A stretch of 64,000 nt of DNA from Mobula hypostoma (lineage: Eukaryota): NCBI RefSeq assembly GCF_963921235.1, contig NC_086108.1, positions 78,742,001-78,806,000 of the forward strand, in the 5' to 3' direction. A model generated the notes under the pieces. That model searched no databases and was not told the DNA's origin. It saw only the letters and a list, made by a program, of their open reading frames with translations. Numbering within the stretch: the stretch's first letter is position 1; each line of letters starts with the position of its first letter. Positions 1-64,000 of this stretch are shown piece after piece. Position numbers and translations under genes: made by a program.

Positions 1-271
1 TATTTAAACTAGCTGGCTAGCTGCTAAGGAGCTAATCTATTGATGTCCTACGTGATGAGGCCAGAACTCCCTGTCGACTTGCTTAAAGTTGTAATAGAAT
101 AAACATGATAATATAAGTACGTATTTTAATGTCACATTTTCTGCATATACCCAACTTGGTTTACAGATTAGACAAAATCACTAAACAAAGTACTACATAC
201 AACCCTGGAGGTCGACCGGGGGGCGGGGGTGCTACCTCCCTGAAATGAGTTTTTGCAGGGTGGGATGTCTG
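1..271. mobile_element. Possible terminus of a DNA transposon, truncated by the window edge
   Basis: GC-rich terminal segment ending ...gcagggtgggatgtctg followed by TA and then AT-rich sequence. The partner end is not in the window, so it cannot be confirmed. Confidence 0.25.
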
Positions 272-1851
272 TACTTCTGACAATCACTTAATTCTCAGGG
301 CTTTGTGTGTCTAAACAGTTAGAAAGGTAGCCTTAATTTCTTTAGAAAGGGACGAAGGACAACTTAATTTCAAACACAGGAGAACCCATGAAATGCCACG
401 ATTGTTACAGGATAAAACCCCACAACAAACAAACTCAGTAAATCAGCAGGTCAAAAGAGAGTGCATCACTCAAGGAAAACTTATTTTATGCAGAGGCATT
501 GGGGATGGCCACTGAATAGAATTAATAATTATTTCGAAGGATGATTGATTTCTGGATTGGACTGCAACTGACGAAGCAAACAGCCAGTTTGAAAGTGACA
601 GCTTTAATAGAGATCATAGTCTTTTCTACTTTCTAAATACAAAGTGAATTTGTTGGACTGAATGTCTGCTCCATTTGGTTCCTAGAATTTAATTCCTCTG
701 ACTATAATGAAAATTAGTATTAGTCTCCAATGAAATGCCGGTATTAGACATCACGGTGACTAAACTAATGCAGTCTTTTATGTCCCATTGCCCAAGGTGA
801 CTTTCAGCTTCTTTATGTCCTTAATAAATCAAGGCATGACTCTCGGCGAGCAACATGGATCTTACAACATTTAATACTAATGTTACTTTAAGCCAAATGA
901 AAATTGCATTGTTACAAAATTTGCCATATTATCGTCTTTCCTACATATTAACTACATACAATACTTCTGTCCAATTCAGTTGAAAAGTGGATTACAGTGG
1001 GAGGGGAAAAGAGAGCTGAAAGGAGAAGGTCAGAGACAAGGTTAAATGGTGTGAATGAACAAAATTCAACAGTAATTTTTAAAATGATAAGTTACCGTTA
1101 AAGAAACACATCCACAGAATCAAACAACACCATGCATATTGGTCCACCAGAAAATCACAACGCATGTACTCTAGTTCTCAAAGATGGATGAAGCTATTTG
1201 CCAGCTGTCGAGAGAAAATCCTAGTGCAACTGTTCAATTCAGAGGAGCATTCAATAACAAGTCCCATAATCATTAGCTGAAACCTTTAGCATTGTAGGTC
1301 TGAGAACATCCAAGACAGATTTTAATTCAAATCAGAGATGTCAAAATACTAGGGTACAAATCCTCCAATCACAGATCCAGTACCATCAGATCGTTTATCA
1401 TTGCATTAGTTTTCACCTATTTGCTCTCTATCTTTTCTTCCTCACTCCCGATTTGCCATGCTTTTTAAGATTACAAAACTGCCCAAGGCAATAAAGCACT
1501 AAAGCCAGTTGATTTATTATTTCAATTATTTAGCCATTTTCATTTTTAGCAATCTCCCGCTTCTCATTCACCCACACAGGGCAATGTTTTAATAAAAGAT
1601 GGTGCAACTTCTTTAACTATTTATCCTAACGTTTCTTTCTCTAGTCTTGGTTAATTGATAAATTGAGCACATTTACAAGTAACATGCTCTACCATTACAA
1701 TTTACGAAAACCTACAGAAATATATTCTGGGCATAATTCTACATTCTGCTTTTGCACTTGATGAATAATGATGCACAAACAGCTGAAATGGTATTCAAAA
1801 TCCAAATATTTTATGATTATCTTAATAAATGAAAATCAAGAATTTTCTACT

Positions 1852-2001
1852 GACAAAATGATGGTGGAACTAGGCAAGTCAGGCAGCAGCTATGGAAGGG
1901 AATAAACAGTTGACGTTTCAGGGTGAGACCCTTCATCAGAAATCTGAGTTCCTCCAGCATTTTGTGTGTGTTGCTCCAGATTTCTAGCATCTGCAGAATC
2001 A
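1852..2001. mobile_element. Penelope-like element (PLE) terminal remnant with inverted pseudo-LTR halves
   Basis: Homologous to both ends of the GIY-YIG-bearing element at 27747-28462 (ggcagcagctatggaagggaataaacagttgacgtttc... then gtgtgttgctccagatttctagcatctgcagaatc). Confidence 0.75.
1908..1943 (-). ncRNA. Minimal type I hammerhead ribozyme motif (PLE-associated)
   Basis: Minus strand reads AUUU-CUGAUGA-AGGGU CUC ACCCU-GAAAC-GUC-AACU: intact core, 5-bp stem II, palindromic ACGU stem III, weak stem I. Confidence 0.55.
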
Positions 2002-2281
2002 CTTAGGTTTAAGAAATTTTGAAGTACTTTTTGCAATATTACGCCAGACCCGTGTGCTATTCTACATATGGACAGCATTTATCGCTTCCTTTCTCACGTT
2101 ACCAAAGAAATTTCTCATGACATACACAACCCATGGCAGCCAATCCCCTCACGTTTCCAACAGATTTTCACTGGTTAGCAGCAAGTATTATACAGCACGC
2201 ACCCTGCTCCAGTGATGAAGAGTAAAAACACTGCAACTCTTTAAAATAAAATTCCTATCTCATTCTTTTTTTTTGCAAATA

Positions 2282-3173
2282 TAGTGGATTCCAGTTCATT
2301 TGGACACATCAGGACCAGTACAATTTTGTCCAATTAAGCGGCTGCCCAAATTAGCCAAGTTCATAGAAATAGTTAAAAAGTTATAATAAGAAAGACAAAC
2401 TACCATTTAACTGAGTAACAAATTATGTATTTAAATAAAATACAAAACAAATTACATTACCAATACTACTGCAGTACTATAAACCTGTGCATTAGTTCCT
2501 AATAGTTATCAACAGAGGAATTCATCCAGTGTACTTGTACACTGCCTTATTCTTTTGATTGACTAAATCAATGTAGACACAGCGGGCAGATAATGGTCTG
2601 CCTTCATAGAATGCTTTTGATGACTGCATCCTCCAAATTTTCATTTTTATTGTAACCTTCAGGATGACTGTCGATGCCTTTAAAATCTTCATAGTTCCTA
2701 AATTGTTGAAGTAATTAAATCATTTCATTTTAACTCCCGGCCGTTTCTAGCGTCACCAAGCCTAAATGCAGTTGAAGTCATAAGTTTACATACACCTTAA
2801 TCAAATACATTTAAACTCAGTTGTTCACAATTCCTGACATTTAATCCTAGAAAACAGTCTTAGGTCAGTTAGGATCACTACTTTATTTTAAGTATGTGAA
2901 ATGTCAATATAATAGTAGAGAGAATCATTTATTTCAGCTTTTATTTCTTTCATCACTTTCCCAGTGGGTCAGAAGCTTACATACACTTTGTTGGTATTTG
3001 GTAGCATTGCCTCTAAATTGTTTAACTTGGATCAAACGTTTTGGATGGCCTTCCACAAGCTTCTCACAGTAAGCTGCTGGAATTTTGTTCCATTCCTCCA
3101 GACAGAACTGGTGTAACTGAGTCAGGTTTGTAGGCCCTGATTAGCAGATGGACCAATTAACCAGAATCCAGTG
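2282..3173 (-). mobile_element. Internally deleted Tigger/pogo-type DNA transposon
   Basis: Degenerate TIRs (tagtggattccagttcatttggacacatc / gatggaccaattaaccagaatccagtg) flanked by TA. Minus strand about 2580-2768 gives a stop-riddled acidic tail (..NYEDFKGIDSHPEGYNKNENLEDAVIKSI..) resembling pogo/Tigger C-termini. Confidence 0.65.
2769..3136 (-). mobile_element. Sleeping Beauty-like (IR/DR group) Tc1 transposon: right IR/DR plus transposase C-terminus
   Basis: Outer DR cagttgaagtcataagtttacatacac at 2769 and inner DR cccagtgggtcagaagcttacatacac at about 2960. Minus strand 2991-3134 translates PTNLTQLHQFCLEEWNKIPAAYCEKLVEGHPKRLIQVKQFRGNATKY, matching the SB transposase C-terminus as recalled. 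Confidence 0.9.
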
Positions 3174-3769
3174 TATTCATAACAGCACATATGAAACAAT
3201 AGCTCACCCCTTCAAAGTGTGTCAGGAGCCCAGCATTGTCCCACAACCTATTTTAGAAATCACCAGCATACATCAATGAACATATTACATGATTCAGTTT
3301 AGTTTGTAGAATAATCTTTAATGATTTCAATTCCATCACAGACACTCAAAGAGCTAAACATTCTTACTGGGAATGCATATTCTTGTTGACAAACTCACAT
3401 ACATATTACTGCCCCATTAGTAAGTATATCCAGGAATAATTTTTATGGAAAAAAATCCCATTCTCTTTGTTATCCAAGTTTACATAAAAGATTTTAAGTT
3501 TGTATTATGTAAATAACAGAAACATGACATGAAACAGTTTAATTAAGTATATTGGAGTAAATGTACCAAAAACTCTCACTTTTTAGTTTTATTTTTGAAA
3601 GTGTATTCCTTGGCATACAGAATTTCCTTTAGTTTCCAATGCTCATCACTGCCAATGATCTTATCCATTGTCAGCATATTAAAATGTTCACATGACTACA
3701 CTACAGAATGAGATAATAAACATTTTGAAAAGAATAAAAGGTTCCTACTGACACGTACAGGCAAAGAGC

Positions 3770-3920
3770 TTCAAAATTCAAGTTCAGGTTTAATTGTCAT
3801 TCTAAGTATCCATGAAACAGCGTTACTCCGGGTCTTAAGCAGAGTACAGTCATACACACCACAAGGCACAGATAGCACTAATTAGATAGCAAGCACATAA
3901 ATGATAGCAATAAAATATGG
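3770..3920 (-). mobile_element. LINE 3' tail remnant (Rex1/L2-type short-repeat tail)
   Basis: ttcaaaattcaagttcaggtttaattgtcatt tail, resembling other LINE tails in the window. Confidence 0.4.
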
Positions 3921-4265
3921 ACTCAAAAAAGGGAGCTTCGAGAGGGTTAGTCCATTGTACGTAGCCTATCAGCGGCATCAACAGTGTTTTACCAAGAGGG
4001 ATTTCTCGCAGGTAGGCAGTGGTTATTTAAAAAGGGAGCTTTGAGAGCATTAGTCCATTGTACGTGGCTTATGAAGCGGAGCACCAATCGTGAGTTAAAT
4101 AGCAGGGAAGGTTCAGGCATAAATGGGAGACACTGCCAAGCGGAGTGGTCATCAAAGGAGCAGTCATCAACGGAGTGATCTGAAGTAGGGCTTTGGCTCA
4201 TTCGGGCTTCGGCGATAACGGGTCGAGGCCAGGTAACTTACCTGCAAGGAATAGAAACAGGAAGT

Positions 4266-5199
4266 ATGTCTGTGAGGCTGGTGTTCTGTACTGGGTGTCA
4301 GATGTGGGAAGTCCGGGAGACTCCCAGCCTCCCGGAAGGCCACACCTGCGCCAGGTGCGTTGAGCTGCAGCTCCTCAGGGACCAGGTTAGGGAACCGGAG
4401 GTGCAGCTCGATGACCTTCATCTGGTCAGGGAAAGTGAGGAGGTGATAGAGAGGAGCTACAGGCAAGTAGTCACACCGGGGCCTCGGGAGAGAGATAAGT
4501 GGGTAACAGTCAGGAGATGGAAGGGGCAAGAGTCAGATACTAGAGAGTACCCTGTGGCTGTCCCCTTAACAATAAGTACTCCTGTTTGAGTACTGTTGGG
4601 GGGGGGGCCTACCTGGGGCGGGGGGGGCAACAATGGCCCCACCTCTGACACAGAGTCTGGCCCTGTGGCTCAGAAGGGTAGGGAAAGGAAGAAGGCAGTA
4701 ATAGGGCACTCTCTTGTCATGGGGTCAGACAGGCGATTCTGTGGATGCAGTAAAGAAATATGGATGGTAGCTTGCCTTCCAGGTGCCAGGGTCCAGGATG
4801 TTTCTGGTCGCGTCCACGATATCCTGAAGTGGAAAGGTGATCAGCCAGAGGTCGTGGTCCATGTTGGTACCAACGACGTAGGTAGGGAAATGGGAGGAGG
4901 TCCTGATAACAGACTACAGGGAGTTAGGAAGGAAGATCAGGAGCAGGAGCTCAATGGTAGTAATCTCAGGATTACTGCCTGTGCCACGCGACAGTGAGTA
5001 TAGGAATAGAATGAGGTGGAGGATAAATGCGTGGTTAAGGGATTGAAGCAGGGGGCAGGGATTCAGATTTCTGGATCATTGGGACCTCTTTTGGGGCAGG
5101 TGTGACCTGTACAAAAAGGACGGGTTGCACTTGAATCCCAGGGGGACAAATATCCTGGCGGGTAGGTTTGCTAAGGGCACTGGGAAGAGTTTAAACTAG
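4266..5199 (+). pseudogene. CR1 ORF1 (Cys zinc finger, coiled coil, SGNH esterase), frameshifted
   Basis: CTGC..CARC, LQLLRDQVRE, VIGHSLV, CLPGARVQDV, VVVHVGTNDVG, DGLHLNPRG; ends AGT TTA AAC TAG at 5199. Confidence 0.85.
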
Positions 5200-6146
5200 A
5201 ATTGTTAGGGAGTGGGAACCGAACTGAAGAGACGGAGGAAGGGGCGGTTGGCTCACAAATGGAGAAAGTTTGGAGACAGTACAAGAGGGAGGATAGGCAG
5301 GTGATAGAGAAGGGGAACGCTCAGACCAATGGTTTCAGAAGTGCCTGTTTTAATGCAAGAAGCATCGTGAACGAAGTGGATGAGCTTAGAGCATCAATCA
5401 GTACTTGGAGTTATGATGTTGTGGCCATTACAGAGACTTGGATGGCTCAGGGGCAAGAATGGTTAATTAGAGTGCCAGGCTTCAGATGTTTCAGAAAGGA
5501 CAGGGAGGGAGGCAAAAGAGGTGGGGGTGTGGCACTGCTGATCAGAGATGGTGTCACGGCTGCAGAAAAGGAGGAAGTCATGGAGGGATTGTCTACTGAG
5601 TCTCTGTGGGTGGAAGTTAGGAACAGGAAGGGGTCAATAACTCAGCTAGGTGTTTTTTATAGACCAGCCAATAGTAACAGGGACATCGAGGAGCAGATAG
5701 GGAGACAGATTCTGGAAAAGTGTAATAATAACATGGTTTTCGTGGTGCGAGATTTTAATTTCCCAACTATTGATTGGCATCTCCCTCGAGCAAGAGGTTT
5801 AAATGGGGTGGAGTTTGTTAGGTGTGTTCAGGAAGGTTTCTTGACACAATATGTAGATAAGCCTACAAGGGGAGAGACTGTACTTGATTTGGTATTGGGA
5901 AATGAACCTGGTCAGGTGTCAGGTCTCTCAGTAGGAGAGCATTTTGCAGATAGTGATCACAACTCTATCTCCTTTACCATGACATTGGAGAGGGATAGGA
6001 ACAGACAAGTTAGGAAAGCATTTAACTGGAGTAAGGGGAAATATGAAGCTATCAGGCAGGAACTTGGAAGCATAAATTGGGGACAGATGTTCTCAGGGAA
6101 ACGTACAGAAGAAATGTGGCAAATATTCAGGGGATATTCGTGTGGC
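5190..6146 (+). pseudogene. CR1 ORF2 apurinic-like endonuclease domain
   Basis: FNARSI, VAITETW, GGGVALL, FYRP, DFNFP, LDLVL and SDHN motifs in one open frame. Confidence 0.9.
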
Positions 6147-6590
6147 ATATGAGGAACATTTGTCCGCTCTTGGACTGTATTCCTTGGAGTTTAGAAGAAT
6201 GAGGGGAGACCTCATAGAAACATTTCAAATGTTAAAAGGCATGGACAGAGTGGATGTGGCAAAGTTGTTTCCCGTGATGGGGGAGTCTAGTACGAGAGGG
6301 GATGACTTAAGGATTGAAGGGCGCCCATTCAGAACAGAAATGCGAAGAAATTTTTTTAGTCAGAGGGTGGTGAATCTATGGAATTTGTTGCCACGGGCAG
6401 CAGTGGAGGCCAAGTCATTGGGTGTATTTAAGGCAGAGATTGATAGGTATCTGAGTAGCCAGGGCATCAAAGGTTATGGTGAGAAGGCGGGGGAGTGGGA
6501 CTAAATAGGAGAATGAATCAGCTCATGATAAAATGACGGAGCAGACTCGATGGGCCGAATGGCCTACTTCTGCTCCTTTGTCTTATGGTC
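6147..6590 (+). mobile_element. 5'-truncated CR1 3' end nested in the CR1 above
   Basis: YEEHLSALGLYSLEFRRMRGDLIE...GYGEKAGEWD plus 3'UTR ending tcttatggtc; near-identical to 36124-36562. Confidence 0.9.
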
Positions 6591-7304
6591 ATTCTGCATA
6601 GGTACGTTCCAATGAAGCAGGGAATAGATGGTAGGGTACAGGAACCGCAGTGTACAAAGGCTATTGAAAATCTAGTCAAGAAGAAAGGAACAGCTTAAGA
6701 AAGGTTCAAAAACCTAGATAATGATACAGAACTAGAAGATGATAAGGCTAGCAGGAAGGAGCTTAGAATGAGAGAGCCTAAAGGGGCCATGAGGCCTTGG
6801 CGAGCGGGATTAAAGAAAACCCCAAGGCATTCTACAAACATGTGAAGAGCAAGAGGATAAGACGTGAGAGAATAGGACAAATCAAGTGTGACAGTGGAAA
6901 AATGTGTATGCATAATATCTGAGGTACTTCATGAAAACTTTGCTTCAGGATTCACTATGGAAAAGGACCTTGGCGATTATTGGTAACTGTTACCATCAAC
7001 TTCATCCATGCCTCTTATAATTTTAAACACTTCTCCAAAAATCACCCTTCATTTATGTACATTCCAAGGGATAAAGACCTCACCCGGTCAGCCTCTCTCT
7101 CTGTAACTTTGGTCCTCTAGTCCTGCAACATCGTCATAAATCTTCTCTGCATTCTTTTCAGTTTAACAACGTATTCTATAATAAAGCAACCAAAATTGTA
7201 TACAAAACTCCAAGTGTGGTCTCACCAACAACTTATTATCTGGATTATCCCAATCCCTATACTCAATACCTTGACTGATGAAAGCCAGTACATACTAAAT
7301 CACT

Positions 7305-7605
7305 AACATGAGAAAATCTGCTGGATATCCAAGCAACACACACACACACAGAAAATGCTGGAGGAATTTGGCAGTCCAGGCAGCATCTATGGAAAAGAGT
7401 AAACAGTCGACATTTTGGGCCGAGACCCTTCATCAGAACTGAAAAGGAAGAGGAGAAGTCAGAGTATTTCACCTATCACCTACCACGTTGTATTTCTTCC
7501 TCCCCTCCCCCCACCTTCTTACTGCTACTGCCTCACTTCCATTCTACTCCCGATGAAGGGTCTCGGCCTGAAACACCAACTGTTTACTCTTTTCCATAAA
7601 TGCAA
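7305..7605. mobile_element. PLE remnant with two oppositely oriented degenerate hammerhead boxes
   Basis: gtcgacattttgggccgagacccttcatcag (about 7407-7437, minus) and ccgatgaagggtctcggcctgaaac (about 7550-7574, plus). Confidence 0.75.
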
Positions 7606-7660
7606 CACACTAAATCCCTTTTTCTACCCATGGCACTGCTTTCAATGAATTATGCACTTA

Positions 7661-7852
7661 AGTTGTCTGTACCACTGGTGCAGTGGCATCTGCACGAGAA
7701 TTCGGAGTGAAAGGTCCTGGGTTCAAATCTGGCCAGTTCCTTGTAGGAGTTCTCCTCATGCTGGGTTGAGCATCAAGCTAGCAACTCGGCCTTGTAAAAC
7801 AGAGAAACACGAAGGTTGCTGACTGACGAGTCAAATTGGCGTGGGGAAGAAC
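7661..7852 (+). mobile_element. tRNA-derived SINE
   Basis: A box tggtgcagtgg, B box ggttcaaatc, approximate TSD ttatgcactta/ttatgtactta. Confidence 0.65.
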
Positions 7853-8367
7853 TTTTATGTACTTACCTTGCTAGGTCCCCTCTACTCCATTACCTGCCAT
7901 TCCTACTGCTCATTGTACAAGTCCTATGCTGGTTTGACTTTCCTAAATCCCTGCCTGTGGCAATGAATTCCATAGATTCACCACTCTCCAGCTAAAGAGA
8001 TTCGTTCTCATCATTCTAAAAGGACACCCCTCTATTCTGAGGCTGTGTCCTCTGATCTTAGACTCTCCCATCATAGAAAACATCCTCTCTACATCCACTC
8101 TATTAAGTCCTTTCACTATTCAATAGGTTTTAATGAGGTTACCCCTCATTCTTCTGAATTTGACTGAATACGGGCCCAGAGCCATCAAACACTCTTCATA
8201 TGACAAGCCATTCAATCCTGGAATCATTTTCGTGAGCCTCCTTTGAACCCTCTCCAGTTTCTGCACATCCTTTCTAAGATAAGGGGCCCAAAACTGCTCA
8301 CAATACTCCAAGTGAGGCCTTACCACTGCTTTACAAAGTCTCAAAATTACATCCTTGCCTTTATATT

Positions 8368-8552
8368 CTTTTTTTTTTAGGCATCCGTTAGTCTCAAGAG
8401 ACCATGGGTTTGAGCCTTGGAAGGTTTCCAGGGCACAGGCCTGCGCAAGGTTGTATGGAAGACCAGCAGTCGCCCATGCTGCAAGTCTCCCCTCTCCATG
8501 CCACCGATGTTGTCCAAGGGAAGGGCATTAGGACCCATACAGCTTGGCAATG
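8368..8552 (-). mobile_element. 3' part of an RTE-type non-autonomous element/SINE
   Basis: Minus strand ends catggtctcttgagactaacggatgcct plus an A-run; homologous to 19085-19250. Confidence 0.7.
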
Positions 8553-8611
8553 ACCAAGGCTCGCTGCTTCAGCCAAGGCTCGAACTAGCCTATTCTAGCC
8601 CTCTTGAAATG

Positions 8612-11600
8612 AGGTTTGCTAGAGAGGATCCAGTGGATGTAAACTAGATACAAGGGGGGAGGGGAACCACAGTGTAGGAACAGATGTAGGGGAGAAGGAA
8701 GAAAAAGAAAATAGTAAAGTCGTTTGCATCGTTAGTGATAAACAGAGAGGAAGAGGTAGAAGATTTCTTAAATGCATTTATTTCAATGCTAGGAGCATCA
8801 TAAGAAAGGTGGATGAGCTTAGAGCATGGACTGATACCTGGAAGTATGATGTTGTAGCTATTAGTGAAACATGGTTGCAGGAGGGGTGTGATTGGCAACT
8901 TAAATATTCCTGGATTTCGTTCCTTCAGGTGTGATAGAATCAGAGGGACAAGAGGGGGAGGTGTTGTATTGCTTGTCAGAGAAAGTATTACAATGGTGCT
9001 CTGGCAGGATAGATTAGAGGGCTTGTCTAGGGAGGCTTTTGGGTGGAATTGAGGAATGGGAAAGGTGTAGTAACGCTTATAGGGGTGTATTATAGACCAC
9101 CTAATGGGGAGCGAGAAGTGGAAGAGCAAATTTGTAAGGAGATAGCAGATATTTGTAGTAAGCACAAGGTTGTGATAGTGGGAGACTTTAATTTTCCACA
9201 CATAGACTGGGAAGCCCATACTGTAAGAGGGCTGGATGGTTTGGAGTTTGTAACATGTGTGCAGGATAGTTTTTTGCAGCAATACATAGAGGTACCAACT
9301 AGAGAAGGGGCAGTGTTGGATCTCCTGTTAGGGAATGATATAGAATGAGATAGGTCAGGTGACGGAGGTATGTATCACTTCGGGTCCAGTGATCACAATG
9401 CCATCAATTTCAATATAATTATGGAGAAGGATAGGTCTGGACCCAGGATTGCGATTTTTGATTGGAAAAATGCCAACTTTGAGGAGATGCAAAAGGATTT
9501 AAAAGGAGTGGATTGGGACAAATTGTTTTATGGGAAGGATGTAACAGAGAAATGGAGGTCATTTAAAGGTGAAATTTCGAGGGTACAGAGTCTTCATGTT
9601 CCTGTTAGGTTGAAAGGAATGGTTAAAAGTTTGAGAGAACCATGATTTTCAAGGGATATTGGAAACTTGGTTCAGAAAAAGAGAGACATCTACAATAAAT
9701 ATAGGCAGCATGGAGTAAATGAGGTGCTAAAGGAATACAAAGAATGTAAAAAGAATCTTATGAAAGAAATTAGAAAAGCCATGAGGTTGCTTTGGCAAGT
9801 AAGGTGAAAATAAATCCAAAGGGTTTCTACAGTTATATTAATATCAAAAGGATAGTGAGGGATAAAATTGGTCCCTTAGAGAATCAGAGTGGACAGCTAT
9901 GTGTGGAACCAAAAGAGATGGGGGAGATTTTGAACAATTTCTTTTCTTCGGTATTCACTAAGGAGAAGGATATTGAATTGTATAAGGTAAGGGAAACAGG
10001 TACGGAAGTTATGGAAACTATGATTATTAAAGAAGAGGAAGTACTGGCACTTTTAAGGAATATAAAAGTGGATAAGTCTCTGGGTCCTGACAGGATATTC
10101 CCTAGGACCTTGAGGGAAGTTAGTATAGCAATAGCAGGGGTTCTGACAGAAATATTTCAAATGTCATTAGAAACGGGGATGGTGCCGGAGGATTGGCATA
10201 TTGCTCATGTTGTTCCATTGTTTAAAAAGGGTTCTAAGAGTAAATCTAGCAATTATCAGCCTGTGAGTTTGATGTCAGTGATGGGCAAATTGATGAAAAG
10301 CAGTCTTAGAGATGGTATATATAATTATCTGGATAGACAGGGTCTGATTAAGAACAGTCAACATGGATTTGTGCAAGGAAGGTCATGTTTGACAAATCTT
10401 ATTGAGTTTTTTTGAAGAGGTTACTAGGAAAGTTGACGAGGGTAAAGCGGTGGATGTTGTCTATATGGACTTCAGTAAGGCCTTTGGCAAGGTTTCACAC
10501 GGAAGGTTAGTTAGGAAGGTTCAATTGTTAGGTATTAATATTGAGGCAGTAAAATGGATTCAGCAGTGGCTGGATGGGAGCCGCCAGAGAGTAGTGATGG
10601 ATAACTGTTTGTCAGATTGGAGGCCAGTGACTAGTGGTGTGCCTCAGGGATCTGTACTTGGTCCAATGTTGTTTGTCATATACATTAATGATCTGAATGA
10701 TGGGGTAGTAAATTGGATTAGTAAGTATGCAGATGATACTAAGATAGGTGACACTGTGGATAATGAAGTAGGTTTTCAAAGCTTGCAGAGAGGTTTAGGC
10801 CAGTTAGAAGAGTGGGCTGAAAGCTGGCAGATGGAGTTTAATGCTGATAAATGTAAGGTGATACATTTTGGTAGGACTAATCAAAATAGGACATACATGG
10901 TAAATGGTAGGGCATTGAAGAATGCAGTAGAACAGTAGGAATAATGGAGCATAGTTCCCTGAAGGTGGAATCTCATGTGGATAGGGTGGTGAAGAAAGCT
11001 TTTGGTATGCTGGCCTTTATAAATCAGAGCACTGAGTATAGCACTTGGGACGTAATGTTGAAATTGTACAAGGCATTGGTAATGCCAAATTTGGAGTACT
11101 GTGTACAGTTCTGGTCACCGAATTATAGGAAAGATGTCAACAGAATACAGAGAGTACAGACAAGATTTATTGGAATGTTACCTGGATTTCAGCACCTAAG
11201 TTACAGAGAAAGGTTGAACAAGTTGGGTCTTTATTCTTTGGAGCGTAGAAGGTTGAGAGGGGTCTTGGTAGAGGTATTTAAAATTATGAGGGGGATAGAT
11301 AGAGTTGACGTGGATAGGCTTTTTCCATTGAGAGTAGGGGAGATTCAAACAAGAGGACATGAGTTGAGAGTTAGGGGGCAAAAGTTTAGGGGTAACATGA
11401 GGAGGAACTTCTTTACTCAGAGTGTGATAGCTGTGTGGAACGAGCTTCCAGCAGAAGTGGTAGAGGCAGGTTTGATATTGTCATTTAAAATAAAACTGGA
11501 CAGCTATATGGCAGGAAAGGAATGGAGGGTTATGGGCTGAGTGCAGGTCGGTGGGACTGGGTGAGAGTAAGCGTTCGGCACGGACCAGAAGGGCCGAGAT

Positions 11601-11637
11601 GGCCTGTTTCTGTTCTGTAATTGTATATGATTATATG
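8612..11637 (+). mobile_element. CR1 LINE, 5'-truncated at the end of ORF1; near-complete ORF2 (APE plus RT) with frameshifts
   Basis: ORFs 9043-11540 carry YYRPP, GDFN, SDHN, QHGF, DFSKAF, GVPQGSVLGP, YADDTK and LEYCVQFWSP; tail gtatatgattatatg. Confidence 0.95.
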
Positions 11638-12424
11638 GAATGCCAATATCGCATTTGCCTTCCTCATCACAAACGCAACCTGCAAATTAACCTTCAGGCA
11701 ATTCTGCAATAGGACTCCCAAGTCCCTTCGCGCCTCAGTTTTTTTGTACCTTCTCTCCAGTTAGATAATAGTCAACCCTTTCCACAAAAAGTGCATGACC
11801 ATGTGCTTCCCATCTGCCATTTCTCTGCCCAGTCTCCTAATCTGTCTAAGTCCTTCTGAATCCAATGTACAAGACTTTATAACTGGAACATTTATAAATC
11901 AAAAGTACCTGTATTTAAACTGAAAGATTATTTACTAATGTCATTTGAGATAGTTACACTGGGATTGTCACAAGCAACTGAAAATAAATTTAACTTTAGC
12001 TTCTAGCAGGAGGTTGATGCTGGAGAATCATCCACTCTGGCAGCCAGTTCCATCAACTTCCATGGAACGATATGTTCTGAAGACAGTACAGTGGGAAACC
12101 AATCCTCTGAACTCATTGACTGCTGACAAAGATCCAATGCTCAAAAAACACAAATGTCTCATCCTGAGAATTAGAAATCTCAACCACCTGTTTTTCATAC
12201 TTCTGTGCAAGCGTTGATATTATTTTCCTTCCCACTTATACAGTTGAATGTGTTACAGTGCAATGTAACAGCACTTACCAAAAGGTTCTACAGGCTTGTG
12301 TATTTGGCGCAGAAGATAGCAAACTTGCTGCGAAAATCAAGAAAATGTTCCAGGCATAGCTACTGATGCAAACAGAAGAATTCACTACTGTGACATTAGA
12401 GTTATGATCTATTACTTAAACAAA

Positions 12425-13650
12425 TAGGCTAAAAGAAGGCATGAAGTTGCTCTCGCAGACAAGATGAAGGAGAATTCCAAGGAATTCTACATGTATGTTC
12501 AAAGCAAAAGGATTGCTAGAGACAACATTAGTCCTCTGGAAGACCAGAACAGTAATCTATGTATGCAACCAAAACAGATAGGGAAGATCTTAAATGCATT
12601 CTTTGCATATTTACTCGGAAAATGGATATAGAGTCTACAGAAGTGAGGCGGTCGGATCAACTTCTTGGGTCCTGTACAGATTACAGGGGGTGTTTGCTAC
12701 CCCGAGGCAAATCAGGGTGGATAAATCCGCAGGGCCTGATAAGGTGTTCCCTTGGACCCTACGGGCCTCCAGTACAGACTGGATATATAAGTATTTAGAT
12801 AGACATGGAATGATTAAGGCTTGAAGAGGGATCTGCATCAGCTGGAAAATTGGGCCAAAAAATGGCAGATGGAATTTAATGTGACAAGTGTGAGATTTTG
12901 CACTTTGGTAGGAACAACCAGGGTAGGTCTTACACAGTGAATGGTAGGGTATTGAGGAGTGTGGTAGAACAAAGGGATCTGGGAATACAGCTACATAGTT
13001 CATTGAAAGTGGTGTCACCGATAGATAGAGTCGTAAAGAAAATTTTGGCACATTGGTCTTCATAAATCAACGTATTGAGTATAGAAGACGGGGTGTTATC
13101 TCAAATTTGTATAAGACGTCGGTGAGGTCTAATTTAGAGTATTGTGTGCAAATCTGGTCACCTACCTACAGGAAGATGTAAACAAGGTTGAAAGAGAAAA
13201 TGTACAAGGATGTTGCCAGATCTGGAGGACCTGAGTTATAAGGAAAGATTGAATAGGTTAGGACTGTATTCTTTAGAACGCAGAAGACGGAAAGGAGATT
13301 TGATAGAGGTGTATAGAGGGGTATAGATGGGGTAAATGCAAGCAGGCTTTTTCCACTGAGGTTGGGTGGGGCTACAACCAGAGGTCATGGCTTGAGGGTG
13401 AAAGGTGAGAAATTTAAGGGAAACATGAGGGGAAACTTCTTCGCTCAAGAGGGTGGTGGGAGTGTGGAATGAGCTGACAGAACAAGTGGTCCATGCGAGA
13501 TCGATTTCAATGTTTAACAGAAGTTTGATTAGGTACATGGAGGGCTATGGTCCTGGTGCAGATCATTGGGAGTAAGCCGTTTAAATGGTTTTGGCATGAA
13601 CTAAATGGGCCAAAGGGCCTGTTTCTGTGCTGAGCTTCTCTACGACTCCA
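12425..13650 (+). mobile_element. Decayed, internally deleted CR1 ORF2 and 3'UTR
   Basis: IRVDKSAGPDKVFP, tggcagatggaatttaatg, and 3'UTR gggccaaagggcctgtttctgtgctg. Confidence 0.85.
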
Positions 13651-13714
13651 AATAATTTGTTTCATAGAGCAGTGGGTATGATCTCTACAGTAATGAGGGC
13701 CCCCTTCTGTAAAT

Positions 13715-14280
13715 GGCAAGATTATATTGGGCTGACTTCTTTTTACATTATGTCAATGACTTTGATACAGAATTGATAACCTTGTGGCTAAGTTTGCAGA
13801 CAACACGAGATAGGTGGAAGGGTAGGTTGATTTGAGGAAGCAGGAGGTCTGCAGAAGAACTTAGAGTGGGAGGATGGGCAAAGAAGTGGCAGATGGAGTA
13901 TAGTGTAATAAAGTGTATGGTTATGCACTTTGATAGAAGAAATAAAGGTGTAAACTATTGTCTAAATGGGGAGAAATTTTTTAAAAAATCAAAGGTGCTT
14001 GCACAGGATTCCCTAAGGGTTAACTTGCAGGTTGAGTCAGTGGTAAGGAAGGCAAATGTAATGTTAACACTCATTTCAAGAGGACTGGAATATAAGAGCA
14101 AGGATGCAATGCTGAAGCTTTGTATTGCATTGGTCAGACTGCACTTGGAGTAATGACAGCAGTTTCTGGCCCCTTATCCAAGAAAAGATGTGTTGACATT
14201 GGAGAGGGTCAAGGGGAGGTTCAGGAGAATGTTTCCGGGAATGAAAGAGTTTATTGATGAGGTGTGTCTGGTGGCTCTGG
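13715..14280 (+). mobile_element. Decayed CR1 RT fragment
   Basis: ORF 13866-14153 WAKKWQMEYSVIKCMVMHF...LVRLHLE. Confidence 0.85.
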
Positions 14281-14419
14281 AAGAACTCAGCAAGTCAGGA
14301 AGCATTTATGGAGAGGAATAAATGGTTCACATTTTGGGTCGAAACCATTCATCAGGTTGGAAAGCAAGGGGGAAGCAAAAGTAGCTTATCTGTGCCCTCA
14401 AGCCTACTCTGCCAAGATA

Positions 14420-14650
14420 ACGTAGTGTTTAGCATGACACTTTAGAGTACCAGCAAACTGGGTTCCCTCCACTCTCTGTAAGAAGTTTGTATAGTGTCCC
14501 TATGACCACGAGCGTTTCCTCCCACAGTCCAAAAACATACTGGTTGGTAGGTTAATTGGTCTTTGTAAACTGTCTGTGATGAGGCTAGGGTTAAGTCAGG
14601 GGTTGCTGGGCAGCTCAGCTCAAGGGCCAGAGGGGCTGAATCTCAACAAA
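14420..14650 (+). mobile_element. HE1/V-SINE-like SINE, preceded by a short PLE remnant (about 14275-14380)
   Basis: tttcctcccacagtccaaaaac..gttaattgg core shared with other copies in the window. Confidence 0.7.
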
Positions 14651-15264
14651 TGAAAGATCAGGACTGATCCAACTGTGGCTTCAACACCAGTTTCCTGTTC
14701 ATCATCACATCCCCAACCTCAACCCATCCTCAACCCCCTTGTCACTCAAAATACATATCAATTCTTCCTATTCAATGAATCACATCCACATCTCTGTCAG
14801 GTAAATTCCAAAAAGGTCACAATTCATCAAAAGCAAACACATTTCTATTTCAAAGAAAACAAATTGTGTTTCAGTTTATGCTGTAACTATTGGTAACTGC
14901 AGACAATATACATATGGTTCATTTCCTTGCTGAAAAAGGAGCTGATAGTCACCTTGACACAATATTGATATCATCATCACAATTCTTTGAGATAGTAACT
15001 AATGTAAATCGCTATCTCTTCTGTTGACTAAATAGCCTAGCACATTAAAGGCTCAGTTGATTATCAACATTCAGCAAATTGCCAACCCTGAACTGCAAAC
15101 ACAAGTGGTTTGAATGGTAATGACCAAAATCATGAAACAATTCAACTGACAAACATTGACTTTCAACAAGATTATGAGCTTGATTTTCCAGATAAAATGT
15201 CAATTTTTTTATAACAAGTTGTCTTAGTTTTTTTTAAAAATTGAAAATTTATCCATTGATGGTT

Positions 15265-15530
15265 AAACACCTAAAATGCGGAAGGAATTCGGCAGGTCAG
15301 GCATCTATGGAGGAAATGGCATTGAGATTTCGATCCAAGATTCTCCATCAGGACTGGAAGGGCAAGGTGCAAAAACCAGAATAAAAGGGTTGGGGGAAGA
15401 GGAGTAGTAGTAGGTGGCAGTTGACAGGGGCAAAGCAAGAGGTTAGGGGTGGGGGGTGTTGGAGGGGCAAAAGGGAATAATGTGAGAAGCTCAATGAGAA
15501 TAAATGATGAGGGAGCAATGTGATGGCTTA
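15265..15530 (-). mobile_element. PLE remnant
   Basis: aaatgcggaaggaattcggcaggtcaggcatctatggagg... followed by a G-rich tract, as in 27747-28100. Confidence 0.7.
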
Positions 15531-16861
15531 ACAAGAACCATAACAAAGCACTTAGTTGGATTACAGCACTGCTAGATCATCAGATTTCCATACCCCCAGA
15601 GGTATAGTGATTGGCTCAGAATTTACACTAGCAACACACTTCCCAGGCACCATGAAAAAGAGTTGCTATAGGCCTCCTCTACAGAAATGTTTCCTGTTAA
15701 TTAGGAACTCCTCCCAGTTACCCACAGACAGAGAGCAGCACCAAAAATGTGTATTTGGCTAGCATTATTATTATTGATATTCCCTAAGCTACACAATGAA
15801 AAGAAAACTATAAAGTTGTTTTAATTTTATATTCAGAGTACCCTTTTTGGAAGAGTATTACCTCAGAAACGGGGTTGACCAGAAGTGCAAAGTAATTAGT
15901 TGCAACCACAGAATTCACAAGAATCTTTTTTGCAGACAGCTTCAGAAGGCAGTTAGGTGAGAGATTTTATCTCAGCATTCCCTCTCAGCCTTAGTGATTA
16001 TAACAAACTGAAAAATAAGGAAACAAATGATATGAGAGAGCAAGAGAGAAAAACAAATCTCCTTCCTTGGATAGCTAATAAAAAATGACAAAAACATATG
16101 GTGGGTCATTCTTCTCCTCCTTTTCATACCCAACAGCTAATCGGCAGCAAGAAAACAGCAGCTCAAAGAGTTTTGTTTAAAGAACTGCACCAACATCTCA
16201 AAAAGAGATTCTGTCTTGGAGCTCAGGAGATGAGGTTAATAGGCTTAGGGGCTCAGCTGAATGCTAATGTTACAAGTGGATGTGGAATTTTTTGTAAAAC
16301 TCACAACTCCAACAAATGATAAAACTCCTTAGGGCCAAATAGGATTCTTTTTCTCAACCTGAAAACGTACACAGTCCATTAATTAGTGAAAATAAATAGC
16401 CTGGATTTTCTGATCAGTAGCAAAGGGACAGCGCTTGAAAGGCATCTTCCCACAATGATACCACAATACTGTAGTCCAGACATCGACTTTGATTAACAGC
16501 AATTTTTGTCAACATTCCCTTGGAACATGAACAAATTCAAAATTTGTGATTTTTAAAAAAATATTTAGGGAAATTTTAATCCATTCACAGAGTTTTATTG
16601 GGAACAGAGAATTATCTTAGAAATAAACACAATGCCAGTAAAGCTTTAATTACACATGATGCAACAAACCATGACAGTTTTAGACTCTGATAAATTTGTA
16701 AACAGCTGAGGTTTTTGCCAATTCAATGGTTTCTGAAGAATTCAAAGGAGAAGCCAGCAAAACAGTAACTTTTGGACTTCCCTGCATAATTAACAGTGAA
16801 AGTGCATCCTGTAGTTAGTTCACAGAGGGAAAATGGCAAATGGCAAATGCTGACCATTTCA

Positions 16862-18130
16862 AAATCAGAATCAGGTTTATTATCGTCGGCATGCATTATG
16901 AAATTTGTTAACTTAGCTGGCAGTAGTTCAATGAAATACATGATAATATAGAAAGAAAAAATAAATAACTAAATCAATTACAACAAGTATATTTTTTTTG
17001 AGTAGATTAAAGATAGTGCAAAAACAGAAATAATATATATTTTTAAAAGTGAGGTGGTGTTCGGGTTCAATACCCATTTAGGAATCATTTGGCAAAGGGG
17101 AAGAAACTGTTCCTGAATCACTGAGTGTGTGCCTTCAGGCTTCTGTATCTCCTTCCTCACAATAACAATAAGAGGACATGCCCAGGGTAACAGGGGTTCT
17201 TAATAATGGACACCGCCTTTCTGAGAACCACTCCTCGAAGATATCTTGAATACCACAGAGGCTAGTGCCCAATATGGAGCAGACTAATTTTATGACTTTC
17301 TGCAGCTTCTTTCAGTGCTGTGCAGAAGCCAAACCCCCCCATCCCCCAACGGTATCAGACAGTGATGCAGCCTGTCAGAATGCTGTCTGTGATACATCTT
17401 TTCAAACTCCAAATGAAATATAGCCGCTGTCTTGCCTTCTTTATAGCTGCATCGATACAAGACCATAAGACACAGAAGCAGAATTAGGCCATTCAGTCCA
17501 TTGAGTCTGCTCCGCCATCATGGCTGATCTCGGATCCCAGTCAACCCTATACACCTGCCTTCTTGCCATATCCTTTGATGCCCTGACCAATCAGGAAACT
17601 ATCAACTGAGCATTTCACAGATTTACTACTCTCTGGCTAAAAAAAAAATTCCTCCTTACATCTGTTCTAAAGGGTCGTCGCTCAATTTTGAAGCTGTGCC
17701 CTCTAGTTCTGGATACCCTCACCATAGGAAACATCCTCTCCATCTAGTTCTTACAACATTCAGTAGGTTTCAATGAGATCCCCCCGCATTCTTCTAAGTT
17801 CCAGTGAATACAGGCCCAAAGCTGCCAAACGCTCCTCTATATGTTAACGCCTTCATTCCCAGAATCATCCTCAGGAACCTCCTCAGAACTGCTCTGGATA
17901 GGTTGGGACCAGGTTAGGCCCTCAGAGATCTTGACACCCAGGAACTCGAAATTGCTCACTCTCTCCACTTCTGATCCCTCTATGTGGATTGGTTTGTGTT
18001 CCCCCGTCTAATCATTGCTGAAGTCCACAATCAGCTCTTGGTTTTACAGACATTGAGTGCAAGGTTGTTGCGGCGACGCCACTCAACTAGCTGGTATATC
18101 TCACTCCTGTACACAGCTCAGCTTCATCTG
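16862..18130 (-). mobile_element. Rex1/Babar-type LINE 3' portion
   Basis: (tcagaa)n tail and ctgttcctgaatcactgagtgtgtgccttcaggcttctgta; homologous to 53439-56240. Confidence 0.85.
17458..17895 (-). mobile_element. CR1 3' end nested in the Rex1 element
   Basis: Tail caagaccataagacacagaagcagaattaggcc; Rex1 sequence resumes at about 17897. Confidence 0.85.
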
Positions 18131-18700
18131 AGGGCGTGGAATAGCATGGTAGGCATTCTTGATGGCAGTGTAACAGTGGTCCAGTGTGTTGTTTCCTTTG
18201 GTACTACAAGTGATTCGCTGATGAAATTATTTAGTGATTTTTTTTCAGGCTGACCTGGTTAAAATCCCCCAAAATGATGGTGAAAGCGTCAGCGTGTGCT
18301 GTTTCATGTATGTTGATCCCATTGCTCAGATCATTTTATAGTTTGTTTAATCCCAAATTCTACTCTATTGATAAATTTGAGAGGGCATTCAGCAAACAAG
18401 AGTCCCAGGTAAATAAGGTGAAGATCATCTCGCTATTTTTAAACCATTCAGTTACTTTGCAGTTCATTCCAAATTTGAGATGACACCTGAAGTTGTGAAC
18501 ATTTTTGGAATGAGTGCATCAAACACTCTTCAGTTCAACGTGCAAGTGTAAATGTGATTACTTCATTCAGTTCCTAAAGGAATTACATCAAACAGAGTTA
18601 TAGCAAATACTCTATTCAGCTTACCCCCAAAAAACTGAAGAAAATAATCGTCATTCTCACTGAGGTAACATGTACTAATTACTATTTAAGTTTGTTATAG

Positions 18701-19262
18701 CCGGGCGTGGTAATGGGAACAAGCTCCCACTACCTATTAAATGCTCCCGATGGCATACGCCTCAAGTAGCCTCTGACAACCAAGTCCAGCTCCCGGCCTT
18801 CACGTGTGGCTTAGCTGCTAAACCTGGCGGAACAGTTCCTACTGACAGGAGTACGGGCAAAGGCGAGTTACAGGCGCCTTAAAACCAGTCACTTCAGGCA
18901 GATGTGGCTCTTCAGCTGTGGTCGACAGCTCATCTGAGAGAAGGAAAACTCTGATCTCAAATTGCCCCTGCCTTGCAGCCATACCCAGCTGGGAGTAAAC
19001 CCTGAAGAAAAATCCGGAGCTGGAGTCCCTAAAAGCAGTCCTACCTTGAGTTCAATGCTGACTGGCAACTCCTGCGACACTACTGGTACCAAACTGTATC
19101 GGTCTCTGCCATTCCTTTGGGTTCATCAGATGCGTGGAGAGAGGGAGTTTGCTACATGGGCAACAGCTTGTTCCCCACATCATACTGCCCAGGCCTGCGT
19201 ACCTAGACAGGTAGGATGCAATATCCATGGTCAACTCTGGCCAACGAAGGCCCTCACCTCAT
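18701..19262 (+). mobile_element. RTE-derived bipartite non-autonomous retroelement (structured 5' region plus RTE-type 3' end)
   Basis: GC-rich hairpin-rich 5' part. The 3' part (ccaaactgtatcggtctctgccattcc...ccatggtcaactctggccaacgaaggcc) is homologous to 8368-8552. Confidence 0.65.
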
Positions 19263-19429
19263 ACTTATAACATGAATTAGGGTGAAGGGCAAGGCTGGCA
19301 GGTTTCAGAAACCCTGATGTATGAAAACTACTGAAGCACCGGTTAAGAAACAGAAGGAAGCATACACTGCACATAAGCAATTAGGAACCAGTACTAGCAG
19401 TGAGGAGTTAGGTTCCAGAGGGCTGGAGA

Positions 19430-19925
19430 GTGGCTCTCACAAATTTCCACAGAAGCACTGTGGAGAGCATTCTAACTGGTTGCGTCACCGTCCAGTATGG
19501 AAGAACCACTGTACGAGATCAGAAAAGGCTGCAGAAAACTGCAAACTTAGTCAGTTGCATCTTGGGCATCAACCTCCCTGGCATCAAGGGCATATTCAAA
19601 GCGTTATGCCTCAAAAAGGCAGCACCCACCATTAAGGACTCGCATCACCCAGGATATACACCTTCTCATCAAGAAGGTGGTACAGGAGTCCGAAGACAGA
19701 CACTTAATATTTTAGGAACAGCCTCTCCCATCCACCATCAGATTTCTGAATGGGCAATGAACCCATGTACACTACCTCACTGTCTTTCTGCACTAATTAA
19801 ATTTATTTTTATATAAATACTACTGATTGCAATTTATAGTTTTTTTGTATTGCAATGTAATGCTGCTACAAATAAATATTTCATTACATATAACAGTGAT
19901 ATTAAACCTGATTCTTGTTCTGAAT
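19430..19925 (+). mobile_element. Rex1/Babar 3' fragment
   Basis: TNFHRSTVESILTGCVTVQYG...IKDSHHPG; tail aaacctgattct. Confidence 0.85.
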
Positions 19926-20909
19926 TTCTTGGTAACTACAAGAAGTGCAGGAGTTCACTTAAGAGAGAAATTAGGAGTGCAAAAAGATGATTTGAAAAAT
20001 ATCTGGCAGGCAAGTAGAGGCAAAACCCTGGAGGTGGTATATGAATTTTATGAGTAAAAGAAAGGCTGGAAAGAGAGCAGGTCACCTGAATGATCAGCAT
20101 GGTTTTTGTGTTTCTCCCTTCAATTTTCACTGTGGAAAAAAATGATGGCAGCTAAGGAAATGGGGGAAAAGAGTGACATATATATAAACCACATATAAAT
20201 CAGCAGGTAGGAGGAACTGGAGGCATTAAAAGTACGTTAAGGTTGATAAATCTCCGGGCCTTAATCTAGTGCATTCTTGTACCTTGTTGGAAGTTACAGA
20301 AAAAAAAACAGTGGAAACCCTTGTAGAGATTTTTGCTGCATCTTTGATCAGAAGGGGGCGGAGAGTGGCTGATATACCACTGGTTAAAAAGGGTAATTCA
20401 AGTCAGAAAACTACAAGCTGGTGAGTCTGACATTGGTGATGGGTAATTGTGGGGGGACTTTGAGGGACAGGGACTGCCAACATTTGGAGAGACAGGATCT
20501 TATTTGAGACAGGCAGCAGAGCTTTGCGTGTGGTAGATGTTTTGCAGATGTGTCTGACAGATCTCTTGGAGTTACTGTCTTCTCTCAAAGGATGGATGAG
20601 GATGGGGCAATGGAGATTGTCCTTATGGACTTTAGCAAGACCTTTCCGATGGTACCTCTGGCAGGCTCGTCTGAAAGGTCAGATTGCATTTGACCCAGGA
20701 GGAGATAGCAGATTGGATTCATAGTTGGCTCTGTGGTAGTTAAGCAGAGGTTGAGGATCAAGGGCTGCTTCTCAGACAGGAGGCCTGTATCTAGTGATGT
20801 GCCACTGGGGTTAGTTTTTGGAATTTTTGCTTTTTGTAATAAATATAAGTTATTCTGATGTGGATGTACAAGGCATGGTTAAAAGGTTTGCAGGTGATAC
20901 TAAATAAAT

Positions 20910-23900
20910 CATAAGACCATAAGACATAGAAGCAGAATCAGGCCATTCAGCCCATCAAGTCATTCCACCATTCAATCATGGCTGATACACTCTCCTCCTC
21001 AGCCCCACTCTCTGGCCTTCTCTCCGTAACCTTTGATGCTATGTCCAATCAAGAACCTTTCAAACTCTGCCTTAAATACACCCAACAACCTGGCCCCCAC
21101 AGCTGCCTATGGTAATAAATTCCACAAATTCATCACCCTCTGGTTAAAAAATTTCACTGCATCTCTGTTTTAAATGGACGCCCCTCTATTCTGAAGCTGT
21201 ACCTACTTATCTTTGACACCCCCACCATGGGAAACATCCTTTCCACATCTACTTAAAGGTTTCAAAGGTCTTCTTCCTTTCTTAAAGAGTGTACTGACAT
21301 TTGCAATTTTCCTGTCTTCTGGCACCATGCCAGAATCCAATGATTACTAATGCCTCCATAATCTCTACCACTACCTCTTTCAGAACCCTAGAGTGCAATT
21401 CATCTGGTCTGGGTAACTTAGGTCTTTTAGGTTTTTGAGCACCTTCTCCCTTGTAATAGTAACTGCAATCACTTCTCTTCCCTCACACCCTTCAACATCT
21501 GGCACACTGCTAGTGTCTTTCACAATGAAGACTGATCAAAATATTCATATAGTCCATGTGCCATTTTCTTGTCCCCAGCTATTATTTCTCCTGCCTCATT
21601 TTCTAGCGTTCCTATATCCATTCTCATCTCTCTTTTATTTTTTTTAAACATACTTGAAAAAGCTTTTACTATCTACTTTAATATTGTTGTTAGCTTGCTT
21701 TCATATTTCATCCTTTCCCTCCTAATGATTCTTTTAGTTGCTCTCTGTAGGTTTTTAAAAAGCTTCCCAATCCTCTATCTTCCCACTAATTTTTGCTTTG
21801 TTTCATGTCCTCTCTTTTACTTTTAAATTAGATTTGACTTCCCTTGTCAGCCACAGTTGTACTATTTTGCCATTTGAGTATTACTTTGTTTCTGGAATAC
21901 ATCTATCCTGCACCTTCCTCATTTCCTCCAGAAAATCACACCATTGCTGCTCTACTGTCATCCCTGTCAGCAGCTCCTTCCAATTTACCTTGGCCAACTC
22001 CTCTCTCATACCACTGTAATTTCATTTACTCCACTGAAAGCCATGTCAGACATTACTTTCTTCCTATCAAATTTCAAGTTGAACTCAATCATATTGTGAT
22101 CACGGTCCCCTATGGGTTCTTTTACCTTAAGCTCCCTAAGCACCTCCAGTTCAAGACATAACATCCAATCTAGTATAGCTGATCCCCTAGTAGGCTTAAC
22201 GATAAACTGTTCTAAAAAGCTATATTAATAGCAAAAGGATAGTGAGGGATAAAATTGGTCCTTTAGAGAATCAGAGTGGACAGCTATGTGTGCAACCAAA
22301 AGAGATGGGGAAGATTTTGAACAATTTCTTTTCTTCGGTATTCACTAAGGAGAAGGATATTGAATTGTGTAAGGTAAGGGAAACAAGTAGGGAAGTTATG
22401 GAAACTACGATTATTAAAGAAGAGGAAGTACTGGCACTTTTAAGGAATATAAAGTGGATAAGTCTCTGGGTCCTGACAGGATATTCCCTAGGACCTTGAG
22501 GGAAGTTAGTGTAGAAATAGAAGGGGCTCTGACAGAAATATTTCAAATGTCATTAGAAACGGGAATGTGCCAGAGGATTGGCATATTGCTCATGTTGTTC
22601 CATTGTTTAAAAAGGGTTCTAAGAGTAAACCTAGCAATTATCAGCCTGTGAGTTTGACATCGGTGGTGGGTAAATTGATGGAAAGTATTCTTAGAGATGG
22701 CATATATAATTATCTGAATAGACAGGCTCTGATTAGGAACAGTGAACATGGATTTGTGCAAGGAAGGTCATATTTGACAAATCTTATCGAATTTTTTGAA
22801 GAGGTTACTAGGAAAATTGACAAGGATAAAGCGGTGGATGTTGTCTGTATGGATTTCAGTAAGGCCTTTGACAAAGTTCCATTTGGAAGATTAGTTAGGA
22901 AGGTACAATTGTTAGGTATTAATATTGAGGTAGTAAAATGGATTCAGCAGTGGCTGGACGGGAGACACCAGAGAGTAGTGGTGGATAACTGTTCGTCAGA
23001 TTGGAGGCCGGTGACTAGTGGTGTGCCTCAGGGATCTGTACTGGGTCTAATGTTGTTTGTCATATACATTAACGATCTGGATGATGGGGTGGTAAATTGG
23101 ATTAGTAATTATGCAGATGATACTAAGATAGGTGGCATTGTGGATAATGAAATAGGTTTTCAAAGCTTGCAGAGAGATTTAGGCCAGTTAGAAGAGTGGG
23201 CTGAAAGATAGCAGATGGAGTTTAATGCTGATAAATGTAAGGTGATACATTTTGGTAGGACTAATCAAAATAGAACATACATGGTAAATGGTAGGGCACT
23301 GAAGAATGCAGTAGAACAGCGGGATCTAGGAATAATGGTGCATAGTTCCCTGAAGGTGGAATCTCATGTGGATAGGGTGGTGAAGGAAGTTTTTGGTATG
23401 CTAGCCTTTATAAATGATGCATTGAGTATAGGAGTTTGGATGTAATGTTAAAATTGTACAAGGCATTGGCAAGGCTAAATTTGGAGTATTGTGTGCAGTT
23501 CTGGTCACCGAATTATAGGAAAGATGTCAACAAAATAGAGAGAGTACAGAGAAAGGTTGAACAAGTTGAGTCTTTATTCTTTGGAGCGTAGAAGGTTGAG
23601 AGGGGACTTGATAGAGGTATTTAAAATTATGATGAGGATAGATAGAGTTGACGTGGATAGGCTTTTTCCATTGAGAGTTGGGGAGATTCAAACAAGAGGA
23701 CATGAGTTGAGAATTAGGGGGCAAAAGTTTAGGGGTAACATGAAGGGGAACTTCTTTACTCAGAGAGTGGTAGCTGTGTGGAACGAGCTTCCAGCAGAAG
23801 CAGAAGAGACAGGTTTGATATTGTCATTTAAAGTAAAATTGCATAGCTATATGGACAGGAAAGGAATGGAGGGTTATGGGCTGAGTGCAGGTCGGTGGGA

Positions 23901-25105
23901 CTAGGTGAGAGTAAGCGTTCGTCACGGGCTAGAAGGGCCGAGATGGCCTGTTTCCGTGCTGTAATTGTTATATGGTTAAAGCCATCTCGTAGGCATTCAA
24001 TAAACTCACTCTCTTGAGATCCATTACCAAGCTGATTTTTTCCAATTGACCTGCATGTTGAAACCTCCCATGACTATCATAACATTGCCATTTTGATACA
24101 CCTTTTCTATTCCCCTTTGTAATCTGTGGTCCACATCCCAGCCACCATTGGGAGGCCTGTATATAACTGCCATCAGGGTCCTTTTACTGCTCCAGATTTT
24201 TAACTCAACCAACAAGGAGTCAACATCTTTCTGACCCTATGTCACATCTTTCTACTGACTTGATGCCGTTCTTTACCAGCAGAGCCACACCACCCCCTCT
24301 GCCTACCTTCCTATCCCTCTGATACGATGTGTAACCTTGAACATTCAGCTCCCAACTACAACCATCCTTCAGCTATGATTCAGTGCTGGCCACAACATCA
24401 TACCTGAGAATCTGTAATAGCGCAACAAGATCATCCCCTTTATTTCTTATACTCCATGCATTGAGATATAACACCTTGAGTACTGTATTTGCTATCCTTT
24501 TTGATTCTGCATTCCTAATGCACTGGTACTCACCCTGCTGGCTGCAATTTTGTCCTATTATCTTCCTGCTCTTCCTAACAGTCTGACTGCATGCTATCTT
24601 TGCTTTTTTATCGTCTATCCTATCCTGAGTCTCTTCACTCTGGTTCCCACCTCCCATCAAATTGGTTTAAACCCTCCCCAACATCTCTAACAAACCTGCC
24701 CGTGAGAATACTGATCCCCTTGGGTTCAGGCGCAACGAGTCACTTTTGAACAAAAGAGATCCCAATGACACAAGAACCTGAAGCCCTGCCCCCTGCACCA
24801 GCTTCTCAGCCTCACATTAATCTGCCAAATCATCCTGTTTCTATCCTCACTGGCACGTGGCACAGGCAGCAATCCAGAAATCAATACTCTGGAGGTCCTG
24901 CTTCTCAGCTTTCTACCTAGCCCTCTAAATTCTCTTTTCAGGACCTCTGTGTTTTTATGTATCAAGACATCTGGTTGCTCTCCCTCCCTCCCCAAAATGC
25001 TGAGGATGAGACTGAGACAACCCTGACCCTGGCACCAGGGAGGCAACCTACCATCCGGGTGTCCCATTCACATCCACAGGGTCTCCTGTCTGTTCTCCCG
25101 ACTAT
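20910..25105 (-). mobile_element. CR1 LINE (end of ORF1, APE, part of RT, 3' end) with a large internal deletion
   Basis: Tail cataagaccataagac at 20910; LYLNAWSIRNK, VIYRPPN and LISGLLPVPRASE motifs; jump from the 3' end to mid-RT at about 21255. Confidence 0.9.
22221..23977 (+). mobile_element. 5'-truncated CR1 (RT to 3' end), same subfamily as 8612-11637
   Basis: TSD aaagc (22216-22220 / 23978-23982); YADDTK; collinear with 9834-11637. Confidence 0.95.
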
Positions 25106-26109
25106 TGGGCTCACCAAAATAGGTGGTATTGTAGAAAGTGTAAAGATTATGAAAATTACAGGGGGATCTTGATCAGCTGGATACGAGGGCTGAGATTTGG
25201 CAAATGGTTTTCAATCCAGCTATATGTGAATTATTGCATTTTGGGCGATCAGTTGAGGGTAGTACTTACACAGTGAACGGTAGAACCCTGAGGCATGTAA
25301 TGAAACTGAGGGACCTGTTTCTGGTCCTGTTTCACTGGAAGTGGTGTCGCAAGCAGGTAAGGGATGAAGATGTTTGGCATACTGGCCTTCATTGGTCAGG
25401 GCGCTGAATATAGCGGTTCAGAAGATACTGTCTGTTCTAACTGTGTAAGCCATCTGGATAAGGAGCAGTTTAGAGAACTATGGGCCAAAAGCAGGCAAAT
25501 GGGCGACACAGTCAGCATGGACGAGTTCAACTTAAGGGTGTGCTTCCATGCTGTGCGACTCTCTGGCTACATTTCATAAAGAAATAATTCATATGAATAA
25601 AATAGGAATGATATAATTTGGCAAATGTGAGCACCCTTTGTTGGCTTATGTCTTTTCCCTATCCAACAAGTCCCCTTTCAGTTCAGTAATTTACTACTTA
25701 AACTGTGGATAACCAAACATTGATCCTAGATTTGAAGCTTACCTGTGCAGATTTATGACCGTTAAACAAACAGAAGGCATAAACCAACTTATGCTTCAGA
25801 AACTATGATGCTGCTTGAATAACTTATAGCATGGCCCTGAATTAAGAGAAATCCTCAAGACTGTTTCCCTCTCATTGCGGAGAAGTACTCAATTGCTATT
25901 TCCCTGGAGCAGGCAAGAATCAGTACAGAGTATCTTAACTGTACAAACAGAACTTACAATAATTATCACCACAAAAAACTTTGCTGCAGTAAGTACAAAA
26001 TATTTTAGAAAATATTGACACCCTTTAAAAATGCAAATAAAACCACAGCTATGAGGATCCCGGCAGCATCTGACGGTGTTCATGGCGTTACTTCTAAAGT
26101 AGTGGTACC

Positions 26110-26460
26110 TTAGGAAGGAGGCATCCATCATTAAGGATCCCATCACCCAGGGCAAGCCCTCTTCACATTGTTACCGCTGGGAAGGAAGTACAGAAGCCTG
26201 AAGGCACACAGAGATTCACGAACAGCTTCTTCCCCTCTGCCATCCAATTCCTAAATGGACATTCAACTATGAATACTACCTCATTACTTTTTAATGTCTG
26301 TTATTTTACACTACTTATTTTAAATTAACTATTTAGTAGACATAAACTGTATACTTAATGCAACTCAGTTTTTTTTTCCTCTATATTTATTTATCATTGT
26401 ACTGCTACTAAGTTAAAAAAATTCATGACATATGTCAGGGATACTAAATCTGATTCTGAT
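26110..26460 (+). mobile_element. Rex1/Babar 3' fragment
   Basis: ggcatccatcattaaggatccccatcaccc...aaatctgattctgat. Confidence 0.8.
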
Positions 26461-26837
26461 ATTTATCCAGATTTTACACTCAAACTGAAGCTGAACACTA
26501 AGCATAAAGGAAAACTTCCTTCACTACGTCTCTGATACCCTCCTTTATTTGGAGGTTTAAAGATTATTCAGAGGTTCGGAATTGATGAGGCAAACCAAAC
26601 AATATTGCAAACCATCAATAACATAGGACACATAGAACAGAATGAATAGGATAGAAGTGAAAAGGTTTCTTGACTGCAGGAACAATGTATGGATGACGGT
26701 TCAAAGTTTTAAAATTGCCAGCAGAGATGTTCAAGGTTCAACCTACTGGTTCATGGTGTTATTTCCAAATGAGTCCTCATTCAACTCTGGGCACTTTGTC
26801 CAAGAGCCTAGAAGTATGGGCGCCATGGCTGCAGAAT

Positions 26838-27110
26838 GGGCGCCACGATAGTGTAGCAGTTAACAGAACTTTATAACGGCTCAGGGTACTGGAGTTCAGA
26901 GTTCAATTTTGATGCCATCTGTAAAAAGCCTGGAGGTCGTTCCCATGACCACATGGTTTTCCTCCGGGTGCTCCTGATTCCTCCCACAGTCCAAAGATGG
27001 ACCGGTCAGTAGCTTAACTGGACATGGTAAATTGTCCTGTGATTAGACTAGGGTTCAACAGATGGGTTGCTGTACAGTGTAGCTCATTGTGTCCCTACTG
27101 GATTTCTAAA
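26838..27110 (+). mobile_element. HE1/V-SINE-like SINE
   Basis: tRNA-like head; ctccgggtgctcctgattcctcccacagtccaaag core. Confidence 0.75.
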
Positions 27111-27746
27111 TATCGTGACATATTATTCCTAACACAGGAGACAAAATGTCTGGAGACTTCAAGTGAAATTGTCAATTGCAGGATACAATAAAATTATCTC
27201 TTGTGTGCAAAAGTAATTATACATCCAGTATTTCCTTAATGCAATCAGAGTATACAGATTTAAAGGATTAAAGCTGAATGATAATGCAGTCCATCAATCA
27301 ATTTCATGGATTTATAAAGCAAGTGACGGATGTGTTGACTGCCTGACCTAGTGTTTCCATCTCCTCTTCTACTAGAAGTGACATCACCACAAAAAAGTGG
27401 TGAAATTTTACAGAGAGGCACAATTTCCAAAGATCCTGGGACAATGTATAGCTTCTCTTTCTAGTTTTTTTTAAACATTCAGATTTGTTTCTGCTTTTAT
27501 GTTTAGCTGATACGCACTGAATCATCACACCAAGTCCTCATCAGTGGAGTTTCACACCCCAGACTTTAACTACCACTCAATTTCACGCATGCAAATTTCA
27601 TCTACATGTTTGGTCATCTTATCTGTCTCCATCTGTCAACAAATAATGAAGGTACAATCCAACACTTAACTTCTTTCTATGGCTAACATTGCCCTTTCCA
27701 GATTTGCAATCATACGTGAATAGGAAGTTTGCTGGTCTATTAACTG

Positions 27747-28462
27747 CAACACACATCAAAATTGCTGGTGAACGCAGCAGGCCAGGCAGCATCTCCAGGA
27801 AGAGGCACAGTCGACGTTTCAGGCCGAGACCCTTCGTCAGGACTAACTGAAGCAAGAGCTAGTAAGAGATTTGAAAGTGGGAGGGGGAGATCCAAAATGA
27901 TAGGAGAAGACAGGAGGGGGAGGGATGGAGCCAAGAGCTGCACAGGTGATTGGCAAAAGGGATACGAGAGGATCATGGGACAGGAGGCCCAGGGAGAAAG
28001 ACGGGGGGGGGGGGGTATGGTCAGAGGGATAGAGGGAGAAAAAGGAGTGAGAGAAAGAACGTGTGTATAAAAATAAATAACGGATGGGGTACGAGGGGGA
28101 GGTGGGGCATTAGCGGAAGTTAGAGAAGTCAAAGTTCATGCCATCAGGTTGGAGGCTACCCAGACGGAATATAAGGTGTTATTCCTCCAACCTGAGTGTG
28201 GCTTCATCTTTACAGTAGAGGAGGCCGTGGATAGACATGTCAGAATGGGAATGCGATGTGGAATTAAAATGTGTGGCCACTGGGAGATCCTGCTTTCTCT
28301 GGCGGACAGAGCGTAGGTGTTCAGCAAAGCGGTCTCCCAGTCTGCGTCGGGTCTCGCTAATATATAGAAGGCCACATCGGGAGCACCAGACGCAGTATAT
28401 CACCCCAGCCGACTCACAGGTGTGTTGCTTGAATTTCCAGCATCTGCAGAATTCCTGTTGTT
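27747..28462 (-). mobile_element. Penelope-like element: GIY-YIG endonuclease C-terminus, 3'UTR and inverted terminal segment
   Basis: VIYCVWCSRCGLLYISETRRRLGDRFAEH...PVATHF; perfect 14-bp flanking direct repeat tggtctattaactg (27733-27746 / 28463-28476). Confidence 0.92.
27809..27844 (-). ncRNA. Minimal type I hammerhead ribozyme
   Basis: AGUC-CUGACGA-AGGGUCUCGGCCU-GAAAC-GUC/GACU: full core, 4-bp stem I, AGG/CCU stem II, palindromic stem III. Confidence 0.7.
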
Positions 28463-29449
28463 TGGTCTATTAACTGTTCTCTTTTACTCCTTTGCTATAG
28501 GTTCATTGCTTGCTGGGGTCCTCCTCACAGGTCTACAATACTGCAGGTAATTTTTGGAAGCTGCCAAAGGGCAAGAACGCTATTTAAACAAACATAGTAA
28601 AACTAAAATGAAATCTATAACTAACAAAAGCTTCCACTCTATAGTGGCATGTATCTTGGGTCTTCGGGTGCTCACATCACCCTAGCTTTGCATGTGTATA
28701 ATTGAAGTGTAAAATCTCGGTTTTAGATTCAGATTATTTCTTGAAATCTGGACTTTGGGCAGTGATGGTAGTGTGGAAGTTGTTGGGATGAGGTAGGGTG
28801 GGAAGGGAAACAATGGGAGGTGTTTTCAGGAGAGAGAGCAGCAGTTTCTAATTTTAGAATCCTAAATAAAGCAACAATTTGAACCATTCTAGACAAGACT
28901 CCTGATATATTACACAGAGATTTTGTAGATTTGGTCCTTTTAGCACTAATCATTCCACAAATAAGAAAAGTTATCATTTATGGATCCTATTCTGGTCTGT
29001 TTAGAAAGTTAGTAGGATTTGTATGAAATATTTCATGTGCATATTCCACTGAAAAATGACATACAATATATTTTGGGGCATGTATACTGATTAGTAGTTT
29101 ATGAAAAATATGAAGAATGTTCTGGAAATGCAGTGTGCTGGTTTGAGTGGAGCGCTGCTTTCATGAGGAAGTTTCCAGTTATTTTCTTGCAATGTGCTGC
29201 ATATCACTGTTGTGACGATAATGTTATAAATAAACAAATAAAACAAGGTGTGTGCCAAAACAACTTGTTTCCCCAGGCAGCAAATAAACAAGGTCTTGCC
29301 CAGTGTGGTTCCATGTTGAAGGGATTATTAAAAGAACTATTTCTATTCAAATATAATTTGTATCTGTTTAGAAGTCTGCATAGACAACATATGATTATTT
29401 TGTATTTTGTTTGATTTATTTAAAAATTTATAAAAATAAAAAAATAAAA

Positions 29450-29735
29450 TAATTTAGAGATACAGGCTGGAACAGGCCCTTCCAGTCCTTCAATCCAAGT
29501 TGCCCAGCAACCCACTGATCTAACCCTAGCCTAATCGCAGGACAACTTACAATGACTAATTAAATGATTAACCGGTACATCTTAGGACTGTGGGAAGAAA
29601 CCGGAGCACCTGGAGGAATCCCATGCGCGCATGGGAAGGAATGCACAAACCTGCTTACAGAGGACAACGGAATTAAACTCTGACGCCCAGAGTCCAATAG
29701 CATAGCGCTAACTGCTGTGGTACTGTGGGGCCCCA
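29450..29735 (-). mobile_element. HE1/V-SINE-like SINE
   Basis: ggactgtgggaagaaaccggagcacctggagg. Confidence 0.8.
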
Positions 29736-29921
29736 CTGTTTCTATGTCTGCTTTTCTCTATATACATTTGATTCTTCTATTCATTGCTTAGCTATGTTCA
29801 ACTAGTATTCCACAAGAATAGTGATTTTTTTTCTCTGAATTTTCTAATTTTACAGAAGCAACACTGCTGGCACCAGTAAGTGCAATACGTACAGTTGAAA
29901 GAATGTATTATTTAGAAGACA

Positions 29922-30130
29922 AGAATCAGAATTAATATCACAGGCAAACGTGAAATTCATTGACTTTGTGGCAGTAGTTCAATGCAAGCATAATAACAGA
30001 GAAAAATAACGAATTACAGTGAATATATATTTATTTGTATTTATTCAACAGTTAAATTAAATAAGTAGTGCAAAAACAGAAATAAAGTAGTGAGGTAGTT
30101 TTCAACGTCTATTCAGAAATCAGATGGCAA
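29922..30130 (-). mobile_element. Rex1/Babar 3' tail
   Basis: agaatcagaattaatatcacaggc...; matches 16862-17100. Confidence 0.7.
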
Positions 30131-30245
30131 GTGCAACAATTGGGAAAAGAAATAAAACAAACAAGCAAAATCAAAGTGGTTTAGTGAAAGAGAAAACATT
30201 TAAAAATTAGTTAAGAACTTTTTGGCAATGAATTACACAGGATGG

Positions 30246-31106
30246 TGTTACGTACCCCGTAACTGGGTTGCCAAACCAGCAGAAATGGATCACTCAGTTG
30301 GAGTCTGGAGTACTAGAACTAAGAAAGTTTTATTAAAGAAACAAGCAACACAGTAATCGAAAGGATAATAAATGCAACAGTTCAGTGATGATAAACACAC
30401 ATGTGCACAGCATTAAGATAACAGCATCAATCGAGCTCTACCGTTGTCTAGGGGTAAATGACCAAATTTCAAAATGACTCAAAGTTCAGTCCAGTTAGTA
30501 GTTCAGTTCGCAGTAATCGTTGCCATGGCGATGGACAACGTGGGGGGAAGAGAGAGAGAGAACAGGAACAACTGATCATTCAGCACAGCTTCACTCACAG
30601 ACCGGCGAGATGCTCACAAGCAACTTTTGGGCGGGTCCTTGGTGATGTCACCGGAGGTCACCGACTGTGACCCCTCCTCCAGATGCGGTCGATCCTCTGC
30701 AGTGAACCCGGCACCCAGGCAAGGGCGGACACACACCGGGTTCCCGCTGATCGTACCTTTCCACCCTTGTCGTAGTCTGGTACTTCTCACCCACTCGTGA
30801 GAGGCGCACCGCTTCCAGGGTCTCGTTACCTCGGGTGGCGTGTGTCCCTGTCTTAGCGAACCTGTCCCTTTTTATCCCCCTGCTGGGGTATCGCCTGTCC
30901 ATCACTTCAAACAGTTCAGGGTTCAAAGGGGGAGCCGCTCCAGACAGCTCTCTCTCTCCCACGTCCCTTCATTACACATCTCCAGACGCTGCTCCATTGT
31001 TCCTTATCTCTCCTTCCCCTGAGGGCAGGTGGCAGACCAACTGCTGATGCCACTGATGCTAGCCCAGGCCAGCAAACATCTTAATTTTATGTGTATTCTC
31101 GTAACA
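30246..31106 (-). mobile_element. Solo LTR (861 bp)
   Basis: tgttacg...cgtaaca termini, 4-bp TSD atgg, minus-strand gataaaaag TATA-like box and aataaa. Confidence 0.88.
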
Positions 31107-31199
31107 ATGGATAGAAGAGAGCCAGTAGATGTGGTCTATCTGGATTTTCAGAAGATATTTGATAAGCTAATTGATAAAAAGCAACTGCACAAGATAACC

Positions 31200-31530
31200 A
31201 TTGGGCAGAAGGTACAGAAGCCTGAAATCCCAAACCACCAGCTTCAAAAACAGCTACTTCCCTTCAACCATCTGGTTCTTGAACCACCAGCACATCCCTA
31301 ATTATTACAGTTTAGAACTATTATGAACTACTTTGATCACTTTGCACTAAAATTGACTTTGTGCTGTAACTGTATTCTTTCTTGAGACAAATGGATATAG
31401 TTTATGTTTTTCGTGTAAAATGCTGCTTATAGGATGCTATGTACCTGTGATGCTGTACTAAACAGGCTTTTTATTGCACCTGAACATCCATGAACTTGTG
31501 CCTATGGCAATAAACCTGACTTTGACTTCA
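31200..31530 (+). mobile_element. Rex1/Babar 3' fragment
   Basis: aaggtacagaagcctgaaatccc...aataaacctgactttgact. Confidence 0.7.
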
Positions 31531-31794
31531 AAGAGCACATGGGGTTGGATATAGAGAGGGATTAGCCAACTAACAGAAAACCAAGGATGGGAGAAATGTA
31601 TTACTGACAACCAATCAGTAAAAAGTGACCCATTTATCCCAACCTTAGTTTGCTGTGGTAAAACACACCACAGAGATCAGTGCTGGGTTTCAAACAATTC
31701 TACATATCCCATTGAGTCCTTATTGATGACTTGAATGAAGAGAACTGTGGTTGAACTTGCAATGCAAATGACACAAAGATGTTCAGAATTTGAG

Positions 31795-32627
31795 TGTGAC
31801 GCCAAACCAAGTTATCAGACGATTGATGCTAATGAGAGAGATAAGGGAGACAATGGAGAAACGTTCAAAATGTTAATGAGAGAGGAGAGAGAGATTAACG
31901 GAAAAGAGACACAATTCAGAATATTGATAGACCGGTTGCTTTGAACCTGAACTGTTTGAAGTTTGATGAACAGGCGATACCCCAGCAGGGGGATAAAAAG
32001 AACGGGTTCACTAAGGCATGACAGACACCACGAGATCACGAGATAACGGGACCCTGGAAGAGTAGTGTGCCCCCGCAAGTTGGTGGGAGTTTGGAGGTCC
32101 GGTTCGCGGGAACCGACCATGGACTCACAGGGTGTAAAGGTACGATCAGTGGGAACCTGGTGTGTGTGTCCGCCCTTGCCTGGGTGCCAGGCTCACCACA
32201 GAAGAACGGTCGTATCCGGAACGGAGGGGTCACAGTCAGTGACCACAGCGGGATAGAAGACATAAAAGGGTCCACCCGAAAACCAACTGCGAAGACATCA
32301 AAGGTCTGCCTGAATCAAACTGTAATTTCCCCCCCCCATGGCACAACAGCGATTACTGCGAACTGTACTAAGCTGAACTGAACTCTGCGTCACTTAAGAC
32401 TGATCATTTTACCCCTAGACTGTGATAGAGCTTGGTTTGATTCCTATGACCGTAGTTCTGTGTACATGTGTGTATTATCATTGCTAACCTGTTGCATTTA
32501 TATCCTTACCATTAGAGTACTGGGTTACTTTTTTCTTTAATAAAACTTTATTAGTTGCCAGTAATCCAGACTCCAACGAGCGTTCCATTTCTGCTGGTTT
32601 GGCAACCCAGTTACGGGGTACATAACA
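31795..32627 (+). mobile_element. Solo LTR (833 bp), related to 30246-31106 and in the opposite orientation
   Basis: tgtgac...cataaca termini; the 3' end is the reverse complement of 30246-30340; gataaaaag at about 31992 and aataaa at about 32539; imperfect TSD ttgag/gtgag. Confidence 0.85.
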
Positions 32628-33254
32628 GTGAGGGAAAGACAAACAAATTCCAATGGAATAAAGATAAGTTAAGAGACTAGGTAAAAGTTAACAAATAGAG
32701 TATAACATAGGAAATGTAAGGTTAGAATAGAAAGAATATCATTTTTAAATGTAAAAGACAACAAAATATTGTGATGCAAAAGGACCTGGTGTTTCTAGTA
32801 CAAGAAACCTACAAACTTAACATAAGGGTAAAGCTTGTAATTGGGAAGGCTAATCGAAGGCATGGAACTTAGGGAAATTTTGATGCAATTTTACAGGAAA
32901 TTCACATGAAGTAGCATATATGAAATGCTGGAAGAACTCAGAAGGTCAAGCAGCATCTAGGGAAATTAAAACAGTCGACATTTTGGCTGCTACCCTTCTT
33001 CTGGACCCTAGAACTAGGGTTACAATTGCATCAGAATAAGGAGTCATCAATTTTAAGATCGAAATGATGAGGAAAAGAGTGCAGAGGTTCACAGATAATT
33101 AAACCACAAGGGAGTAAAATTGCATGGAAAGTGTTAGTAAGCCCAAAATTAACCTCAGTATTTGCCAACACAAAGATAGTCTTACAGTTAATAACTTACT
33201 CTAGCCACATGAATAAATAAAATGCAAACTAAACAATGCTAGAGAATTATTTAT

Positions 33255-33342
33255 GTCATGTCAGTCCATGGCCTCCTCTTCCGCCATGAGGCCACTCTCA
33301 TGCTGGAGGAGCAACACCTCATATTCCGTCTAGGTAGCCTAG
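33255..33342 (+). mobile_element. PLE GIY-YIG C-terminal fragment (a further PLE remnant lies at about 32920-33010)
   Basis: catgtcagtccatggcctcctc...gaggagcaacacctcatattccgtctaggtagcct, the reverse complement of 28150-28240. Confidence 0.7.
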
Positions 33343-33347
33343 GGGTG

Positions 33348-33372
33348 GGTGTGTGTGTGTGTGTGTGTGTAT
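33348..33372. repeat. (TG)n microsatellite
   Basis: About 11 GT units, directly visible. Confidence 0.95.
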
Positions 33373-33989
33373 GTCCAGAGAACTTGTTTCAGTTGTATAA
33401 AATCTACATCAAGTAGTAGGGTAGGCAATGGAGACAGTAAATTGGGACAAAGGAGTAACTGCACAATCTGTATAAAGTTTGAAAGAGTTGAAGTGATTAG
33501 TTGTATCCATACATTAAACTCCTCAAAGACATGAAACAAGAGGCGATTTGCATCTTTAAAGACTTGAATAATTTACCTGTTTTAACTTCATTAATTTTTA
33601 TCTACCTTGGAACAAATCCTATTGAAACTTCACAGATGAATGAACATTTTAATGAAGGAAAATTGCCTTAAACCTTTACCTTATGTTTATTGATTTATTA
33701 ATAATAAATTACAACATTTCAATAATGCCCATCATGCTGACATTTAACCAAATCTTTTATGCTTTATTTCCTGAAGCATCTATTATTCAACATATTTTCC
33801 TAACTTGTCTTGGTTTATAAGTTTATCTACTGCATTCAAACTATAATTAGATGTTTAATTTAAACCATCCTGAAGAGTTTATTTAAATAGCTGCTATTCA
33901 CACATATGCCAATGATGAAGGGCATTGGACTTTTGACTACATGCGGCCTTAAAGGCGAGCCTGTCACCGTCTTCATCAGGCACCTTTGT

Positions 33990-34400
33990 AAATGCACAGA
34001 AACCAGCCTCCCCTCCATGGATTCAGTCTGCATGTCATGCTACCTCCGTAAAGCAGCTAATAAACCCACCCAACCTGGACACTCTTGGTCCTCTTTCTCC
34101 CCCCTCCCCTCCCACCCCCGCTGAAGATACAAAAGCCTGACCAGGCTTAAGGACGACTATTGCATGGTTACCTAGTACGATAAAATGAACTCGTAACCTC
34201 ACAGATTACCTCCACATGACCTTGTATCTACTTGTCTACTTGCACTGCACTTTCTCTGTAACTGCAACACTTTATTCTGCATTCTGTTGATCTTTTCCTT
34301 TGGACTACCTCAATGCACTGGTGTAATAAAATATACAGACGGTATCCAAAACAATTTTTTTCACTGTACCCCAGTACATGTGACAATAATAAACCAATTT
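33990..34400 (+). mobile_element. Rex1/Babar-type 3' fragment
   Basis: accagcctcccctccatgga...gaagatacaaaagcctga...catgtgacaataataaacc; the same tail recurs at about 48815-49010. Confidence 0.7.
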
Positions 34401-34626
34401 ACCAATTTTCATTGCGCTCTCAGGATAGCAAGCAGCGAGAAATGTTATATATTCTTTCCTCCTCAGCTCAAGTACACCAATATTGGAGTCACATGGTCAT
34501 ACAGCATGAAAACAGGCCCTTCGACCCATCTTGTCCATACCAACCAAGATGCATATTTAAACCATTCCCTTTTGCCCACATATGGCCCATATCCTCTCAA
34601 TATTCCCATTCCATGTACCTGTTCAA

Positions 34627-36562
34627 ATGAAGAGAAAGGATTGGGAAGTTTTTAAAACCTTACAAAAGGAAACCAAGAAGGTCATTAGGAGAGAAAAGAT
34701 TAACGATGAAAGGAAGCTAGCAAATAATATCGAAGAGGATACTAAAAGCTTTTTCAAGTATATAAAGAGTAAAAGACAGGTGAGAGTAGATATAGGACCG
34801 ATAGAAAATGATGCTGGAGAAATTGCAATGGGAGATGAGGAAATGGCAGAGGAACTGAACGAGTATTTTGCATCAGCCTTCACTGAGGAAGCCAGCAGTA
34901 TACCGGACACTCAAGGGTGGCAGGGAAGAGAAGTGTGCGCAGTCACAATTATGACAGAGAAAGTACTCAGGAAGCTGAATAGGCTAAAGGTAGATAAATC
35001 TCCTGGACCAGATGGAACGCACCCTCGTGTTCTGAAGAAAGTAGCTGTGGAGATTGCGGAGGCATTAGCGATGATCTTTCAAAAGTCGATAGATTCTGGC
35101 ATGGTTCCGGAGGACTGGAAGATTGCAAATGTCACTCCACTAATTAAGAAGGGGGCAAGGAAGCAAAAAGGAAATTATAGACCTGTTAGCTTGACATCCG
35201 TGGTTGGGAAGTTGTTGGAGTCGATTGTCAAGGATGAGGTTACAGAGTACCTGGAGGCATATGACAAGATAGGCAGAACTCAGCATGGATTCCTTAAAGG
35301 AAAATCCTGCCTGACAAACCTATTACAATTTTTTGAGGAAATTACCAGTAGGCTAGACAAGGGAGATGCAGTGGATGTTGTAAATTTGGATTTTCAGAAG
35401 GCCTTTTCAAGGGGCCACACGAGGCTACTTAACAAGATAAGAGCCCATGGAATTACAGGAAAGTTACATACGTGGATAGAGCGTTGGCTGATTGGCAGGA
35501 AACAGAGTGGGAATAAAGGGATCCTATTCTGGTTAGCTGTCGATTACCAGTGGTGTTCCACAGGGATCAGTGTTGGGACCGGTTCTTTTTACATTGTACA
35601 TCAACGATTTAGATTATGGAATAGATGGCTTTGTGGCTAAGTTTGCTGACAATACGAAGATAGGTGGAGGGGCTGGTAATGCTGAGGAAACGGAGAGTCT
35701 GCAGAGAGACTTGGATAGATTGGAAGAATGGGCAGAGAAGTGGCAAATGAAGTACAATGTTGGAAAGTGTATGGTTATGCACTTTGGCAGAAAAAATAAA
35801 CGGGCAGACTATTATTTAAATGGGGAAAGAATTCAAAGTTCTGAGATGCGACGGAACTTGGGAGTCCTCGTACAGGATATCCTTAAAGTTAACCTCCAAG
35901 TTGAGTCAGTAGTGAAGAAGGCAAATGCAATGCTGGCATTCATTTCTAGAGGAATAGAGTATAGGAGCAGGGATGTGATGTTGAGGCTCTATAAGGCACT
36001 GGTGAGACCTCACTTGGAGTACTGTGGGCAGTTTTGGTCTCCTTATTTAGGAAAGGATGTGCTGACGTTGCAGAGGGTACAGAGAAGATTCACTAGAATG
36101 ATTCTGGGAATGAGAGGGTTAACATATGAGGAACGTTTGTCCGCTCTTGGACTCTATTCCTTGGAGTTTAGAAGAACGAAGGGAGACCTCATAGAAACAT
36201 GAGTGGACAGAGTGGATGTGGCAAAGTTGTTTCCCATGATGGGGGAGTCTACTACGAGAGGGCATGACTTAAGGATTGAAGGGCGCCCTTTCAGAACAGA
36301 AATGCGAAGAAATTTTTTTTGTCAGAGGGTGGTGAATCTATGGAATTTGTTGCCACGGGCAGCAGTGGAGGCCAAGTCATTGGGTGTATTTAAGGCAGAG
36401 ATTGATAGGTATCTGAGTAGCCAGGGCATCAAAAGTTATGGTGAGAAGGCAGGGGAGTGGGACTAAATAGGAGAAAATGGATCAGCTCATGATAACATGG
36501 CGGAGCAGACTCGATGGGCCGAATGGCCTACTTCTGCTCCTTTGTCTTATAGTCTTATGGTC
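34627..36562 (+). mobile_element. 5'-truncated CR1 (RT to 3' end), relatively young
   Basis: Long ORFs 34582-36466 with KSPGPDG, NYRPVSLTS, QHGF, DFQKAF and FADNTK (catalytic D>N); tail tcttatagtcttatggtc. Confidence 0.95.
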
Positions 36563-36574
36563 TTCCACTGCCCC

Positions 36575-37140
36575 TCACCACTTATTCATTTATTTAGGTA
36601 AATACTGTAACAGGACCCTGTTGTCCAATTACACCCATGTGTGTTACAACACGCATCTGATCAAGTCAGCCTCCAGGATTTAGACAATCCAACTCTCCAG
36701 AACATGGATAGCTGGTGCAACCCTTTAAAGACTCAGTCCAGCCCCACTAACTGGCAGCCATGTTTAGGCACCAGGATTTTAATATTTAAAGAGCACCTGA
36801 ACTGAGGTTCAGTGCTCAATCATCAACTCAACTTTGGATTCTTGTCTGGTGTCTTGTTCAGAACCCTGTTCTCGTCTCAGTCTCATAACGTTGTGTCGAT
36901 TATCATCTCGGGTACTCCAGCACTTTGTGCCCTAACCATCCTTGCCAAAGTCTATCATCACAATGTGAACGATTAACCTACTAACCTGTACATCTTTGGA
37001 ATGTGGGAGGAAACCAGAGCACCCGGAGGAAACCCATTCAGTCATGAGGAGAATGTACAAACTCTACAGATAACATAGAACTGAACCTCGGTTACTAGTA
37101 CTGTAACAGTGTACATTAACTGCTACACTACCATGCTGTC
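36575..37140 (-). mobile_element. HE1/V-SINE-like SINE interrupted by a solo LTR
   Basis: ccaattacacccatgtg|...|aacgattaacctactaacc...tgtgggaggaaaccagagcacccggagg. Confidence 0.75.
36642..36962. mobile_element. Short solo LTR (321 bp)
   Basis: tgttac...atcaca termini; perfect 5-bp TSD atgtg (36637-36641 / 36963-36967). Confidence 0.8.
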
Positions 37141-38199
37141 CACAAAGTGCTGTCACATGGAACAGATCATCTAACTCTCTACAGCTCAGCTGCCGACTGT
37201 GCTTACATAGCCAAGATTTTCAATGAGCTGCATGTTATACAGTTTAAATAGAAACTGCCTCTATTAAAATTCTGGAAATTGCAATTAATGAATAAATATA
37301 CGCTCATACCTCCAACATTATTTGAAAATTAGTCTGAAAAATAGTATAATTTTAAGAATAATACTTAAGTTCAAAGAATCGAGATTTCCAAACATCAATT
37401 TGGAAATAACCAGCTGTCACTATATTAAAATCTCCTCTGTACCCACCAATTAAGCATGCTAGGAAAGAACACTAGTCTAAGATTAGCAGCATTGTACTTC
37501 AAAAAATATATTTTCTCAGCTCCTGACTGCTTTCCAACCCCTGACATTGTTAACAAAGATCATGGCACTCACTTGTAGTTCAAAGAAGTATTTCCTAATA
37601 TTTCCTGTCTGCCTGCAAGATAACTGAAGGATGAAATCATTGATAATCTTACATTAAATACCAAATAAGGCACATTCTGCTGCGCCCCATTAACCACACC
37701 CACGAGGGATATCAAAGGACAACAATATTTAAATTTAAATTTTGTTTTAAAATATGTTTGTAAAACTGTGAACAAGAGCCTAAAATCACAGATATGCAAA
37801 CAGAAAATGGGAGAGTGGGGGGAAAAGCTGAGAAAGGATGGCATGGCGTAAACCTTGTACTGCTGGGACACAAAAGCTCCTAAGGCAAGAAATAAATAAC
37901 AGAAATGGAGAAGACGTACAGTGAAAATCCTTCTTCATTGTCCATCACACACTGCTGAGGAAGGCGTAGTTATGCCTTCAGTAATTGGCCATAGCTCCCA
38001 TCTCAAAACACTGGGGAACCAAAAATAGACGTTATAAATACATTTTTATATATATACATATATAAAAGGAAGAAACAGTGCAAAAGAAATTTACATTTGT
38101 CATCAGTACACTAAGTAGTGTAAAATATTAATGAGGGAGAAAAGACAAACAAAATATAGTACCATTGTTATCAATTAGCTCCCTAAAGTGATACCTTTT

Positions 38200-39030
38200 C
38201 CATTGTTTGAGGGGTCTCACCACCTAACTCCCTCCCTTCCATGTATGGCAGTGGAAGGAGTCCATGCTGTGGTCCTTCCTCACAGAGCGTTAGCCACGTC
38301 TGCACCAAGCATTAGTGTGCTCCTCCTTACTCACACCTGCAGCCTGGACTGAGCCAGTTTGCAGCATTCCTTTATTGACAGCTGACTGTGCTGGAAGATC
38401 AGCAAGTTTCGGCTGACCAATGGCTGTTCTTCACCGAGTGGATGACCCTCCAGATCTCTGTCCAGATGAGCGCCCCCAGGAAAAGTCCAGAGATCAGCAA
38501 CTCCTCTGGTAGGCGAATGCTGGTGATGAACCAGGACGAGGACCCCTGAATCCGCCTCTGCAACCCCTTAGCAAATCCACAGCCTGCAAAGAGGTGGGAG
38601 ACTGCTATTTCCCTACCACAGCCATCCCACGTGGCACGTTTATGTCGTCCACATAGCAAGTCTAACTGGAGGTCACCTCTCATCACCATATAGACAAGGT
38701 CTTGGTGCTTGTTGGTTAGGACTAGCGATGAACCATTCTACCATATGGTTTGAACCGTCTGTTCCAAGGAAAAGCCCAGAGAATCCATAGTGTCCCACTC
38801 TTGCAGTGCCTGCAATACATTCCAGTGTTAGTGCTGAACTTTTACAACAGGTTGCAAAGGTAGACAGGAATTCATGAAGCATTTATTTCTATAGATACAA
38901 GCTTTTCTTGTGGACTCCTACTATGACACAAAAGGTCATCAGAGTTACAAGTCATTCCAAGGAAATCGAGGTATGTCTGATGTCGCTGGATATGTTCTCG
39001 ACAAGCTATTGCAAGTGTAAACATCAGGGG
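38200..39030 (-). mobile_element. Decayed Tx1/L1-clade LINE, C-terminal zf-RVT region
   Basis: Minus ORF DGCGREIAVSHLFAGCGFAK...LFLGA...IWRVIHSVKNSHWSA resembles the CCHC zinc knuckle at the end of Tx1/L1 ORF2. Confidence 0.65.
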
Positions 39031-39264
39031 GCAAAAACTCCTTAAAAACTTTTAGACTGCCACTAACTTTTCTCTATCAAAGCATGTTTGTTGTGCGAAT
39101 TATTGGACATCAAGCATTTCTATGTTAGATAGTTCACAGTAGCACAGCAGGCAAACAGGATGGAAATGGTACAATTACAAGAGAAAGCTGCATCAACCGA
39201 ATTTGCAGGGGTGTGCATTTTTCTGAAGAAGGTGCTATAGATAAAACATACAGAGTGATGGCAA

Positions 39265-39520
39265 ATAGCCGCTGTAGCATTAGTGTAGCGGTTAGCACAA
39301 CGCCAGTAAGGGGCAGAGCTCATAGTTCAGTTACAGCGCCATCCATAAGGAATCTCTGTACGTCTCCCTGTGGAATGCATGGGTTTTCCCTGGGTGCTAC
39401 GGTTTCCTCCCACAAGCCAAAGACATACCAGATTAAACGGTCATTGAAAATTGCCCCACGACTAGGTTAGAGTAAATTCAGGGTTGTCAGGGATTGCTGA
39501 GGCAGTACAGCCCAAAGGAC
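39265..39520 (+). mobile_element. HE1/V-SINE-like SINE
   Basis: tagtgtagcggttagc head; gggtgctacggtttcctcccacaagccaaagac core. Confidence 0.75.
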
Positions 39521-40310
39521 CAGAAGGAATCAGAAGTGGAAAGGGTAAGCAGTTTCAAGACCCCGAGTGTCAAAATCTCTAAGGATCTATCTCTGAGGGC
39601 CCAACATATTGAAGCAATTACAAAGAAGGTACAACAGCGGCTATATTTCATTAGCAGTTTGAGGAGATTTGCATATGTCACTAAAGACACTTGCAAATTT
39701 CTACAGATGTACGTGGGGAGCATTCCAACTGGTTACATCACTGTCTAGTATGGAACGGTCACTGCACAGGATTGGAAAAGGCTGCAGAAAGTTGTCAACT
39801 CATCCAGCTCTATCATGGGCACTAGCCTCCCCAGCACGCATGGCACCTTCAAAAGGCAATGCCTCAAAAAGTGGTGTTATGTTTCGTAACTCCAAAACAT
39901 TAAACTAATTGAAAGAAAAACACAGAGCTGGGATGACTTGTGTACATTCTTACTTTTAGCGAGATGCACACATATAATGTGGAGGTGTGATGCCATGTAA
40001 GTACTTTTCCATTTAACTTGTAATGAACTATTTTAACAACAAAGAATACATAATCAAACAATATATTTACAATATTACTCAAATATTGTTGATATATTAA
40101 ATACACAACAGGTGGATTACATTATTAAGGACCCCCATCACCCAGGACATGCCCTTTTCTTATTACTACCATCGAGGAGATCCAAGAGCCTGAAGATTCA
40201 CACTGAACATTTCAGGAACAGCTTCTTCCCCTCCACCATCAGAATTCTGAATGGCCAATGTACCCATGAACACTACCTCAAAATTTTTTTCCTCTCTTTC
40301 TGTACTCTTG
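39520..40310 (+). mobile_element. Rex1/Babar 3' fragment interrupted by a solo LTR and a SINE
   Basis: EVERVSSFK...ITKKVQQRLYFISSLRRF; IIKDPHHPGHALFLLLPS. Confidence 0.88.
39875..40110. mobile_element. Short solo LTR-like insertion (236 bp)
   Basis: tgttatg...cacaaca termini; 5-bp TSD agtgg/ggtgg; splits the Rex1 sequence cleanly. Confidence 0.75.
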
Positions 40311-40550
40311 GTGTTGGGCACGTAGCCAAGTGGTTAAGTCATTCATCTAGTTATCTCAAGGTCACTAGTTCGAGCCTCAGCTGTGGTGGCGTGTTTGTGC
40401 CTTTGAGCACAGCACTTAATCACACATTGCTCTAGTCTGTGTGAGGAGTGGCACCCCACACAGACTTCCAATCTGCGCCTTGTAAGGCATGAAAATGTCC
40501 GACGCAGACCTCTCATGGTCTGAGTCGACGCTCCCTCCCTCCCCTCCCTT
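40310..40550 (+). mobile_element. tRNA-derived SINE
   Basis: A box tagccaagtgg, B box gttcgagcc, body tgtgcctttgagcacagcacttaa, (ccct)n tail, approximate TSD tgtact. Confidence 0.8.
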
Positions 40551-40569
40551 TGTACTACACATTTAATTT

Positions 40570-43210
40570 ATTGGACCAAACTGCCGATTCGGAAAAAGCA
40601 AAAGGAAGAGGTGTGCGTTTCATGATAAACTCTCAGTTTTGTTAAACTCGTGCTCCCGCAACTCAAAACACCTAACGGTAAAAACCTGTCCATTCTAATT
40701 ACCAAGGGAGTTCTCATCTGTGATCATGACTCCAATTTACATACTACCAGTGTCCAACTATAATCAAACGCTCTCGACACCTTATGATGCCATCTCCAAA
40801 CAAGAAACAGTCCACTCCAATGCATTTCAAATCATGGTCAATGACTTCAACCAGGCTTGTTTGAAGAAATCCCTGCTCAATCACCATCAGCATATAGCCT
40901 GCAGCACCAGAAGTCCCAACACACTAGGCCACTCTGATACTAAGTTATGAAATGCCTACTTTTCCACGCCCAGATTGCATTTCGGTAAATCGGATCATTT
41001 GGCTGTCCCCCTATTACCTGCATACAGGCAGAGGCTAAAGAGCAAAGCTCCAGAGGTAGGACAACAAAGAGGTAGTCATGGGAGGCTGAGGAGGAGCTAC
41101 AGGATTGCTTCGAGTCAGTGAACTAGGCCATGTTCAAGGACTCATCTGGGGATCTGAATGAATATACCACGGTTGTAATGGACTTTATTCAAACAGTTGT
41201 AGATGAGTCTGTCCCCACAAAATCATTCAGCCCTTAGATGAACCATGAAATCCATAAACTGCTGTGGGGCAGGTTAGAAGCATTAAAGTCTGGTGACCAA
41301 GAAAGTTACATGAGGTGCAGGTATAATCTCCAGGAAAGCCATCTCACGGGCAAGGTGGCAATTCCAGACTAAATTTGAATCAACAAAGGATATTTGAACA
41401 GTTGTGGCAGGGCTTGAATGCCATCACCTCTTATAGAGTAAAATCAAGCAGCATAGGCAAACAAAACGGCTTTGCTTCCAGATGAGTTCAATGGCTTCTA
41501 TGCTCACTTTGACCATCAAAACATGGAGGAACCAGCACGTACTCCCAGATCCCAAGGTAAGCCTATGGCTTCAGTCTCTGAAGCCGATGTACGAGCAGCC
41601 TTCAAGAGGGCGAACCCATGAAAAGCATCCAGCCCAGAAAAGGTACTTGGCCAACTACTAAAGACCTGAGCAGATAAATTGGCTGAAGTCTTCACTGAGA
41701 TCTTTAATCTCTCGCTTCGGCAGTGTGTGGTACCAACCTGCTCCAAGCAGGCTTCAATTAGACCAGTGGCCAAGAAGAGCATGGTGACCTGCCTCAATGA
41801 TTATTGCCCAGAGGCACTTACATACACAACGATGAAGTATTTTGAGAGGTTGGTGATGAAACATATCAATTCCTACCTGAGAAGTGACCTAGATCCATTC
41901 CAATCTGCCCACTGGAGCAACAGGTCCACAGCAGATGCCATCTAATTGGCTCTTCCCTCAACGCAGGACCAGCTGAACAGCAAAGATGTATACATCAGAA
42001 TGGTCTTTTATCAACTACAGCTCAGCATTCAATATCATCATTCCCTCGAGTCTAATCAAAGAGCATCAAGACCTTAGCCTTAATACCCCCCAGTGCAATT
42101 GAAACTTTGATTTCCTTACTTGCAGAGCCCAGTCAGCTCAGATAGGCAACGACATCTCCTCCATGTCCATCAGCACAAGGCACTACAAAGCTGTGCCTTA
42201 GTCCCCTGCTCTACTCACTTTACACTTATGACTGTGTGGCTGAGCACAACTCCAATGTCATGTTCAACTTTGATGACATCTCCACCATCATAGGCTGAAT
42301 CAAAAGTGGCAATGAATCAGCATATAGAAGGGAGATTGAAAATCTGGCTGAGGGTGGCATAACAACAACCTCTTACTCAATGTCAGCAAGACCAAGGAGC
42401 TGATTATAGATTTCAGAATGAAACCAGAGGTCCATGAGCCAGTCCTCATTGGAGAATCAAAGATGGAGAGGGTTAGCAACTTTAAATTATTTCAGTAGAC
42501 CTGTCCTAGGCACAGCAAGTAAATGCAATTACAAAGATTTGCCTCTATTTCCTTAGAAGTTTGTGGAGATTCAGCATGACATCGAAAACTTTGACAAACT
42601 TCTATAGTTGTGCAGTGAAGAGTATATTGACTGGATGCATCACAGCTTGGTATGGAAACACCAATGCTCTTCAACAAAAAAAAACCTACAAAAAGTAAAA
42701 ATACAGCCTAGTCCATCACGGGTAAAGCCCTCACCACCATCTATATGAAACACTGTCGCAGGAAAGCAGCATCCATCATCAGGGATCCACATCACCCAGG
42801 TCATGCTCTCTTCTCACTACTGCCATCAGGAAGGTGGTACAGGACTCTCAGGACTTACATTACCAGGTTCAGGAACAGTTACTACCCCTCAACTATCAGA
42901 CTCTTGAACCAAAGAGGATAACTTCACTCAAATTCACTTGCCCCATCATTGAAATGTTCCCACGACCAATGGACTCATTTTCAAGGACCCTTCTTCTCAT
43001 CTTTATGATTTATTTATTATTATTTCTTCTTTTTGTATTTGCATAGTTTGCTGTCTTCTGCACTCTGCTGAATACCCTAGTTGGGCGATCTTTCATTGAT
43101 TCTATTATGGTTATTATTCTGTAGATTTATTGAGTATGCCCACAAGAAATTGAATCTCAGGGTTGTATATGATGACCTATAGGTACTTTGATAGTAAATT
43201 TACTTTGAAC
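40570..43210 (+). mobile_element. Long decayed Rex1/Babar LINE (APE, RT and 3' end)
   Basis: VNDFNQACL, LAEVFTEIFNLSL...CLNDYCPEALT...FERLV, RSTADAI; tail aaatttactttgaac. Confidence 0.9.
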
Positions 43211-43214
43211 AACA

Positions 43215-43345
43215 GCATAATAACCAGTTCTTCCAGCCCAACGATCCCATACCACCCAATTACACCCACGTGACCAATTAATCTAATAACCCATACATCT
43301 TTGGAATGTGGGAGGAAACCAGAACACCCAGAGGAGAACCACGTT
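43215..43345 (-). mobile_element. HE1/V-SINE-like SINE fragment
   Basis: tttggaatgtgggaggaaaccagaacacccagagg. Confidence 0.75.
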
Positions 43346-44414
43346 TCTGATTCTGAGTTTCTCCAGCATATTGTGCGAGCTGAATACAACCTACTATCTG
43401 AAGGTATACCAAGAGCCCCTGTGGTAACCTTCTTTCGATTTCAGGCCAAGCCAGTGCATACCTGTAATTCGGAGTTAGATTGTCCTATTCACTTAATGGT
43501 TAAAAGTATCAAAACATAAAATTATCATACTTAATCTCCAGTTTTAAAAAATCCAGCTATCAGAAGAACACTTGAATACCTGTTTGTAAAAAAAATCAAT
43601 ATATTTCTGATTACTGCAACACCATGTCTGAAAAGCAAAATGAATAATTTCAGACTGTCAGTGAATATCTCTATTCTCAAAGCAATTTTAGTTGCTCTGA
43701 AGCAATTTGCCTCATATCAGACCATATGTAATAAGGCTGACTTCAAGGAGAGGGTTAGAATAGATCATTATACTTCCTGTCCTCCGCAGTCTTTTTACCA
43801 AGAGAAAATTTGAAACTCATCACCCGACAAAACTGTAAACCAACTAACTTTACCTGCTGTGTTTCAGCCTCTGTTGGTGAACTAGATGTTTTTTGACAAA
43901 CCATTCATTTCATTGATGCCATTATTACTCAGTAAATTCAGAGAACCCCATCACAATTTTTTACATGAGCTATTGAGTAATAAGGGTGTCAAATGTTACA
44001 GGGAAAAGAAAGGAGAATGGGGTTGAGAGGAAGAATAAATTAGATTTCAGCAAATGGCAGGACCAAATGACCTAATTCTGCTCCTATGTCTCATGGTCTA
44101 ATGCGTCAGAGAGCCCAAACCTGTGAATGATGAGATGGGGAAAACAGAGTAAGGAAGTCCATTTTACAATGAGTGGTAAAAGGGGTGGTGGGGGAAGAGG
44201 CAGGGAAGAGATGTGCACCTGCACCAAGCCAACACAGCAGCTAATGATAAAACCACATTGTCAGAATACATTTGAACAGTGTGTGCAGAGGACAGAGAAA
44301 AACGTGAAATGTGTTTCTCCAAAATGAAACGTTCCCTCCACAGGTTTCAATGAGCACTACATCACATACAAAAGTTCATAATCTGCAGTGCATTAAAGTA
44401 GTGGTGTCTTCACT

Positions 44415-47400
44415 CAGGTCGAGGAGAGAGAGCTTTAAAAATCAGTGCTTCATAGCCATTTTATCAGCTTGAACAGCGCCCAGTTGGAGCTTGCGATTCA
44501 TCAGCAAGGTCAAATAGACGTAAGACAGGAGCAAGTGGCACGGCCATTGTTGGAGTGGGGCAGTGTTGGCATGGGAAGACTTTTGGTTTTGGCTCAACAG
44601 GTTGGGTGATAACAGGCATGGGTACTTAAGCATCTGGTAAGCTTTTTCTTGCTCATTCTTCATCTGTTAGTGTATAGTTAGGGCAGTAAGAATCATTCCA
44701 AGGGCTGTGTTTTTTTTTTCTTTGTGTGAGATGTGGGAATTCTGGGAGACCTCCAGCCTCCCAGGTGCAGCGAGCTACAGTCGCTCAGAAAACATGTTAA
44801 AAAACTGGAGTTGCAACTCGAAGACCTTCGGCTCATAAGGGAAACTGAGGAGATGACAGATAGGAGCTACAGGGAGGTTAGACATCCTGAGGTTGCAGGA
44901 GGCAGGTGAATGGGTTACTGTCAGGAGAGGGAGGGAAATACACAGGCAGTACAGAGTACTCTGTGGCCGTTGCCCTCAATAACAAGTACAGTATATAGTT
45001 TTGGATAATATGGGGGGGGGGAGAAAAATGACCTACCAAGGGGGGCCCACAGCAACTAGGTCTCTGGTCTGGTTCTGAGGCTTAGGACAGAAGGGGGACG
45101 GGACAGGATTGCAGTAGTGATAGGAGATTCCATTGTTAGAGGAGTAGAGAGGAGAGTCTGTGGATGTGATAGAGAGACACAGATGGCACCTTGCCTCCCA
45201 GGTACCAGGGTCAGGGATGTCTCAGATTGCATCCATGACATTCTAAAGGGGGAGGGTGAGCAGCCGGATGTCTTGGTACATATTGGTATCAATAACATAG
45301 GAAGAAAAAGAGAGGAGGTCCTAAGGAGAAAATTTAGAGTTAGGTAGAAAGCTGAATAACAAAACTTCCAGGGTAGCAATCTCTGGATTGCTGCCTGTGC
45401 CAGTGAGGAAAAGCTTGCTAGAGCTACCAGGGAGTGTTTAAACTAATTTGGGAACTGGAGTGATAGGGCTGAGGTTAAGGATGTTAGTTTACAAGCAGAA
45501 GTAACATACAGTGAGACTGTGAGGCAGATGATGGGGCAAAAATGCAGCAGTGAGATGGGTTGCAATGTAAAAGGAGGACAAAATTGAATAGAGTGAGAAA
45601 TGCAAGACAGAAGGCGTTTTATTTGAATGCACACAGTATACGAAATAAGGTAGATGACCTTGTAGTGCAGTTAAAGATTGGCAGATACAACGTTGTGAGT
45701 ATAATGGAGTCATGGCTAAAAAACTATTGTAGCTGGAAGCCTAATATCCAAGGATACAAAATCTCTCGAAAGGCCAGACAGATAGGCAGAGGAGGAGGAG
45801 TGGTTCTGTAAGTAAAAAAAATTGAAATCAAATCTTTGCAAAGAGATGACATAGGATCAGAAGATACAGAATCTTGTGAGTAAAGTTAAGAAACTCTCCT
45901 GATGGGAGTTGTTTACAGGCCTCCGAACAGTAGCTAGGATGTTGTCTACAAAGTACACCGGGAAACAGAAAAAGCACGCCAAAAAGGCAGTGTTATGTTA
46001 GTCATGGGGATTTCAATATGCAGATATATTGGAAAAATCAAGTTGATGCCAGTTCCCAAAAGAGTGAATTTGTTGAATGTCTCCGAGATGGCTTTTAGGA
46101 GCAGCTTGTGGTTGAGCCCACTAGGGGATCAGTAATTCTGACCTGGGTGTTGTGTATTGAACCAGATATAAGGTAAAGCAACCCTGAGGAAATATTGATC
46201 ATAATATGATAGAATTCGCATGGGAATTTGAGAAGGAGAAGCTAAAATCAGCTAAATCAGTACTACAGTGGAGTACAGGGAATTATACAGGCATAAGAGA
46301 AGAGCTGGCCAAATTTGATTGGAAAGGGACCCAAGCAAGGATGTCGGTAGACCAGTGATGGCTGGAGTTTCTGGGTGTAATTCAGAAGGTGCAAGATACC
46401 CACAGCCCAAAGAAGAGGAAGTATTCTCAAGGCGAGGCAGGATGAAGCAACCATGGCCGACAAGGGAAATCAAAGCCAACATAAAAGCAAAAGAGAGGGC
46501 ATATAATAGGACAAAATTCAATGGGAAGTTAGAGAATTGGGAATTTTTTAAAAAAAGACAACAGAAGGCAACTAGAAAAGCTATCGAGGGGAGAAGCAGA
46601 AATATGAAGGTAAGCTAGCCAATAATATCAAAAATGATAACAAAGGTTTTTTACTGATATATAAAGAGTAAAAGAGAAACGAGTAGATATTGGAAAATGA
46701 CGCTTCTGAGATAGCAACAGGGACAAGGAAATGGTGAACGAACTGTATCTTGTATCAGTCTTCACTGTGGAAAACATAAGTAGCGTGCTGGACATTCGAG
46801 AGTATCAAGGGGCAGAAATGTGCACAGTTGCTATTACTCGGGAGATGGTGCTTGGAAAACTGAAAGGTCTGAAGGTAGAAGGTAGATAAGTCATCCAGAC
46901 CTGATGGATTACACCCCAGGGATTCTGAAAGTGTAACTGATGTGATGGTGGAGGCACAAGTAATGATCTTTCAAGAATCAATAGAGATGGTTCTGGAGGA
47001 ATGGAAACTTGCAAATGTCACTCCACTCTTCAAGAAGGGATGGAGACAGAAGAAAGGAAATTACAGGCCAGATAGCCTGACCTTAGTGGTTGGGAAGATG
47101 CTGGTGTCAATTGCTAGGATGTGGCTTCAGGGTACTTGGAGGCACATAATAAAATAGGACAAACAAATGGTTTCACTAAAGGAAGATCTTGCCTGACAAA
47201 TCTGTTGGAATTCTTTGAAGAAATAACAAGCAAGATAGACAAAGTAGAATCGGTGGGTGTTGCATACTTGGGATTTCAGGAAGGCCTTAGACAAGGTGTC
47301 ACATGAGACTGCAAAAGAAGGTAAGAGCCTGGGATAGTACATGAAAGATTATAGCATGCATGAAGCATTGGCTGAGAGACAGGAGGCAAAATGTGGGAAT

Positions 47401-48413
47401 AAAGGGATTCTTTTTGGATTTGCTGCTGAATACCAGTGACAGGAACCACTTCTTTTTATGTTATATGTCAATGATTTGGATGATGAAATTGATGGCTTTG
47501 TGGCCATGTTTGCAGACAATATGATGATAGGTGGAGGAGAAAGTAGTATTGAAGAAACAGAGAGGCCGCAGATGGACTTAGATAGATTCGGAGAATAGGC
47601 AACAAATTGGCAGATGGAATACAATGTCAGGAAGTGCACAGCCATGCATTTTGGTGGAAGGAATAAAAGCATAGACTATCATCTAAACAGGAGAAAATTT
47701 AAAACTCCAAAGTGCAAACGGATTTTGGAGTCCTCGTGTGGGATTCTGTAAAGGTTAACTTGCAGGTTGAACAGGTGGTGAAGAAAGCAAATGTAATGTC
47801 AGGATTCATTTCAAGAGGACTAAAATATAAAAGCAAAGATGTAATGCTGAGGCTGTATAAGGCACTGCTGAGGCTCACTTAGAGAACTGAGAGTGGTTTT
47901 GGGCCCCTTATTTAAGAAAGGATATGCTGATATTGGAGATGGTTCAGAGAAGGTCCATGAGAAAGATTCCGGGAATGAAAGGGTTATCATATTAGCAGTG
48001 ACTACAGGCTCTGGGCCTGTACTCGCTGGAATTTAGAAGAATGGAGGGGATCTCAATGAAACCTATTGAATGTTGAAAGGCCTAGATAGAGTGGATGTGA
48101 ACAGGATGTTTTCTCTAGTGGGGGCCTCTAGGATCACAGGGCACTGCCTTAAAATAGAGGGATGTCCATATAGAACAGAGATGAGCAGGGTGGTTTATCT
48201 ATGGAATTAATTGCCACAGGCAGATGTGGAGGCCAGGTCATTGGATACATTTGAGGCAGAGGTTGATAGGTTCTTGATTAGCCAGGGTGTAAAAGGTTAT
48301 GGGGAGAAGGCAGAAGAATGGGGTTGACAGGGAAATGAAATAGCTATGATGAAATGATGGAGCAGACTCAAAGGGCCAAATGGCCAATTTCTGTTCCTAT
48401 ATCTTATGGTCTA
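44415..48413 (+). mobile_element. Near full-length but heavily decayed CR1 LINE
   Basis: ORF1 VIGDSIVRG..CLPGTRVRDV..VHIGINNIG; ORF2 YLNAHSIRNK, ANVTPLFKKG, SCLTNLLEFFEE; tail atcttatggtct. Confidence 0.92.
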
Positions 48414-49436
48414 AAATCTGAACACCAAGCATTTTTCAACACACTACTTTCTGACCTTAGAATGGCGCTCAAGGACTGGGCTTCAGGTCTATATGTAATT
48501 TTTTTTTAAATGAGCTTGTTTACTGAACAGCTTGAAAAATATATTATTCCCAGAAGAATACTTTCACAGCACATCATTATTCTGCTATACAAGACTGAGC
48601 AGGATATCGCTTGTAGCTTTGTGCATCAGATGATCTCGGGTGTCACTGCCCTTCTCATTATACAGATTGCAGGTGCACATACTCCTCTCCTGTCAGAAAG
48701 CATTAATCAGTCACGGAACAAGCTGTTGGACCTATTCAACCTTTACTGGCCTGTAACCCTTCCTCTTCTTTACAAGGGAAGAACAGAAATAAAGAAAACT
48801 TTCATGGCTCTCTGCCTGCATGCAATGCACAAACCATCACAATACATTGCAACACCACATTCTATAACACTATAGTCTGCATCCTATCATTGCTTTTCCT
48901 TTGTATTACCTCGATGCACTGACGTGATGAAATGATCTGTATGGATGGCATGCAAAGCAAAGTCTTCCACTGTACCTCAGAGCATGTGACAATAAATACA
49001 CTAATTTACCATCTCATCCCCCTCAGTAGTCTGTTAGGAAACCACACTGGTGTTTCATATTCATTGGAACCCATGGAGATACAGGATTTCACGCAGTACG
49101 CAATCCCAGTCACTCATTTATTTCCTCTAACCTCGTCCCTCGTGGGACACACCACACACGGACAATCCACCCATCAACCACCTCCTCAACTGACAGTTGG
49201 CAGCAACCAGCCAACTTATAAACCAGTAAATCGTTGGGATGCAAAGCAGATGTAAAGTACCCAGGGGACGCCCTTTGGAGAAGGTGTAAACTCCACAAAG
49301 GACCATCCAACCAAAAATTTTTTAAAAAAAGAGGATTCTCCCCCTCTCTAATGAGACCACTGAAGCTACACTGAGAAAAACACTCCAAAGTTACTGGCAG
49401 CTTCACTACCCCAGGCAAACACAAGGCCAATAAGGA

Positions 49437-50063
49437 CAAAATAGACAATAGACAATAGGCAATAGGTGCAGGAGTAGGCCATTCGGCCCTTTGAGCCAGC
49501 ACTGCCATTCACTGTGATCATGGCTGATCATCCACAATCAGTACCCCGTTCCTGCCTTCTCCCCATATCCCTTGACTCTGCTATCATTAAGAGCTCTATC
49601 TAACTCTTTCTTGAAAGCGTCCAGAGAATTGGCCTCCACTGCCTTCTGAGGCAGAGCATTCCACAGATCCACAACTCTCTGGGCGAAAAAGTTTTTCCTC
49701 CTAAATGGCCTACCGCTTATTCTCAAATTGTGGCCTCTGGTTCTGGACTCCCCCAATATCGGGAACATGTTTCCTGCCCCTAGCATGTCCAATCCCTTAA
49801 TAATCTTATATGTTTCAATCAGATCCCCTCTCATCCTTCCAAATTCCAGTGTATACAAGCCCAGTTGCTCCAATCTTCCAACATATGACAGTCCTGCCAT
49901 TCCAGGAATTAACCTCATGAACCTCCGCTGCACTCCCTCAATAACAAGAATGCCCTTCCTCAAATTTGGAGACCAAAACTGTACACAATACTCTAGGTGG
50001 GGTCTCACCAGGACCCTGTACAACTGCAGAAGGACCTCTTTGCTCCTATACTCAATTCCCCTT
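49437..50063 (-). mobile_element. CR1 3' end
   Basis: ORF 49538-50101 RPHLEYCVQFWSP...GYGEKAG; (caatagac)n tail. Confidence 0.93.
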
Positions 50064-52034
50064 GAAAATAAAATAAACCACTGAAGAGACTTTGACATCA
50101 CACTCTAGTCAGAAGGCCATCCCGCTGATCAGCTGAGGGACTGACACAGTAAACAATGGGCAAGACCACCAGCAGTTGAAGCTCAAGGAACCAGGCTCAA
50201 GGCTTACTGACAAGTCAAATTAACAATGACATCTTTGTTGAAGAAGCAGGCCAACTTCCCATTTAAATAGTTCCAAATGTCAAGAATTACAGAAATTATC
50301 ATATTAAGCAAATCCAATATTAATATGCCTCTTTTCCTTTGGAAGATTGGCCACTTTGTATACAAGATGTAATCCTGTTTGAGCTGCTTCAAGATTCATT
50401 AGTGGCAGCTTGCTTTAGAATTGGACCACAGCAATGGCCGTGTGGGGGCTCACATTCATCATGCATGCACAGTTCCCGTGTTAATATCAGGAGATTATTT
50501 CCAACACCAGATTATTTAAATTGACTGCTAGGAACAGCAAAGCCATATGCTTCCATGCTCTCTACACCGCCCCCACTTCCTCTACCAGAGGAACAGATGG
50601 GTAACAAACTGGGCAAATTGCCGAGTCTTAAAATGATAATCCACCTTTCCAATAAAAAATACACTTCAGTCTGAACTTTCCAATTGGCCTCAAGTTCATA
50701 GACATACACCAGGACTGGGAAAGGAGCTGATTTGAAATTTGCAGTGTCAAGCGTTGCCAAGTGGAAATACCACTTGGTATAGAATTTGATTTGTTTATGT
50801 CAAAGTACTTTGGAGAACACAGAATAACTTGTTCACCTCCAGAAGGACAGAGTCCTCAATTTCTCACAGCTGCTGCAGGATATGCAGAAGGTAATCTGTG
50901 GAATATGAACCTCTTTGGCACAGAGCACTATAGGACCCAAAGAGCTGCCCAAGGCCAACTTCAACACACCATACAAGGCCACAAAATGCAAATGGCTTTC
51001 AGAGACAACCAAGATAAGCATTCCAAAAATGCACCTCTGTGGCAATCTGCCACTTTATAATAGCCTTTCTCCACAGGGCAGAAATATTTTAATTGCTTTC
51101 TTGCTTTCTCTAAATAACCAAGAGCTGCCACTCTTATCTTCAACAGGGAGTATTTGTTCATGCCCATCTTTGGATGCCATAACAGAGTTACTGCAACCAC
51201 CAGTCAGCCTCATCCCAATGATTTCATTTCATGCTCCCAGAAAGGTAGCAGTCATTTTGCACATATTCACTTCTCAGGAGAATATAACAACTAAAAGCAA
51301 AAGATGACAGGTGACAAACTTCTAACCTCTTAAACTCTCACCCACTTTGATTGTGTGGAGGCAAAAGTAGCATGCCATTTCAAAGCAGCAGAGTCATTGC
51401 AAGCCTGCCACTCCTACACTTTATTCTACGATAACACATTAAGTATCAGTAAAACAAATCATAAAAGCTGTACACCTTTACCAGTCAGCTTCGATTTTCA
51501 AAAAAGCCTTTCTAATCTCCTCAGCGTCAAAGGAAGGTACAGAATGTATTGAGCAACCCACCCAGTTTGTTCAGCAGTCCATCCAAGAACCAAAGCAGTT
51601 ACATTCACCTTGAGGGAAATTGAAATTTGAAACCTGGATATGGCAGTGTAACACTTATTAGAGCATGAGTGCACAGATTTAAGTGCTGGTGATACAAATG
51701 CAGACCTTTGCGAGGTCTACAATTGTACAGTCAGGCAAACACATTAAAATCCGCCTTAACATTTGTTACAAAAATGGTGTTAGTCGTCAGTCTGTATGGT
51801 ATGAATGCAAATAGCTAACTAAACACAAATCTAACATTTTTTCCAGGCTCAGGATTGTAGTGGGATTTTTTTTTGCCAACAAACATGAAGGAATTGAATG
51901 GCCAACACTGATACATCGCCAAGTTTAATGCTCAGGTGGCAACCTAGCCAAAGAACAAATACTTCTAACTTCTAATTTCTGTCACTTCATGTTGCTGAAA
52001 ACAGTTGAGATACTGTATCTTCAAAAACATATTC

Positions 52035-52447
52035 AGTTCATGTTGTTTAACACCTATATTAATGATTTAGATGATAATGTACGGAAACTGGTCAGCACAT
52101 TTATGGATGAGATTAAGACTGGGGCTGTAGTGGAGAGCGTGATTTTGACCAGCTGGAAAATTTGGGATGAAAAATGGCAGATGGAATTTAATGCAGACAA
52201 GTGTAAGGAGTTGCACTTTGCCGGACAAACTAGGATAAAATGTACTCAGTGAATGACTGGGCTCTGAGCTGTGCCACTGAAGAAAGCGAATACAAGTCCG
52301 TAATTCCTTGTGAGATGTTATGTTGAAATTGTATAAGACATTGGGTGAGGCTGAATTCGGAATGTTCTAAGTTCTGGTCACCTGCCTCCAGGAAAGATAC
52401 CAATAAGCTTGAAAGAGTGCAAAGAAAGTTTACAAGGATGGTGCCAC
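52035..52447 (+). mobile_element. Decayed CR1 RT fragment
   Basis: LFNTYINDLDD...FMDEIK...WQMEFNADKCKELHF. Confidence 0.8.
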
Positions 52448-54049
52448 TGTAACCCCCTTATTTCTTTTAATAACAAAGTTAAAAACTCTAACATACATGT
52501 CAACTAAGATTTCTCTTTCTTTAATGAACATCGATTCTGCTCAATGCAATTATTATTTCAGAATTTAGTTAACACCTTAACAATATTCTAACATTTTCCC
52601 CAATACGTACAAGGGAATTAACTTTGGAACTTCTGACAATTACTTTTTAATTATTTTCAGGCACAATTTTAACTGCTACCAAACATAATTCTCTAATAAA
52701 TAAACAAATTTTGGCTCATTACTTCATAATTGTGAGAAGTATCACTCAGTAGTGATAGTTACCAATGGGAATGGGTAGTTAAAATGACTAATTCTAAAAT
52801 AGTTGTTGCAATACAATTTGGCAAGTTGATTTTAAGTATCACTAATTATTTGGTGATAAATTCCAAACAGTTCCATCACAAGAATTTAAGATTAATTTAA
52901 GGCTCAAGTATTCATGGGTGTTTCTATTCAATATATTTGTCAGGATAACAATCTCAAATCTAGCAAGAAAGAGGCATGCCAACCCATCCACTGGCTTCCT
53001 TTATTGCAGAGTGAAGTTACACACATCAGAAATGACTGAACAGTTTTTAGTTCATTTTTTTCTGGAAGGTTAAGCCATAAAACCATTAAACATCCATACA
53101 GGCCCTTCAGCCCACAAGGTCTGCAGACATCATCAATTGCTCCTCCTCACTGATCTTATTTTATTCTTTTCACATTCAATCAAATCCACACACCTAAACA
53201 CTAGGGTCAATTTACAGAAGCCAATTAACCTTACGGATACAAGTGCAACATTTGAGAGGCATTTAGTCAATAATCAGGGAATTAGGCAGGGAACAGGGGG
53301 ATACAGACCATGCAGGAAGATGGGATTTGTTACATTTGGTATTATGGTTGGGGCAGACATGGTGGGCTAAGTTATATATTCTAGCAATATGCACGCTTTT
53401 GGGGCCTGGAAGGAAAACTGGAGCACCCAGAGGAAACCAGAATCAGATTTAATATCACCGGCATATATCATGAAGTCTGTTAACTTTATGACAGTAGTAC
53501 AATGGAATACATGATACATAAATATAGAGAAAAAACCTGAGTTACATTAAGTATATGTCTATTAAATAGTTAAATTAAAGTAAGTAGTGTAAAATAACAG
53601 GAATAAAAAAGCAGTGAGGTAGTGTCCATGGGTTCAATGTCCATTTAAAAAATGGGTGGCAGAGGATAAGAAGCTGTTCCTGAATCGCTGAGTGTGTGCC
53701 TTCAGGCTTCTGTACCTCCTTCCCGATGGTAACAGTGTCAAAAGGGCCTGTCCTGGGTGGTGGAGATCCTTAATGATGGATGCCACCTTCCTAGGGCACT
53801 GGTCCTTGAAGATGTGTTGGATGCTGTGGAGGCTAGTACCCATGATGGAGCTGACTAATTTTACAAGTTTCCGCAACTTATTTCAATCTTGTGCAGCAGC
53901 CCCACCGTACCAGACAGTGATGCAGCTAGTCAGAATGCTCTCCACAACACATTTGTAGAGGTTTTTGAGTGTTTTAGTTGAGAAACCAAATCTCCTCAAA
54001 CTCTTAATGAAACATAGCCGCTGTCTTGCCTTCTTTATAGCTGCATCAA

Positions 54050-55325
54050 TATAGACAGATAGAAACCTTATTGATCCCAAAGGATATTACAATGGCACAA
54101 TAGTATCACAAGTGCCCAGATATAAATATTAGAAGAGAAGTATAAAGAATAAAAAATAGGTTATCACAAACAGTCTAACAGGAGAGGGTCATCTTTTCCC
54201 CACCTTTAGGTTGACTCATTATAAAGCCTAGTGGCCAAGGGTAAGAACAACCTCATATAGCGCTCTTTGGAGCAGCACAGTTGTCTTAATCTATTACTAA
54301 AATGAGTTCCTCTGTTCAGCCAAGGTGGCATGCAGAGGGTGAGAAACATTGTCCAGAATTGCCAGGATTTTCCATAGGGTCCTTTGTTCTACCACAGCCT
54401 CCAGTGTGTCCAGTTTGACTCCTATATTTTCTAATACCTATCTAATCAGTCTATTGAGCCTTTCTAATCAGTTTATTGAGTCTGTTGGCATCACCCATGT
54501 TGATGCCACTGCCTCAGCACACCACCGCATAGAACATTGTACTATGACAACAGACTGTTAGAATATGTGAAAGAGAGGCCTGCACACTCTCAGGAAGTAG
54601 AGACAACTCTGGCCCTTCTTATACGCATCCTCTGTGTTGGTGCTCCACTCAAGTCTGTCATCCAGATGCACCCCCAGGTACTTGTAGGTCCTCACCACAT
54701 CCACACCCTCACCATCAATAGTAACAAGGAGCAATGCAGGCTCAGTCTTCCTAAAGTCCATCACCAATTCCTTTGTCTTACTAATGTTGAGCTGCAGATG
54801 ATTCAGCTTGCACCATTTGACAAAGTCTTCCACCAAGGCCCTGCTTTCATCCTCCCGTCCTCCATTTACACACCCAACTATTGCTGAGTCATCAGAGAAT
54901 TTCTGCAAACATGACGCAATGTTGTATCTAAAATCTGCGATATATAGGGTAAACAGGAAGGGAACCAATACAGTCCCCTGTGCTTCTTATAGCCATGTCT
55001 GGCACAAAGTTCCGAAGCTGCACATACTGTGGTCTGCCAGTCAGGTAGTCTATTATCCAGGATACAATGGAAGTGCCATCCTTCATTGAACAGAGCTTTT
55101 CCCCCAGCAATGAGGACTGTATGCTATTGAAGGCACTTGAGAAATCAAAACAAAAACATGTGTTGACCTGCTTATCCAAATGGGAGTAGGCTCTGTTCAG
55201 CAGGTAGTTGACAGTATCATCAACTCCAATGTCTTCCTGGTAGGCAAACTACAGGGAATCAAGCACTAATCTGACAAAGGGTCAGAGGTATGCAAGGACC
55301 AGCCTCTCTAGGGTCTTCATTTTGT
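54050..55325 (-). mobile_element. Second Rex1/Babar subfamily nested in the first
   Basis: FDFSSAFNSIQ, PFLFTLYIAD...KFSDDSAIVG...LNISKTKELVMDFR; (gata)n-like tail. Confidence 0.9.
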
Positions 55326-55399
55326 CTATACATTGCGTCTAGGTTAGGTTCTCAGAGATACTGACACCCAGGAACTTGAAATTGCTCATTCTCTCCACT

Positions 55400-55772
55400 T
55401 CAAAGGTTTCAAAGGTACATTTAATATCAGAGAAACGTATACAATATACATCCTGAAATTCTTTTTCTTTGCAACCATCCACACAAACAGAGGAGTGCCC
55501 CCAAAGAAGGAATGACAGTTAAATGTTAGAACCCCAAAGCCCCCCTCAGCTCCCCCCCTCCCATGCATAAGCAGCAGCAAAGCAATGATCCCCCTCCCCC
55601 ACCAGCAAAAAAAAGCATCGGCGCCCCCCCCCCACACAGCACTCAAGCATGCAGCAAAGCATCTATAAAGACACAGACTTGCAGTACCCCAAAGACTATT
55701 CATTCACCCGGTAATTCGACATACCACAGGCTCTCTCCCTGTCTCCCTAATAAGGGAAAAATAAGTGTCTCC
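55400..55772 (-). mobile_element. Retroelement 3' end with a (tcaaaggtt)n tail, nested in Rex1
   Basis: Splits the Rex1 sequence tctctccact|...|tgatccctctatg. Confidence 0.7.
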
Positions 55773-56759
55773 ATGATCCCTCTATGCAGATGTTCCCTCA
55801 TCTCACCCTTCCTGAAATCCACAATCAGCTCTTTGGTCTTGCTGACGTCGAGTACAAAGCTACTGCTGCAACAGCGCTAAACTAACTGGTATATCTCGCT
55901 CTTGTACGCCCTCTCGTCACCATCTCAAACTCTGCCAACAATGGTTGTATCATCAGCAGATTTACAGATGCTGTCTGAGCTATGCCTTGCTGCACAATTG
56001 TGGGTGTAGAGAGAGTAGAGCAGTGAAGTGCCAGTATTCATTGCTACCGAGGTAGAGATGCCATTTCCAAACCGCAGACTGAGGTCTTCTGGTTGGGAAG
56101 TTGAGGATCCAGTTGCAGACAGATAAGCTTTTCCATCAGAACTAAAGGAATGATGGTGTTAAATGCTGAGCTATAGTCAACATACAGCATCCTGACATAG
56201 GTATTTGCATTATCTAGGTCATGCAAGACTGCGTGATCCAATCCTCTTGGTCATGGAGAAAATATGCAAATAAACACACCGCACTCAAGGTCAAAATCAA
56301 CCCCAGGATACTTGAGCTGCAGGGCAGCAGCTCATCGAACCAACAGGTGGACTGAAATCCTGATACTACCGACAGGTATGATAGAGTACATATCGAGCAT
56401 GTTTCAAGACCAAAACTATGAGCTACACCTCTAACAGACTACTGAGGAGAGACCTGTACCAGTGATTGGTTAGAACATAGAACTCCCATCAGGAATAGTA
56501 AAGCAAACTAGAATAGGGAAGTTCAATTGGGAATGGGAATAAACGACTGCCAGAGAGAATGAGAAGAGGCTGGAATGAAGCATCAAATTCATCAGGACCA
56601 GCTGACTCAAAGAGTCTGTTGTAATGTGCAGTCAATATTATTGCTCAGTACATTCTTACAAAAAGCAGATATTGGGGGATATTTGATATATATGCAAACA
56701 ATGCCACACATTAGTTAATAGTAGAATAACCTACTAAAAGATAAATTTAAACTATTAAG

Positions 56760-58165
56760 AATCAGAATCAGGTTTATTATAACTAGCATATGCCATAATA
56801 TTGCTTGTTTTGTGGCAGCACTACATTGTAATATATAATAAACTATCAGTTAAAATAAGAAATCCAGTATATTTTTTAAAAAATAATTTAAATAAAGAGT
56901 GCAAAAAGGCGGCAAAAAATATTGGGGTAGTGTACATGGATTCATTGTCCAATCAGAAATCTGATGGCGGAAGGGAAGAAGCTGTTCCAAAAGCGTTGAG
57001 TATGTCTCCTGAGGCCCCAATACCTCTTCCTTGATGGTAGCAATGAGAAAAGAGCATGTCCCAGCTGATGGGGGTCCATAACGATACATGCCAACTTTTT
57101 GAGTCATCGCCTTTTTAAAGATGTCCTCAATGCTGGATACGCTAGTGGCCAAGATGGAGCTGGTTGAGTTCACAACTTTCTGCAGCTTTTTCCGATCCTG
57201 TGCATTTGCCCGTCCAGACCAGATGACGATGATGCAACCAATTAGAATGCTCTGCATCGTATTTCAGTAGAAATTGATGAGCATCTTTGGTGTCACATCA
57301 AGTCTCCTCAAACTCCTGATGAAATATAGCTGTTGTCCTGCCTTCTTTGTAATCGCATCAATATGTTGTGCCCAGGATAGATCTTCAGAGATATTGACAG
57401 CCCGGAACTTGAAACTACACATCATTTCCACTGCTGACCCCTCAGTGAAGACTGGTGTGTGGTCCCTTAACTTCCCCTTCCTGAAGTCCACAATCAATTC
57501 CTTAGTCTTGCTGACATTGAGTGCAATGTTGTTATTATGACATCACTCAACCAGCTGATCTATCCTTAGATCACGCCTCCTCATCACCATCTGAAATTCT
57601 GCCAAGGGCTGTGTCACCAGCAGTTTTATAGATGGCGTTTGGCTGTGCCTAGCCACACAGATGTGAGCGCAGAAAGAGTAGTGCAGTGGGCGAAGCACAC
57701 ATTCTTGAGGTAGATTGCGTTGATTGTCAGCAAAGAGGGGATGTTATTCCTGATCCACACTGATTGTAGTCTCCTGATGAGGTACAAGAGCCCAGATTTT
57801 GGAATTTATTGATTAGTACAGAGGGTGTGATGGTGTCGAGCGCGGAGTTGCAATCAACAAGCAGCAGCTTGACGTAGGTATTGCTATTGTCCGGTTGATC
57901 AAAGGCCGAGTGGAGAACCAGTGAGATTGTTTCTGTCGCAGATCTGTGGTGATAGGCAAATTGCAGTGAATTCAGGTTCTTCCTTAGGCGGGAGCTGAGT
58001 TTGGCCACGACCAACCTCTCAAAGTGCTTCATCGCAGTAGATACGAGTGCCACTGGGCGACAGTCATTGAAGCAGCTCATCCTGCTCTTCTTGGACACTG
58101 GTATAATTGTCGTCCTTTTGAAGCAGTTAGAAACTACCGACTGTAGCAGTGAGACATTGAAAATA
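56760..58165 (-). mobile_element. Rex1/Babar LINE 3' half
   Basis: CFNDCRPVALVSTAMKHFERLV, IVDFRKG, ITKKAGQQLYFIRSLRR; atcagaatcag tail. Confidence 0.9.
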
Positions 58166-59654
58166 CTTCTTGGGTCACTGAAATCTCTGCTTATCGGTCA
58201 TTCCCCTGAATAACAGAGGAATTTATGAGTAGTTCTAACAGCCAAGAAGAACTAACAATGCAAAGAAGGTAAAGGCTGACAGGCTATTATATTTGTCACA
58301 TCTTCAAAGAATCACTGAAGAATAACTGAATGTTTCCCAAAGCCAGTGAATGAGGAAACGTTCCAAATACTTATAGCTTCCAGGTCAAAGTCATCAATTT
58401 GGAGCACAGCAAATAAAAATTGATGTTTTTTAGTTCTTCAATGCAGTTTATGCACAGCCCTGTGAATGGCCAAGGAAAAGCTCAGAGAAAATGAGGAAAT
58501 GGAAAGCAAATATTTAAGAAGTGCTTAGGTCATATAGGGCTTACAACTGTCTTGCGATAATTAACAAAATGAAATAGAACTGGCAAGGGGTTGATGTGTA
58601 GAGCCAACTGTGAAGGTCAGCACAAAATGACACTCAGCAACAAATAATATGTAACAAAAGGAGAATGTTAACCCTGTCTGAATAATGCTACTGGAAATCA
58701 AATCAAATGTAATTAAGGAACATTAATAAAGATAATGATTAACCCAATTCCCTCCCCATTCCAACTATTGCTTGCACATTTATTTTCAATTCTGTCCAAT
58801 TCCTGACTAATAGAACTGATAATTAAGCAGTGTCCCACTGAACGATTCAATGACAATCTCTTACTATTGGACTCAATGCCTTTCCAACAAAACTTCAAAC
58901 CTTATTACACCTTACATTAAATCTTCTATATAAATGGAGTTTTTTCTAATCAATGTTGCAGTGTATTTCTGGTGGGTTTCCCCTGCTCTTTAAATTCTTA
59001 CATTACTGACAAAGAAACTTTGTGTTTTAAGTTTGAGATGATTTTTTTGTTGCTCCTGTTGCCTGCAGTAATGATATTTTGTAGTTGAAATAATGTCAAA
59101 AGTCATATTGATTTTCTTTACAACAATCAGACCATGAACTTGAAATGCAATTTGAAAATAAAAAAATCCATTAGTTGTCACTGTTAGTCAACTGCGCCTA
59201 TAACAATCATTTAGAATACAAACCAATTAATTCCTCTCTCAGATTATGAAGATGCCAAATCGATATCTTTGTGTATGTTTTCCTCTCATGATATATTGGT
59301 GTATCAAGGGAAAGCAAGGTGGCTCTGAGGGATGAAGGAACAGACGCTGACAGGCCTAGATGTAACATGATGGGAGGAACCTTGTACAAGGTATAAAAAG
59401 CAGCTTAGCGTTATTTCCTAGTGGATTTGAACAGTGTAGTGAACTGAAACAAGAACCTTGTTAATTCTCCAACAATGCTGGACTCCACACAGGTCTGGAA
59501 GCAAGCTGAACACACTGTGTGAAGGATAGCAAAATTAGAAGCAAAACGCAACTAATTGTATTTTGCAGAGCACAATCTTGTTGGGATTCTGTGGCATTCT
59601 ACTGAGAAAATAGTCAGTACCCCCGTTGTATTCTCTCCAGTTAACTTTTACCTG

Positions 59655-60420
59655 ACGTTTCAAGTACATTTATCATCAAAATAATGTACATTGTATACAA
59701 CCTCGAGATTTGTCTTCTTGCAGGCAGCCACAAAACAAAGAAACAGAATAGAACCCATTTAAAAACTCATATAACAAAGATCGTTGAACGCCCAATGTAT
59801 GAAAAAAGAACAAATCATGCAAACAATAAAAAAGTAGACTAATAATGTGGAGGAATTTCTTTCGCCAGAGAGTGGTGAATCTGTGGAGGACAAGTCTATA
59901 AGTGTATTTAAGGCAGCTGCAGAGTCAGCCCAGTGCTGAAGTGAATAAACCTGGCAGAGTAGTGAGCGGAATACTAGTTTATCCCTTGCTCTGGTCTTGA
60001 TACCTTGGTTAAATCACAGAAATAGTTTTTTAAAAAGTTAACAAAAACACAAGGAACATGAACTGCAGAGTGAGTACGTGAGTCCACAGCCATGGAGACG
60101 ATTCAGCACCAAGGCGAGTGAAGCCTGTCCAGAAACCTGATGGCTACAGGGCAACAGCTGTTCTCAGGCCTACCGGCATGGGACCCAAGAGCCCTACAAC
60201 TCCCCCCTGATAGTAGTAAAGAGAAAAGTGGGACACTGGTCAACTGTAGATGGCACTGAACACTTGTTGGCTTTCCACTCTCATCCTCAACGGTTTTGAT
60301 CTTGCTCAACCCTTCAAGCGGCACAGCTCACCAGGCCTCGATGCAGAGTCCACCCTCCAGCGATGGCCACCTTGGCCGTACCTGCATCCTCGAGAATCCA
60401 GTTCGCTGAATCCCCCAGGA
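59655..60420 (-). mobile_element. Decayed composite retroelement tails (Rex1-like, with a short CR1 piece at about 59848-59915)
   Basis: tttcaagtacatttatcatcaaa tail (recurs at about 61265); aaacctgatggctacagggcaacagctgttc. Confidence 0.5.
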
Positions 60421-61699
60421 GCTTAGTTGTCAAGTCTTCCTGAATTTCACTAGGGCTGTTTTTGACCTGGAGTCATCATTTACACTATGCTCTGAAATCT
60501 TTCCAAAGAATCATTCTCTTGAAGGTATACTTCATAGAATTTTAGTCAATATTCCAAGAAATTACAGTGAAATCTCCAAATGCCACAGCAAAAACAAAAG
60601 GAGGATTATGGGCTGTGTATCATGGAGTAGGTTTATATGGGTCAGCACAACATTGTGGGCCAAAAGGTCTAGACTGTGCTGTATTGTTCTTTGTTCACCC
60701 CATAACAAGAAGAAAGGCAATGAAAGCCCAATGAAGCATCCACTCATTGGTTTTGGGGAATAATTTTAGTTCATGGCCCTGACCTTGAGTTTGAAAGAGG
60801 TTTAGGTCTACCATTACTAAGCAAGGAATTTACAATCTCACCTCTCAATTTACTCCACATTTGGCATGCTACTGACTCAAGACAATGAAAAGAGAACATA
60901 ACATTTCAAGTGACACCACAGCAGATACAATGCATCAAGCTCACAACTCGCTTGAAGAACAGTGAAGAGCAAAGGGGTGCAAATCAGCCTGTAGTTTCCA
61001 CTTAAGCCAATAATGTACTCAAGCTTCCTGTCGCTCATATTCCTATTCATTCTCTGTTGTGAGGAATGCTACACATCATTTGCATCCTGTCAATGCCTGA
61101 TGTTACAGTGGTGACCACACACTTGCCATGCAAACTATTGGTAAATCTACATTCTGAGTTCCAGAATGCAAGATGCTCAAGGTGAGCTTCAAATCATTTA
61201 CTTAACAGTTCAATTCACATTGGTGGAAGAGAATATTGTAAAGATCCAAGAAAAATTGTTAGCTCAAAGTTCAAAGTAAACTTATTATCAAAGTGCATGT
61301 ATGTCACCATATTCTATCTGAAGATTCAATTTCTTGCAGGCATTTACAGTAGAACAAAGAAATACAAGAGAATCAATGAAACACTACATACAAATGACTA
61401 ACAGCCAATGTACAAATACAAATAATAATAAGTAAATAAATAATATTGAGTAATCCTGGTAGTATTATCAGGAAAATTACAAAATAACAGCAATGAAGAA
61501 AATAATTCCACTGCAGTGAAACAAAACAGCCAAACCAAATTGCTTGGATTCTAGTCTATGAATGAATGGAAGTAGATGAAGCTTGGAACATTTTGTTTGG
61601 TTATCCAAAGTTCTTTTGATCCTTGAACTATATCTTCTCCTACTACAATTTTAAAAAAGAAACCAGGGAACCTAGGAATTTATTTTAAGAATTAACCAC

Positions 61700-61960
61700 T
61701 TCCTTGAGGGTCTGGATTCATACATACTGTAAGTCAGAGCAGGTAAGCATGACAGATTTTCTTCCCTAGAGTGTATTAGCAAACCAGATGGAAATTTTAA
61801 TGACAATCCCAGTGGCATCATGTTCACTATTACTGAGACAGGATTTTTTTTTTAACATGTTCAGATTATTTAAACAATTTCAACCCTCCACCCCCACCCA
61901 GCTGCTACAAATCTCTCCAGGCCTTTGGAGTGCCAATCCAGTAATTTAACCACTACACCA
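61700..61960 (-). mobile_element. Old tRNA-derived SINE (chondrichthyan type)
   Basis: cagattttcttccctagagtgtattagcaaaccagatgg body; ccagtaatttaaccactacacca is a tRNA-like head on the minus strand. Confidence 0.6.
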
Positions 61961-62065
61961 TAATTCTCATTGATGTCCACTGTCACAAGAATCAACTTAT
62001 CTCACTTGCACCACATCACGGGATCTTGCTGAAGAATCACAAACAAGCTTTAAGTCTGGTGTTAC

Positions 62066-62372
62066 TGTTATGTTTGTAGCTCCAAGACATTAAGCTAATT
62101 TTAAGGAAAGGACAGAAAGTCCGAAGGGAGAGTCTAACTTAGTTTCTTTAACTTTATGCATGGCAATGCTCTTGGCAAATTCTGGATGTGTTGGCATCAC
62201 AGACAGTGCATGGCAAGCTGCTCGATCTGCTGATCTATCCCAGGTCACCAGATAAAGCTTTGAGCGATTGCTTTCATTTTGAATGGTGCCTAGATGAAAC
62301 AAGTTCAATCCCAGAGCTGGTAAAAATGGGGGTACTGGAGTTTCTGCTATTTTGGAGCTACAAAACATAGCA
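62066..62372. mobile_element. 307-bp TG...CA element with about 20-bp terminal inverted repeats, related to the LTR-like insertion at 39875
   Basis: tgttatgtttgtagctccaa versus reverse complement tgctatgttttgtagctccaa. Confidence 0.55.
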
Positions 62373-62449
62373 TATACATTATTCACTGTACAAGTTAATA
62401 TTGAATTTTAAGAAAGCCAAAAGAGACCAAGACATCTTTTTCAATATCC

Positions 62450-62775
62450 ATGGGTTACTGGCAAGGCCAGTGCTTATTTCTGAATCAAAATAAACTTTAT
62501 TCATAATAATAAAAAAATTACATTAATATACCATGCAGCCTTTTCATTCTTTGCATTCATAGTCGATGCTTTCAGTACTGTTCGATTACATTCCAACACA
62601 TCAATTGCACTGCTGCCACTCGTGATCCTCTGGGATGGTATTCTACTACAATAATTGAAGGGCTTCCTCACCCAATCCAGCCCCTCCCTTTGCCTTTCTC
62701 TAATTGCCCTTGGTACTGGTACAACTGAATGGCTTGTTCGGCTACTTTTGAGAATAATTAAGGGACAACCACATT
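62450..62775 (-). mobile_element. Old SINE/LINE tail interrupted at about 62482-62690 by another LINE 3' end; a related tail lies at about 63435-63600
   Basis: ctggcaaggccagtgcttattt|...|gcctttctctaattgcccttg; the insert carries a minus-strand aataaa near its end. Confidence 0.55.
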
Positions 62776-64000
62776 TTAGAAATTAGTTCTACTGTATCAA
62801 AAATCTAAAAAGTTTTCCAAAACTAAAATAACTGAGCATATGACATGAATATTCCATACTGCATGTGATATTTCACAGCACTAATTTTCAGCATGTTCTG
62901 AAATTAACTTGACTAAAATAAATTTTCACTAAGACTTATTTATCAGCTGCATCACCTCCTCTCTCCCGCAGCAGCTTGCAAGCACAATGTGAAACCCTCA
63001 CGTGAATTATCATGAACCAAAGCCAGGTAATCTGAAAATTCTGAACATCACACACGGTGATATTTCTGGAAATTTGCCTGGCAGTTGCTGGCTCTACCTT
63101 TCAAGATGAAGCAGCCCAAAGACAGAGTACAGGTCCTGTTCAGAACTTTGGTTAGAAATGCTCTCAGCTGCAATATGTTTCAATGGCATAATAATGCTGT
63201 TTCAAAGGTGTCAGTTCTCCAGGGTTTGAAAATCGGGAACAGTCAAAGCTATAATTTTGTGGGTTCAACTCAAACCTACATCGTTTAGTAAGAAAAGCCA
63301 AGCTGTCTGCATTCAACTTCAGTGACACCTCTCAGTTCTTGTGTTTCTTTAAAGAAATAACTGGAAAGGATTGCTCTACCACCTCTGTGCACAACTCATT
63401 CCCACCGCATCCCCAAACCTCATGCATAGCTGGAACTCTGGGGTTGCAAGGGTCAGTATTTATTGGCTCATCCCGAATTGCTCTTGAGAAGATGGTAGTG
63501 AGCGATCATAATTTGAACTGCTGCTGTCTGTGTGCTGAAAAACAGTGCTGGTAGATGGTGTGTTCCCTCTTGATAGTGAGACGAGAAGGTCAATTCCAGA
63601 GTGATTGTGTATGGTCTAAAAATCATCACATCTCGCTCCAGGATCAAGTTTTTTTTTATTTTTTTTTTTTTTACACACACATTGCTGAGAAAAATGTGCC
63701 ACTCCCACCAAGCTTGAATTTTTAGACTGGTATCCAATTGCAGTCTAATATTTAATAAATTTCAAGATACATTTGTGAGGCAAAAATATCAGTATCTGCA
63801 ATTGAGCCTTAACACCACATGCATCCCGAGATGAAAGGTGTTGTCAACTTGGAAGAATACCAAAAATGATTAAGTACATAGTCAAGTTCTCTGATGTGGA
63901 AATGTTTATTCTTGTGTTTCATTTATGGGGAAAAGAATATTTTTCATTTGCATAATGCCAGAAAAAAAATTGAAGTTCAAAGCAAACATCTGAGAATCTT

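Follow-up and report, generated by a model that had tools for sequence, protein, structure and literature searches.

The window, meaning the whole 64,000-nt stretch of Mobula hypostoma DNA that was analysed, carries a TTTAAAC sequence on the forward strand at 5190-5196, in the X_XXY_YYZ phase of an upstream ORF1 (context AAG AGT TTA AAC TAG, 5185-5199). The element is a CR1 LINE as judged from the identity of its junction with published CR1 rows, and a first-pass annotation had proposed that the heptamer is a programmed -1 ribosomal frameshift site joining the ORF1 esterase to ORF2. The in-phase position of the heptamer at the ORF1 end, directly ahead of the stop codon at 5197-5199, was confirmed. 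The features of this copy and of three further junctions in the window are as follows.

4266..5199, forward strand: CR1 ORF1 (Cys-rich N-terminus, SGNH esterase), ending Leu-Asn-stop, with frame breaks and stops
5172..5174, forward strand: TAA of the -1 frame, five codons 5' of the slip-site TTT; absent in family E
5190..5196, forward strand: candidate slippery heptamer U_UUA_AAC, in ORF1 phase
5197..5199, forward strand: ORF1 stop TAG, adjoining the 3' end of the heptamer; TAA or TGA in other families
5197..5351, forward strand: linker in the -1 frame, 54 codons to the APE Asn
5207..5220, forward strand: G-rich element (G5-6, 1-2 nt, GGGAAC), a candidate stimulator, starting 9-10 nt 3' of the heptamer
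5352..6145, forward strand: APE endonuclease region of ORF2, in the -1 frame (PF03372, PF14529)
6146..6591, forward strand: foreign insertion of 446 nt within ORF2 (blastn to loci L189 and L191)
8638..8668, forward strand: family C junction with heptamer (TGTAAAC here), stop and G-run
24641..24671, reverse strand: family B junction (stop decayed to CAA at 24662-24664) with G-run
45437..45457, forward strand: family D junction with heptamer and TAA, the G-run partly deleted

The ORF1 of the flagged copy was aligned by tblastn to the protein P0003 in two frames (4266-4889 and 4894-5196), and the named proteins nearest to it come from rays and skates. The profile of the ORF1 family matched PDB 4c1b, a solved LINE esterase, with an E value of 1.4e-34, and ORF1 homologues carry PF13472/PF00657 domains (GDSL/SGNH), while the window pieces alone gave weak Pfam matches. 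The annotation also had the -1 frame running from the TAA at 5172-5174 into an APE domain, and this held: the open -1 frame at 5175-6152 matched APE (PF03372, E 5e-12, residues 59-262), which is reached via the 54-codon linker. The TAA itself is probably a by-product of the ORF1 codons. An upstream -1 stop was ruled out as a component of the signal, because the -1 frame of family E is typically open for about 50 codons upstream. The flagged copy is dead, with a broken ORF1 and an interrupted and cut-off ORF2. The element picks up again at 6592 and ends near 6988, stopping short of the reverse transcriptase (RT), and its 3' end is missing. Translation of part of the insertion at 6146-6591 (frame 6076-6504) gives a sequence resembling the C terminus of another LINE ORF2.

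The three other junctions were found where they had been placed, at 8638, at 45437 and at 24671 on the minus strand. Thirty loci were collected per junction for families A (that of the flagged copy) to D, using queries that included the heptamer. Exact TTTAAAC was present in 29/30 loci of family A, 27/30 of B, 27/30 of C and 16/30 of the more decayed family D, and TAG or TAA followed the heptamer in 29, 27, 29 and 27 of the 30, respectively. Since 27 of 30 family B relatives have TAA and 27 of 30 family C relatives have TTTAAAC, the CAA at 24662-24664 (minus strand) and the TGTAAAC at 8638 are private mutations. The family B junction matches that of the published row HypSab_CR1-6b.

Because these queries contained the heptamer, a junction pattern in which it was left free was run genome-wide. 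This pattern gave 10,019 matches versus 50 for the reversed control, and 7,776 of the matches had exact TTTAAAC. Among the first 100 junctions listed, 83 were intact, 16 were single-base variants, none of which occurred more than three times, and one was unrelated. This represents a decay of about 3.6% per base, and no family with another heptamer appeared among these 100. Such scattered single-base variants are expected from the decay of dead copies. Free variation of the heptamer at synonymous positions, which had been named as the result that would speak against frameshifting, was thus not seen across the families.

The heptamer was constant whether the ORF1 stop was TAG, TAA or TGA, and the residue ahead of the Leu varied (Ser, Gly, Asp and Ala among others), with its third base constantly T. 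In 23 open ORF1 stretches, TTA accounted for 15% of the Leu codons, AAC for 27% of the Asn codons and T for 23% of the third bases, so that the chance of T + TTA + AAC is about 0.23 x 0.15 x 0.27, or near 1% per independent lineage. This within-genome codon test is a modest one, because 10 of 25 third positions upstream of the site are still common to A, B and C. The bare TTTAAAC is common, with 25 matches on both strands of the window, and consequently the evidence lies in its position and phase.

The same ORF1 ending was found far beyond this genome. Among 41 close homologues, nearly all that reach the esterase end finish with Leu-Asn, and the named LN-ending ORF1 proteins come from swallow, snake, monitor lizard, turtle, eel and sturgeon. 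Clustering at 50% identity gave 150 representatives, 89 of which had a complete esterase tail, 81 of them of the non-DGxHP type. The tails of 54 of these 81 were LN (43), GN (9) or KN (2), endings with a background frequency of 0.74%. When all Asn-ending tails were considered (n = 61), the preceding residue was Leu, Gly or Lys in 56, the residues of the codons UUA, GGA and AAA. Terminal LN, GN or KN was lacking in 27 of the 81, of which 12 hold LN, GN, KN, FF, FL or GF inside the tail. The ORF1 tails of P0098, P0129, P0131, P0161 and P0146 end near FF or GFL, and may encode U_UUU_UUY or G_GGU_UUU slip sites. In an unrooted esterase tree with protein-level labels (79 rows, tails removed), GN required five changes and KN two; because of the labels and the missing root, the tree was left out of event counts. 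The tail and junction counts are likewise not counts of independent events, since the lineages are related.

At the DNA level, the supplement of PMC13343379 was searched by motif in rows cut at 400 letters, which indicate presence only. Heptamer and stop were recognized by eye at the ORF1 end in 18 of 23 matches in this partial text, in rows whose codes were read as alligator, crocodile, bearded dragon, bullfrog, bowfin, halosaur, coelacanth, chimaera, sharks and rays. One lizard row had a TGA stop, and UAAUG was present in 3 of the 18 junction rows, including the catshark and dogfish consensus. The uncut table may contain families without the motif. In rows SquAca_CR1-3 and SquAca_CR1-18 of the same partial text, heptamer and stop also occur upstream of the apparent ORF1 start.

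Metagenome DNA was scanned using an esterase motif that omitted the junction. Of the 27 loci obtained, 14 had a complete ORF1 end, and the remainder comprised six false matches, four broken copies and three loci ending before the junction. Matches to the esterase motif in viral contigs (three) and prokaryote genomes (two) were rejected as false. Junctions other than TTTAAAC were available as DNA from three loci only, L147, L141 and L148. The first two have G_GGA_AAC followed by TAG and then a G-run, and the third has A_AAA_AAC 13 codons ahead of the ORF1 stop, with the -1 frame opening just upstream and reaching APE without a Met. ORF2 lies in the -1 frame in L147, where a Met stands directly ahead of APE, and in L148; the sequence of L141 stops 29 nt past the ORF1 stop. 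At 15-33 nt 3' of its A_AAA_AAC, L148 is C-rich and not G-rich, reminiscent of the arterivirus motif recognized by poly(C)-binding proteins. The esterases of L129, L138 and L150, which belong to another esterase ORF1 group, had no heptamer, and no APE or ORF2 was found in the 454-1182 nt of downstream DNA examined; low-complexity sequence follows ORF1 in these loci.

The LN, GN and KN tails, together with G_GGA_AAC and A_AAA_AAC ahead of a -1 ORF2, indicate that one strong slip site has been swapped for another. The forms TTTAAAC, GGGAAAC and AAAAAAC are among the four shiftiest heptamers for mammalian ribosomes (PMC5009743, partial text), and in open ORF1 stretches the three heptamers were found in phase at 0 of 4,727 other codon positions. 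The exchange is the strongest argument for frameshifting, because neither protein constraint nor reinitiation predicts it, and it stands on the three DNA loci and the protein tails. The earlier suggestion of an ORF1-ORF2 fusion is therefore supported by a heptamer that is kept across families and jawed vertebrates and is replaced, where it is replaced, by other strong heptamers.

Eight L2-type loci from the scan (L125, L127, L130, L133, L137, L139, L140 and L145) all had UGA-C at the ORF1 stop (8/8), and in L139 and L145 the stop context was UGA CUA G. APE was in frame 0 in seven of them, and five of these seven had no Met ahead of APE. Thus, in the L2-type elements ORF2 looks like a product of stop-codon readthrough, as far as can be told from these sequences. 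L137 has C_CCA_AAC ahead of the stop, yet its APE is in frame 0.

Among copies with an open -1 frame, a Met ahead of the APE Asn was absent in 16 of 21 family A copies and 28 of 29 family C copies, and the first common Met of both families comes 3' of this Asn. A candidate start codon of ORF2 is thus absent in most copies of A and C as well as in L148, and present in B, E and L147. The in-frame ATG at 5259-5261 of the flagged copy was ruled out as the ORF2 start, being a minority variant shared by just 3 of the 21 open family A copies. The linker has 49 codons in family C, 54 in A, 68 in E and 70 in B, its phase being kept throughout. The frames other than -1 contain on average 2.5-6 stops in these copies, whose selection required an open -1 frame. 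Family B copies have a linker Met in 7/7 open copies, at codon 38 in five of them.

In family E, TTTAAAC is followed by TAATG, giving a UAAUG overlap, absent in A, B and C, whose AUG is in the ORF2 frame. This motif was present in 30/30 family E loci (L201-L230) by selection; the family E pattern gave 347 exact matches and its TAATT form 2,452. Over the 30-nt junction motif, family E matches the catshark row ScyCan_CR1-1a. Ile occupies the position of the UAAUG Met in family B, and a sawfish row has Val there; as family E also keeps the heptamer, its Met may be an ordinary residue. Alternatively, family E may make dual use of the heptamer and UAAUG, and reinitiation may operate alongside frameshifting in families with UAAUG. 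A conserved AUG initiating ORF2, which the first-pass annotation had regarded as incompatible with frameshifting, is accordingly lacking in A and C, and the objection retains force for family E with its UAAUG and for family B with its linker AUG.

A pseudoknot-type fold had been suggested for the 80 nt downstream of the heptamer. Local folding of this region in 12 copies each gave mean z values of +0.35 for family A, -0.42 for B, -1.28 for C and +0.48 for D; the folds of A, B and D were no stabler than shuffles, and that of C reached a z of -1.28 but only about -5 kcal/mol. No consensus pairs were detected across 32 copies of A, B, C and E, and a duplex scan revealed no shared long-range partner of the G-run in the 11 of 18 longer stretches with a parsable junction. 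Nested-fold and duplex tests thus failed to find a stem-loop or pseudoknot-type element 5-9 nt 3' of the site, and the suggestion was not borne out by local, consensus or duplex scans.

Purines make up 69-83% of the 60 nt that follow the site, and a G-run within them has a pattern that is kept: 5-6 G, 1-2 nt and GGG, beginning 9-10 nt past the heptamer. The offset was 10 nt in 15/24 copies of family A, 6/12 of B and 30/30 of the pattern-selected family E, and 9 nt in 23/23 of C. The same spacing occurs in several crocodilian and cartilaginous-fish rows of the published partial supplement (PMC13343379). The G-rich tract ending in GGGAAC, as first described, stands as a pattern across families, and in the flagged copy itself the Gs at 5207 and 5211 are mutated to A. 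The Gly codons of the G-run are GGG, although GGG makes up 36% of ORF2 Gly codons, which suggests that the G-run is an RNA-level element. With no RNA structure found, the stimulator would be an unusual one. No natural quadruplex stimulator was known to a 2016 review (PMC5009743, partial text), and a protein-bound G-run is weakly favoured, by analogy with PRRSV frameshifting.

The junction is real, deeply conserved and of the recoding type. Layout, conservation, heptamer exchange, a linker that stays open in phase and the missing AUG of families A and C were observed directly, and from them we infer the slip itself and the fusion: a programmed -1 frameshift at the in-phase heptamer quite probably yields a CR1 ORF1-ORF2 fusion, on the strength of comparative sequence evidence. 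The majority of ribosomes would terminate at the ORF1 stop and release ORF1p. A minority would pause on UUA-AAC and slip to UUU-AAA, with tRNA-Leu and tRNA-Asn re-pairing in the -1 frame and CUA as the next codon, so that the product would read ...L-N-L... and consist of the esterase (ORF1p), the linker, APE and the reverse transcriptase, in this order. More tentatively, the pause would originate at the unstructured G-run that begins 9-10 nt further on and would most likely be bound by a protein, in the manner of arterivirus nsp2 frameshifting, and the adjacent ORF1 stop would perhaps aid it.

Termination followed by reinitiation would also bring ribosomes into ORF2, restarting one base back, at the AUG where UAAUG exists and otherwise without an AUG, with ORF2p as a separate protein, the mode reported for SART1 and mammalian L1. 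The UAAUG of family E and of the catshark and dogfish rows (PMC13343379, partial text) fits this scheme, as does the stop adjoining the heptamer in nearly all vertebrate families, and the ATT of family B stands where E has the AUG of its UAAUG. In addition, L1 ORF2 initiation is independent of its AUG (PMC5009743, partial text), and SART1 and L1 both depend on ORF1 translation (PMC2881922, partial text). We nevertheless consider reinitiation unlikely, since it leaves both the heptamer and its exchange for G_GGA_AAC and A_AAA_AAC unexplained. Moreover, the codon that overlaps the stop differs between the families (A, GAA; B, ATT; C, GAT; E, ATG), and among the first 100 junctions listed it is ATG in five; Met, Ile and Val interchange within one L-x-W-Q-G-D-G-N peptide; and the ORF1 of L148 extends 13 codons beyond its heptamer.

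The heptamer could instead be kept for reasons apart from ORF2, if the esterase needed a Leu-Asn end or a GTTTAAAC palindrome served packaging or dimerisation, ORF2 being translated from a downstream AUG or another transcript. In vertebrates the distance between LN and the DGxH motif is indeed constant at 26 residues, and a usable downstream Met exists in family B and L147. However, Leu, Gly and Lys have no common chemistry and instead share the XXA codon form, the synonymous bases of the heptamer are fixed, and the position of the first common Met in A and C, behind the APE Asn, is ill suited to a downstream start, which makes this explanation very improbable. The base 5' of the heptamer is G, A or C, so the palindrome is not kept, and its role was ruled out on this ground. 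An RNA-level event that unites the frames, either splicing to the AG of the TAG or a one-base transcriptional insertion, appears less probable still. Transcriptional slippage can use such runs, and the TAG of families A and C ends in AG. However, the AG is not conserved, as the stop is TAA in B, D and E and TGA in the lizard row, and no pyrimidine tract precedes the TAG; a splice acceptor was ruled out on both counts. Contigs of eight presumed-RNA runs, which are possibly DNA, contained no GT..AG joint and no joint across the junction recurring in two runs among the matches listed, which weighs neither for nor against splicing.

Among the retrotransposons of most vertebrates, those of the CR1 group predominate (PMC13343379, partial text), and the translation of LINE ORF2 is described in reviews as reinitiation. 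If CR1 frameshifts, recoding would be widespread in vertebrate genomes, the one analysed here having 7,776 or more intact sites, mostly in dead copies; the reverse transcriptase would be tethered to the esterase; and ORF2 annotations starting from a downstream Met would lose the first motif of the endonuclease. A wider proposal, which we put forward as doubtful, is that esterase-type LINEs as a group make their RT as a Gag-Pol-like fusion, CR1 via the -1 shift and L2 via UGA-C readthrough, the CR1 shift being driven by a novel type of stimulator, the unstructured G-run about 10 nt downstream, either bound by a host protein or ORF1p or folded as a quadruplex. The -1 shift would then range from rays to birds and to more distant animal lineages, and the G-run stimulator would let the host or the element tune the ORF1p:ORF2p ratio.

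No report of CR1 frameshifting was found in the literature searched, which also took in parts of PMC9004415, PMC6609765, PMC4120745 and PMC2734521 with its supplement; primary CR1 papers were outside this scope, and an earlier mention is possible. The canonical CR1 LINEs of vertebrates likewise have an esterase ORF1 followed by an APE ORF2, and in the portions of text searched of the two papers describing them (PMC13343379 and PMC3905857), the word 'frameshift' is absent and ORF2 translation is not addressed. Among non-LTR elements in general, frameshifting has been put forward before, since the Dictyostelium elements TRE5-A and TRE3-A, also of the APE type, are stated to need a -1 frameshift for ORF2 (PMC5911963, partial text); they belong to another clade and host, and are likened to CR1 by description alone.

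Zebrafish ZfL2-1 of the L2 clade, the source of PDB 4c1b, has an esterase homologous to CR1 ORF1 (E 1.4e-34). Kajikawa et al. 2012 reportedly described stop-codon readthrough into its ORF2, which would also give a fusion. In the L2-type loci found here ORF2 is in the same frame behind UGA-C, whereas in CR1 it is in the -1 frame. Compared with the UAAUG coupling of SART1 (PMC2881922, partial text), family E has the same register, while A, B and C have no UAAUG, and all have the heptamer.

The viral -1 sites (PMC5009743, partial text) have the same heptamers in the same phase and a polymerase ORF in the -1 frame, to which the AUG-free families A and C correspond; CR1 is not mentioned in the part of that review searched. 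The CR1 junction differs from them in that no 3' pseudoknot or stem-loop was found and in that its host is a non-LTR element. In this respect it is like the -2/-1 frameshift of PRRSV nsp2 (PMC4937337, partial text), which uses no RNA structure and has a short, conserved motif of low complexity set off by a spacer of some 10 nt. The PRRSV motif is C-rich and the CR1 motif G-rich, the slip sites differ, and a CR1 binding protein is hypothetical. In PRRSV, the C-rich motif is bound by proteins and the spacer has a working range of 9-11 nt (PMC4937337, partial text), and the G-run of CR1 is likewise a conserved unstructured motif lying within 9-11 nt 3' of the site.
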